Part shown: piece by piece, positions 1 to 32,000 of the stretch
Numbering within the stretch: position 1 is the stretch's first letter
How the letters are laid out: every line of letters begins with the position of its first letter
Source: Pseudidiomarina andamanensis
GTDB lineage: Bacteria; Pseudomonadota; Gammaproteobacteria; Enterobacterales; Alteromonadaceae
Direction of reading: 5' to 3'
Assembly (NCBI RefSeq): GCF_009734345.1
Contig: NZ_CP032551.1
Coordinates: forward strand, 180,001 to 212,000
Length of the DNA: 32,000 nt
Notes under the pieces: generated by a model
Database searches by the model: none
Seen by the model: the letters and a program-made list of their open reading frames with translations, nothing else
Told to the model about the DNA's origin: nothing
Program-made: the position numbers and the translations under genes

Positions 1-260
1 AACAAAGCAACTATTTTGCCATTTAACTGTAAATCAGCAATATCACTCCAATGGCTTTCCCAATCTTCTTGAATTTCGCCGAAATCCCACGTTGAAAGAC
101 CAAAAATAATCACATCGAACTGTTCGGAATCACTGAGCGGCACATCTTTAATGTTGAATAACTCGATCTCACCCGGCGCAAACTGAGCTTGAATTTTCTC
201 TGCTGCAATTTCAGTAAAACACGTGGTTGAGCCGTAAAATAAACCAATGCGTAAAGCCAT
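1..260 (-). CDS. fldB: Flavodoxin (FldB-like), N-terminal part only; the C-terminus lies beyond the left window edge
   Basis: Not in the ORF track because there is no stop in the window. The reverse complement from the ATG (complement of 258-260) reads MALRIGLFYGSTTCFTEIAAEKIQAQFAPGEIELFNIKDVPLSDSEQFDVIIFGLSTWDFGEIQEDWESHWSDIADLQLNGKIVAL. The GLFYGS..T.. FMN loop and the TWDFGEIQEDWE block match E. coli FldB as I recall it. Confidence 0.85.
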   Translation of the reverse strand, partial: MALRIGLFYGSTTCFTEIAAEKIQAQFAPGEIELFNIKDVPLSDSEQFDVIIFGLSTWDFGEIQEDWESHWSDIADLQLNGKIVAL

Positions 261-389
261 GTCTTGTCGCCTAATCATTGATGAGTTCGAGGAATAAAAG
301 AGGTGCCTAGTGTATCAGAAATTACCGCCGTTATGGTATGCTTGCGCATCGAATTCATTGAGCCAATCTAGTGTAATAGGGGATATTTT

Positions 390-677
390 ATGGCATCGGC
401 AGCATTTAACGACTACGTCCAATCACTCGAGCAAGTATTTGATGAGGTCGTTGCGACGGGCTCTGATGATGAGTTATTTGCTAGCGGCTACTTGCGCGGT
501 CATTTTGATTTGGTTGTGGCCCAGCTTGAGCTCAATGATCACGCTAGTGCGGATGCGGTGCTACCAAGCGTACATGCGTCTGTTGAGCAGGCAAAACACG
601 AGTTAGCCCCAGCTGATATGGCACACATACAAGCTATGCTGAATCGGCTTGAAGCCGTTGCGGCGCAAGTCGCTTAA
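390..677 (+). CDS. yfcL: YfcL family protein (95 aa, function unknown)
   Basis: The block SDDELFASGYLRGH is identical to E. coli YfcL. The protein is of similar size. It is convergent with mnmC, as in E. coli. Confidence 0.85.
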   Translation: MASAAFNDYVQSLEQVFDEVVATGSDDELFASGYLRGHFDLVVAQLELNDHASADAVLPSVHASVEQAKHELAPADMAHIQAMLNRLEAVAAQVA

Positions 678-2556
678 TTAACGGCTCAGCCAGTGGTTGT
701 GGCTCTCCTAGCCACTGGCTAACTAACAGCTCCGCGCACAGCGGAGCACTGGTAAATCCGCGCGAACCAAGCCCACTTAATACCCCTAAATTATCTGTTA
801 ACCAACCGCATGCGGGTAAATGGTCGCGGGTTGTATTACGCAATGACGCACGGTTGTTGACCGCACGTAACTCGTGCGTCCAAGGCTGCGCAAGATTATC
901 TTGCAGCGTCAGCAGATTTTCTTCGGTGTCAGCAGCTTCAATGTCTTGATAACTCTCCGACTTAAATTCACGGTTGTAAGTAGCGCCGACACAATGGGTT
1001 AATTCGCCGTTGTTATTTATTGCTGGCGTGAAGTAGCCTTTATAGCAGACCACCATTGGACACGTCGCGCTAACATCATTTGCAGCCACTTGCGTTACCT
1101 GACCGCGTACATTTTGGGTTTCTATTCGCCACTGGGCGAGTAATTGAGATGTATTGGCTCCAGCAGCCACAATTAACGTGCTGGCTTCGAAACGCTCACT
1201 TGCAGAGGTTTCTACCTGCCAATTGCTATTCGAAGTTTTACTAATCTCAGTGATAGGCGACACTTCCATAATGGTCAGGCGTTCGCCGCAGTTGCGCAGA
1301 ATTTGTTCTACCAAGCGTTGTGGCGGCAACCAGCCCGAATTTGGATAAAACAGTGCGGGAAGTGCAGGTAGCGGCTCCCACATGGTTTGTGTTTGTGTCG
1401 CCGTTAATGAAGTGACCAACTCAGGTGCATAACACCCGCTGTCAGCGATTTTGTGCTGGCGCTGTTCACGAATGGCATTAAAGGCAAGGTGAATGACCCC
1501 TGTGGCATGCCATAAATCGGGGCAATTGCTTTGATAAAACTGCCGCGCGTGATCAAACGCACTCACATAAAACTGACTTAGCGGGCTAAGCTCGGCGTGC
1601 AATAACGGATATACAGCCCCTTGAGCGTTGCCAGATGCGCCGTCAGCTATACCGCTGGTAATTAATTGAACGGGGTGGCCGCGTTGTGTAAGCGACCAAG
1701 CAAGACAAGCGGCGGCAATGCCTCCACCTATAACTGTGACCGTCTCGCTTGGGGGTGAGGCAGCGTTTGCTTTTTTTTGAATCGTACCGCGCAGCATTTC
1801 ACGTTTACGACCAAAACCTTTCGACTTTGTGACCTCAAACCCTGCTTCGGTTAAGTCGCGGCGAACGGCTCCGGCCGCCGTAAATGTGGCAAAGGTACCT
1901 GAATTACGGCAGCTATGTGCCATCGCTTGGTATACATTAGGTTGCCACATTTGTGGGTTTTTATCGGGTGCGAAGCCGTCGAGGAACCACGCATCAATTG
2001 TGTTTTTTGCGTTCGGGAGCCAGTTTGGTAATTGCTCATGAATATCGCCAAACCACAAATCGACAACCACACGATTATTGTCGAATTGCATTCGGTGGCA
2101 TCCAGTTTGTGCGGCTGGGTAGGCGTCTAACAGGGCATGAGCCAACTCCGCAAGCTCCGGAAACGCACCGAGCGCCCGTTCGAGATCAGCTTTTTGGAGA
2201 GGATATTTTTCAAACGATACATAATGTAACCGCTGATGAGCAGGAGCTGTTTGTCGGAACAGTTGCCAGCAGGCTAAAAAATTCAAACCAGTACCAAATC
2301 CGGTTTCGGCAATGCGGAAGGTACTGTGCAAAGACGTTTGCCAGCGTGTTGGGAGATCGTTATGCTGAAGGAATACGTAACGGCTTTCGGCGAGTCCGTT
2401 TTCATTGTTAAAATAAATATCATCAAATTCAGTGGAAACAGGAACGCCTAAATTGTTAAAGGTAACCGTAGCAGTAGCAGGTTGCTCACTAGTTGAACGT
2501 TTGTTGAATTGATGACTCACAAAATTGCCTATAGCAGTCAAAGAAACATGCGTCAT
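634..2556 (-). CDS. mnmC: Bifunctional tRNA mnm5s2U34 synthesis enzyme MnmC (methyltransferase plus FAD-dependent cmnm5s2U demodification oxidoreductase)
   Basis: 640 aa. The N-terminal STEFDDIYFNNENGLAESRYVFL matches E. coli MnmC ([23 protein letters not shown]). The dinucleotide-binding motif VTVIGGGIAAACLA opens the C-terminal oxidase half. The gene is divergent from fabB, as in E. coli. Confidence 0.9.
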   Translation of the reverse strand: MTHVSLTAIGNFVSHQFNKRSTSEQPATATVTFNNLGVPVSTEFDDIYFNNENGLAESRYVFLQHNDLPTRWQTSLHSTFRIAETGFGTGLNFLACWQLFRQTAPAHQRLHYVSFEKYPLQKADLERALGAFPELAELAHALLDAYPAAQTGCHRMQFDNNRVVVDLWFGDIHEQLPNWLPNAKNTIDAWFLDGFAPDKNPQMWQPNVYQAMAHSCRNSGTFATFTAAGAVRRDLTEAGFEVTKSKGFGRKREMLRGTIQKKANAASPPSETVTVIGGGIAAACLAWSLTQRGHPVQLITSGIADGASGNAQGAVYPLLHAELSPLSQFYVSAFDHARQFYQSNCPDLWHATGVIHLAFNAIREQRQHKIADSGCYAPELVTSLTATQTQTMWEPLPALPALFYPNSGWLPPQRLVEQILRNCGERLTIMEVSPITEISKTSNSNWQVETSASERFEASTLIVAAGANTSQLLAQWRIETQNVRGQVTQVAANDVSATCPMVVCYKGYFTPAINNNGELTHCVGATYNREFKSESYQDIEAADTEENLLTLQDNLAQPWTHELRAVNNRASLRNTTRDHLPACGWLTDNLGVLSGLGSRGFTSAPLCAELLVSQWLGEPQPLAEPLIKRLAPQRLQADSA

Positions 2557-2652
2557 AGTGTAACAATATTTAGGTAAAAAGGCGGAAAGCAGACCACTTT
2601 TTTCAAGAAGTGAGCTACCATACAGCAGCGCTCAGCAAGACAGGATAACAGA

Positions 2653-3864
2653 ATGAGAAGAGCAGTGATTACCGGTATGGGCATTGTGTCCAGTATCGGC
2701 GTGAACAAACAAGAGGTGTTGGAGTCGTTACAACAAGGACGCTCGGGCATCGAGTTTTCTCAAGAATTTGCCGACATGGGGTTACGGTGTCAGGTGTGGG
2801 GGCCGGTTCGTGCCAACCCTGCTGACCATATTGACCGTAAAGCACTCCGCTTTATGGGCGATTCGGCAGCCTACGCCTATATGGCGATGGCACAAGCGAT
2901 TGAAGACGCCGGTTTGACCGACGAGCAGGTTTCTAATCCGCGCACAGGTTTGGTGGTGGGGTCAGGCGGCGCGTCTGGCGAACATCAAGTTGCGGCAGCC
3001 GATATCATGCGTGAAAAAGGTGTGAAGCGCGTTGGGCCATACATGGTACCGCGTTGCATGGCCTCAACAACTTCGGCATGTTTGGCAACACCATTTCACA
3101 TTAAAGGTGTGAACTACTCAATAAGTTCAGCTTGTGCAACATCAGCGCACTGTATCGGCCATGCGCTTGAACTGATTCAATTCGGTAAACAAGATCGTGT
3201 ATTTGCCGGTGGTGGCGAAGAGCTGCATTGGACGCTTGGTATGGAATTCGATGCCATGGGTGCACTATCAACTAAATACAACGACACGCCGACCAAAGCA
3301 TCACGCACTTATGATGCTGACCGCGATGGTTTTGTGCCAGCAGGCGGCGGCGGTATTTTAGTGATTGAAGAGCTAGAAACTGCATTAGCTCGCGGCGCGC
3401 ATATCTATGCTGAAATTGTTGGCTACGGCGCAACGTCAGATGGCTACGACATGGTTGCACCATCAGGTGAAGGTGCCGTGCGTTGTATGAAGATGGCAAT
3501 GGATACTGTCGACACGCCAATTGACTACCTCAATACTCACGGTACTTCAACGCCAGTTGGTGATACCAAAGAGCTTGAAGCGATTCGCGAAGTTTTTGGT
3601 GAAAAATCGCCGTATATTAGTGCGACGAAAGCAATGACCGGTCATGCTCTTGGTGCAGCTGGTGTACATGAAGCCATTTACTCATTGTTAATGTTGCAAC
3701 ATGGTTTTGTAGCACCATCAATTAACATCGAATCGATAGACCCAGCCGCTGAAGGCATGAACATTGTTCGCGAGCCACAAAAAGCTGAGTTAACCACAGT
3801 GATGTCGAATAGTTTTGGCTTCGGTGGAACTAACGCAACGTTAGTTTTGCGTAAATATCAATAA
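2653..3864 (+). CDS. fabB: 3-oxoacyl-ACP synthase I (KAS I)
   Basis: 403 aa with very high similarity to E. coli FabB along the whole length ([16 protein letters not shown]..., [30 protein letters not shown]). Confidence 0.96.
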
Positions 3865-3894
3865 AATTAACATCTTCATCAGGCATACGGTGGT

Positions 3895-3922
3895 AAAAAG
3901 GTGCGCAAATGCGCACCTTTTT
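3895..3922 (+). terminator. Rho-independent terminator after fabB
   Basis: Perfect 12-bp arms aaaaaggtgcgc / gcgcaccttttt with a 4-nt loop (aaat). The T-run lies on the 3' side. It starts 31 nt after the fabB stop. Confidence 0.75.
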
Positions 3923-3972
3923 GTTGTATGCTCTTTAACAATTCATCCATCGTTATCTGACAAGGTATTTTG

Positions 3973-5184
3973 ATGCACCTTTTGGCTGATGCTTCGATGC
4001 CGCTGGTTGCCCAACTTGCTAAAGCGTTTTCTGATGCGCTCCATGAGCAGGGCATCTCATTTACGTTGAGCACCTTTGAAGGCCGCCAACCTACTCCTGA
4101 ACAACTTGCCAGTGCTGATTTATTAATGATTCGCTCAATTACCAAGGTTGATGCTGAGTTATTGCAACGTGCACCGCGAATAAAGTGGATAGGTACGGCG
4201 ACGATTGGTACCGAACATGTTGATGCTGTGGCATGCCGCGACGCAGACGTTACCTTTGTTTCGACGCCTGGTGTGAACGCTAACGCTGTCGGCGATTATG
4301 TCGCCAGCGCGGTTAGCAATATTGCCTTAGAGCAGGGGGCTTTGCCCAACGGCGAGGTAGCAATTATCGGTGCCGGTCATACTGGTCGCGCTGCGGGACA
4401 ACGTTTGCGCGGACTCGGTTTGAAGGTACATTTTTACGATCCACCATTATTGCAGCATGCAACGTCTCAAGGGTATGACGATATTCACAACGATTGGCAA
4501 CGTGTGCTGAAGAGTCAGGTGATTAGCTGCCATGTGCCGTTAACGAAAGATGGCGATTACCCAACCTATCATTTATTTTCTGACCGAAGCATTGCTGCAC
4601 TCGTTGATGATTGCATTTTGATAAACGCAAGTCGTGGTGCTGTTGTGGCTGAGCAGGCTTTACGCTCTGCGAAGCACCGTAAGCAGCGTCTTCAGGTTGT
4701 GCTTGATGTGTGGGAAAACGAACCGCAAATCGCCGTTGAATTACTGCCTTGGCTTCGTTATGCCACTGCGCATATTGCAGGCCATAGTGTTGCTGGTAAA
4801 GTGGGGGGAACGTTGCGCTTATTTCATGAACTGGCTGGCTTTTTAAAGCAACCGCAACTAACGTCCGTTCTGCCGTCGTTGAAGCATCTCATGCAGCCGT
4901 GGCCAGAAGCTATTCGGGATTACTGTTGGCAGGCAAATGAGCAACCAACATGGCAAATGCTAGCATCTTGGGTGCGCGACATTTATGATATACGCATCGA
5001 CGACAAATTATTGCGTCAGGCAACACCAGAGCCAGCAGCATTTGATGCGCTTCGGCGCACTTATTCGGCGCGTGCAGAGTTATCGCAAGGAATGGTCGTT
5101 GGTGGTCGTTGGCTAGCGCAAAGTGAGTGGCAGAATCGTCTGCAACAACTCACATTTTCACACATACAAAAGCAGGAGCAGTAA
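3973..5184 (+). CDS. pdxB: Erythronate-4-phosphate dehydrogenase
   Basis: MHLLADASMP aligns with E. coli PdxB MKILVDENMP, so I prefer the ATG at 3973 over the TTG at 3970. NAD-binding motif IIGAGHTGRA is present, as are INASRGAVV and VLDVWENEP. Confidence 0.9.
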   Translation: MHLLADASMPLVAQLAKAFSDALHEQGISFTLSTFEGRQPTPEQLASADLLMIRSITKVDAELLQRAPRIKWIGTATIGTEHVDAVACRDADVTFVSTPGVNANAVGDYVASAVSNIALEQGALPNGEVAIIGAGHTGRAAGQRLRGLGLKVHFYDPPLLQHATSQGYDDIHNDWQRVLKSQVISCHVPLTKDGDYPTYHLFSDRSIAALVDDCILINASRGAVVAEQALRSAKHRKQRLQVVLDVWENEPQIAVELLPWLRYATAHIAGHSVAGKVGGTLRLFHELAGFLKQPQLTSVLPSLKHLMQPWPEAIRDYCWQANEQPTWQMLASWVRDIYDIRIDDKLLRQATPEPAAFDALRRTYSARAELSQGMVVGGRWLAQSEWQNRLQQLTFSHIQKQEQ

Positions 5185-6200
5185 TGTCACGAGCATTTAA
5201 CGTAGCTGTACTTGGTGCAACCGGTTTGGTTGGCCAGCATATGATTGAAATTCTTGAAGCACGGGACTTTCCTGTCGCGCAATTGTTTCCATTAGCGAGC
5301 AGCCGCTCCGCAGGCTCAACAGTTAAATTTCGTGGCGAAGAAATCACAGTTGAAGATGCTGATACCTTTGACTGGAGCCAAGTAGAACTTGGATTCTTCT
5401 CTGCCGGAGGCAACATTTCTCGTATTTACGCGCCAAAGGCGGCTGATGCTGGGTGTGTAGTTATCGATAACACCTCAGAGTTTCGTTACGAGCCGGATAT
5501 CCCGTTAGTTGTGCCAGAAGTGAACGCGCATGCATTAGTCGATTTCCGTAATCGCAATATTATTGCCAATCCGAATTGCTCAACCATTCAAATGTTAGTG
5601 GCATTGAAGCCGATTCATGACGCGGTTGGTATCGATCGCATCAATGTCGCGACTTATCAGTCGACCTCAGGTGCAGGCAAAGAAGCGATGGATGAATTGG
5701 CGCAGCAGACAGCCGCGCTCTTGAATGGACGACCAGTTGAAGTCGAGAGGTTTAGCCGTCAAATCGCCTTCAATTGTATTCCACAGATTGATGTGTTTTT
5801 AGATAACGACTACACCAAAGAAGAAATGAAAATGGTGTGGGAAACACAAAAAATCTTTGGCGATGAAAGCATTCGGGTGAATGCAACGGCTGTGCGTGTA
5901 CCAGTATTTTTTGGTCATGCAGAGGCGATACATATTGAAACTTTACAACCAATTGATGCGGTACAGGCGAAGGAATTGCTGCGTAACGCACCGGGGGTTG
6001 TTTTGTTTGACAATAACGATGATTTTCCGACACAAATAGGTAACGCTGCCGGACACGATGAAGTTTTTGTAGGACGCGTGCGCAATGATATCTCTCACCC
6101 ACAAGGATTAAACCTGTGGGTTGTAGCGGATAATGTGCGCAAAGGCGCCGCGACAAACAGTATTCAGATTGCAGAACACTTAATTCGCGACTATATGTAA
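5184..6200 (+). CDS. asd: Aspartate-semialdehyde dehydrogenase, short (asd2/usg-type) form
   Basis: The track ORF starts at 5127. The conserved N-terminus MSRAFNVAVLGATGLVGQ starts at ATG 5184, with AGGAG at 5174-5178. This ATG overlaps the pdxB TAA (TAATG). The active-site NPNCSTIQ Cys and the later FFGHAEA His are present. The position downstream of pdxB matches E. coli usg. Confidence 0.85.
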   Translation: MSRAFNVAVLGATGLVGQHMIEILEARDFPVAQLFPLASSRSAGSTVKFRGEEITVEDADTFDWSQVELGFFSAGGNISRIYAPKAADAGCVVIDNTSEFRYEPDIPLVVPEVNAHALVDFRNRNIIANPNCSTIQMLVALKPIHDAVGIDRINVATYQSTSGAGKEAMDELAQQTAALLNGRPVEVERFSRQIAFNCIPQIDVFLDNDYTKEEMKMVWETQKIFGDESIRVNATAVRVPVFFGHAEAIHIETLQPIDAVQAKELLRNAPGVVLFDNNDDFPTQIGNAAGHDEVFVGRVRNDISHPQGLNLWVVADNVRKGAATNSIQIAEHLIRDYM

Positions 6201-6263
6201 AACTATCTATCTTTCAATGCGGTACCGATAATTACAACGATTACAAAAGAGGGAACCAGCTCA

Positions 6264-8312
6264 ATGAAACGGAATAGCTTGGCACTGGCGGCCGGTATAG
6301 CACTGGCACTCGGCTCGTCGGCAGTGGTTACTGCTGACGCGAGCTTTGTGAATACAAGTGCAGCGGCGATGCTGCAAGGTCAGGCCACGTCGCGATGGCA
6401 GCCTGATCGGTTTGGTCCAATTGTTGCGTCCGATACGTTGTGGTCAATTGCCATGTATTACGGCGATCAGACCGATCTATCTGTCTACGAAATGATGGAT
6501 TTGTTCATTGAGTTAAACCCTGAGGCCTTCATTAACGGTCGTGCAGATCGAATGATGGATGGCTATTATTTGAAAGTTCCGGAAGTGGCGCAGCGCGCTC
6601 GCGCAGGAAGCTCCGAAAGTAAGGCGGTAGTAGCGACAACTGAGTCACCAAAAGTTACAGCGAGTGAAGAGCCTCAAGCAGAGTCAAAAGCGACCGTAGA
6701 AACTGTCAACGCAGATGTTGAAGTTGCGGGTGAGAGCGTAGAGTTTGGTGTGGCTGAATTGACGCAATTACGGACACAGCTTGCGGAATCAATTTCTTTG
6801 ATTGAACGCTTAAATACTGAAAACAATGCGCTACAGCAGCGTCTTGATTCAGTGAATGCGGAATTAGAACAACTGCGCTTAAAAGTTGACGCTGAACAGA
6901 TCGCGGAAAATGAACTGCAGGAGCAGATTGCGGCGGAAATTGTCGCGACCAAGGTTGAAACAGGCGAAGTTGAAGTCACTCCACAAACTGCTTCGGCTTC
7001 CGAACCAACTAGCAAAACTAACGAAGTTGAAACTGAAACCGCTACGACAACAGCGGAACCAGCAGCGGCACCAACATCAGCAGCACAACAGCCTACAGAA
7101 ACTCAGCCTGCTGAGACCAAGGTAGCTGAGCCTGAGGTAATAAAACCTAAAGCGGCTGAATCGAAACCCGTTAAACGTAAGCAACAATCTGAGTACGAAG
7201 AATTCTTAGATTGGTTGATGCAACCTTTCCAGCTGACTTTAGCTATTCTTATTCCTCTATTATTAGCGGCAATCATTTGGTATGTGTTGTATGTACGTCG
7301 CCTTAACCGTGAAACTCTCGGGCCATACAATGGCGCTATGCAAGCGGCAGAGCAAGAGCAGCAGCAAGAACAAAGCGCAGCCGGCGATAAACTGAGTGCA
7401 TATGAGGAAGCTGAGCAAGCGGCCTACGCTGAAGAGGCAGCCGATATGCCAGAATTTGAGCGCTTAGATAACGAAGAAGACGAGGTTGTCACTGAAGAGG
7501 CTGAAGTAGAGAATAGTCTTGACGATGAATTAAGTGCGCTCGATGGCACCGAAGATGAATTTGAAGCGATTGACGAAACCGTTGATGATGAAGCCGATCT
7601 GGATACCTTGTTGGCATCTAGTTTTGACGATGACGAAGCCGAGAGTGCATCGACAACTGAAGAAGAGTCAGCGGCTGCGGAAGTTGAAATTGAGCCGGAA
7701 TACGAGCCAGAAGTAGAGCCAACCCAGGAACTTGAGTCGGTCGATGAAGATTTATCGTTAGAGTTCGATTCAGAGCCGGCGGAACCAGTGACGCCGAAAG
7801 CTGAGACTAAATCAGAGGAACCGGTCAGTACTGACGATGATGAAATGAGTTTAGATTTTCATATCGATGATGCGGGCTCTGCAAACGAAGACCCCGAGGT
7901 GCCAGCCGTAGATGAAGCGCCAGTAACCGATCTCGAAGTTGAACTTGAGCAATTTGAAGATGTTGATCTTGATGATATCGATCTTGAAGCTTTGACCACT
8001 GAAGAGGCCACTAAACCAGAAGCTGAAGATGATTCTGATGATGCGGCGTTTTTAGAAATCGATGCGTTGCTTGAAGAAGCAGAATCGGCAGACTCTGATT
8101 TTGATAGCCCACGGTTTGAACGTGAGTCTGGCCAAGTAGACGACAACGAAGAAACGCCGTCAGGTATGATTGATCTTGCTCGTGCTTATTTAGAAATGGA
8201 CGAGTATGAGTTGGCGCGCAATGAACTTGAAAAAGTAGCGCAGACTGACGATGAAGACGCGAAACGCGAAGCGGCAATGTTATTACAGAAAATTGAAGAA
8301 CAGGGTCATTAA
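6264..8312 (+). CDS. fimV: FimV/HubP-like polar landmark protein (LysM domain, one TM segment, long acidic region, FimV C-terminal motif)
   Basis: The N-terminal signal-like sequence is followed by a LysM-like [11 protein letters not shown]...LKVP block. A TM segment follows ([21 protein letters not shown]). Then comes a very long D/E-rich low-complexity tail. The C-terminal [25 protein letters not shown] matches the FimV C-terminal motif. The asd-fimV-truA context is as in Pseudomonas and Vibrio. Confidence 0.8.
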
Positions 8313-9109
8313 TGAGTAGTACGCGCATTGCGCTTGGTATTGAATACGACGGAAGTCAGTATTTTGGGTGGCAGCGACAACGCGAAGTTGTCTGTGTTCA
8401 AGAAGTTTTAGAGCGTGCTCTGAGTAAAGTCGCGAACCATCCGGTGGAAGTTACCTGCGCAGGGCGCACCGATGCAGGCGTTCACGCAACAGGGCAGGTT
8501 GTACACTTTGATTGTCAGTTTGAGCGGGCGATGCCCGCTTGGACTATGGGAGTGAATAGCAACCTGCCTGATTCAGTTGCAGTACGTTGGGCGCGCGAAG
8601 TACCGGATACGTTTAATGCTCGTTTCAGTGCGACCGGTCGGCGTTACCGTTATATTATTGCGAATCAAAAAATGCGCCCAGGCATTCTCGGACGTGGTTT
8701 AAGCCATTACCATCAACCGCTTGATGCGGAACGTATGCATGAGGCGGCACAACACCTTATCGGCGAACATGATTTTAGTGCGTTTCGCGCTGCTCAATGC
8801 CAATCACATTCGCCGAATCGCTGTGTCACGAGAATTGACGTGCGTCGTTTTGGTGATTTCATTGTGGTTGATATTGCGGCCAATGCGTTTTTACATCATA
8901 TGGTTCGTAACATTGTTGGTAGTTTGCTTGAGGTTGGTAAAGGCGAGCAGTCAGAGTCGTGGCTAGCAACTTTATTGGCGGGACGAGATAGAACACTAGC
9001 GGCAGCCACCGCGAAAGCCGAAGGGTTATATTTGGTACAAGTGGACTATCCGCAAGAGTTTGATCTACCACAATTACCACCCGGTCCACTTTGGCTACCT
9101 GACTGTTAA
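8312..9109 (+). CDS. truA: tRNA pseudouridine(38-40) synthase A
   Basis: 265 aa. It carries [17 protein letters not shown] with the catalytic Asp, and RYRY. The ATG overlaps the fimV TAA (TAATG). Confidence 0.93.
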
Positions 9110-9208
9110 GACCACTTTTTGCTAAACTGATTTCATAGAATATGCTTTAATAGAGCGTATTTACTGGCAATTACGCCACATGACTGAACAAGTTAACAAC
9201 GGAATATT

Positions 9209-10072
9209 ATGAGCTGGATAGAGCGAATTCTTGCAAAACCGAAAAGCAACAAACGCCGCAACATTCCTGAAGGGGTGTGGGCGAAGTGTACGAGTTGCGA
9301 TGCTATTCTCTATAGTGCTGATTTAGAACGCAGCTTGAACGTCTGTCCAAAGTGTGACCATCACATGCGCGTGTCTGCGCGAGTGCGTTTAGCGAACTTT
9401 TTAGATGACGGCAAGGGTGAAGAAATCGGTGCAGAACTCGAGCCCAAAGACGTGCTTAAATTCCGTGATTCAAAAAAATATAAAGACCGTATTGCTGCGG
9501 CTCAAAAAGCGACCGGCGAGAAAGACGCTCTAGTAGCACAGAAAGGTCGTTTAAAGGGTATGCCTGTTGTTGCCGTTGCTTTTGAATTTGATTTCATGGG
9601 CGGTTCGATGGCATCGGTTGTTGGTGCACGTTTTGTGAAAGCGGCAGAAGTCTGTTTACGCGAGCGTATTCCACTGATTTGTTTTTCAGCTTCAGGCGGC
9701 GCACGTATGCAAGAAGCGTTGTTGTCATTGATGCAAATGGCAAAGACGTCGGCGGCACTGGCACGCATGAGCGAAGAAGGCCTCCCGTTTATTTCAGTGC
9801 TAACCGACCCAACTATGGGCGGTGTATCAGCAAGTTTGGCTATGTTGGGCGATATCAATATCGCTGAACCGAAAGCGTTGATTGGTTTTGCTGGTCCGCG
9901 AGTGATTGAGCAGACCGTACGTGAAACTCTTCCTGAAGGCTTCCAACGCGCCGAGTTTTTGGTTGATCATGGTGCGGTAGACATGATTGTTGATCGTCGC
10001 CAGATGCGTAATCGAATTGCCGCATTGCTGGCAAAATTTCAGCACCTGCCGGCAGTCGCTGACGAATATTAA
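9209..10072 (+). CDS. accD: Acetyl-CoA carboxylase carboxyltransferase beta subunit
   Basis: The N-terminus MSWIERI is followed by the zinc ribbon CTSCDAILY...CPKCDHH. There is long identity to E. coli AccD ([42 protein letters not shown]). Confidence 0.96.
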
Positions 10073-10074
10073 GC

Positions 10075-11358
10075 ATGACGACCCCAGTCAAACCTTCCTC
10101 TTCAGCCGGGCTTAATGCCTGGCTGAGTTATTTAGAGCAATTGCATCCAAGTGCCATTGATATGGGGCTTGAACGCGTCAAGGCGGTTGCAGAACGACTC
10201 GACCTCACCACAACCTCTGCGCAAGTATTTACTGTTGCGGGGACAAACGGCAAAGGCTCGACTGTGCGTTATCTTGAGACCATTCTGCGATGTGCCGGCT
10301 ACAGCACGGGCGTTTATATCTCGCCGCACTTGCATCACTACGCGGAACGCGTGCGTATTAATGCCGAGCAACTTGTCGAGCAAGAACATGTTGCAGCATT
10401 TGTAGCTATCGAAGAAGCGCGTGGAGATATTTCACTCACTTATTTTGAGTTCGGCACGTTAGCGGCATTATGGTTAATGAAGCAGCGTGAGTTGGATGCT
10501 TGGATTCTTGAGGTTGGTCTCGGTGGACGCTTAGACGCCGTGAATATTATCGATGCTGATGTCGCGCTGTTAACCAGTGTCGGTATTGATCACATTGGTT
10601 TCCTCGGTGATGACCGCACCGGTATAGCTCGCGAGAAAGCCGGTATTTTTCGACCGCAACGTCCGGCGATTGTGGGGGAGCCTGATTTCCCTGAAGCAGT
10701 AGCGACTGCGGCGCTCGAACAAAAAGTAGATTTAAGGCGCGTTGGTAAAGATTTTCACTATCGCACGACCGGTGCTGCCACCTGGCAATTCCGCGACGAC
10801 AATAATTTCCTACAAGAGTTACCGTTGCCACAATTACCGCTACCGAATGCAGCAACAACTATTGCCGCACTAGCGGCAAGCAAGTTGCCTGTGTCTGACA
10901 AAGCGATTCGTGAGGGCTTGAGCAAAGCCCGCGAACCGGGACGTCTCCAGTTTGTAGCCGGTGATGGTAAAAATGCGGTCGATACGTTGCTCGATGTTGC
11001 ACATAATCCACATGCAGCGAATTATTTGGTGCAAGCGTTACTTAATCGCTACCCACAACGTGAAGTTTATGCGGTGGTTGGCATGCTCCATGATAAAGAT
11101 ATTGCCGGAACACTCGCCGCTTTGCAGCCGGCCGTATCCCGTTGGTATTTTGCGAGTTTATCGGAACCTCGAGGCGCCACTGCAGCGCAGTTATTAGAGC
11201 ATGCGCCGAATGGCGCAACCAGCGCCACGTGTTTTGGTAGTGTTATGGCTGCTTATGAGGCAGCACAGCGCGATGCCTTAACCATGCAATCGTCACAACC
11301 GCTGGTATTGGTTTGCGGCTCGTTTTACACTGTAGGGAAAATTCCAACCACGGAGTAG
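10075..11358 (+). CDS. folC: Bifunctional folylpolyglutamate synthase / dihydrofolate synthase
   Basis: 427 aa with the P-loop VAGTNGKGST. It starts 2 nt after the accD stop. The accD-folC-dedD order is as in E. coli. Confidence 0.9.
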   Translation: MTTPVKPSSSAGLNAWLSYLEQLHPSAIDMGLERVKAVAERLDLTTTSAQVFTVAGTNGKGSTVRYLETILRCAGYSTGVYISPHLHHYAERVRINAEQLVEQEHVAAFVAIEEARGDISLTYFEFGTLAALWLMKQRELDAWILEVGLGGRLDAVNIIDADVALLTSVGIDHIGFLGDDRTGIAREKAGIFRPQRPAIVGEPDFPEAVATAALEQKVDLRRVGKDFHYRTTGAATWQFRDDNNFLQELPLPQLPLPNAATTIAALAASKLPVSDKAIREGLSKAREPGRLQFVAGDGKNAVDTLLDVAHNPHAANYLVQALLNRYPQREVYAVVGMLHDKDIAGTLAALQPAVSRWYFASLSEPRGATAAQLLEHAPNGATSATCFGSVMAAYEAAQRDALTMQSSQPLVLVCGSFYTVGKIPTTE

Positions 11359-11361
11359 TTC

Positions 11362-11901
11362 ATGGCCTCGCAGTTGCAAAATCGAATTGTCGGAAGCGTT
11401 ATTCTTATTGCCCTTGCGGTAATCATTTTACCAGAATTGTTCGACGGTAAACCGCAGCAAAAACAAGAATCATTTGAAGCAATTCCATTGCAGCCAGAGG
11501 TGGAAGTTGCTGAGGTACCAGCGAAATCGGTTCCGCAGCAAGAAAAACTACCTGACTCGCTTGATCAAGTTGAGACCCTCGAAATTGACGCCGATGATGC
11601 GCCCGCCATCAAAACTGCTCAGAAGAAAACGCCAGACGCACCGAGTAACGCTGAGTTACAGCAACCAGGCTGGATTATTCAATTGGGTGTATTTCGCAAC
11701 CAAGCGTCGGTTGATCGCTTAGTAAAAGAACTCCGCGCCGCCGGTTATCCAGCCTATCGAGAAGTTGTACAGACAGCCGATGGCCCGCGTAATAAACTCC
11801 TAGTTGGGCCCGGCTTGGTAAAAGAAGAGCTGGAAGCCGATCTACCCAAACTAAAAGAATTAACCGATCTCAATGGTCGGGTTTTTCGCTACGAGCCGTA
11901 A
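11362..11901 (+). CDS. dedD: SPOR-domain cell-division protein DedD
   Basis: An N-terminal TM segment (IVGSVILIALAVIILPELF) is followed by a low-complexity linker. The C-terminal SPOR-like block is GWIIQLGVFRNQASVDRLVKELRAAGYPAY. Synteny is folC-dedD-cvpA. Confidence 0.78.
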   Translation: MASQLQNRIVGSVILIALAVIILPELFDGKPQQKQESFEAIPLQPEVEVAEVPAKSVPQQEKLPDSLDQVETLEIDADDAPAIKTAQKKTPDAPSNAELQQPGWIIQLGVFRNQASVDRLVKELRAAGYPAYREVVQTADGPRNKLLVGPGLVKEELEADLPKLKELTDLNGRVFRYEP

Positions 11902-11928
11902 TAATTTTGCGCAAAATGTCAGCCTTTC

Positions 11929-11937
11929 TGATACAAT
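11929..11937 (+). promoter_or_regulatory. Candidate extended -10 promoter (TGaTACAAT) for cvpA-purF
   Basis: tgatacaat lies 37 nt upstream of the cvpA ATG. It is flanked by two related GC-core palindromes (see findings). The -35 is weak (TTGCGC at a 19-nt spacing). Confidence 0.3.
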
Positions 11938-11973
11938 TTGCGCGAAATTTGAATCCGCTAGGGAATGCTAACA

Positions 11974-12465
11974 ATGGTCTGGATTGATATCGCGATTTTG
12001 GTGGTAATAGGTCTTTCGACGTTAATCAGCTTAACCCGAGGCTTCGTAAAAGAAGCTCTGTCATTAGCCATTTGGGTGGCTGCCTTTTTTATCGCAAAAT
12101 TTTTCTATTTAGACCTCGCGACACTGTTTACCGGCATTGAAGATAGCATGCTTCGTAATGCAGCGGCTGTGGCGGCATTATTTGTCGCCACATTGATTGT
12201 TGGCTCCGTAGTGAATTATTTAATTGGTCGTCTTGTTGAAAGCACTGGTTTAACTGGTACCGATCGGCTATTGGGCGGCCTGTTTGGAGCGTTACGTGGC
12301 GTACTTATTGTCGCCGCTTTGCTATTTTTCATGGACTCGTTCACCGGGTTATCCGATGAACCATGGTGGCAAGCTTCAGAGTTAATTCCGCATTTCGGTG
12401 TGGTCATTCAGTGGTTTTTTGAATACTTGGAAAATACATCAAGTTTCTTACCCCAAAATGTTTAA
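11974..12465 (+). CDS. cvpA: Colicin V production membrane protein CvpA
   Basis: [31 protein letters not shown] aligns from residue 1 with E. coli CvpA (MVWIDYAIIAV...LIRGFVREALSL). I therefore prefer ATG 11974 over 11965. AGGGA lies 9 nt upstream. Confidence 0.9.
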
Positions 12466-12480
12466 TGAGGTTGTTGTTGC

Positions 12481-13995
12481 ATGTGTGGCATTGTTGGAAT
12501 TGTAGGTAAAGACCCAGTCAATCAAGCGTTGTATGACGGTTTAACGATGCTCCAGCATCGTGGCCAAGATGCCGCCGGTATCATGACCGTAGATAACGGC
12601 ACACTGCGTTTACGTAAAGCCAATGGTTTGGTACGCGATGTCTTTCACACGCGGCACATGCATCGTCTGCAAGGGCGAATTGGTATTGGCCACGTTCGTT
12701 ATCCCACTGCTGGCAGTTCGAGTTCTGCTGAAGCCCAACCATTTTACGTGAACTCGCCATTCGGTATCGCGATGGCTCATAACGGCAATCTAACCAACGC
12801 TCATGAACTGCAAGAACAATTGTTCGCGAAAGCTCGCCGTCATATCAATACCACTTCCGACTCTGAAATTCTGCTCAACGTATTCGCACACGAACTCTAT
12901 CAACAAGATAACTTGCGCTTAACCCCAGAAGATGTGTTCGCAACCGTTGCGCGAGTGCATCGCCAAATTCGTGGTGCTTATGCTGTGGTTGCCATGATTA
13001 TCGGGCACGGTATTGTCGCGTTTCGTGACCCGTGGGGTATTCGTCCATTGGTATTGGGTATGCGCGAAACTGCAAATGGTAACGAATATATTGTTGCCTC
13101 TGAGAGCGTTGCTGTTGATGGTACGGGTTTCAAATATGTGCGAGATGTTGAGCCGGGCGAAGCCATTTATATTACCGAAGACGGCGAATTGTTCTCGCGT
13201 CAGTGCGCAGACAACCCGCAGCATTGCCCATGTATTTTTGAGTATGTTTACTTTGCTCGTCCTGATTCATTTATCGACAAAGTGTCGGTGTATGCTTCGC
13301 GAGTCAATATGGGTCGCAAGCTAGGTGAGAAAATTAAACGCGACTATGCCGATTTAGATATCGATGTGGTGATTCCAATTCCAGAAACGAGCTGTGATAT
13401 CGCATTGGAAATGGCGAACATTTTAGATTTGCCGTATCGCCAAGGTTTTGTGAAAAACCGGTATATTGGGCGTACGTTTATCATGCCAGGGCAAACTCAG
13501 CGCCGTAAGTCGGTACGCCGTAAACTCAATGCGATCAGCGCCGAATTCCGCGGTAAAAATGTGTTGTTGGTGGATGACTCCATTGTGCGTGGCACAACTT
13601 CAGAGCAGATTATTGAGATGGCACGTGAAGCGGGCGCGAAGAAAGTATATTTCGCGTCAGCAGCACCAGAAATTCGTTTCCCGAACGTGTACGGTATCGA
13701 TATGCCAAGTGCCAACGAATTGATTGGACATGGTCGCGAGGCGTCAGAAATTAATGATTTAATTAAAGCTGATGGCCTGATTTATCAAGAGCTCGATGAT
13801 TTAATTGCTGCCGTGCAGCAAGAGAATAAAGATATCACCCGTTTTGAAACATCCGTGTTCAACGGTGAATACATCACTGGCGATATTAATCAAAGCTACC
13901 TCGACCGTCTCGATGCCGCTCGTAACGACGTTGCCCGCCATGGCAGTGATCAAAGCGAAGATGCAAATTTAGAGCTTCATAACGAAGACGAGTAA
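12481..13995 (+). CDS. purF: Amidophosphoribosyltransferase
   Basis: The N-terminal MCGIVGIVG carries the catalytic Cys after Met removal. 504 aa. The PRPP motif [13 protein letters not shown] is present. The cvpA-purF operon order is as in E. coli. Confidence 0.96.
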
Positions 13996-14010
13996 ACTGA
14001 AACAGTAATA

Positions 14011-14040
14011 AAAAAACGGACGCCTTAGCGTCCGTTTTTT
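14011..14040. terminator. Bidirectional rho-independent terminator shared by purF (+) and astB (-)
   Basis: The sequence is aaaaaacggacgc-ctta-gcgtccgtttttt, a perfect 13-bp stem with the A-run and T-run inside the arms. It sits between two convergent stop codons. Confidence 0.85.
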
Positions 14041-14053
14041 ATTTGCATCGAAA

Positions 14054-15391
14054 TTAAAGTTGGAACGGGTACACCGAACCGAGTTTCAGAATTTGCGTTA
14101 ACTCATCAAGTGCCGTACGCGATTCCATTAATAGTTGTGGGTCACGTAAATCGGCCACACTTAACTCGTCGCGATAGTGTTTATCAACCCATTGATTCAA
14201 TCGTGCGAACAACTCGTCGTTCATGATTACCGCAGGGTTTACTGCTGCTAACTCAGTGTCATTCAGTGCAACACGTAAGCGCAAACACGCAGGACCACCA
14301 CCGTTGCGCATACTTTGTTTCACATCAAAGTAGTGAACTTGGCGAATTGGCGTATTACGGGTCACCAAGTCAGCTAAGTACGCTGCAACACGAGGATTTT
14401 CCTGACACTCAGTTGGCGCAATGATAGCCATCGTGCCGTCTTGTATGGTCAGCAGTTGGGTGTTGAATAAGTACGTTTGTACTGCATCTTCAACCGACAC
14501 TTCTGAGGTTTTAACTTCAACGAAGTGAACCGGTTCGTCGCCAAATTTGCGCTGAATTTCGGCGAACTTTGCTTCGGTGTCTAAAAACGCTTGCTCGTGG
14601 TAGAACATCACATTTTGGTTGCCCACGGCAATCACGTCGTTGTGAAAAACACCTTGATCAATCACAGCTGGGTTCTGCTGAATGTACACGGTGTTTTCGT
14701 CGCTCAGCCCGTGTAACCGCGCAATAGCTTGTGACGCTTCATAAGTTTGACGCGCAGGAAATTTGCTTGGTGCCGGTTTGCTGCTATCAAAGGCGTAGCG
14801 ACCAAAGGTGAAAATCTCAACACCCGCATGACCATAGTCGCTGCACAAACGGGTATGGTTTGCTGCACCTTCATCACCAAAGTGCTCGTTATCCGGCAAG
14901 TGAGTATGGTGTGCAAAGTAACGGTTGTTATTAAACATCGCCTGTAAAATACGACCACTGGTGGTCGGTTCCAGCGAGCGATGAAACTTATTGGTTAAGT
15001 TAGCTGGTGTAAAATGCACTTTGCCATCAGCGGTATCCGCACCAGGCGATACCGTCGCGGCATTGGCTGTCCACATACTTGACGCTGAACAGACAGCTTG
15101 GAAAATCTCTGGCGCTTGTTGCGCGGCTTTGCTTAATACTTCGGCATCTGATCCGCTAAAGCCTAAGCGGCGTAAGGTTGCAATGTCAGGGCGTTCTTGT
15201 GGTGCTAAAACACCTTGAACCATGCCCATATCGTGCAGCGCCTTCATTTTCGCAAGACCTTGCTTAGCCGCAGATTTTGGGCTAGAGGTAGATTTAGCAT
15301 TGCTTAATGAAGCAACGTTTCCGAACGACAGCCCGGCATAATTGTGGGTTGGGCCAACAAGGCCATCGAAATTAACTTCATAGTGGTGCAT
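14054..15391 (-). CDS. astB: N-succinylarginine dihydrolase
   Basis: [25 protein letters not shown] aligns with the E. coli AstB N-terminus ([25 protein letters not shown]). I therefore take the start at the complement of 15389-15391, with GGAGG (complement of 15404-15408) upstream. The 10-aa extension in the track ORF is rejected. The C-terminal [11 protein letters not shown] is present. Confidence 0.93.
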
Positions 15392-15638
15392 GCTCAAACA
15401 AAACCTCCATTGCAGTTGCAAGCGTTGAATTGTTGGCTATTATACCCGCAAGTTGGTCTTGGCGTAAGGGCTGAACACCTTGATTTTATTGGTCTGATGC
15501 GCGTGTAAGTCAATTGGTGCATAGATATAAAGCAAAAACGTATTTTTATGATTTTTGTTCAGGGTGGTTGTGCATCAGCCGCAGAACAGATATATCTAAA
15601 AAAAGAATCCCACAAGCTTACGGATAAAAGAGAGTCGC

Positions 15639-18275
15639 ATGGCAAAAGCGTTAGTTATTGTCGAGTCGCCAGCAAAAGCGAAGACAATTAATAAATATTT
15701 AGGGAATGATTTTGTGGTGAAGTCGAGCGTGGGTCACGTTCGCGACTTACCGACAAAATCAACCGCGACCGTCAAAACCAAGCCGCCGGCCGAAGTTCGA
15801 AAAATGACGCCGGAGCAAAAAGAAGCTTATCGGCAAGAGCGTGAGTTCCGAAAATTAGTGGCCCGAATGGGCATTGATCCGCAGCACGGCTGGGAAGCTC
15901 ACTACGAAGTGTTGCCCGGCAAAGAAAAGGTTGTGGCAGAACTGAAAAAGCTGGCAGCGAAAGCTGATGCTATTTACCTCGCAACGGATTTGGACCGCGA
16001 AGGGGAAGCCATTGCTTGGCACTTACGCGAACTGATTGGCGGCGATGACAGCCGGTTCCAGCGCGTGGTGTTTAACGAAATCACCAAAAAAGCCATTCAA
16101 GAAGCTTTCTCTCATCCGGCTGCTTTGAATATTGACCGTGTGAATGCACAGCAAACGCGTCGATTCCTCGATCGTGTTGTTGGCTTCATGGTGTCACCGT
16201 TATTGTGGAAGAAAATTGCGCGTGGGTTGTCAGCTGGGCGCGTACAATCCGTCGCGGTGCGCTTAGTAGTTGAGCGCGAACGCGAAATCAAAGCCTTTGT
16301 ACCAGAAGAATATTGGGATATTTACGCCGATTTATCGACGCAAAATAGTGATGCATTGCGTATGCAGGTGCAAAAGCACCTCGGCAAGACCTTTAAAGCG
16401 AACGATAAGGCCGCTGCCGACGCCGCTGTGGCTGCATTGAAGGGTGCCCAATACAAAGTCATAGACCGCGAAGATAAACCGACTAGCAGCCGTCCCTCGG
16501 CGCCGTTCATTACATCAACCCTGCAACAGGCCGCTAGTACGCGGTTAGGTTTCGGGGTGAAAAAGACCATGATGTTAGCGCAGCGTTTGTACGAAGCGGG
16601 TCATATTACCTACATGCGTACCGACTCAACCAACTTGAGCCAAGAGGCTGTGGCTACTTGTCGAGACTACATTGGCAAGAACTTCGGCAGCGATTATTTG
16701 CCAGCGAAACCGAACGTTTATGGCTCTAAGCAAAATGCACAAGAAGCGCACGAGGCCATTCGTCCTTCAAGCGTCGGCGTGAAGTCAGAAAGTTTGCGTG
16801 ATATGGAACGCGATGCACAGCGTTTGTATGAACTCATTTGGCGCCAATTTGTGGCGTGTCAAATGACGCCAGCTCAATACGATGCAACCACCATTTCCGT
16901 GCAAGCCGGTGATTATGAGCTGCGTGCCCGTGGGCGAGTGTTGCGCTTCCCTGGCTGGACCAAAGTGCAGCCGCCAGCGGGCTCGAAGAATAATGAAGAT
17001 GCAACCTTACCTGATGTGAAAAAAGGTGAAGAATTGGCTCTGCAACAGCTTGACCCGCAGCAACACTTTACCAAGCCGCCGGCGCGCTTTAGCGAAGCTT
17101 CGTTAGTCAAAGAGCTTGAAAAGCGCGGTATCGGCCGCCCATCAACCTATGCGTCAATTATTTCAACCATTCAAGATCGTGGCTATGTGCGGGTAGAAAA
17201 CCGCCGGTTCTACGCGGAGAAAATGGGTGAGATAGTCAATGACCGTTTGGTTGACAACTTCCCGCGTTTATTGAACTACAGTTTCACCGCTGAAATGGAA
17301 CAAGCGCTAGATGAGATTGCCGAAGGGAACCGCAATTGGAAATCGACATTAGATCAGTTCTACGACGATTTCAGTGCGAAATTACAGCAAGCCGAAATGA
17401 CCCCAGAAGAGGGCGGTATGCGCCCGAATCAAATGGTGCTGACCGACATTAAATGTCCGAAGTGCGGTCGTCCGATGGGTATTCGTACCGCATCAACCGG
17501 CGTGTTCTTGGGTTGTTCTGGCTACGAACTACCGCCAAAAGAGCGTTGCACGCAAACCATGAACCTGTTGCCAGGTGAAGAAGCCGTAAGCGTCAAAGAC
17601 GATGACGACGAAGCGGAAACCATGGCGCTGCGCGCGAAAAAACGTTGCCCGAAATGTGGTACGGCAATGGACAGTTATTTAATTGACCAAGAACGCAAAC
17701 TGCACGTGTGTGGTAATAACCCAGCGTGTGATGGCTATGTGGTTGAGCAGGGCGAATTCCGCATTAAAGGTTACGATGGGCCAGTGCTTGAATGTGACCG
17801 TTGTGGCAGTGATATGCAGTTGAAAACCGGCCGTTTTGGTAAGTATTTTGATTGTACCAACAGCGAGTGTAAGAACACCCGTAAGTTACTGAAAAACGGC
17901 CAACCAGCGCCACCAAAAGAAGATCCCGTGCCGTTCCCTGAACTGCCGTGTGAAGACTCGAACGCGTACTTCGTATTGCGTGACGGTGCGTCGGGTGTGT
18001 TTTTGTCAGCGAATACCTTCCCGCGTTCACGTGAAACCCGTGCGGTGAAAGTGAGTGAGCTGAAGCGCTTTAAAGATCGCATTCCAAGTAAGTTCCATTA
18101 CTTAGCGGAAGCGCCTGAAAAAGACGACGATGGCAACGAAGCCATTGTACGTTACAGCCGCAAGAACAAAGAACAGTACGTGATTACCGAAGTGAATGGT
18201 AAAGCGACAGGTTGGCAAGCGTTTTACTCTGGTGGTGTTTGGCGCGTCGAAGCAAAGAAGAATAAACGCAAGTAA
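15639..18275 (+). CDS. topA: DNA topoisomerase I
   Basis: 878 aa. It has the Toprim N-terminus [22 protein letters not shown], the active-site region ITYMRTDS, and C-terminal Cys4 zinc ribbons (CPKCGRPM..., CPKCGTAM..., CDRCGSDM...). Confidence 0.97.
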
Positions 18276-18295
18276 ACAAAGAAGCGAGAACCAAA

Positions 18296-19849
18296 GTGTT
18301 TGACTATCTTAGAGTGACTAATTTACGTGCTTTTAAAGACTCCGGAAAAATAAAACTTAATCCATTGACTATATTGGTGGGGAAGAATAGTTCCGGGAAA
18401 AGTACGTTAGCCCGTGTGTTGCCTTTGTTAAGACAATCTGTAGAGGTAAGTACTCGAGGACCAATTCTATGGTTTGGAAATAAATATGTTGATTTTGGTA
18501 GCTTCGCAACAGCAATAAACTCGAATGCAGATACTAAAGAGATAACTTTTGAAATAGGCTTGAAAACACTCCTAGGGCAATTCGTGTATTTATCTAACTC
18601 GAAAAAAAATAAAGATGATTTTAATCGAGAAATAAAGATTGCGCTCACTCTTTGTGATGATAATAAATCTACTAAATTGAAATCTTTTAGTGTAGTTAGT
18701 GACGATTTATCAATAGATGTAAGAAACACCTCTGGCTCCAAAGCGGTTATTGAATTGAACGGTGTTCAGGTAACTTCCTTATCTGCAACAATTGAAAATG
18801 CAATTGATTTTGGTTTACTTCCAGATTTAGCAATAGTTCTGGAGGGTGAAAGTAAATCTAAGAATTATTATTTTGATGATAATTCAAAATATAAATTAGA
18901 CCTTCTAAAAAAATACTCTGATAGTTATAAATTGAAATTCGAAAGTGAAGAATCTTCAAATAAATTCTATTCGGAGCTATTAGATATTACCGATTTATCA
19001 TTTTTTGGGTATAAATCTAATATAAATTATCTCGCTGAGCGGCATGGCATATTTGAAAGTGCTCTAAAACTAAATGATGAGCAGCTCAGGCAGATATGGA
19101 ATGATTCGGTAATATTAAATATTCCACACCTCATAATGATGGTTAATCATCTAATTCACGAGCAAATGAAGAATATTTCTTATGTTGCTCCAGTCCGAGC
19201 TTTTGCAGAAAGGTACTATAGATTTCAGGACCTGCAAGTAAAAGAACTAGATCATACAGGCTCGAATTTAGCAATGCTGCTTTTGTCGCTAAAAAATAAA
19301 CATTTATCTGATTTCAAAGGCTGGATTAAAAAACATTTAAGGTTTGAAATAAGTGTTGACCCAGTTGGTAATCATTATGCAATAAGCGTAAAACCAGAAG
19401 GCTATAAAAAGTTTCATAATTTAAGCGATATGGGATTTGGATTTTCGCAAATACTTCCAGTTGTTGTATCGATGTGGATGAGTACTAACACGAAGGCATC
19501 TCCGAGATTTAGATATTTTGGTGATGAAACTAATGTCGATAAAATAATAGTAATAGAGCAACCTGAATTGCATTTACATCCAGAGATGCAAGATATTTTA
19601 GCGTCCACAATAGTTAATGTTGCTAGCAATTATAAGAATTTAAGGATTAAGTTCTTAATTGAGACGCATAGTAAAACATTTATCGATGCAATAGGTCGCT
19701 GCATTCGAGCAAAGGAAATAGATTCAGATTCTGTATCCATTAATATCGTTGAGCATGAGGCAATTTCGGATACGTCGGTAGTAAAACAGTCAAGCTTTAA
19801 TGAACAGGGGCAACTGCTGAATTGGCCGCTTGGCTTTTTCTCGTCGTGA
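18296..19849 (+). CDS. ABC/AAA_21-type ATPase (DUF3696-like C-terminus); AriA-like or OLD-family ATPase component of a candidate defence pair
   Basis: GTG start 20 nt after the topA stop. The N-terminus MFDYLRVTNLRAFKDSGKIKLNPLTILVGKNSSGKST carries Walker A (18380-18406). A YVAPVR block follows, then the signature-like LSDMGFGFSQ (19421-19450). Walker B is KIIVIEQPELHLHP (19541-19582) and the H-loop is ETHS (19661-19672). The C-terminal NWPLGFF tail is typical, as I recall, of DUF3696-containing ATPases. About 230 aa of K/N/S-rich insert separates Walker A from the rest. Confidence 0.8.
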   Translation: MFDYLRVTNLRAFKDSGKIKLNPLTILVGKNSSGKSTLARVLPLLRQSVEVSTRGPILWFGNKYVDFGSFATAINSNADTKEITFEIGLKTLLGQFVYLSNSKKNKDDFNREIKIALTLCDDNKSTKLKSFSVVSDDLSIDVRNTSGSKAVIELNGVQVTSLSATIENAIDFGLLPDLAIVLEGESKSKNYYFDDNSKYKLDLLKKYSDSYKLKFESEESSNKFYSELLDITDLSFFGYKSNINYLAERHGIFESALKLNDEQLRQIWNDSVILNIPHLIMMVNHLIHEQMKNISYVAPVRAFAERYYRFQDLQVKELDHTGSNLAMLLLSLKNKHLSDFKGWIKKHLRFEISVDPVGNHYAISVKPEGYKKFHNLSDMGFGFSQILPVVVSMWMSTNTKASPRFRYFGDETNVDKIIVIEQPELHLHPEMQDILASTIVNVASNYKNLRIKFLIETHSKTFIDAIGRCIRAKEIDSDSVSINIVEHEAISDTSVVKQSSFNEQGQLLNWPLGFFSS

Positions 19850-19854
19850 TACTA

Positions 19855-21009
19855 ATGTTAATAGTTCTTAGATCGATTAATTTGATAAACAACAGCCAAT
19901 CTTCTTCTGAAAAGAATGTTGCGTTATATAGAATTATTAATGCTGCGATCGAACAGAAACATGCGGTAATTATCGATGACGTTCCGGAATCTTATAATCC
20001 GAAGAATTTTGGAAGATTAGGGGACTTTGTTGTAGGTCAAATTATCAACATTAGGGATATATATAGCGAAAATGAAGCTATGAAAACTTTGGTAAACAAG
20101 TTTTTAATTGTAGATTTTTCGTTAGATCGATTGGCAATTAATTTAGACAGTTATGGAAATTTGATTGTCGGGTACACTAAGCTTGTTCAATCTAACTTCC
20201 TAGAAAGTAGCAATCTTATTCTTGAAGATTTAAATGATAAAGAGGTTTACTATTCTTTTGTCAATTATTATTGCTATCACAATCGGATAAATAATTTTAA
20301 TTTCAAACTCGATTTCAGAGCTGGTGGTGGTAGTAGTTGTCGACGTCACTTCGATGAATCGATAGATGATAATAGACTGACGATTTGTATAGTTGATAGC
20401 GACAGAAGGCATCCTAATGGGCCATTGGGAAGTACAGCGCAACTATTTAGTAACGTTTTTGATAGAGAACAAGACTTTTGGTATCTCGAGATTCTTCCTC
20501 ATCACGAAGCCGAGAACATTATTCCGATTAGTGTATATAAAAAGGGATATCTCTTGTTGAAAGAGAGAAAGCGAGCACAGCTTCTTGAGTCAATTAAGAG
20601 CGTGTTATATGGCAGCACCGGCTCTGTCCGTTATTTTGATTTTAAGAAAGGTTTGACTGCATACCAATACGGGTTCTTGGAAAGTACCTATGGAGCCTAC
20701 TGGGAACATGTTATAAATGGTTTAGATATCAACGAGTCATGTTTGGGGTGTATAAGAAATGTTTCATCTTTTACTAGGATAAAAAAAGGCTGCTACCATT
20801 GTCCGAATAATACTAATTGCGTATTTATCCAAAGTATTTGCTGCGATGCAGCAACCACCCTTCAGGTAATCAAAAAAAAGCAGGTTGATTTGAATCGATT
20901 ATTTAATAGCGCTATGAGTGAAGCCCCCGCTCAGGTTGATGAGATTCTTAGAATTGGAAAGGTTCTATTTTCGTGGGGCTATGCGTCAAACTTTCAGTCT
21001 GCTTCCTAA
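19855..21009 (+). CDS. Toprim/DUF4435-like putative nuclease with a C-terminal Cys4 zinc-ribbon-like cluster; AriB-like effector candidate
   Basis: A 395-aa track ORF runs from TTG 19822. I prefer ATG 19855, 5 nt after the ATPase stop, but 19822 with a 28-nt overlap cannot be excluded. Three acidic motifs occur in Toprim-like order: IIDDVPE (19969-19989), CIVDSDRRHP with DSD at 20395-20403, and HHEAEN with EAEN at 20506-20517. A CxxC-x13-CxxC cluster is at 20740-20802. The domain assignment is by motif recognition only and is not HMM-verified. Confidence 0.6.
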   Translation: MLIVLRSINLINNSQSSSEKNVALYRIINAAIEQKHAVIIDDVPESYNPKNFGRLGDFVVGQIINIRDIYSENEAMKTLVNKFLIVDFSLDRLAINLDSYGNLIVGYTKLVQSNFLESSNLILEDLNDKEVYYSFVNYYCYHNRINNFNFKLDFRAGGGSSCRRHFDESIDDNRLTICIVDSDRRHPNGPLGSTAQLFSNVFDREQDFWYLEILPHHEAENIIPISVYKKGYLLLKERKRAQLLESIKSVLYGSTGSVRYFDFKKGLTAYQYGFLESTYGAYWEHVINGLDINESCLGCIRNVSSFTRIKKGCYHCPNNTNCVFIQSICCDAATTLQVIKKKQVDLNRLFNSAMSEAPAQVDEILRIGKVLFSWGYASNFQSAS

Positions 21010-21037
21010 AATCGATAACTTTGCAATCGTATGGTTA

Positions 21038-21205
21038 TCATTCGCTATTAGCTACATCTGCGATTAATTCGCTCCTTACTATAACAACCTGATTATCCGC
21101 CTCAAATCTCAATTTCACTTGTTTTCCTTCAATCTTAACGACGCAAATTCTAATTTTATTATCGATCACAATCTCTTCACCGATCTTTCTCGTTAATGTC
21201 AACAT
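21038..21205 (-). CDS. CsrA/RsmA-family RNA-binding protein paralog (55 aa), island-encoded
   Basis: Not in the ORF track because it is shorter than 60 aa. My hand translation gives 56 codons: MLTLTRKIGEEIVIDNKIRICVVKIEGKQVKLRFEADNQVVIVRSELIADVANSE*. A gap-free alignment to E. coli CsrA ([47 protein letters not shown]...) gives 16 identities in residues 1-47. These include the RNA-binding positions L2, L4, R6 and R44, with K7 in place of R7. GGAG lies 10 nt upstream of the ATG. Confidence 0.72.
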   Translation of the reverse strand: MLTLTRKIGEEIVIDNKIRICVVKIEGKQVKLRFEADNQVVIVRSELIADVANSE

Positions 21206-21317
21206 GTCCTTGATTCTCCGTTAAAATAAATATTGTAAAGGAAAGTCTAGGGCATATCGTAAAATTAAGACATCACTACGGAAGTTGTTGGTTATTGTCG
21301 TACATTGTAGTCAACTA

Positions 21318-22178
21318 TTAAAGCGGCGCATGCCAAGTATCACATGCCTGCAAGGTGTTCTGCATCAGCGTTGCTACGGTCATCGGGCCGACGCCGCCTG
21401 GCACTGGGGTAATGTATGAGGCGCGCTGCTCAGCAGTTTCAAACTCAATATCACCAACGAGTTTTCCAGAAGGCAAACGGTTAATACCCACATCAATCAC
21501 TACGGCGCCCGGTTTGACCCATTCGCCAGGAATGAAGTTTGGCTTGCCAACAGCAACGACAAGAACATCAGCACGTTGCACGTGCTCTTTTAAATCATTA
21601 GTAAAGCGGTGACAAACGGTTGTGGTGGCACCAGCCAGCAACAACTCTAGGCTCATTGGGCGGCCAACAATGTTGGAAGCGCCAACCACCACGGCGTTTT
21701 TGCCATGCAAGTCTAAGCCAATGGAATCGAGTAGAGTGATCACGCCGCGCGGGGTGCATGGGCGTAATGCCGGGTTACGTTGGGCTAAACGGCCCATGTT
21801 AAACGGGTGAAAGCCGTCAACGTCTTTGAATGGATTAATGCGCTCGAGAATGGCTTGTGCATCTAAGCCCTGCGGCAATGGCAGTTGCACCAAGATACCA
21901 TCAATTTCAGCATCGTTATTGAGTTGGTCGATTAAGGCTTCGAGTTCTGCTTGTGTGGTTGTGGCTGGCAAGTCGAATGCTTTAGACACAATGCCTACTT
22001 CTTTGCAGGCGTTGCGCTTACTGCCAACGTAAACTGCAGAGGCTGGGTCTTCACCCACCATGACGACGGCAAGGCCGGGGGCGCGAGCACCGGCAGCAAG
22101 GCGTTTGGCAACCCCTTGTTTTACTTCATCACGAACTTGTTGAGCTACTTGTTTACCATCAATACGTTGCGCAGTCAT
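21318..22178 (-). CDS. folD: Bifunctional 5,10-methylene-THF dehydrogenase / methenyl-THF cyclohydrolase
   Basis: [19 protein letters not shown] aligns with E. coli FolD MAAKIIDGKTIAQQVRSEV. I therefore prefer the ATG at the complement of 22176-22178, with AAGGTG upstream, over the GTG at 22190. The motifs [13 protein letters not shown] and [10 protein letters not shown] are present. Confidence 0.94.
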
Positions 22179-22355
22179 TGCTGTGAACACCTTATTCGGT
22201 TAAATGCTGATGTGTCGAGTTCATGGGCTGCTATTTTCGCATGTTTTTTGCTAAGGTTGTAGCGTCGATTAAACGGGTACTGAAATACGGAATGAATAAA
22301 TTTCAGTCAGCCTGTTGGTATTTTCAGCAGTCGGACATTTTGGGCAAAAAAATGT

Positions 22356-22384
22356 TTGACGCGTTACGGCCCAACAGGTAATAT
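22356..22384 (+). promoter_or_regulatory. Sigma70 promoter of the tRNA operon (TTGACG-17 nt-TAATAT) with an A-tract upstream and a GC-rich discriminator
   Basis: ttgacg is at 22356-22361 and taatat at 22379-22384, with a 17-nt spacer. It is preceded by gggcaaaaaaatg and followed by tcgccccc. This is the architecture typical of stringently controlled stable-RNA promoters. It lies about 60 nt upstream of the first tRNA. Confidence 0.55.
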
Positions 22385-22443
22385 TCGCCCCCGTTGTCAG
22401 GCCGCGTCCTGCACGGGATTTTAAAGACTTATAAGAAGTATGT

Positions 22444-22520
22444 CGGCGAGTAGCGCAGCTTGGTAGCGCACTTGTTTTGGGTACAAGGGGTCGCTGGTTC
22501 GAATCCAGTCTCGCCGACCA
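22444..22520 (+). tRNA. tRNA-Pro (anticodon UGG)
   Basis: I hand-folded a 77-nt cloverleaf. The acceptor is CGGCGAG/CTCGCCG and the anticodon arm is CTTGT-TTTGGGT-ACAAG. The T-loop is TTCGAAT and CCA is encoded. It is close to E. coli proM. Confidence 0.92.
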
Positions 22521-22538
22521 TTTCTTAAAGTGCGAAAT

Positions 22539-22615
<77 letters not shown>

Positions 22616-22642
22616 TTAAAGCCCTGGCACAACATATGAAGT

Positions 22643-22719
22643 GGTGGCTGTAGCTCAGTTGGTAGAGCCCCGGATTGTGATTCCGGTTGTCGTGGGTTCA
22701 AGTCCCATCAGCCACCCCA
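22643..22719 (+). tRNA. tRNA-His (anticodon GUG) with the encoded extra 5' G(-1)
   Basis: 77 nt. The sequence GGTGGCTGTAGCTCAGTTGGTAGAGCCCCGGATTGTGATTCCGG... is nearly identical to E. coli hisR. CCA is encoded. Confidence 0.92.
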
Positions 22720-22757
22720 TTTCTCTGCTTTTCAGCATTATCTCAAAAATTTGAAGT

Positions 22758-22834
22758 CGGCGAGTAGCGCAGCTTGGTAGCGCACTTGTTTTGGGTACAA
22801 GGGGTCGCTGGTTCGAATCCAGTCTCGCCGACCA
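22758..22834 (+). tRNA. tRNA-Pro (anticodon UGG), second identical copy
   Basis: It is base-for-base identical to 22444-22520. The identity extends 2 nt on each side (22442-22522 = 22756-22836). Confidence 0.92.
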
Positions 22835-22955
22835 TTCTCATGATTCATTCCAACATTGATTCCCTCTTAGCATAGATTTTTCTCGAAAGTTGCGTATAAT
22901 TTCGGCATCTGTTTAAAATTTGCTACAAGCTATAACAACTATAAGAGCTTATTTC

Positions 22956-24095
22956 ATGCTAGAGAACATGCCAAAACAGCATGCTAACCATGCATCTTCA
23001 ACAGAGGAAGGCTTTGGCTTGATGATTTCGGTCATCAGCATGCAACTCATCAATTCTACGCCTGATCAAAGCCAAACCCACATTGAGCATGCTCTCGCGT
23101 TATTGGGGCGCGGAGGCAGCAAAGATCGCTGCTATGTGTTTGAATTTTCAAAAAATCACTCAAAAATGTCGAATACCTACGAGTGGACAAACGACGGTAT
23201 ACAAGCGCATAAACCCGATTTGCAAGATATTCCCGCTGAAATGATGCCGTACTTCTTTGAGCGTATGCTCGAAGACGGACAGATTTTGGTTGATGATGCA
23301 AAAATGTTACCAGAGAGTGCGGGTGGCTTCCGTGACGAGTTATTGCGCGAAAATATTCGCTCGATGATGGCCGTTGGCATGTACATGGAAGGCAAGCTGG
23401 TTGGTTTTGTCGGGTGTGATTTGGTGAATCGCCAGACCCAATGGGTAGAACGCGATATTCGGCAGATGCGTCTCGTCGCCGACATGATCGCCAATACTAT
23501 TGCTCGTCACAAAACCGAAGAACAGTTACGTGCGACAGAAGCACAGCTTTTAGAAGCCAACGCGAAGCTTGCGCAATTGGCGCGCCAAGATAGCTTGACT
23601 GGGTTGGTGAATCGTCGCGGTTTAGATGAATGCCTTGAACATGAATTACGCCGGGCTATTCGAGCGCAGCACCCGTTAACGTTGCTCATGGTTGATGTCG
23701 ATTTCTTTAAGCGTCTTAACGATGAGCACGGTCACCTGCATGGCGACGAGGTATTAAAGGCTGTGGCGGATATCTTACAAAGTCATTTCAAACGCACCGG
23801 TGAATATGTCGCCCGCTTTGGTGGTGACGAATTTATGGTGGTTTGTCCTCAGTCAGAAGTTGACGAGTTAACCGTACAAGCGAAAAAAGTTCTCGCTCGG
23901 GTTAGGTTGTTAGAGAAACGGTTAGGGAGTCCTGTCACCGTGAGTATTGGAGTTCATTCTGATATTCCATCGGCAACGACAACCACCGATGATTTAATGC
24001 GAGAGGTTGATGTTGCGGTATATTTCGCTAAGCAATGTGGCCGTAATCGTATTGAAGTAAATCCAAAGGCACAGAGTAAGTTAGCAACAAGCTAA
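22956..24095 (+). CDS. GAF-domain sensor diguanylate cyclase (GGDEF)
   Basis: The C-terminal GGDEF domain has an intact RFGGDEF (GGDEF at 23820-23834). It is preceded by a coiled-coil linker and SLTGLVNRRG. The N-terminal ~170 aa look GAF-like (YVFEF...YEWTNDG...GKLVGFVGCD). The track ORF starts at TTG 22920. ATG 22956 or 22968 is more plausible. Confidence 0.85.
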   Translation: MLENMPKQHANHASSTEEGFGLMISVISMQLINSTPDQSQTHIEHALALLGRGGSKDRCYVFEFSKNHSKMSNTYEWTNDGIQAHKPDLQDIPAEMMPYFFERMLEDGQILVDDAKMLPESAGGFRDELLRENIRSMMAVGMYMEGKLVGFVGCDLVNRQTQWVERDIRQMRLVADMIANTIARHKTEEQLRATEAQLLEANAKLAQLARQDSLTGLVNRRGLDECLEHELRRAIRAQHPLTLLMVDVDFFKRLNDEHGHLHGDEVLKAVADILQSHFKRTGEYVARFGGDEFMVVCPQSEVDELTVQAKKVLARVRLLEKRLGSPVTVSIGVHSDIPSATTTTDDLMREVDVAVYFAKQCGRNRIEVNPKAQSKLATS

Positions 24096-24161
24096 TACTG
24101 CGCCATCACCGCGCTACGCGCACAATCACAGCGCAATCGCCGCAAAAATGTCCGTTCCTAC

Positions 24162-24190
24162 TCGACGTAGGCCCATGGCTTCGCTATAAT
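24162..24190 (+). promoter_or_regulatory. Candidate sigma70 promoter for tig (TCGACG-17 nt-TATAAT)
   Basis: A perfect TATAAT is at 24185-24190. The -35 at 24162-24167 matches 4 of 6 positions. It lies about 70 nt upstream of the tig ATG. Confidence 0.4.
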
Positions 24191-24259
24191 GCGGCGTCAT
24201 TTTGAAGGGCCCCGCTGGTAGTGGGCTCAGGCCAATAGTGAAGCCGAGGTAACAAAGCA

Positions 24260-25558
24260 ATGCAGGTTTCTGTAGAGACAACCCAAGGATTAGAGCGTCG
24301 CGCCACGATCACCGTGCCAGCTGACGTTATCGAAAACGAAGTCAAGCGTCTGTTAAAAGACGAGTACCGTAACCGTCGTATCAACGGTTTCCGTAAAGGC
24401 AAAGTTCCACCAAATGTTTTGCAGAAATTATTTGGTAAAGAAGCGCGTGCACGTGCTGCTTCAAACCTTATGCAAAGCAAATACTTCGAAGCAATGATGC
24501 AGGAAAAAATCAACCCAGTGGGTATGCCTGCCATTGAGCCAAAAGTAAACGAAGAAGGTCAAGATCTTCAATTCGTAGCTACTTTCGAAGTTTACCCAGA
24601 AGTTAAAGTTGCTGCTTTAGACAAGTTAGCTGTTGAAAAGCCAGACGTTGAAGTGACTGACAAAGACGTCGACACCATGCTTGATACATTGCGCAAGCAA
24701 CACGCTAGCTGGAAAGAAATTAAGCGTAAGTCGAAGAAAGGTGAGCGTATCACTATCGATTTCACTGGCTCTGTAGACGGTGAAGAATTCGAAGGTGGTA
24801 AAGCGACTGATTTTGCACTTGAGCTTGGCGAAGGTCGTATGATTCCTGGTTTCGAAGACCAAATTATTGGTATGAAAACTGGCGAAGAAAAAACAATTAC
24901 CGTGACTTTCCCGGAAGATTACCACGCTGAAAACCTGAAAGGTAAAGAAGCGCAGTTCGTGATTGTGGCGAAGAAAGTTGAAGAGCGTGACTTACCAGAA
25001 CTAACTGACGAGTTCGTTTCTTTGTTCGGTATTAAAGACGGCGGCGTTGATGCGTTGAAAGCTGAAGTTCGTAAGAATATGGAACGTGAGCTGAAAAACG
25101 CTGTGCAAAGCAAAGTGAAAGAGCAAGTTTTGAAAGGCTTGGTTGAGCACAACGACGTTGACTTACCAAAAGCGATGGTTGACCAAGAAATTGATGTGTT
25201 GCGTCGTCAAGCAATGCAACGTTTCGGTGGTAACCAAGCACAGTTGCCGCAACTTCCAGCTGATTTGTTTGAAGAACAAGCGAAAGAGCGCGTGAAAGTT
25301 GGTTTGTTACTGGGCGAAGTGATTCGTGGTAACGAGTTGAAAGTTGACGAGAAAAAAGTTGACGAGATCATCGAGAACAACGCTTCTGCGTACGAAGATC
25401 CAGCTGAAGTTATCGCTTACTACAAAGGTAACGAAGAAATGATGCAGCAAATTCGCAATGTTGCATTAGAAGAACAAGCAATTGAGTTCATTCTTTCTCA
25501 AGCAAAAGTTAAAGCAAAGAAAACCAGCTTTGACGAGTTGATGAACCCGAAAAAATAA
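24260..25558 (+). CDS. tig: Trigger factor
   Basis: 432 aa. The N-terminus is [22 protein letters not shown]. The ribosome-binding signature GFRKGKVP and the FKBP-type PPIase block [15 protein letters not shown] are present. Confidence 0.97.
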
Positions 25559-25613
25559 AAGAGTTGCGAATACCGTCACAACAACGTTGACGGCATCGAC
25601 TACAACTTGGTTT

Positions 25614-25650
25614 AATGGCTCGTATAAACTTATACGAGCCATTTTTATTT
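25614..25650 (+). terminator. Rho-independent terminator/attenuator between tig and clpP
   Basis: The sequence is aatggctcgtata-aact-tatacgagccatt followed by tttttattt. The clpP RBS (caggag) follows immediately. Confidence 0.7.
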
Positions 25651-25665
25651 CAGGAGTCGTAAATT

Positions 25666-26283
25666 ATGTCGGATATGGCGCTAGACCCAATGGCACAATT
25701 GGTGCCGATGGTAGTGGAACAGACAGCAAAAGGAGAGCGCTCGTACGATATCTACTCGCGCTTATTGAAAGAGCGCGTAATTTTCTGTTGTGGTCAGGTT
25801 GAAGATCACATGGCCAACTTAATTGTGGCGCAGTTGCTATTCTTAGAATCAGATAACCCAGATAAAGATATCTACTTGTACATCAATTCACCGGGCGGTG
25901 CTGTTACTGCGGGTATGGCGATTTACGATACCATGCGCTTCATTAAGCCAGACGTGAGCACTGTATGTATGGGGCAAGCGGCGAGCATGGGAGCATTTTT
26001 GCTTGCTGGCGGTGCGAAAGGTAAGCGTTTCTGTTTGCCAAACTCACGCGTGATGATTCACCAGCCGTTAGGTGGCTTCCAAGGCCAAGCATCTGATTTT
26101 GAAATTCATGCGCGTCAGATTTTAGATATTAAAGATAAACTGAATCGCATGTTGGCAGAGAACACCGGCAAAGATTTAGAACAAGTCGCAAAAGACACTG
26201 ATCGTGATTACTTTATGTCTGCTGAAGAAGCAGTGAACTATGGCTTGGTAGATAAAGTATTGACGCAACGAGGCGGAGAATAG
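25666..26283 (+). CDS. clpP: ATP-dependent Clp protease proteolytic subunit
   Basis: 205 aa. The block [17 protein letters not shown] is present. The catalytic Ser is in [11 protein letters not shown] and the catalytic His in MIHQPLGG. Confidence 0.97.
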
Positions 26284-26284
26284 A

Positions 26285-27571
26285 ATGACCGATAAAACTG
26301 AAGGTAATGGCGAAAAGCCGTTGTTTTGTACCTTCTGCGGAAAAAGTCAGCACGAGGTTCGCAAGCTAATTGCAGGGCCTTCGGTATTTATTTGTGATGA
26401 ATGTGTGGATTTGTGTAACGATATTTTGGAAGAAGAGATTCAGAATATTGCGCCGCAAGAAGAGCAAAAGAAACTACCAACACCACACGAAATTCGTGCC
26501 CATCTTGATGAATATGTTATTGGTCAAGAAATGGCGAAAAAGGTGTTGGCTGTAGCTGTTTATAACCACTACAAGCGCTTGGCCAACAACGAAACCAAGA
26601 GTAAAGACGAAGAGCTGGTTGAGCTGGGCAAAAGTAATATTTTGCTTATTGGCCCAACTGGTAGTGGTAAGACGTACTTAGCAGAAACGCTAGCGCGCTT
26701 TTTGGATGTGCCGTTCACCATGGCTGATGCCACCACGCTGACCGAAGCTGGTTATGTGGGTGAAGACGTTGAGAACATTATCCAGAAGCTGTTGCAGAAG
26801 TGTGACTACGACGTTGAGAAGGCGCAACGTGGTATTGTTTACATTGACGAAATTGACAAAATTTCGCGCAAATCGGATAACCCATCAATCACGCGAGACG
26901 TTTCGGGCGAGGGCGTTCAACAGGCTTTATTGAAGCTTATTGAAGGAACTGTAGCGGCAGTGCCGCCGCAAGGTGGACGTAAGCATCCACAACAAGAATT
27001 TCTGCAGGTAGATACCTCGAAAATTCTATTTATTGCTGGTGGTGCGTTCGCTGGTCTCGACAAGGTTATTGAGCAACGGGTTAGCGTTGGCAGTGGCATT
27101 GGCTTTGGTGCTGAAGTGAAGAGCAAACAACCCAAAGCTGAAGGCGTGACGTTAACGCAAGTTGAGCCAGAAGATTTGGTGAAATACGGTTTGATTCCAG
27201 AGTTCATTGGTCGTTTACCTGTACTGGCAACGTTGACCGAGTTGGATGAAGACGCGTTGGTGCAAATCTTACGCGAACCGAAGAATGCACTCACCAAGCA
27301 ATATGGCGCGTTATTCAAGATGGAAGATGTTGAGCTTGAATTCCGCGAAGATGCATTGCGAGCCATTTCTCGTAAAGCCATGGCGCGCAAAACCGGTGCT
27401 CGAGGATTACGCTCAATTGTCGAAGCCGTGTTGCTAGATACGATGTACGACTTACCAACATTGGAAAATGTGAGTAAGGTCGTGATTGATGAATCTGTCA
27501 TCAAAGGTGAGTCATCACCAATTTTAATTTATGCGAATCAACAGGATGAAAAGCACGCATCAGGTGAATAA
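26285..27571 (+). CDS. clpX: ATP-dependent Clp protease ATP-binding subunit ClpX
   Basis: The N-terminal zinc-binding domain is [11 protein letters not shown]...CDECVDLC. Walker A is GPTGSGKT and Walker B is IVYIDEIDK. The start is 1 nt after the clpP stop. Confidence 0.97.
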
Positions 27572-27598
27572 CTTGCTTGTTTAGCATGAATTTTGTGC

Positions 27599-27626
27599 AA
27601 AAAGGGCCAATTAGGCCCTTTTTTTG
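27599..27626 (+). terminator. Rho-independent terminator after clpX
   Basis: The sequence is aaaaa-gggcc-aatta-ggccc-ttttttt. The stem is short and GC-rich with a 7-T run. It starts 28 nt after the clpX stop. Confidence 0.65.
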
Positions 27627-27634
27627 TGCAAAAC

Positions 27635-27662
27635 ATTGAACTTTCGCTGGAGCGCCACATAT
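27635..27662 (+). promoter_or_regulatory. Candidate sigma32 (heat-shock) promoter for lon
   Basis: aTTGAA (27635-27640), a 14-nt spacer, then CCACATAT (27655-27662). The sigma32 consensus is CTTGAA-13/15-CCCCATnT. The position upstream of lon is analogous to the E. coli lon heat-shock promoter. Confidence 0.45.
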
Positions 27663-27715
27663 TAAGAGGTAAGATAGAGTGACAACTGTCACGAACCGGT
27701 TACTTGGAGAAGTTT

Positions 27716-30064
27716 ATGAGTGAAGAACGGATTGAGCGCTTAAGCATACCTGTGCTGCCGTTGCGCGACGTGGTCGTGTACCCGCACATGGTTATCCCTT
27801 TATTTGTCGGGCGTGAAAAGTCTATTCGCTGTTTAGAAGCGGCGATGGAGCAGAACAAACAAATATTTTTGTCGGCACAAAAAGATGCATCGGTGGACGA
27901 GCCTGAGCAAGCTGACATCCACACCATTGGTACCGTCGCGACCATTTTGCAGTTATTGAAGTTGCCAGACGGCACAGTGAAAGTGTTGGTAGAAGGCAGT
28001 CAGCGGGCTGAAATTGAGCAATTCGAGCCTGAGTCTGATTTCTTCCGTGCCCAAGTGCATTACCTTGATTCTGAGGTGATGGACGAAAAAGAAGAAGAGG
28101 TGATGATTCGCTCAGCGATTAATCAGTTCGAAGGCTATGTGAAGTTAAATAAGAAAATACCGCCTGAGGTATTAACCAGCTTGTCGGGTATCGAAGAAGC
28201 TGACCGTTTAGCTGATACCATGGCGGCGCATATGCCGTTAAAGCTTAATGATAAGCAAAAGGTTCTCGAAATTACCGACGTACGTGAGCGTCTTGAATTT
28301 TTGATGGCGCTGATGGAAGGCGAAATTGATCTGCTGCAAGTAGAAAAGCGGATTCGTTCGCGCGTGAAAAAGCAGATGGAAAAGAGTCAGCGCGAGTACT
28401 ATTTGAATGAGCAAATGAAAGCCATTCAAAAAGAGCTGGGCGAAATGGAAGACGGCCCTGACGAGTTTGAAGCACTGCAAAAGAAAATTGAAGACGCCAG
28501 TATGCCTGAAGAGGCAGAGAAGAAAACTCGTGCCGAATTGCAAAAACTGAAAATGATGTCACCGATGTCGGCTGAAGCGACCGTTGTGCGTGGTTACATC
28601 GACTGGATGGTGTCGGTGCCGTGGAAAAAACGTTCACGCATTAAGAAAGATTTGGCGAATGCCGAGAAGATTCTTGACGCCGATCATTACGGTTTAGAGA
28701 AAGTGAAAGAGCGTATTCTTGAGTACTTGGCGGTGCAACAGCGAACCAGTAAGGTACGCGGCGCTATTTTGTGCTTAGTAGGGCCACCAGGCGTGGGTAA
28801 AACCTCATTGGGGCAATCGATTGCGAAAGCGACTGGCCGCAAATATATCCGCATGGCTTTAGGTGGCGTACGTGATGAAGCGGAGATTCGTGGTCACCGT
28901 CGTACTTATATTGGTTCAATGCCAGGCAAGCTGATTCAGAAAATGGCGAAAGTTGGTGTTCGTAACCCACTATTTTTGCTCGACGAAATCGATAAGATGG
29001 CATCTGATATGCGCGGCGACCCTGCGTCGGCGTTGTTGGAGGTATTGGATCCTGAGCAAAACGTCAACTTCAACGACCATTACCTCGAAGTGGACTACGA
29101 CTTGTCAGACGTGATGTTTGTGGCTACCTCGAACAGTATGAATATTCCAGGTCCGTTATTAGACCGTATGGAAGTGATTCGTTTGTCGGGCTATACCGAG
29201 GATGAGAAGCTGAATATTGCCAAGCGCCACCTGTTGCCGAAGCAAATTGAGCGTAATGGCCTGAAGAATAAAGAAATTAATGTCACTGACGATGCAATTA
29301 CCGGCATTATTCGTTACTACACTCGCGAAGCTGGTGTGCGTAATCTTGAGCGTGAGATTTCGCGCTTATGTCGCAAAGCGGTGAAAAAGATTGTGCTAGA
29401 TAAACGTATTAAACACGTTGAGATTACTGGTGACAATTTATCGGATTTCCTTGGTGTACAACGCTTTGACTTCGGTAAAGCTGAAGAGAATAACCAAGTG
29501 GGTCAAGTGACTGGCTTGGCATGGACCGAAGTTGGCGGCGATTTATTGACGATTGAAGCCACTAACGTTGCAGGTAAAGGGAAAATTACTTCAACCGGTT
29601 CTTTGGGCGATGTGATGCAAGAGTCGATTCAAACAGCTCTTACCGTCGTACGGAGCCGTGCAAATAAACTCGGTATTCCAGAGGACTTCCACGAGAAACG
29701 CGATATTCACGTCCACGTGCCTGAGGGCGCAACACCAAAAGATGGCCCAAGCGCTGGTATTGCGATGGTGACTGCATTGGTGAGCTCGCTAACCGAAATT
29801 CCGGTACGAGCAGAAGTGGCGATGACTGGCGAAATTACCTTGCGAGGTGAAGTATTAGCCATTGGTGGCTTGAAAGAGAAATTGTTAGCAGCGCATCGCG
29901 GCGGCATCAAACATGTTCTGATTCCGAAAGATAATGAACGTGATTTGAAAGAAATTAGCGATGCGGTGAAGGGGGATTTGAAGATTCAGCCGGTGCAATG
30001 GATTGATGAAGTATTGGCTGTTGCGCTTGAATCTGCGCCGAAAACCGGCGAAAAATCGGCCTAA
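27716..30064 (+). CDS. lon: Lon protease (LonA)
   Basis: There is very high identity to E. coli Lon ([56 protein letters not shown]). The catalytic Ser is in [12 protein letters not shown] prefer ATG 27716, preceded by GGAGA, over TTG 27704. Confidence 0.97.
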
Positions 30065-30377
30065 CAACGTAAAAATGAGGTCTGCAAGTCAACAATCTGC
30101 CTGCAGCCCGCATTCTTTCGTTAAAAAAATTGCTAAAAAGGGTTCTCAATCCGAAATCTTGTGGTAGCCTAGAGTCAAAGTGATTGGTCGGACTCAAACA
30201 CAAAATGACTCTGGCATGCCACTTGAGTGATAGATTAATAAGGAAGATGTCTGCTAATCTGTCACTATCGCTTGAACAGTTAGTTTAAGCTTGTTATAAC
30301 CTTCGCTGGCCCATTGAAAAAACAGAACGCAATGGAACCATGCAAATCTGATAATAACAATCTAAGGGGATGATACT

Positions 30378-30650
30378 GTGAATAAGTCTCAGTTAGTTGA
30401 TAAAATTGCAGACGGAGCAGAAATTTCTAAAGCTGCGGCTGGACGTGCTCTAGATTCTTTCATCGAAGCAGTAACTGACGCTTTGAAGAAAGGTGATCAA
30501 GTAGCATTAGTTGGTTTTGGTACTTTCAGTGTTCGTGAGCGTTCAGCTCGCACTGGTCGTAACCCACAAACTGGCCAAACTATCCAAATCGCAGCTGCTA
30601 AAGTACCTTCTTTCAAAGCCGGTAAAGCACTGAAAGATTCAGTAAACTAA
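30378..30650 (+). CDS. hupB: Nucleoid protein HU beta subunit
   Basis: GTG start. [26 protein letters not shown]...[33 protein letters not shown] is nearly collinear with E. coli HupB (90 aa). Confidence 0.95.
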
Positions 30651-30657
30651 TAAAAGC

Positions 30658-30734
30658 GGAGCGGTAGTTCAGCTGGTTAGAATACCGGCCTGTCACGCCG
30701 GGGGTCGCGGGTTCGAATCCCGTCCGTTCCGCCA
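30658..30734 (+). tRNA. tRNA-Asp (anticodon GUC)
   Basis: 77 nt. GGAGCGGTAGTTCAGCTGGTTAGAATACCGGCCTGTCACGCCGGGGGTCGCGGGTTCGAATCCCGTCCGTTCCGCCA is close to E. coli aspT. It starts 7 nt after the hupB stop. Confidence 0.92.
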
Positions 30735-30744
30735 GCAAATGCTG

Positions 30745-30782
30745 AAAATAACCCGAAGCTTGTCTTCGGGTTATTTTTTTTC
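30745..30782 (+). terminator. Rho-independent terminator after tRNA-Asp (and hupB)
   Basis: The sequence is ataacccgaag-cttgt-cttcgggttat followed by a run of T, with an A-run upstream. Confidence 0.8.
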
Positions 30783-30839
30783 TGCAATAGCAGATATAAT
30801 ACCCGCCCAACAACGGGAATAATTGAGGTTTAGTGAGAT

Positions 30840-32000
30840 ATGTTGGACAGGATTCGTGAAGGGTCGCAAAGCTTTATAGTGAAAGCGATTCTAGTATTGA
30901 TTGCCCTTACTTTTGCCTTAGCTGGAATAGGTGGTTATATCACTAACCAGCCAGAGCCATCGGTAGCCGTGGTAAACGGTGAGGAAATTACTCGGGTTGA
31001 ATTTGATCGTGCCGTTGATAACGAGCGCGCACGTCAACAGGAACAGTTTGGCGACTTTTATGCCACGCTAGCCGCTGACCCAGGTTTCAATCAGCAGTTA
31101 CGCCAACAAGTGTTGGACGACTTGATTAACCAGAAGCTGGTAGAGATATACTCGCGTGATGCGGGTTTACGTGTTTCTGACGAGCAGGTAAAAGCAGCGA
31201 TTCGTGAAATCAGCGCATTCCAAGTGGCTGGTCAGTTTGATAATACAACATATCAAATGACATTGAGCGGTTTGGGCTACACGCCAGACGGTTTTGCTGA
31301 ACTGATGCGACGCGACTTAGCTCGTACACAATTGTTGCAAGCCATGGTCGAGTCTGAGTTTGCGCTTCCGAGCGAAGCTGCAGCGGTGCAACGTTTGGTT
31401 AACCAAAAACGTAGTGGTGCTTATACGACTATTGAACTTGATAAGTATATTGACTCTGTTGAAGTAACCGACGCCGAACTTGAGCAATGGTATCAAGAAA
31501 ATCAGCAACGCTTTAATGTGGCAGAGCAGGTGAAGGTTGAGTTTGTTCAACTGGACGCTGATGTTGTAGCTGAGAATGTTGAAGTTGACGAGAGCGTTGT
31601 ACGTGAATGGTACGACAACAATCAGTCGCGTTATCAAACACAAGATCGCTATCGTTTCGCACATATTCTTATTGAAGGTGAAGGCGAAGCGGCAGAAAAA
31701 GAAGCGCAGGAAGTGTTAACGAAGCTTACTGAAGGCGCTGATTTTGCCGAACTTGCCGCGGAATATTCAGATGATATTTTCACCGCAGAAACCGGTGGTG
31801 ACCTGGACTTTATTGAAAAAGGCACCATGGATCCTGCGTTTGATGAAGCGGCCTTTGCGTTAAAAGAAGTTGGCGATATTAGCGGCGTTGTTAGTACTTC
31901 ATTTGGTTATCACATCATCAAGCTAACCGAGATTGAAGAGGGTACGTCAACTTCGTTTGAAGAAGTGCGCGATGAAATTGTTGCTGAGATGCGTGAAGAC
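30840..32000 (+). CDS. ppiD: Periplasmic chaperone / peptidyl-prolyl isomerase PpiD, N-terminal 387 codons (continues past the right edge)
   Basis: Not in the ORF track because there is no stop in the window. ATG 30840 is in frame through 32000. The translation is MLDRIREGSQSFIVKAILVLIALTFALAGIGGY...LRQQVLDDLINQKL...FAHILIEG...GGDLDFIEKGTMDPAFDEAAF...FGYHIIKL. It has the TM anchor and the parvulin-like domain. Synteny is lon-hupB-ppiD. Confidence 0.9.
   Translation, partial: MLDRIREGSQSFIVKAILVLIALTFALAGIGGYITNQPEPSVAVVNGEEITRVEFDRAVDNERARQQEQFGDFYATLAADPGFNQQLRQQVLDDLINQKLVEIYSRDAGLRVSDEQVKAAIREISAFQVAGQFDNTTYQMTLSGLGYTPDGFAELMRRDLARTQLLQAMVESEFALPSEAAAVQRLVNQKRSGAYTTIELDKYIDSVEVTDAELEQWYQENQQRFNVAEQVKVEFVQLDADVVAENVEVDESVVREWYDNNQSRYQTQDRYRFAHILIEGEGEAAEKEAQEVLTKLTEGADFAELAAEYSDDIFTAETGGDLDFIEKGTMDPAFDEAAFALKEVGDISGVVSTSFGYHIIKLTEIEEGTSTSFEEVRDEIVAEMRED

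Follow-up and report, generated by a model that had tools for sequence, protein, structure and literature searches.

A foreign three-gene cassette with a putative anti-phage ATPase-nuclease pair replaces a pilus-like operon in Pseudidiomarina andamanensis

Introduction

Anti-phage immunity built on an ABC ATPase and a nuclease has been described in several forms. In PARIS, AriA sequesters the AriB nuclease and releases it upon sensing, resulting in tRNA-Lys cleavage (PMC11464382). For Menshen, a model of the NsnB DUF3696 with NsnC is available; NsnB carries a degenerate Walker B motif together with a GxG signature, and Toprim-type NsnC effectors exist (PMC12065111). HEC-03, a validated system, consists of an ABC ATPase and a partner, both of which are required for defence, and it is toxic when induced (10.1101/2024.01.29.577857). 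PDC-M55 is one of the PADLOC phage defence candidates that accompanied the preprint of Payne et al. (bioRxiv 10.1101/2024.01.29.577857); it is not mentioned in the literature that we searched.

Here, we analysed a 32,000-nt stretch of DNA from Pseudidiomarina andamanensis (hereafter, the window), in which a foreign three-gene cassette took the place of a pilus-like operon. We propose that the first two genes of this cassette probably form an abortive-infection-type anti-phage module, composed of an ATPase sensor and a Toprim-like nuclease, whereas the role of the third, a CsrA-like gene, is the least certain part.

Results

An AT-rich cassette between topA and folD

A first-pass annotation had flagged the block at 18276-21317 as AT-rich, and the block is indeed a compositional outlier. 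Its G+C content is 34.7%, compared to a mean of 47.6% (sd 1.4, minimum 44.5) for 229 other 3-kb windows within the same 32 kb (z = -9.2), and the deviation is also seen at the codon level, with a GC3 of 0.28, 0.34 and 0.36 in the three island genes versus 0.52 in topA and 0.49 in folD. The right edge is sharp and lies, as had been described, at the folD stop: G+C rises from 0.32 to 0.55 at 21320 (60-nt windows), and it is exactly at this stop that homology to relatives restarts. The left edge, previously placed after the topA stop, lies instead inside the 3' end of topA; G+C falls from ~18300 and homology to relatives ends at ~18232, within the last ~14 codons of the gene.

In agreement with the initial reading, ORF inspection yielded exactly three credible genes, all intact and full length and none of them housekeeping: an NsnB-like ABC ATPase of 517 aa, recognized by Pfam and PADLOC profiles (18296..19849, plus strand, GTG start, WP_156265733.1); a 384-aa partner, which we term the P2 family and which is annotated as hypothetical (19855..21009, plus strand, ATG start as in the NCBI record, WP_156265734.1); and a 55-aa CsrA-family protein recognized by Pfam (21038..21205, minus strand, WP_156265735.1), co-directional with and downstream of folD. 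Each of the three proteins is found on three contigs in P. andamanensis records. The DNA topoisomerase I gene topA (15639..18275, plus strand; mosaic at about 18232-18275) is separated from the ATPase by a mere 20 nt (18276..18295, plus strand), in which no terminator-like site was found; the hairpin GGCGCAGCAATGCGCC and the T-run that follow topA in relatives are missing here. An imperfect 24-nt tandem repeat (71% identity) spans 18250-18297. The ATPase and partner ORFs are separate and lie 5 nt apart. A 28-nt spacer (21010..21037) divides the convergent stops of the partner and CsrA-like genes and holds a 6-bp inverted repeat, GATAAC (21014-21019)/GTTATC (21034-21039), too weak for a terminator call. 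The right end of the island is an intergenic leader running from the folD stop to the CsrA-like start (21206..21317, minus strand, 33.9% G+C), which presented no Rfam match and no significant RNA structure (z = -0.42). In the right flank, folD (21318..22190, minus strand) shares 98% amino-acid identity with the relative L001 and 97% with P. tainanensis. The identities of astB, tig and clpX in the flanks were confirmed by comparison with solved structures.

Replacement of a genus-conserved operon

The first-pass annotation had taken this junction for a synteny breakpoint. Examination of related genomes established otherwise: topA and folD are neighbours across the genus, and in roughly 31 further genomes of Pseudidiomarina the gap between them measures 8.07-8.81 kb, is of normal G+C and is filled by a nine-gene type IV pilus-like cluster (~8.1 kb) that includes secretin, T2SSE, T2SSF, N_methyl pilin and TadE-like genes. 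No gene of this cluster is present in the P. andamanensis window. The three-gene cassette has, in other words, replaced a genus-conserved pilus-like operon rather than entered an empty site. The site exhibits presence/absence polymorphism, with the island genes absent at 33 of 34 related Pseudidiomarina loci, in line with the earlier view that they were horizontally acquired and are variably present. Moreover, other cargoes occupy the same site. In a metagenome-assembled genome (L008), the site is taken up by a low-GC island that is not related to the cassette and encodes a YobI/Tmn-like NTPase, and a metagenomic contig (L166) carries, between the topA tail and the folD tail, a deeply diverged allele of the cassette, sharing with P. 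andamanensis 55% identity in the ATPase, 35% in the partner and 45-48% in the convergent CsrA. The ATPase start in L166 is likewise directly downstream of topA.

As to the route of entry, the island contains no integrase or transposase ORF, and its flanks hold no direct or inverted repeats beyond chance-level 15-nt matches. Neither is there a tRNA or tmRNA attachment site at the junction; the nearest of four tRNAs (Pro, Arg, His, Pro, at 22444-22834) lies 1.1 kb off, beyond folD. These findings uphold what had been noted at first sight and give no sign of an island mobilized by an integrase or a transposase. The topA sequence, in turn, is 93.9% identical to that of L001 at the nucleotide level as far as 18242 and shows no homology to it beyond this point. 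Its protein tail differs from the YRDG.WEVQEGKKRK of the eight closest relatives, and over 14 nt compared the tail of the gene matches a distant congener (L032) at 13/14 positions, as opposed to 6-8/14 in near relatives. Because no integrase is present, and because the 14-codon topA tail is a mosaic matching a distant congener, we infer that recombination brought the cassette in, by way of the conserved genes on either side or close to them, as these sequence patterns suggest.

An ATPase strictly linked to a Toprim-like partner

The ATPase (33.8% G+C) matches Pfam AAA_15 (1.1e-23) and AAA_21 (3e-16), confirming its first identification, and its C-terminal helix (residues 475-515) matches DUF3696 at 22.7 bits, with a cut-off of 22. 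Among PADLOC profiles, it is best matched by NsnB (1.3e-47), followed by PDC-M55A (9.2e-44, residues 281-516 only), HEC-03B (6.4e-30) and AriA (1.3e-26); AriA chains in the PDB were not reached by the ATPase profile. In UniRef it goes by the name 'GajA/Old nuclease/RecF-like AAA domain'. Across 28 homologues, the Walker A motif GKNSSGKS, the Walker B motif IEQPE, the GFG signature and the ETHS H-loop are invariant. The position of the catalytic glutamate is thus occupied by Q (IEQPE), and the ATPase may bind ATP yet scarcely hydrolyse it, so that the PARIS mechanism may not carry over directly. Of note, the effectors found beside more distant DUF3696-type ATPases are different toxin-like proteins (Ntox17, PLD-like), which is in keeping with a sensor whose effectors can be swapped. 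The predicted role of the ATPase is that of sensor and scaffold.

The partner exhibits no Pfam, NCBIfam or PHROG match, yet belongs to a family of 1861 representatives (E<1e-3). Its invariant residues are E124, G159, D183 and E220, and nearly invariant are D128, G157 and D181, D128 and D181 being conserved in at least 90% of the family and residues 157-159 reading GGG. In an AF2 model (pLDDT 92.6), an alpha/beta domain makes up the N terminus (residues 1-115) and is followed by a Toprim-like core; the C-terminal part is rich in Cys, with a cluster of C296, C299, C316, C322 and C329. In this model, E124 follows a beta-strand (120-123) and D181-x-D183 follows another (176-180), resembling the Toprim pattern of the OLD family, i.e., a Glu after beta-1, an acidic residue at +4, a conserved Gly and DxD after beta-3. 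The partner is predicted to be a nuclease effector with a Toprim-like, metal-dependent core, E124-x3-D128, G157-G-G159 and D181-x-D183.

The earlier Toprim-like label for this gene holds at the motif and profile level only. Whole-chain Foldseek searches returned mostly OLD, GajA and retron Toprims among the top matches, none of them significant (E 0.04-0.5; best match to a solved structure at E 0.044, TM about 0.2). Aligned by hhalign to the Toprim of phage P2 Old (52 PF20469 proteins), the family scored 24.5 (P=0.012, probability 3.6%) with the motifs in register, compared to 12.4 for the reversed sequence and 16.6 ± 2.3 (maximum 21.8) for block shuffles, i.e., 3.4 sd above the shuffles, a Toprim signal that we regard as modest. 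PDC-M55B matched the partner at 6.4e-4 over residues 151-270 only, and 85 of 118 family members matched this profile, at best with 6e-13. None of these 118 members matched DUF4435 (PF14491) or any Toprim Pfam model (E<=1) or the PADLOC AriB models (E<=0.01), and no match to the NsnC models or the HEC-03 partner model was found among family members. Likewise, Pfam detected no PIN domain in the family, nor did whole-chain Foldseek with the model of the window's partner protein.

At every locus with a close ATPase (~80 loci), the partner gene is located immediately downstream, establishing the two as a strictly linked two-gene unit. The pair was found on about 50 IMG/VR viral contigs and 21 metagenome contigs, in a lambdoid prophage, where it lies between Q and the holin gene, at the accessory end of the Pf-like phage 62-2, on a B. 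thuringiensis plasmid, and in Enterobacter and Pseudidiomarina islands adjoining McrB-like and HicAB genes. No upstream gene is conserved across about 58 loci.

A divergent CsrA-like gene

In line with its first identification, the third gene (35% G+C) matches the Pfam CsrA model (PF02599; 3.6e-18, 65.7 bits with a cut-off of 27). It falls below the cut-offs of the NCBIfam equivalogs (TIGR00202, 52.8 vs 70.1 bits; NF002469, 47.9 vs 73) and so does not score as an orthologue of the carbon storage regulator with housekeeping function. Residues 1-48 align without gaps to RsmE (2jpp) and CsrA structures, with L2, L4, R6, G9, R44 and E46 kept, and identity to canonical CsrA is about 31-45%; the protein is foreign and divergent. 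A convergent CsrA gene is also found in L166 and L167 (three alleles in all), and no CsrA-like ORF is found at about 80 other loci of the pair. Judging by these alleles, the CsrA-like gene travels with the pair only in a Pseudidiomarina-type subclade. Its linkage to the cassette was unexpected. The protein may set the level at which the cassette, or genes of the host, are expressed.

Discussion

Taken together, these results fit best with a foreign cassette whose ATPase and partner would probably act by abortive infection. According to this model, the C-terminal DUF3696 helix of the ATPase would hold the partner in an inactive complex; upon sensing of a phage cue, a nucleotide-dependent rearrangement of the ATPase would release or activate the nuclease, which would then cut RNA or DNA, stopping the infection. 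By analogy, the pair may work like PARIS or Menshen.

Other explanations were considered. RecF is an ABC ATPase and RecR a Toprim and zinc-finger protein, and the architecture of the pair (ABC ATPase, Toprim and Cys cluster), the RecF-like UniRef name and the pair's occurrence mostly on phages and plasmids could point to a RecF/RecR-like DNA-repair or maintenance pair, or to a selfish addiction or stabilisation module, which mobile elements would carry to their own advantage. We consider this unlikely, as the pair occupies classic moron and defence positions (the Q-holin gap, the Pf accessory end and the vicinity of McrB-like and HicAB genes), the best profile matches of the ATPase are all defence ATPases, related ATPases swap their effectors, as immune systems typically do, and the AT-rich pair has a patchy occurrence and hyper-diverse alleles at one locus. 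Less probable still is a reading of the island as what a larger mobile element has left behind in its decay, with genes that have lost their function. Its small size and lack of mobility genes would suit such a remnant, as would the fact that Legionella conjugative plasmids and Vibrio phages typically carry CsrA paralogues. However, the three ORFs are full length and recur on three contigs each, every invariant residue of the ATPase and partner families is retained, and the layout of the cassette is kept across alleles 35-55% identical, which implies maintenance by purifying selection.

A separate question is whether the anti-phage module that we favour includes the CsrA-like protein, such that all three genes are one system and this protein serves as an integral regulator, an antitoxin-like brake or an RNA-sensing input. 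As a regulator or brake, it would keep translation repressed before infection, either that of the toxic ATPase-nuclease pair or that of targets in the host. The same gene order and convergent orientation (ATPase, partner and CsrA facing back) are found in three alleles that are about equidistant (partner 35-37%, CsrA 44-46%, ATPase C-terminus 66-68% identical), all of which keep the RNA-binding positions R6, R44 and E46, and the toxicity of HEC-03 on induction shows that such pairs need tight control. Yet the pair evidently works without CsrA, given the roughly 80 loci devoid of it, and the linkage could be positional, since one Pseudidiomarina locus is shared by at least two of the three alleles that have CsrA. 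Moreover, the ATPase and partner start sites lack GGA motifs, a GGA pair in the P. andamanensis CsrA leader is not conserved in L166, and the sample comprises three alleles only, two of them from one sequencing series. We therefore view a single three-gene system as possible but rather doubtful. Somewhat more doubtful again is the broadest conjecture, which combines two propositions: that a CsrA-family RNA-binding protein is the third component, a post-transcriptional brake or RNA-level sensor, of an uncharacterised OLD-like immune module of two genes, for a DUF3696-type ABC ATPase and a Pfam-less Toprim-like nuclease, and that topA/folD is a recombination-driven hotspot, where a type IV pilus operon, likely a phage receptor or a DNA-uptake machine, gives way to hyper-divergent alleles of the cassette and to other defence genes.

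Should the defence reading prove true, an experimentally untouched family would join the ABC-ATPase-plus-nuclease immunity of OLD, Gabija, PARIS, Septu, Menshen and HEC, with the partner family alone counting more than 1800 representatives without a Pfam model or a solved structure. With Q naturally in place of the catalytic glutamate, the ATPase would offer a test of gating by ATP binding alone, and regulation through a CsrA-type protein tied to a defence cassette would be a layer of a new type. The locus also shows that a site flanked by core genes can give up an entire pilus operon in exchange for other cargo of presumed defence function, with no integrase involved, which informs the origin of defence hotspots in small marine genomes.

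Comparison with known systems

Among catalogued systems, PDC-M55 is the nearest relative: it too consists of an ATPase and a partner, and its profiles match both proteins, though only in part (ATPase 281-516, partner 151-270), so that on profile evidence the pair appears to be a sister or divergent family of this candidate rather than a clear member. PDC-M55 has no CsrA gene. Menshen supplies the best match of the ATPase, NsnB, with which it shares a C-terminal DUF3696 helix, a degenerate Walker B (IEQPE) and the GFG/GxG signature. In the model of the partner, furthermore, a nuclease-like domain comes after an alpha/beta domain at the N terminus, an order also known from NsnC, which joins an inactive-PIN N-terminal domain to a nuclease C-terminal domain. 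Menshen, however, comprises three genes (NsnA-NsnB-NsnC) rather than two, and no NsnC model was matched. Nor is there an NsnA (ParB-DUF262), with topA 20 nt upstream here and no conserved upstream gene elsewhere, and the pair was not assigned to Menshen.

PARIS, a class 4 OLD family often found on phages and satellites, likewise sets an AAA_15/21 ABC ATPase beside a second protein of ~35-45 kDa that bears acidic motifs of the Toprim type, and is the likely mechanistic template for the pair. Here, the ATPase is nearer to NsnB than to AriA, with its DUF3696 tail and IEQPE Walker B, and while it shares the AAA_15/AAA_21 ABC ATPase make-up of AriA, AriB/DUF4435 is absent from the 118 partner-family members, leaving the pair outside PARIS. 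OLD classes 1-3, in which ATPase and Toprim are fused in one polypeptide, differ from the two separate ORFs found here. HEC-03 has a related ATPase (HEC-03B) and the same two-gene logic, but its partner is a VapC-like PIN protein, in place of which the pair has a Toprim-like core.

Mobile CsrA/Rsm paralogues are also carried by Legionella conjugative plasmids and Vibrio phages; here, the paralogue is linked to a defence-like pair instead of a conjugative element. Finally, the locus has in common with core-gene-flanked defence hotspots that unrelated low-GC cargoes and divergent alleles meet at one site bounded by housekeeping genes, and differs from them in that its ancestral occupant was a pilus operon, lost from the site on replacement.

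Replacement of a pilus-like operon between topA and folD

The block between topA and folD (window 18276-21317) has a G+C content of 34.7%, as compared to a mean of 47.6% (sd 1.4, minimum 44.5) in the remaining 229 windows of 3 kb from this 32-kb stretch, placing it at z = -9.2. Third-position G+C was 0.28, 0.34 and 0.36 in the island genes versus 0.52 in topA and 0.49 in folD. Exactly three credible ORFs were found within the block, i.e., an ATPase gene (18296-19849, forward strand), a gene encoding its 384-aa partner (19855-21009, forward strand) and a gene encoding a 55-aa CsrA-like protein (21038-21205, reverse strand), whose products are exact matches to the P. andamanensis proteins WP_156265733.1, WP_156265734.1 and WP_156265735.1 (three contigs each). 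These data uphold the first-pass annotation, which had described an AT-rich, three-gene block at this position, and the flanking genes were also as it had named them: comparison with solved structures confirmed the identities of astB, tig and clpX, and topA and folD are 93-98% identical to the copies of close relatives. Four tRNAs sit past folD, away from the junction. Beside this tRNA cluster lies a GGDEF-domain gene (22920-24095) that diverges far more among relatives than its neighbours folD and tig (98, 90, 77 and ~55% amino acid identity, several relatives having no match), and that may likewise be evolving fast or have been exchanged.

To examine what occupies this position in relatives, we scanned one genome of each species with folD as the anchor, which yielded ~34 Pseudidiomarina loci. 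In all loci reaching topA, topA and folD are convergent neighbours, with a gap of 8.07-8.81 kb as compared to 3.04 kb in the window. In the nearest relative (L001, flanks 94% identical at the nucleotide level), the gap has a normal G+C content (45-49%) and holds nine co-directional genes (L001:10879-18863), encoding a secretin, a T2SSE ATPase, a T2SSF platform protein, an N-methyl pilin, a TadE-like protein and four unknowns. This cluster is a type IV pilus or T2SS-like operon conserved in the genus (same span in L002-L032), its homologues occupying the same position in every other Pseudidiomarina locus but one, L008. None of the nine genes was found within the 32-kb window. Since the gap in relatives is filled by an 8-kb operon that is entirely missing here, the island is a replacement of the pilus-like operon and not an insertion. 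The site is likewise not the synteny breakpoint it had been taken for, a reading we rejected because topA/folD adjacency is common to the genus. The accompanying proposal of a horizontally acquired island is supported, and can be sharpened to replacement at a recurrent hotspot.

On the right side, homology with relatives restarts exactly at the folD stop (21317/21318), while on the left it stops at ~18232, within topA. The last ~14 topA codons differ from the YRDG.WEVQEGKKRK of the eight closest relatives, and at the DNA level 13 of 14 tail positions are shared with L032, a distant congener, versus 6-8 of 14 with near relatives. The topA C-terminal tail is thus mosaic, and the stretch 18232-18297 also contains a 24-nt tandem repeat after it (copies at 18250-18273 and 18274-18297, imperfect at 71% identity), which might have been left by a second topA tail. 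Relatives carry a conserved intergenic element downstream of topA (L001:18864-19000 and homologous spans in L002, L007 and L008), consisting of a terminator-like GC hairpin with a T-run, followed by an inverted repeat, TTGTTAGC...GCTAACAAGG, directly before the start of the pilus operon. The element is kept in L008 and missing from the window, where the ATPase gene starts 20 nt downstream of topA with nothing terminator-like in between. The ORF survey revealed no integrase or transposase in the island, and a repeat search of the junctions returned chance-level matches only, with no repeat bracketing the island, as had been noted by eye when the entry route was called unclear. The single short mosaic in topA leads us to infer, tentatively, that the cassette was already next to topA in a Pseudidiomarina-like donor and entered by recombination in or beside the conserved flanks.

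The topA/folD site as a recurrent hotspot

Other occupants of the site were found as well. In L008, a metagenome-assembled genome of Pseudidiomarina sp. EA13-11, the pilus genes are absent and a 7.85-kb island of 35-40% G+C (L008:10871-18721) separates topA from folD. The island codes for a 1219-aa YobI-like/KAP P-loop NTPase (PF20693, 2.7e-111; PADLOC Tmn, 1e-45) and unknowns of 653 and 102 aa, its left junction falling directly before the ribosome-binding site of the pilus operon and its right junction at the folD stop. This island has no sequence in common with that of the window. A 3255-bp metagenomic contig (L166), which starts in a native Pseudidiomarina topA tail and ends in the folD 3' end, carries the same architecture between these flanks, with an ATPase (55% identical to that of the window), a partner (35%, E = 1e-84) and a convergent CsrA (45-48%), with a G+C content of 35.4%. 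Of note, folD ends in WHAPQTTQGK* on this contig (L166:3150-3255) in place of WHAPL*, i.e., the junction is remodelled on the folD side in L166 and on the topA side in the window. A third allele is found on a 1615-bp contig (L167), comprising a C-terminal ATPase fragment, a partner of 37% identity and a convergent CsrA.

Such alleles could conceivably have arisen by vertical divergence of a cassette resident at the site. However, the three alleles are deeply diverged and roughly equidistant (35-37% pairwise identity for the partner, 44-46% for CsrA and 66-68% for the ATPase C-terminus), while the flanks retain ~90% or more nucleotide identity, a disparity that divergence in place does not explain and that led us to rule it out. 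Judging from these sequences, cassettes appear to be exchanged at the topA/folD locus, making it a recurrent hotspot.

Linkage of the ATPase to its partner family

A partner-family ORF was found immediately 3' of every close ATPase (~50 IMG/VR viral contigs, 21 metagenome contigs and several genomes). The pair occurs in a lambdoid prophage between Q and holin, at the accessory end of a Pf-like filamentous phage (the partner having been deposited there as a 'putative OLD family nuclease'), on a B. thuringiensis megaplasmid, in an Enterobacter island and in a Pseudidiomarina island adjoining McrB-like and HicAB genes. These loci share no conserved third gene. More distant DUF3696-type ATPases are paired with other effector-like proteins (Ntox17, PLD-like and unknowns); the DUF4435/AriB comparators sought among their partners were not found. 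Taken together, the linkage and the swapping of partners are the signature of a predicted sensor ATPase with exchangeable toxic effectors.

The Pseudidiomarina island is that of sp. EA11-05 (L190:8001-10763), in which a 39%-identical ATPase and a 382-aa partner lie at another chromosomal site with no CsrA gene, next to an AAA_5 (McrB-like) gene with its 879-aa neighbour and HicAB; this is a second defence-island context in the genus. In Enterobacter, where the ATPase is present in 331 blocks of the collection, the partner gene is split into ORFs of 270 aa and ~97 aa, identically in three assemblies (L086:7554-8668, L087 and L088); this is a frameshift that has become fixed or else a variant that naturally comes in two pieces.

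The ATPase matches Pfam AAA_15 and AAA_21, with a C-terminal DUF3696 barely over threshold, and its best matches among defence profiles are NsnB (1.3e-47), PDC-M55A, HEC-03B and AriA. Its Walker A (GKNSSGKS), Walker B (IEQPE), GFG signature and H-loop (ETHS) are invariant in 28 homologues. The Walker B IEQPELHLHP (19547-19582, residues 418-429) bears a glutamine at the position of the catalytic glutamate, the same change that, when engineered into ABC ATPases, traps ATP without hydrolysis. Because of this glutamine, the sequence suggests that the ATPase may be a binding-gated rather than a hydrolysis-driven switch. The motifs also parallel the departures reported for NsnB of Menshen (PMC12065111). 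No close solved relative of the ATPase was found.

The partner is probably a Toprim-like nuclease

The partner had no Pfam, NCBIfam or PHROG match, and Pfam was also empty for all 118 family members aligned. The family comprises 1861 cluster representatives at E<1e-3 (266 at E<1e-30). In the 118-sequence alignment, E124, G159, D183 and E220 are invariant, and D128, G157, D181, P187, E218 and several cysteines are at least 90% conserved. An AF2 model built from this alignment reached a pLDDT of 92.6 and a pTM of 0.91, a 3-sequence alignment having given a useless model (pLDDT 36). In the model, the conserved residues follow a Toprim-like arrangement, with the extra acidic residue at +4 that typifies OLD nucleases.

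A Foldseek search of the PDB gave no significant match, though seven of the ten best weak matches were OLD-type Toprim proteins (retron Eco2, GajA and class 2 OLD C-terminal regions); a profile search of PDB sequences returned noise only. As comparison with one phage P2 Old sequence was uninformative, we used hhalign to compare the family with 52 Old homologues bearing PF20469, obtaining a score of 24.5 (P = 0.012) with all three motifs in register, versus 12.4 for the reversed control and 16.6 ± 2.3 (maximum 21.8) for 25 block shuffles. The PADLOC profile PDC-M55B is matched by 85 of the 118 members, and by the window partner at 6.4e-4. We consider it probable that the partner is a Toprim-like nuclease. 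Residues 1-115 form a separate alpha/beta domain in the model, which may take the role of the inactive-PIN adaptor of NsnC.

The CsrA-like gene

By its sequence, the CsrA-like protein is a genuine CsrA-family member with its RNA-binding positions retained. It is not the housekeeping orthologue, and the gene is foreign (G+C 35%), its likeness to CsrA paralogues of Legionella plasmids and Vibrio phages being only ~40-50%. All three alleles of the subclade have CsrA linked to the pair, as against none of ~80 other loci; what is most unusual about the cassette is that this linkage has been kept despite deep divergence. The linkage could be functional (a regulator or a brake) or positional. The CsrA leader had no Rfam match and its folding gave nothing, and we found no literature linking CsrA proteins to defence cassettes. 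A scan for promoters and terminators gave sites no commoner than in shuffles. Given the spacing and lack of terminators, read-through from topA would transcribe the ATPase and partner genes, and read-through from folD the CsrA-like gene.

Proposed mechanism and comparison with known systems

In PARIS, AriA sequesters AriB until ATP-dependent sensing frees this nuclease, which cleaves tRNA-Lys (PMC11464382). In the Menshen model, an NsnB dimer grips the N-terminal domain of NsnC with its DUF3696 helices (PMC12065111), and in HEC-03, defence needs both genes and the system is toxic when induced (10.1101/2024.01.29.577857). Judging by PARIS, Menshen and HEC-03, the ATPase most likely keeps its partner inactive via the DUF3696 tail. 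A phage cue would then cause it to free or activate the partner, which would cleave nucleic acid, resulting in abortive infection.

We rejected membership of the pair in PARIS, Menshen and HEC-03, as it lacks DUF4435, NsnA and a PIN partner, respectively. Rather, it is a divergent relative of the PADLOC candidate PDC-M55, on which we found nothing relevant in the literature. A defence cassette in a hotspot is an expected category, yet it would be worth experimenting on the effector family, which is uncharacterised, the 'EQ' motif native to the ATPase, the link with CsrA and the pilus operon's displacement, each in its own right. By analogy, the ATPase-partner pair probably works like class 4 OLD/PARIS and the NsnB/NsnC pair of Menshen.

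Follow-up and report, generated by a model that had tools for sequence, protein, structure and literature searches.

A conserved two-gene module in a foreign islet of Pseudidiomarina andamanensis looks like a relative of known anti-phage systems

Which kind of system is encoded by the two adjacent genes that Pseudidiomarina andamanensis carries between topA and folD? A preliminary description had read them as an ABC ATPase paired with a DUF4435 Toprim nuclease, i.e., as a candidate PARIS-like or split-OLD anti-phage system. We analyzed them within the window, the whole stretch of 32,000 nucleotides in which they lie (contig NZ_CP032551.1, positions 180,001 to 212,000). An ORF check confirmed two same-strand ORFs at the positions given earlier, and these lie tightly coupled within a small islet:

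18276..21317, no strand assigned: low-GC islet of ~3.0 kb, holding gene 1, gene 2 and a csrA paralog
18296..19849, + strand: gene 1, NsnB-type (OLD-clade) ABC ATPase with DUF3696 tail, 517 aa, WP_156265733.1
19855..21009, + strand: gene 2, partner and putative effector, 384 aa, WP_156265734.1 ('hypothetical protein' at NCBI)
21038..21205, - strand: csrA paralog, 55 aa, convergent with gene 2 (Pfam CsrA 3.6e-18, GC 0.351)

GC content was 0.32-0.36 in all islet segments vs 0.505 in topA on one side and 0.522 in folD on the other, and GC3 was 0.28-0.36 vs 0.49-0.52 for these two genes. The AT bias of the pair had been noticed before and appears here as a sharp low-GC tract (0.34-0.36 vs ~0.50 in topA and folD). 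By composition, the islet is foreign DNA. A search of its flanks found no integrase and no convincing flanking repeats, and within the window it lies outside any defense island, with topA and folD as neighbors. The csrA paralog, sole member of its 90%-identity cluster, belongs to the islet and not to the conserved two-gene module.

Gene 1 matched the Pfam families AAA_15 (1e-23), AAA_21 (3e-16) and, over its gathering score, DUF3696 (1e-4). The ATPase motifs and the DUF3696-like tail that had been read by eye were all recovered. More than 2,100 homologs were found; conservation was counted over 120 of them, and all motifs quoted earlier are invariant (120/120). K35 had been numbered correctly.

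18380..18406, + strand: Walker A, G29-KNSSGKS-T37 (K35); G, N, S, G, K and S invariant, 120/120
18476..19165, + strand: hypervariable insert, residues 61-290, candidate sensor surface
19196..19198, + strand: R301 in Y-x-A-P-x-R, Arg for the Q-loop Gln, 120/120
19427..19450, + strand: signature variant D378-MGFGFSQ385, GxG for SGG; D, G, G, S and Q 120/120
19544..19582, + strand: Walker B, IIVI-E421-Q422-PELHLHP, E-Q for canonical D-E; EQPELHLHP 120/120
19661..19672, + strand: H-loop E456-T-H458-S, invariant, 120/120
19718..19846, + strand: DUF3696 tail (PF12476, residues 475-515) ending W510-P-x-G-F-F515

ATP hydrolysis may be slow or even absent, because the E-Q Walker B does not contain the canonical catalytic Glu. 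The insert showed a mean top-residue frequency of 0.31-0.41 vs 0.56-0.75 in the ATPase core and, in analogy to other ABC-ATPase defense systems, is a candidate sensor surface. In the tail, W, G and F are invariant (120/120) and P is found in 119/120. Judging from the AlphaFold 3 model of the NsnB-NsnC complex (PMC12065111), we propose that this tail could be a docking element for the gene 2 partner.

Gene 2 begins, as had been supposed, next to the gene 1 stop. Its start is the ATG at 19855, 5 nt past the gene 1 TGA, and not the TTG at 19822 from which residues had been counted before; homologs start with MLI or MII at this ATG, and WP_156265734.1 is exactly the same 384-aa product. We found no relative of gene 2 in Pfam, in NCBIfam or among solved structures. 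Its AlphaFold2 model was confident (pLDDT 93.6, pTM 0.92), and conservation was counted over 136 family sequences, with numbering from ATG 19855:

19855..20199, + strand: N-terminal alpha/beta domain, residues 1-115; in the AlphaFold2 model, strands alternate with helices
20200..20544, + strand: Toprim-like core, residues 116-230, from secondary-structure order of the model, hhalign and weak Foldseek matches
20224..20238, + strand: E124-D-L-N-D128 (LILE124DLND128), proposed Toprim glutamate motif; E124 136/136, D128 133/136
20323..20331, + strand: G157-G-G159 loop after b2; 134, 123 and 136 of 136
20395..20403, + strand: D181-S-D183 (IVDSD), proposed Toprim DxD metal-binding motif; both Asp 136/136
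20503..20517, + strand: H217-E218-A-E220-N221, third acidic cluster after b4; E218 129/136, E220 136/136
20638..20646, + strand: D262-x-K264, C-terminal conserved pair; D 131/136, K 133/136, G266 130/136
20740..20862, + strand: Cys-rich segment C296xxC299...C313xxC316...C322...C329C330; short beta-hairpins, strands 307-325 in the model

Of the three acidic motifs proposed earlier, IVDSD and HHEAEN are conserved, and D192/D194 were correctly numbered from TTG 19822. IIDDVPE, in contrast, is not conserved, with Asp at D41 in 38/136 sequences, mostly R or K at position 42 and mostly L at position 45; the real first motif is LILE124DLND128. Conservation within the protein is lowest in the N-terminal domain. 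This domain precedes the core as an extra ~115 aa, in agreement with the impression that gene 2 is roughly 100 aa longer than AriB. By analogy with the inactive PIN domain of NsnC (inPIN) and the PIN protein of HEC-03, it is possibly a PIN-like adaptor. In the Cys-rich segment only C299 is widely kept (110/136), and the insert is missing in one subgroup of relatives (P0002-P0004); it is probably a zinc-ribbon insert.

An exhaustive profile search for the gene 2 family returned 1,951 cluster representatives at E<=1e-3, the best 150 of which have 265-396 aa, and none of these 150 is fused to an ATPase. In all 19 independent loci examined, both genes share a strand, the ATPase gene comes first, and the partner gene overlaps or abuts it. 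No third gene is conserved across these loci; the ORFs that flank 14 distinct loci have none in common, and in four plasmid loci and a Pf prophage no DUF262/ParB-like product is annotated beside the pair. The family is patchily spread across phyla (Pseudomonadota, Bacillota, Bacteroidota) and occupies unrelated chromosomal sites. Mobile carriage takes several forms: the pair is found on plasmids that also carry TA systems, IS elements or DUF4297, on a Tn7-like element beside an AAA and S8-peptidase pair, and in the accessory region of a Pf filamentous prophage, a region shown to be a defense hotspot (PMC11878078). Neighbors of the pair also include PD-Lambda-1 (5e-118) and a NERD nuclease. Viral contigs, searched with the family patterns, yielded no relative. 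In Enterobacter and Planococcus, the partner gene is broken into two ORFs. As to existing annotations, the Pf-phage partner was labelled 'putative OLD family nuclease' by the depositor pipeline, and the Pf-phage ATPase goes under 'DNA double-strand break repair rad50 ATPase' in one database. We found no experimental test of the gene 2 family in the literature.

Gene 1 directly follows topA, shares its strand and is separated from it by 20 nt, and promoter and terminator signals do not rise above chance. This position might suggest a housekeeping role, i.e., a RecF/Rad50-like ATPase and a nuclease in DNA repair, and the adjacency to topA would then reflect a part played in DNA topology or DNA repair. 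The Rad50 label of the Pf-phage ATPase would fit such a role. The foreign composition of the islet argues against it, as does the patchy spread over plasmids, transposon, prophage and unrelated chromosomal sites. Moreover, the gene 1 insert is hypervariable, the nearest characterized relatives are defense proteins, and the partner is pseudogenized in some lineages. We hence regard a housekeeping function as highly improbable.

What is the fold of the gene 2 core? In the AlphaFold2 model, its elements follow the order b1-E124, a1, b2-GGG, a2, b3-D181xD183, b4, H217-E218-x-E220-N221, and the invariant E124, D181, D183 and E220 sit at the C-terminal ends of b1, b3 and b4. Toprim domains have a four-stranded parallel sheet of order 2-1-3-4. 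A Toprim is defined by a conserved Glu that ends b1 and a DxD after b3 (quoted in PMC12065111). Here, E124 (136/136) comes right after strand 120-123 and D181xD183 (136/136) right after strand 176-180. For comparison with known members we used an OLD-Toprim profile, validated by its matches to the Toprims of solved OLD, GajA and retron Eco8 at 7e-14 to 8e-4. With hhalign, the gene 2 family aligned to this profile over 67 columns at P=0.0025 to 0.005, at an HH probability of just 7-12%. In the resulting register, the E124 motif corresponds to OLD 'VEGxTE', the GGG loop to the conserved OLD 'GK' and D181/D183 to the OLD DxD. Only 2/200 shuffles reached the family score, and negative controls scored 12-15 vs 26.5. 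The OLD 'hE(D/S)hL' motif after b4 can be seen by eye, and hhalign does not pair it with the HHEAEN cluster. Foldseek, suggested before as a check and run here with the gene 2 monomer model against the PDB, gave no match below E=0.26, i.e., none that is significant; seven of the best 16 of these non-significant matches were OLD-family Toprim structures, and OLD, GajA and retron Eco2 were prominent. Taken together, there is moderate support for a Toprim fold.

Alternatively, the acidic core could represent another Rossmann-like metal-binding fold, for example that of a PIN-like RNase, or gene 2 could be a non-nuclease effector, and in either case it would still act as an ATPase-controlled toxin. 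Neither gene 2 nor its relatives or the family consensus sequences matched any Pfam Toprim family, and no Toprim family was reached significantly by structure or HMM. Generic flavodoxin-like PurE structures were also among the Foldseek matches, and PIN proteins are partners of related ATPases. Against this stands the pattern 'hhhE[ND]xxD ... G ... hhhDxD' at the ends of b1, b2 and b3, which by the above definition is the Toprim signature, together with an in-register alignment to the OLD-Toprim profile that beats 99% of the shuffles. The top weak Foldseek matches, too, were mostly OLD, GajA and retron Eco2 and not PIN proteins, and a depositor had arrived at an OLD family nuclease for the Pf-phage member (annotation only). 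A core other than Toprim therefore appears rather unlikely to us.

A Toprim-like core next to an OLD-type ATPase brings up OLD-family nucleases and Gabija GajA. The ATPase domains are homologous (98.9% probability for gene 1 vs OLD ATPase domains with hhalign), and the gene 2 E, G and DxD are in register with the OLD Toprim. In contrast to OLD and GajA, ATPase and Toprim-like core reside here on two polypeptides, a UvrD/GajB-type helicase partner is missing, and the Toprim region of gene 2 is only marginally similar (HH probability 12%). We rejected the pair as a split OLD; PF20469, which is present in P2 Old, is matched neither by gene 2 nor by its relatives, and Foldseek found no significant OLD match.

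PARIS (Rousset 2022; Burman 2024) is activated by the anti-restriction proteins Ocr and Ptr, and its AriB dimer cleaves tRNA (PMC11464382, PMC12409363). Like PARIS, the pair consists of an OLD-type ABC ATPase gene and a separate adjacent gene for a Toprim(-like) nuclease, it travels with mobile DNA (PARIS with P4 satellites, the present pair with a Pf prophage, plasmids and Tn7), and sequestration followed by release would be a plausible logic for it. If the pair were a true but divergent PARIS, AriA would be encoded by gene 1 and AriB (DUF4435) by gene 2, with sequestration by an AriA hexamer, an Ocr-type trigger and tRNA cleavage by the AriB dimer. Two PADLOC models named AriA indeed matched gene 1 (1e-26 and 2e-17) and the AriB model matched 1/74 family members (3.9e-4), and the order of an ATPase followed by an acidic-site protein is the same. 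The AriA models, however, share length and matched range with the generic AAA_15 and AAA_21 models of Pfam, and gene 1 is scored far better by NsnB (1e-47) and PDC-M55A (9e-44); by PADLOC model scores, gene 1 thus looks NsnB-type, and it has a DUF3696 tail. The expected DUF4435 (PF14491) was found neither in gene 2 nor, with matches up to E<=5 admitted, in 74 relatives, nor in the family consensus sequences, which matched only PDC-M55B among PADLOC models and not AriB. Because DUF4435 is unmatched throughout this set and the AriB model reaches 1/74 members only, the pair is not PARIS, and we rejected this assignment. Furthermore, gene 2 has a Cys-rich insert, and its catalytic Glu is E124 instead of E26 as in AriB (PMC11464382), an offset that arises because the extra N-terminal domain, absent from AriB, precedes the core. 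A divergent PARIS is thus extremely improbable. What remains of the preliminary reading is its general outline, in which an OLD-type ABC ATPase is coupled to a separately encoded Toprim-like protein with an acidic site, probably for anti-phage defense. Neither PARIS nor split OLD remains; the guess of a divergent or unclassified variant was right.

Gene 1 points to Menshen (NsnABC; Millman 2022), an experimentally anti-phage system of the same ATPase clade (PMC12065111). In Menshen NsnB, Arg replaces the Q-loop Gln, the signature reads GxG and Walker B departs from D-E (Li et al. 2025, PMC12065111); gene 1 shares the DUF3696 tail, R301, the GFG signature and an altered Walker B (invariant, 120/120), with E-Q in place of the NsnB E-N. 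Some NsnC effectors have a Toprim fold, and NsnC combines an N-terminal inactive PIN with a C-terminal nuclease (PMC12065111), a two-part layout to which the alpha/beta domain and nuclease-like core of the gene 2 model might correspond. An ATPase-controlled effector would be the common logic. One might hence see a degenerate or partial Menshen, an NsnB-NsnC pair that has dropped its sensor NsnA and is therefore non-functional or relies on a sensor encoded elsewhere. Yet the DUF262 sensor gene NsnA is absent beside the pair in 19 loci, topA being the upstream gene here, and ~1,950 representatives kept intact across phyla and mobile elements argue for an autonomous unit. In addition, the family matched neither the NsnC models of PADLOC nor DUF4276, RloB or the PIN families of Pfam. 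HEC-03, moreover, is a validated two-gene system of the same ATPase clade that works on its own. This makes a partial Menshen very unlikely.

HEC-03 consists of an ABC ATPase and a VapC-like PIN RNase, and both genes are needed for defense (10.1101/2024.01.29.577857). The pair shares with it a related ATPase (6e-30 for gene 1 vs the HEC-03 ATPase model) and the stand-alone two-gene format; its effector appears to differ, as gene 2 has a Toprim-type E...DxD site and left the other HEC-03 model and the PIN families of Pfam unmatched. A further relative is PDC-M55, which guilt-by-embedding had put forward as a phage defense candidate of PADLOC (Payne et al. 2024 preprint, 10.1101/2024.01.29.577857) and which is one of 145 PDC systems that are explicitly candidates without experimental test (10.1101/2024.01.29.577857); a full-text search of the literature found no mention of it. 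PDC-M55, too, is a two-gene unit of ATPase and partner, and PDC-M55B matched the family core in 55/74 members and the consensus sequences at 1e-10 to 4e-17. In contrast, gene 2 of the window itself reached PDC-M55B at just 6.4e-4 (17.6 bits, residues 151-270), the match never extends to the N-terminal domain or the C-terminal part, and gene 1 is slightly nearer to NsnB than to PDC-M55A. From these model scores, the gene 2 family looks like a sister to PDC-M55 rather than a clear member.

We consider it probable that the two genes make up a self-sufficient anti-phage module acquired by horizontal transfer, in which an OLD-type ABC ATPase works with a separate nuclease effector of an unnamed sister family of PDC-M55. 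The NsnB-type ATPase would oligomerize and keep the gene 2 protein inactive via its DUF3696 WPxGFF tails, while the hypervariable insert (61-290) would sense a phage cue. An ATP-dependent rearrangement might free or activate the gene 2 protein, whose Toprim-like two-metal site (E124, D128, D181, D183, E218, E220) could cut nucleic acid, with growth arrest or aborted infection as the outcome. Among relatives, AriB and P2 Old cut tRNA.

An OLD-type ATPase with a nuclease effector is a known kind of system; new is this stand-alone variant of an NsnB-type ATPase and a Toprim-like partner. Gene 2 is no orphan, given its ~1,950 representatives, and the gene pair looks like a conserved relative of known anti-phage systems. 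More tentatively, we may speculate that it stands for a major uncharacterized autonomous defense family of ~2,000 clusters at 50% identity, in which an NsnB-type ATPase would do without NsnA and sense its cue via the insert. The partner might then define a new Toprim clade that combines a divergent E/DxD/ExE metal site with a PIN-like domain for docking and, in some members, a zinc ribbon; its target, e.g., a specific tRNA, may be other than the targets of AriB and P2 Old.

The gene pair is classed here as an NsnB-type transducer, serving as a putative stand-alone sensor, plus an effector from a divergent Toprim-like family for which no Pfam model exists. Both ORFs of the preliminary description, at 18296-21009, exist, and a csrA paralog follows them:

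18296-19849, + strand: gene 1, 517 aa, 100% identical to WP_156265733.1 of Pseudidiomarina andamanensis
19544-19582, + strand: Walker B motif EQPELHLHP of gene 1, with E-Q replacing D-E in 120/120 gene 1 homologs
19855-21009, + strand: gene 2, 384 aa, the exact product WP_156265734.1 ("hypothetical protein" at NCBI)
21038-21205, - strand: csrA paralog, 55 aa, Pfam CsrA at 3.6e-18, GC 0.35, inside the low-GC islet between topA and folD

Gene 1 matched all three Pfam families anticipated for it, AAA_15 (1.1e-23), AAA_21 (3e-16) and DUF3696 (1.1e-4, 22.7 bits against a cut-off of 22). Its best PADLOC models were NsnB (1.3e-47), PDC-M55A (9.2e-44) and the HEC-03 ATPase model (6.4e-30). Matches to two AriA-named models were weaker (1.3e-26 and 1.7e-17); these models share lengths and matched ranges with Pfam AAA_15 and AAA_21, and hence the matches hold nothing specific to PARIS. 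The motif set read from the sequence at the outset proved invariant throughout 120 homologs: Walker A, the YxAPxR motif, whose R301 puts an Arg at the position of the ABC-ATPase Q-loop Gln, the signature variant DMGFG[YF]SQ, Walker B and the H-loop ETHS. In the terminal WPxGFF, W, G and F are found in 120/120 homologs and P in 119/120. Around these motifs the ATPase core is strongly conserved, and residues 61-290 are hypervariable. Aligned with hhalign, the gene 1 family matched OLD-family ATPase domains at 98.9% probability. Judged by its sequence, gene 1 is an OLD-clade ABC ATPase with NsnB as best-matching model. ABC ATPases with a Gln in place of the catalytic base are normally unable to hydrolyse ATP. 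Since the E-Q of Walker B is both invariant and non-canonical, gene 1 may act less as a motor with rapid hydrolysis than as a switch operated by ATP binding. Gene 1 shares the Q-loop Arg, the signature variant and a Walker B other than D-E with NsnB, for which they were reported as departures in the Menshen analysis (PMC12065111); in NsnB the Walker B pair is E-N.

Gene 2 does begin within a few nucleotides of the gene 1 stop, with its ATG 5 nt past the TGA; the overlapping TTG start at 19822 was not retained. The closest homolog's N-terminus, MLIILRS, aligns with MLIVLRS at ATG 19855. A word-index search with gene 2 returned four relatives only and missed the window protein itself. In the clustered protein database a 56-aa fragment stands for its cluster, and this is probably why the first homolog search overlooked it. 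With an exhaustive profile search the family grew to 1,951 cluster representatives (50% identity) at E<=1e-3 and 1,567 at E<=1e-10. Neither gene 2, nor 74 diverse members (E<=0.01 and E<=5), nor consensus sequences of the family and its subfamilies had a Pfam, NCBIfam or PDB sequence relative, and gene 2 alone, read from the TTG, gave nothing in Pfam, NCBIfam or PADLOC. DUF4435 (PF14491), the domain initially expected here, was never matched by gene 2, the 74 members or the consensus sequences, nor were OLD-like_TOPRIM, RloB and DUF4276; the consensus-sequence scans also revealed no AriB or Toprim families. PDB sequence searches with 5- and 136-sequence gene 2 profiles gave noise only, 5-sequence gene 2 patterns found no relatives on viral contigs, and the P2 Old C-terminal half brought up fragments only in a homolog search and nothing from plasmids by tblastn. 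As an hhalign target, P2 Old lacked depth, both by itself and together with close viral relatives. The sole recurrent match was PADLOC PDC-M55B, seen for 55 of the 74 members and for the consensus sequences (4.5e-10 to 4.3e-17). PDC-M55 is the nearest catalogued relative of the pair, although the window gene 2 matches it only marginally (6.4e-4). It is one of 145 explicitly untested candidates (10.1101/2024.01.29.577857), and a full-text literature search for "PDC-M55" found no paper.

Structure prediction characterized gene 2 further. AlphaFold on 5 sequences was too poor (pLDDT 57), and the usable AlphaFold2 model came from a 136-sequence alignment (pLDDT 93.6, pTM 0.92). In this alignment E124, G159, D181, D183 and E220 are invariant, and D128, G157, C178, P187, G192, T194, E218, P224, D262, K264, G266 and W374 are near-invariant. 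The model places a strand at 120-123, ending at E124 and followed by a helix at 128-142; a strand at 153-156 runs into G157-G-G159 and a helix at 161-171, a strand at 176-180 into D181-S-D183, and a strand at 209-213 is followed by H217-E-x-E220-N. As modelled, the order of the core is that of Toprim, defined by a Glu after b1 and DxD after b3 (PMC12065111). When the region past the gene 2 DxD was compared with OLD in hhalign, the ExE motif was not aligned. Three acidic motifs had been proposed as a metal site; the later two are conserved, in D181/D183 and in E218 and E220, whereas IIDDVPE (D41, D42, E45) is not conserved and the first conserved acidic motif is LILE124DLND128. Ahead of the core, the model has an N-terminal alpha/beta domain of about 115 residues, which explains why gene 2 is longer than AriB, as had been remarked. 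The catalytic Glu of AriB is E26 (PMC11464382), compared with the candidate E124 in gene 2. The C-terminal part is modelled as helical and contains, in this subgroup, a partly conserved CxxC...CxxC...C...CC segment, a probable zinc ribbon with short hairpins.

Pairing of the two genes was followed in 14 distinct chromosomal or metagenomic loci (five seeded from the ATPase or first homologs, eight found independently from gene 2 patterns, and the window), on four plasmids (Bacillus thuringiensis, Lacticaseibacillus paracasei, Planococcus glaciei and Ruegeria) and on one P. aeruginosa Pf-like filamentous prophage. In every locus the ATPase comes first and the partner overlaps or abuts it on the same strand. 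Selected loci are given in their own coordinates:

L001, 2893-6304: Tn7-like element (TniB, TniQ), with an AAA ATPase and S8 peptidase pair directly before the gene pair
L011-L013 (Enterobacter), 6551-7665: gene 2 homolog split into 270 aa and ~120 aa, ATPase intact
L018, 8317-10240, and L019, 1684-3592 (Bacteroidia/Prevotellaceae MAGs): second, different cassette ~1.3 kb or less from the pair
L025 (Planococcus plasmid), 3622-4825: gene 2 homolog split into 122 and 239 aa, ATPase intact
L051, 172-2808: Pseudomonas phage 62-2 (OR621022.1), 12.6-kb Pf-like filamentous prophage, cassette at the accessory end beside the repressor

Mobile or defensive contexts are frequent, and other loci, the window included, border housekeeping genes. 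One locus carries a phage GPA replication gene; further neighbours are a resolvase, a NERD nuclease, a mad2-like methyltransferase and PD-Lambda-1 (4.6e-118), and the plasmids provide TA systems, IS elements and DUF4297. Accessory ends of Pf prophages are documented defence hotspots (PMC11878078). The depositors of phage 62-2 annotated the partner as "putative OLD family nuclease" and its ATPase as "rad50 ATPase". In the Tn7-like element, the ATPase and peptidase pair resembles the IetAS defence system, and a Lon_C/ChlI-domain gene follows the gene pair. The two-ORF split of the gene 2 homolog occurs in two unrelated lineages, Enterobacter, where the variant is listed on 155 contigs, and Planococcus; it may mean that a toxic effector has been pseudogenised, or that frameshifting is programmed. 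The second cassette of the Bacteroidia/Prevotellaceae MAGs, conserved between both, pairs a 438-aa AAA_15/AAA_21 ATPase with a 209-aa protein that overlaps it and lacks any Pfam match, and may be another uncharacterised module of ATPase and small partner.

In the window, gene 1 starts 20 nt past the topA stop. GC is 0.34 in gene 1, 0.36 in gene 2 and 0.34 in the spacer before folD, against 0.505 in topA and 0.522 in folD; GC3 is 0.28-0.36 in the islet and 0.49-0.52 in topA and folD. The region is compositionally foreign, and from these differences we delimit an acquired tract of ~3.0 kb at 18276-21317. It contains no integrase, a repeat search of its flanks gave no convincing repeats or insertion scars, and promoter and terminator scans of the window stayed at chance level. 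A 24-nt imperfect tandem duplication (18250-18297, 71% identity; AAGCAAAGAAGAATAAACGCAAGT / AAACAAAGAAGCGAGAACCAAAGT) covers the topA stop and the gene 1 start, the exact left islet edge, and could be an insertion scar or chance. Only 28 nt separate the csrA paralog from the stop of gene 2, with which it is convergent. Its 90%-identity cluster has no other member, and thus it is probably a horizontally acquired extra copy rather than the housekeeping csrA; in other genomes the pair occurs without it. The islet itself abuts no tRNA gene; a Pro-Arg-His-Pro tRNA cluster (22444-22834) lies ~1.1 kb from its right end, with folD between. A scan of GTDB species-representative genomes returned no Pseudidiomarina locus, though the window matches both search patterns, and the islet may be absent from the representative genome.

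Pairings of an OLD-type ABC ATPase with a nuclease of the Toprim, HNH, REase or PIN type form an established theme (10.1101/2024.01.29.577857). The PARIS identity proposed initially was not borne out, with NsnB as best model for gene 1, only generic AriA matches, and no DUF4435 match in gene 2. We also rejected a fused OLD nuclease, as the ORFs are separate and OLD-like_TOPRIM was never matched. With Menshen the pair shares the NsnB-type transducer but no separate sensor: when the ORFs around the pair in the 14 loci from chromosomes or metagenomes were compared all against all, no conserved third gene emerged, hence no NsnA, and a complete Menshen was rejected.

In PARIS, AriA sequesters AriB until a trigger causes its ATP-dependent release, and the AriB Toprim dimer cuts tRNA (PMC11464382, PMC12409363). 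An AlphaFold 3 model of Menshen has paired NsnB DUF3696 tails clamping the NsnC N-terminal domain (PMC12065111), and HEC-03 is a validated two-gene ATPase and PIN system that requires both genes (10.1101/2024.01.29.577857). From these comparisons we infer a mechanism for a pair of which anatomy, conservation, pairing and contexts only were observed. A gene 1 oligomer would keep gene 2 inactive via its WPxGFF tails and the gene 2 N-terminal domain. The hypervariable insert of gene 1 might sense a phage cue, and ATP binding would then release or activate gene 2, whose candidate site E124/D128/D181/D183/E218/E220 could cleave nucleic acid, be it tRNA, other RNA or DNA.

A dominant logic of bacterial immunity is emerging in dyads of an ABC ATPase and a nuclease, such as PARIS, Septu, Gabija, Menshen and the HEC systems. 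To our knowledge, infection sensing by the ATPase and its control of the effector are understood only for PARIS and partly for a few others. The architecture of the pair will not surprise a specialist; the family is large, widespread and mobile, and we found no published fold assignment for that of gene 2. For annotation, a hypothetical protein like WP_156265734 that is encoded downstream of a DUF3696 ATPase can be marked as a probable Toprim-like effector, and the presence of the pair on P. aeruginosa Pf prophages bears on phage-therapy resistance. With a Menshen-type transducer lacking a separate sensor, an invariant non-canonical Walker B and an effector family of ~2,000 clusters without a Pfam model, the family would be a compact test case of ATPase sensing and effector control.

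Follow-up and report, generated by a model that had tools for sequence, protein, structure and literature searches.

The sequence analysed here, hereafter the window, is a stretch of 32,000 nucleotides from Pseudidiomarina andamanensis (NCBI RefSeq assembly GCF_009734345.1, contig NZ_CP032551.1, positions 180,001 to 212,000 of the forward strand). The region of interest displays the gene order astB(-), topA(+), ATPase(+), partner(+), CsrA-like(-), folD(-), followed by four tRNAs and a GAF-GGDEF gene. Enclosed between topA and folD is a cassette of low GC content, in which an ATPase gene and the gene of a putative effector, referred to below as the partner, face a short CsrA-family gene encoded on the opposite strand. 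The coordinates of these features are collected in Table 1.

Table 1. Genes and other features of the topA-folD interval (positions within the window)
Feature	Position	Strand	Basis or remarks
topA	15639-18275	+	
Low-GC cassette between topA and folD	18276..21317		3,042 bp, three genes only
ABC-type ATPase, NsnB-like, 517 aa	18296..19849	+	Pfam, PADLOC, GenBank QGT94814.1 'AAA family ATPase'
Partner, putative effector, 384 aa	19855..21009	+	QGT94815.1 'hypothetical protein'; homolog alignment; WP_156265734.1
Gap between convergent stops, partner/CsrA-like	21010..21037		28 bp
CsrA-family gene (accessory paralog)	21038..21205	-	ORF, translation, Pfam, identical NCBI protein
Predicted leader hairpin	21200..21259	-	Pairs Shine-Dalgarno region (GGAGAAUCAAGGAC) + AUG with upstream sequence
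Spacer, folD stop to CsrA-like start	21206..21317	-	112 bp, 33.9% GC
folD	21318-22190	-	

The cassette stands apart from its surroundings in base composition, with a GC content of about 35% against 48-52% in the flanking genes. Taken gene by gene, the values are 33.8% for the ATPase, 35.9% for the partner and 35.1% for the CsrA-like gene, as opposed to 50.5% for topA and 52.2% for folD. The ATPase starts 20 nt past the topA stop. Relatives were compared through FolD-anchored loci from 80 genomes. In the closest Pseudidiomarina genomes, with FolD proteins at 98% and 97% identity, the nucleotide similarity extends no further than 21318-21321, the folD stop codon. In the MAG L015, the folD-topA interval is occupied by a different low-GC cargo, including a YobI-like NTPase. 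A Tad-pilus locus, found downstream of folD in most Pseudidiomarina genomes, is absent from the window. The edges of the cassette display neither convincing direct or inverted flanking repeats nor an integrase, and the comparison of its DNA to plasmid and phage collections returned no match. The low GC content, the break in similarity and the varied cargo of the relatives establish that the cassette is foreign DNA lodged in a variable interval, with the CsrA-like gene inside it.

The CsrA-like gene is the sole ORF of its kind in a six-frame translation of the 32 kb. It opens with an ATG at 21205, preceded at about 10 nt by a GGAG Shine-Dalgarno motif, and closes with a TGA that is itself followed by a TAA. 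The 55-aa product reads MLTLTRKIGEEIVIDNKIRICVVKIEGKQVKLRFEADNQVVIVRSELIADVANSE. Its membership of the CsrA family, proposed in an earlier sequence-only reading of this DNA, was confirmed by the Pfam profile PF02599, which aligns from position 1 to 51 of 53 with an E-value of 3.6e-18 and 65.7 bits for a cutoff of 27. The PHROG family 'CsrA-like regulator' (phrog_9500) matches as well, at 2e-13, and phmmer produces colinear and gapless alignments to the CsrA/RsmE structures 2jpp, 1y00 and 7yr6 at about 1e-5. The same reading had called the ORF unannotated; this holds for the ORF track that was then available and does not hold for GenBank and RefSeq, where an identical P. andamanensis protein is recorded as 'carbon storage regulator' (QGT94816.1 / WP_156265735.1).

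Housekeeping csrA belongs to the core genome of Gammaproteobacteria and typically lies downstream of alaS. The gene described here has no such core-genome context, being placed between folD on one side and the foreign ATPase/partner pair on the other. Its product scores below the cutoff of the TIGR00202 equivalog model (52.8 bits versus 70.1) and of the other csrA models of NCBIfam (NF002469, 47.9 versus 73; NF001844, 44.3 versus 106). Its GC content is accompanied by a GC3 of 35.7%, and no CsrA-like ORF was detected in the folD regions of the 80 genomes, among which are 34 Pseudidiomarina loci. The view that the gene is cargo rather than the housekeeping csrA is thus borne out by the equivalog score, by the low GC of the cassette and by the lack of a counterpart in related genomes. 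What this ORF encodes is an accessory member of CsrA/RsmA, a family of small RNA-binding dimers, and not the housekeeping equivalog; the gene is intact and was acquired by horizontal transfer. An Rfam scan of the window recovered tRNAs only and no decoy RNA of the CsrB/RsmY type.

The protein keeps L2, L4, R6, K7, V40, I42, R44 and L47, the complete set of beta1 and beta5 residues named beforehand; the corresponding positions make up what we take to be the RNA-binding surface of E. coli CsrA. Residue frequencies were derived from 200 CsrA domains originating from the 150 closest database representatives. In this sample L2, L4, R6, R44 and E46 are near-invariant and all present in the CsrA-like protein, and each of L2, L4, R6, K7, V40, I42, R44, E46 and L47 is a majority or common state. 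The G-x-x-A-P turn (G33, A36, P37), which is a conserved signature and not a formal criterion of PF02599 membership, is not kept: the protein reads RFEAD at this place, in agreement with the earlier description. Of the 200 domains, 139 have G at position 33 and 10 have R, and at position 37 there are 180 with P and 4 with D. The combination of R33 with D37 is found in no other domain of the sample. Either residue is encountered singly in other intact CsrA domains. The C-terminal helix had been described as truncated. It is indeed shorter, but only mildly so, with 11 residues after R44, and among the CsrA chains in the PDB are some of 49 and 55 residues (5z38_E, 7yr6_E).

Judged from these residues, T3, R33, D37 and the short tail suggest an altered RNA specificity or an escape from host CsrA antagonists. 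The substitution of R33 and D37 for the most conserved Gly and Pro of the family could also impair the function instead of retuning it, and in this respect the gene might be a decaying remnant, that is an intact-looking but degenerate former cargo of a phage or mobile element. The loss of Gly33 and Pro37 would fit such a fate, as would the shortness of the protein, the lack of a recognised promoter and the restriction of the exact sequence to one species. We nevertheless regard it as very improbable. The frame is open, with an ATG and a good Shine-Dalgarno motif, every RNA-contact residue agrees with the family consensus, and the Pfam score reaches 65.7 bits. R33 and D37 each have precedents in intact domains, and a diverged yet intact counterpart occupies the same position in the metagenomic contig described below.

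The region upstream of the CsrA-like start codon is predicted to be structured. The RNA of the reverse strand from 21270 to 21180 folds with -19.2 kcal/mol (z -3.09), and 0 of 200 shuffled sequences were as stable. The only two GGA motifs of the leader, located around the Shine-Dalgarno, fall within the predicted hairpin. According to this model, the embedding of the ribosome-binding site in a GGA-bearing hairpin could permit autoregulation or a translation gated by structure. In the metagenomic counterpart, the 30 nt of CsrA leader available contain no GGA, and autoregulation is therefore not visibly conserved. The gene would be transcribed by itself from the strand opposite to the pair. Consensus promoters and terminators do not exceed the shuffle expectation at the island, and none was found in the spacer that separates the gene from folD, so that read-through from folD is possible. 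The convergent orientation with respect to the + strand pair, reported from the outset, is accurate. The short gap between the stop codons holds no terminator-like hairpin, and the convergent transcripts therefore probably overlap.

The first gene of the cassette encodes a protein with the motifs GKNSSGKST (Walker A), IEQPELHLHP and IETHS. Pfam assigns AAA_15 (1.1e-23), AAA_21 (3e-16) and a C-terminal DUF3696 (1.1e-4), the latter at 22.7 bits for a cutoff of 22. The best PADLOC match is NsnB (1.3e-47), ahead of PDC-M55A (9e-44), HEC-03B (6e-30) and AriA (1.3e-26), with GajA and PtuA also among the matches. On these profile matches the protein is classified as an ABC ATPase of the OLD type that carries DUF3696 as its tail.

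The partner is much less readily classified. Its start codon is the ATG at 19855 and not the TTG at 19822, as indicated by the alignment of homologs and by the exact match to the RefSeq protein. Searches of Pfam, PADLOC, NCBIfam, PHROG and the PDB sequences gave no match. Eight homologs share invariant acidic motifs, namely E124/D128, D181-x-D183 and E218-x-E220-N221, and the resulting E...DxD...ExEN pattern is compatible with a Toprim-like nuclease. The assignment to Toprim made in the sequence-only reading could however not be confirmed: Toprim and DUF4435 profiles, as well as HNH, do not match the partner, and the hhalign comparison to P2 Old was negative, with a probability of 0.2%. The AF2 model has a mean pLDDT of 51.7, a low confidence which makes fold matches unreliable; the best Foldseek hit of this model is the retron Eco2 (E 2.9e-3, TM 0.18), with GajA at rank 12. 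The partner is a fast-evolving member of an uncharacterised family and presumably the effector that is under the control of the ATPase.

Homologs of the partner are rare. Four clusters were found among 5.8 billion proteins; to these are added six loci from metagenomes, five plasmids and a single Pf-like phage. One cluster mate of the partner, P0158, proved spurious, as none of its contigs resembles the window. Wherever upstream sequence is available, the gene directly upstream of the partner homolog encodes an AAA_15/21 ATPase, and the pairs are encountered on plasmids, in the Pf-like phage and beside Tn7-like genes. ABC-ATPase/effector pairs are a well-known anti-phage class. Considering homology and these mobile-element contexts, the interpretation of the pair as a defence-type ATPase with its effector is a reasonable reading.

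The sequence-only reading had further suggested that the CsrA-like gene is physically coupled to the pair, which called for a survey of gene neighbourhoods. The first survey, which covered seven loci of the pair and six from metagenomes, all devoid of any CsrA-like ORF, spoke for no coupling. That conclusion was overturned by a metagenomic contig of 1,615 bp and 34.1% GC (L098, Logan run SRR27540940). This contig holds the closest homolog of the partner (P0002, 36% identity over the full length), preceded by an ATPase C-terminus 68% identical to that of the window. It is also the site of a convergent CsrA-family ORF of 72 aa (Pfam 69.5 bits); at their 3' ends, this ORF and the partner gene overlap by 52 bp. 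Aligned over 48 aa, the two CsrA proteins show 46% identity. They have in common T3 and I48, present in 3% and 7% respectively of the 200 related domains, and both are devoid of G33; the turn reads S-I-D-A-P in the L098 protein. They are not mutual best matches, ranking 126 and 248 among 261 sampled CsrAs. The partners of these two loci are, in turn, the only ones to share a Cys-rich insert of about 30 residues (CxxC...C...C...C), which is absent from the six distant partners that were aligned.

The survey was extended to 11 distinct and more distant ATPase/partner loci (L001-L007, L088-L093 and the plasmid/phage loci L099-L101), whose six-frame ORFs of 25 aa or more were all searched with the family HMM. 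A CsrA-like ORF is absent from every one of them; the sequence past the partner stop is 0.36 kb or longer in 8 of these 11 loci. The CsrA gene is consequently best described as an add-on of one sub-lineage and not as a general component of the pair. The repetition of the convergent layout in L098 supports the physical coupling, on the basis of two loci only, and so does the close packing of the genes, with a gap of 28 bp in the window and the overlap of 52 bp in L098. The coupling initially proposed has gained real, if slender, support from these two loci and none from the 11 distant ones. The ATPase-partner-CsrA triad may be a rare and undescribed three-gene system; with its base of two loci, the case is a lead and not a finding.

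The relatives of the CsrA-like protein itself were also sought. Among 5.8 billion proteins searched by word index, the only close match was the identical P. andamanensis protein. A HMMER scan of 1.84 billion representatives produced 1,839 matches of the CsrA family, the best single-domain ones being 61-64% identical. No orthologous group exists that could be surveyed. The nearest relatives were found in a phage replication module (L094/L095), on a Planctomycete-like chromosome, on another chromosome and in a neighbourhood of HTH and phosphoesterase genes. In none of those examined does an AAA_15 ATPase lie alongside. Viral contigs gave no result when scanned with P0002, the L098 CsrA, the ATPase or the partner alignment; the CsrA-like protein of the window detected a single phage locus, at 56% identity. 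CsrA homologs have been found on Legionella conjugative plasmids and in Vibrio phages, and short CsrA-like forms of 52-55 aa are present in phages.

CsrA-family proteins are global regulators. The reading that we prefer, with rather less than even confidence, is that the CsrA-like protein is dedicated to the control of the cassette at the post-transcriptional level. It would form the usual, domain-swapped homodimer and bind RNA sites of the GGA type, and might brake or tune the cassette. The simplest brake, translational repression at the ribosome-binding sites of the pair, is not supported in its canonical form: between -60 and +30 relative to the ATPase and partner start codons, the window contains no GGA. 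A single GGA is seen upstream of the partner start in L098; it is not conserved in the window.

The same absence of GGA sites also suits an independent cargo, which is a possible though somewhat unlikely alternative to dedicated control. The CsrA-like protein would then modulate the Csr/Rsm regulon of the host, as plasmid RsmQ, the CsrT of Legionella ICEs and phage CsrA-like proteins may do, and the layout of L098 would reflect inherited synteny only. Stand-alone CsrA homologs are common on plasmids, phages and ICEs (PMC7366521). The gene occupies a strand of its own and is provided with a separate Shine-Dalgarno, 11 pair loci do without it, and the 68% identity of the ATPase C-termini indicates a divergence perhaps recent enough for the synteny to be passive. 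Set against these points, the convergent and abutting placement has been kept while the partners have diverged down to 36% identity and the CsrA proteins to 46%. The presence of the CsrA gene coincides as well with that of the Cys-rich insert in the partner, and the cassette contains nothing else.

This coincidence, observed in two loci out of two, with both traits missing in the case of the six distant partners aligned, is also what would be expected if the CsrA-like dimer were physically part of the ATPase-effector complex as a sensor, an adaptor or an antitoxin-like subunit. Such a dimer might dock on the Cys-rich insert and fill the place of the NsnA sensor of Menshen, a system proposed to operate as sensor, transducer and effector (PMC12065111). 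It could be titrated by phage RNA or proteins and thereby sense them, or else guide or shield the RNA substrates of the effector. An NsnB-like ATPase is present in the cassette and a ParB-DUF262 NsnA gene is absent from it, and the start codons free of GGA argue here against a simple translational repressor. There is in addition a general precedent in the control of CsrA by protein partners, FliW and CesT. Convergent and separately transcribed genes would however be unusual for stoichiometric subunits, the sample amounts to two loci and, to our knowledge, all characterised CsrA-family proteins are RNA regulators. We consider a role as subunit unlikely.

A more far-reaching proposal, for which we see but a slim chance, is that the triad constitutes an undescribed three-gene anti-phage system, in which a CsrA-family dimer senses the infection or licenses the NsnB-like ATPase and its nuclease-type effector. 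The dimer would dock on the Cys-rich insert of the effector, and its titration by a phage RNA or factor would release or activate the latter. If this were true, the CsrA family would for the first time include a protein whose role is immune instead of regulatory.

The interpretation advanced for this locus is, as a whole, partly supported. Should the link with CsrA be functional, it could amount to a safety catch that restrains a toxic immune effector post-transcriptionally or, alternatively, to an input by which an ATPase-gated nuclease senses RNA. With just 3 kb and three genes, the system is directly testable.

With regard to known proteins, the CsrA-like protein falls in the same Pfam family as E. 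coli CsrA and Pseudomonas RsmA/RsmE, with which it aligns without gaps over positions 1-49. Compared to E. coli CsrA, it has K7 in place of R7, I42 in place of V42 and L47 in place of I47. It departs from the housekeeping CsrA/RsmA proteins by its scores below the equivalog cutoffs, by the rare residues T3, R33 and D37, by its length of 55 aa and by its location in a foreign low-GC cassette. The CsrA paralogs of mobile elements, such as the CsrT type of Legionella ICEs and plasmids, RsmQ, RsmH and RsmE of Pseudomonas plasmids and PHROG 9500, are likewise small and accessory. They are nevertheless only 33-56% identical to the CsrA-like protein, and those sampled never adjoin an AAA_15 ATPase; the gene described here neighbours a defence-like pair and not conjugation or replication genes. 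CsrA homologs are documented on plasmids, phages and ICEs, an action on the element of residence having been shown for none, and the role of the plasmid homologs is called obscure in the same review (PMC7366521). Plasmid-borne RsmQ is described as exerting a global translational control on its host (PMC9928087).

Among defence systems, the closest parallel is Menshen, whose NsnB has the same architecture as the cassette ATPase, an AAA_15 ABC ATPase with DUF3696. ATPases of the NsnB type have been proposed to hold and regulate nuclease effectors via DUF3696, within a model made of a sensor, an ATPase transducer and an effector (PMC12065111). NsnC follows NsnB in that system (PMC12065111), in the same way as a variable effector-like partner follows the ATPase of the cassette. 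The likeness ends with the other components. Menshen includes NsnA (ParB-DUF262), whereas the three genes of the cassette have no DUF262 or ParB match and are flanked by topA and folD. NsnC consists of an N-terminal inactive PIN and a C-terminal nuclease, to which the partner has no PADLOC or Pfam match, its model being of low confidence. The third gene of the cassette is a convergent CsrA-family gene, and CsrA is never mentioned in the Menshen survey (PMC12065111). The two-gene systems that combine an ABC ATPase with a nuclease, namely PARIS (AriA/AriB), Septu (PtuA/PtuB), Gabija (GajA) and P2 Old, resemble the cassette in possessing an OLD-type ABC ATPase, which in the cassette probably controls a separate effector; unlike the cassette, they are devoid of a CsrA-family component. 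Our literature searches returned no description of a CsrA-family gene linked to an ABC-ATPase/effector pair. The CsrA family and the ATPase/effector pairs are known entities; compared to Menshen and to the PARIS- or Septu-type systems, the cassette stands out by its unclassified effector family, the absence of NsnA and the presence of a CsrA-family gene as third member, a combination that neither the Menshen survey nor our literature searches brought up.

The low-GC cassette between topA and folD, which carries the ABC ATPase gene, the gene of its putative effector partner and the small CsrA-like gene, has its exact left edge at a 24-nt tandem duplication whose two copies match imperfectly (71% identity). 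The duplication covers the final topA codons and the 20-nt spacer preceding the ATPase start, and may be the scar of an insertion. Beyond folD, on the side facing away from the cassette, lies a tRNA cluster that is kept in related Pseudidiomarina genomes; its two tRNA-Pro copies hit the same segments of related genomes, with 100% identity along 81 nt. The folD-topA interval behaves like a cargo hotspot. In the Pseudidiomarina MAG EA13-11 (locus L015) it is filled by a different low-GC cargo (37.7%), where two ORFs of 653 aa and 102 aa accompany a large NTPase and gave no Pfam match. This position is occupied by a Tad pilus locus in most other Pseudidiomarina genomes. The coordinates of these and the following features are collected in the table.

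Features of the window and of the compared loci
Feature	Sequence	Coordinates	Strand	Remark
24-nt tandem duplication	window	18250-18297		
tRNA cluster Pro(tgg)-Arg(tct)-His(gtg)-Pro(tgg)	window	22444-22834	+	between folD and GAF-GGDEF gene
tRNA-Asp	window	30658-30734		
folD-topA interval	L015	8874-16725		cargo includes 1,219-aa YobI-like/KAP P-loop NTPase
CsrA/partner ORF overlap	L098	1367-1418		
Small CsrA gene and flanks	L108	1-991		
Distant ATPase/partner pair	L100 (OR621022.1)	172-2808		
Distant ATPase/partner pair and upstream genes	L001	1-8304		

In the second ATPase-partner-CsrA triad, found on the metagenomic contig L098, the CsrA-family and partner ORFs overlap tail-to-tail by 52 bp, so that the partner's conserved C-terminal SWG...AS motif lies antisense to the codons for the final ~17 residues of the 72-aa CsrA protein. 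A further small CsrA gene (63 aa) occurs in an accessory-looking setting in L108, and its product shares the MLTLTRK start. It is flanked on one side by a convergent HTH (HigA-like) ORF, with an overlap of 4 bp, and on the other by a divergent metallophosphoesterase-like ORF. Among the top CsrA matches, many (P0006, P0007, P0010-P0012, P0064, P0091 and others) consist of one chain of 100-310 aa in which two to four CsrA domains follow each other in tandem. Such chains look like covalently fused CsrA 'dimers', and in some of their domains the GxxAP turn has the EAD form. GGA, the core CsrA recognition motif, is depleted in the whole window when both strands are counted, with 441 occurrences observed versus 678 +/- 21 in dinucleotide-preserving shuffles.

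Distant relatives of the ATPase/partner pair were found in mobile-element settings. Pseudomonas phage 62-2 (L100) is a filamentous phage (Tubulavirales) whose 12.6-kb genome carries such a pair at its end, adjoining repressor and excisionase genes; the two genes of the pair are annotated as 'rad50 ATPase' and 'putative OLD family nuclease'. This placement suggests that the pair family travels as temperate-phage accessory cargo. Another pair, in L001, lies directly downstream of both Tn7-like transposition genes (TnsA, Mu-type transposase, TniB and TniQ) and an AAA ATPase and S8 peptidase pair, and is apparently carried by a Tn7-like transposon.
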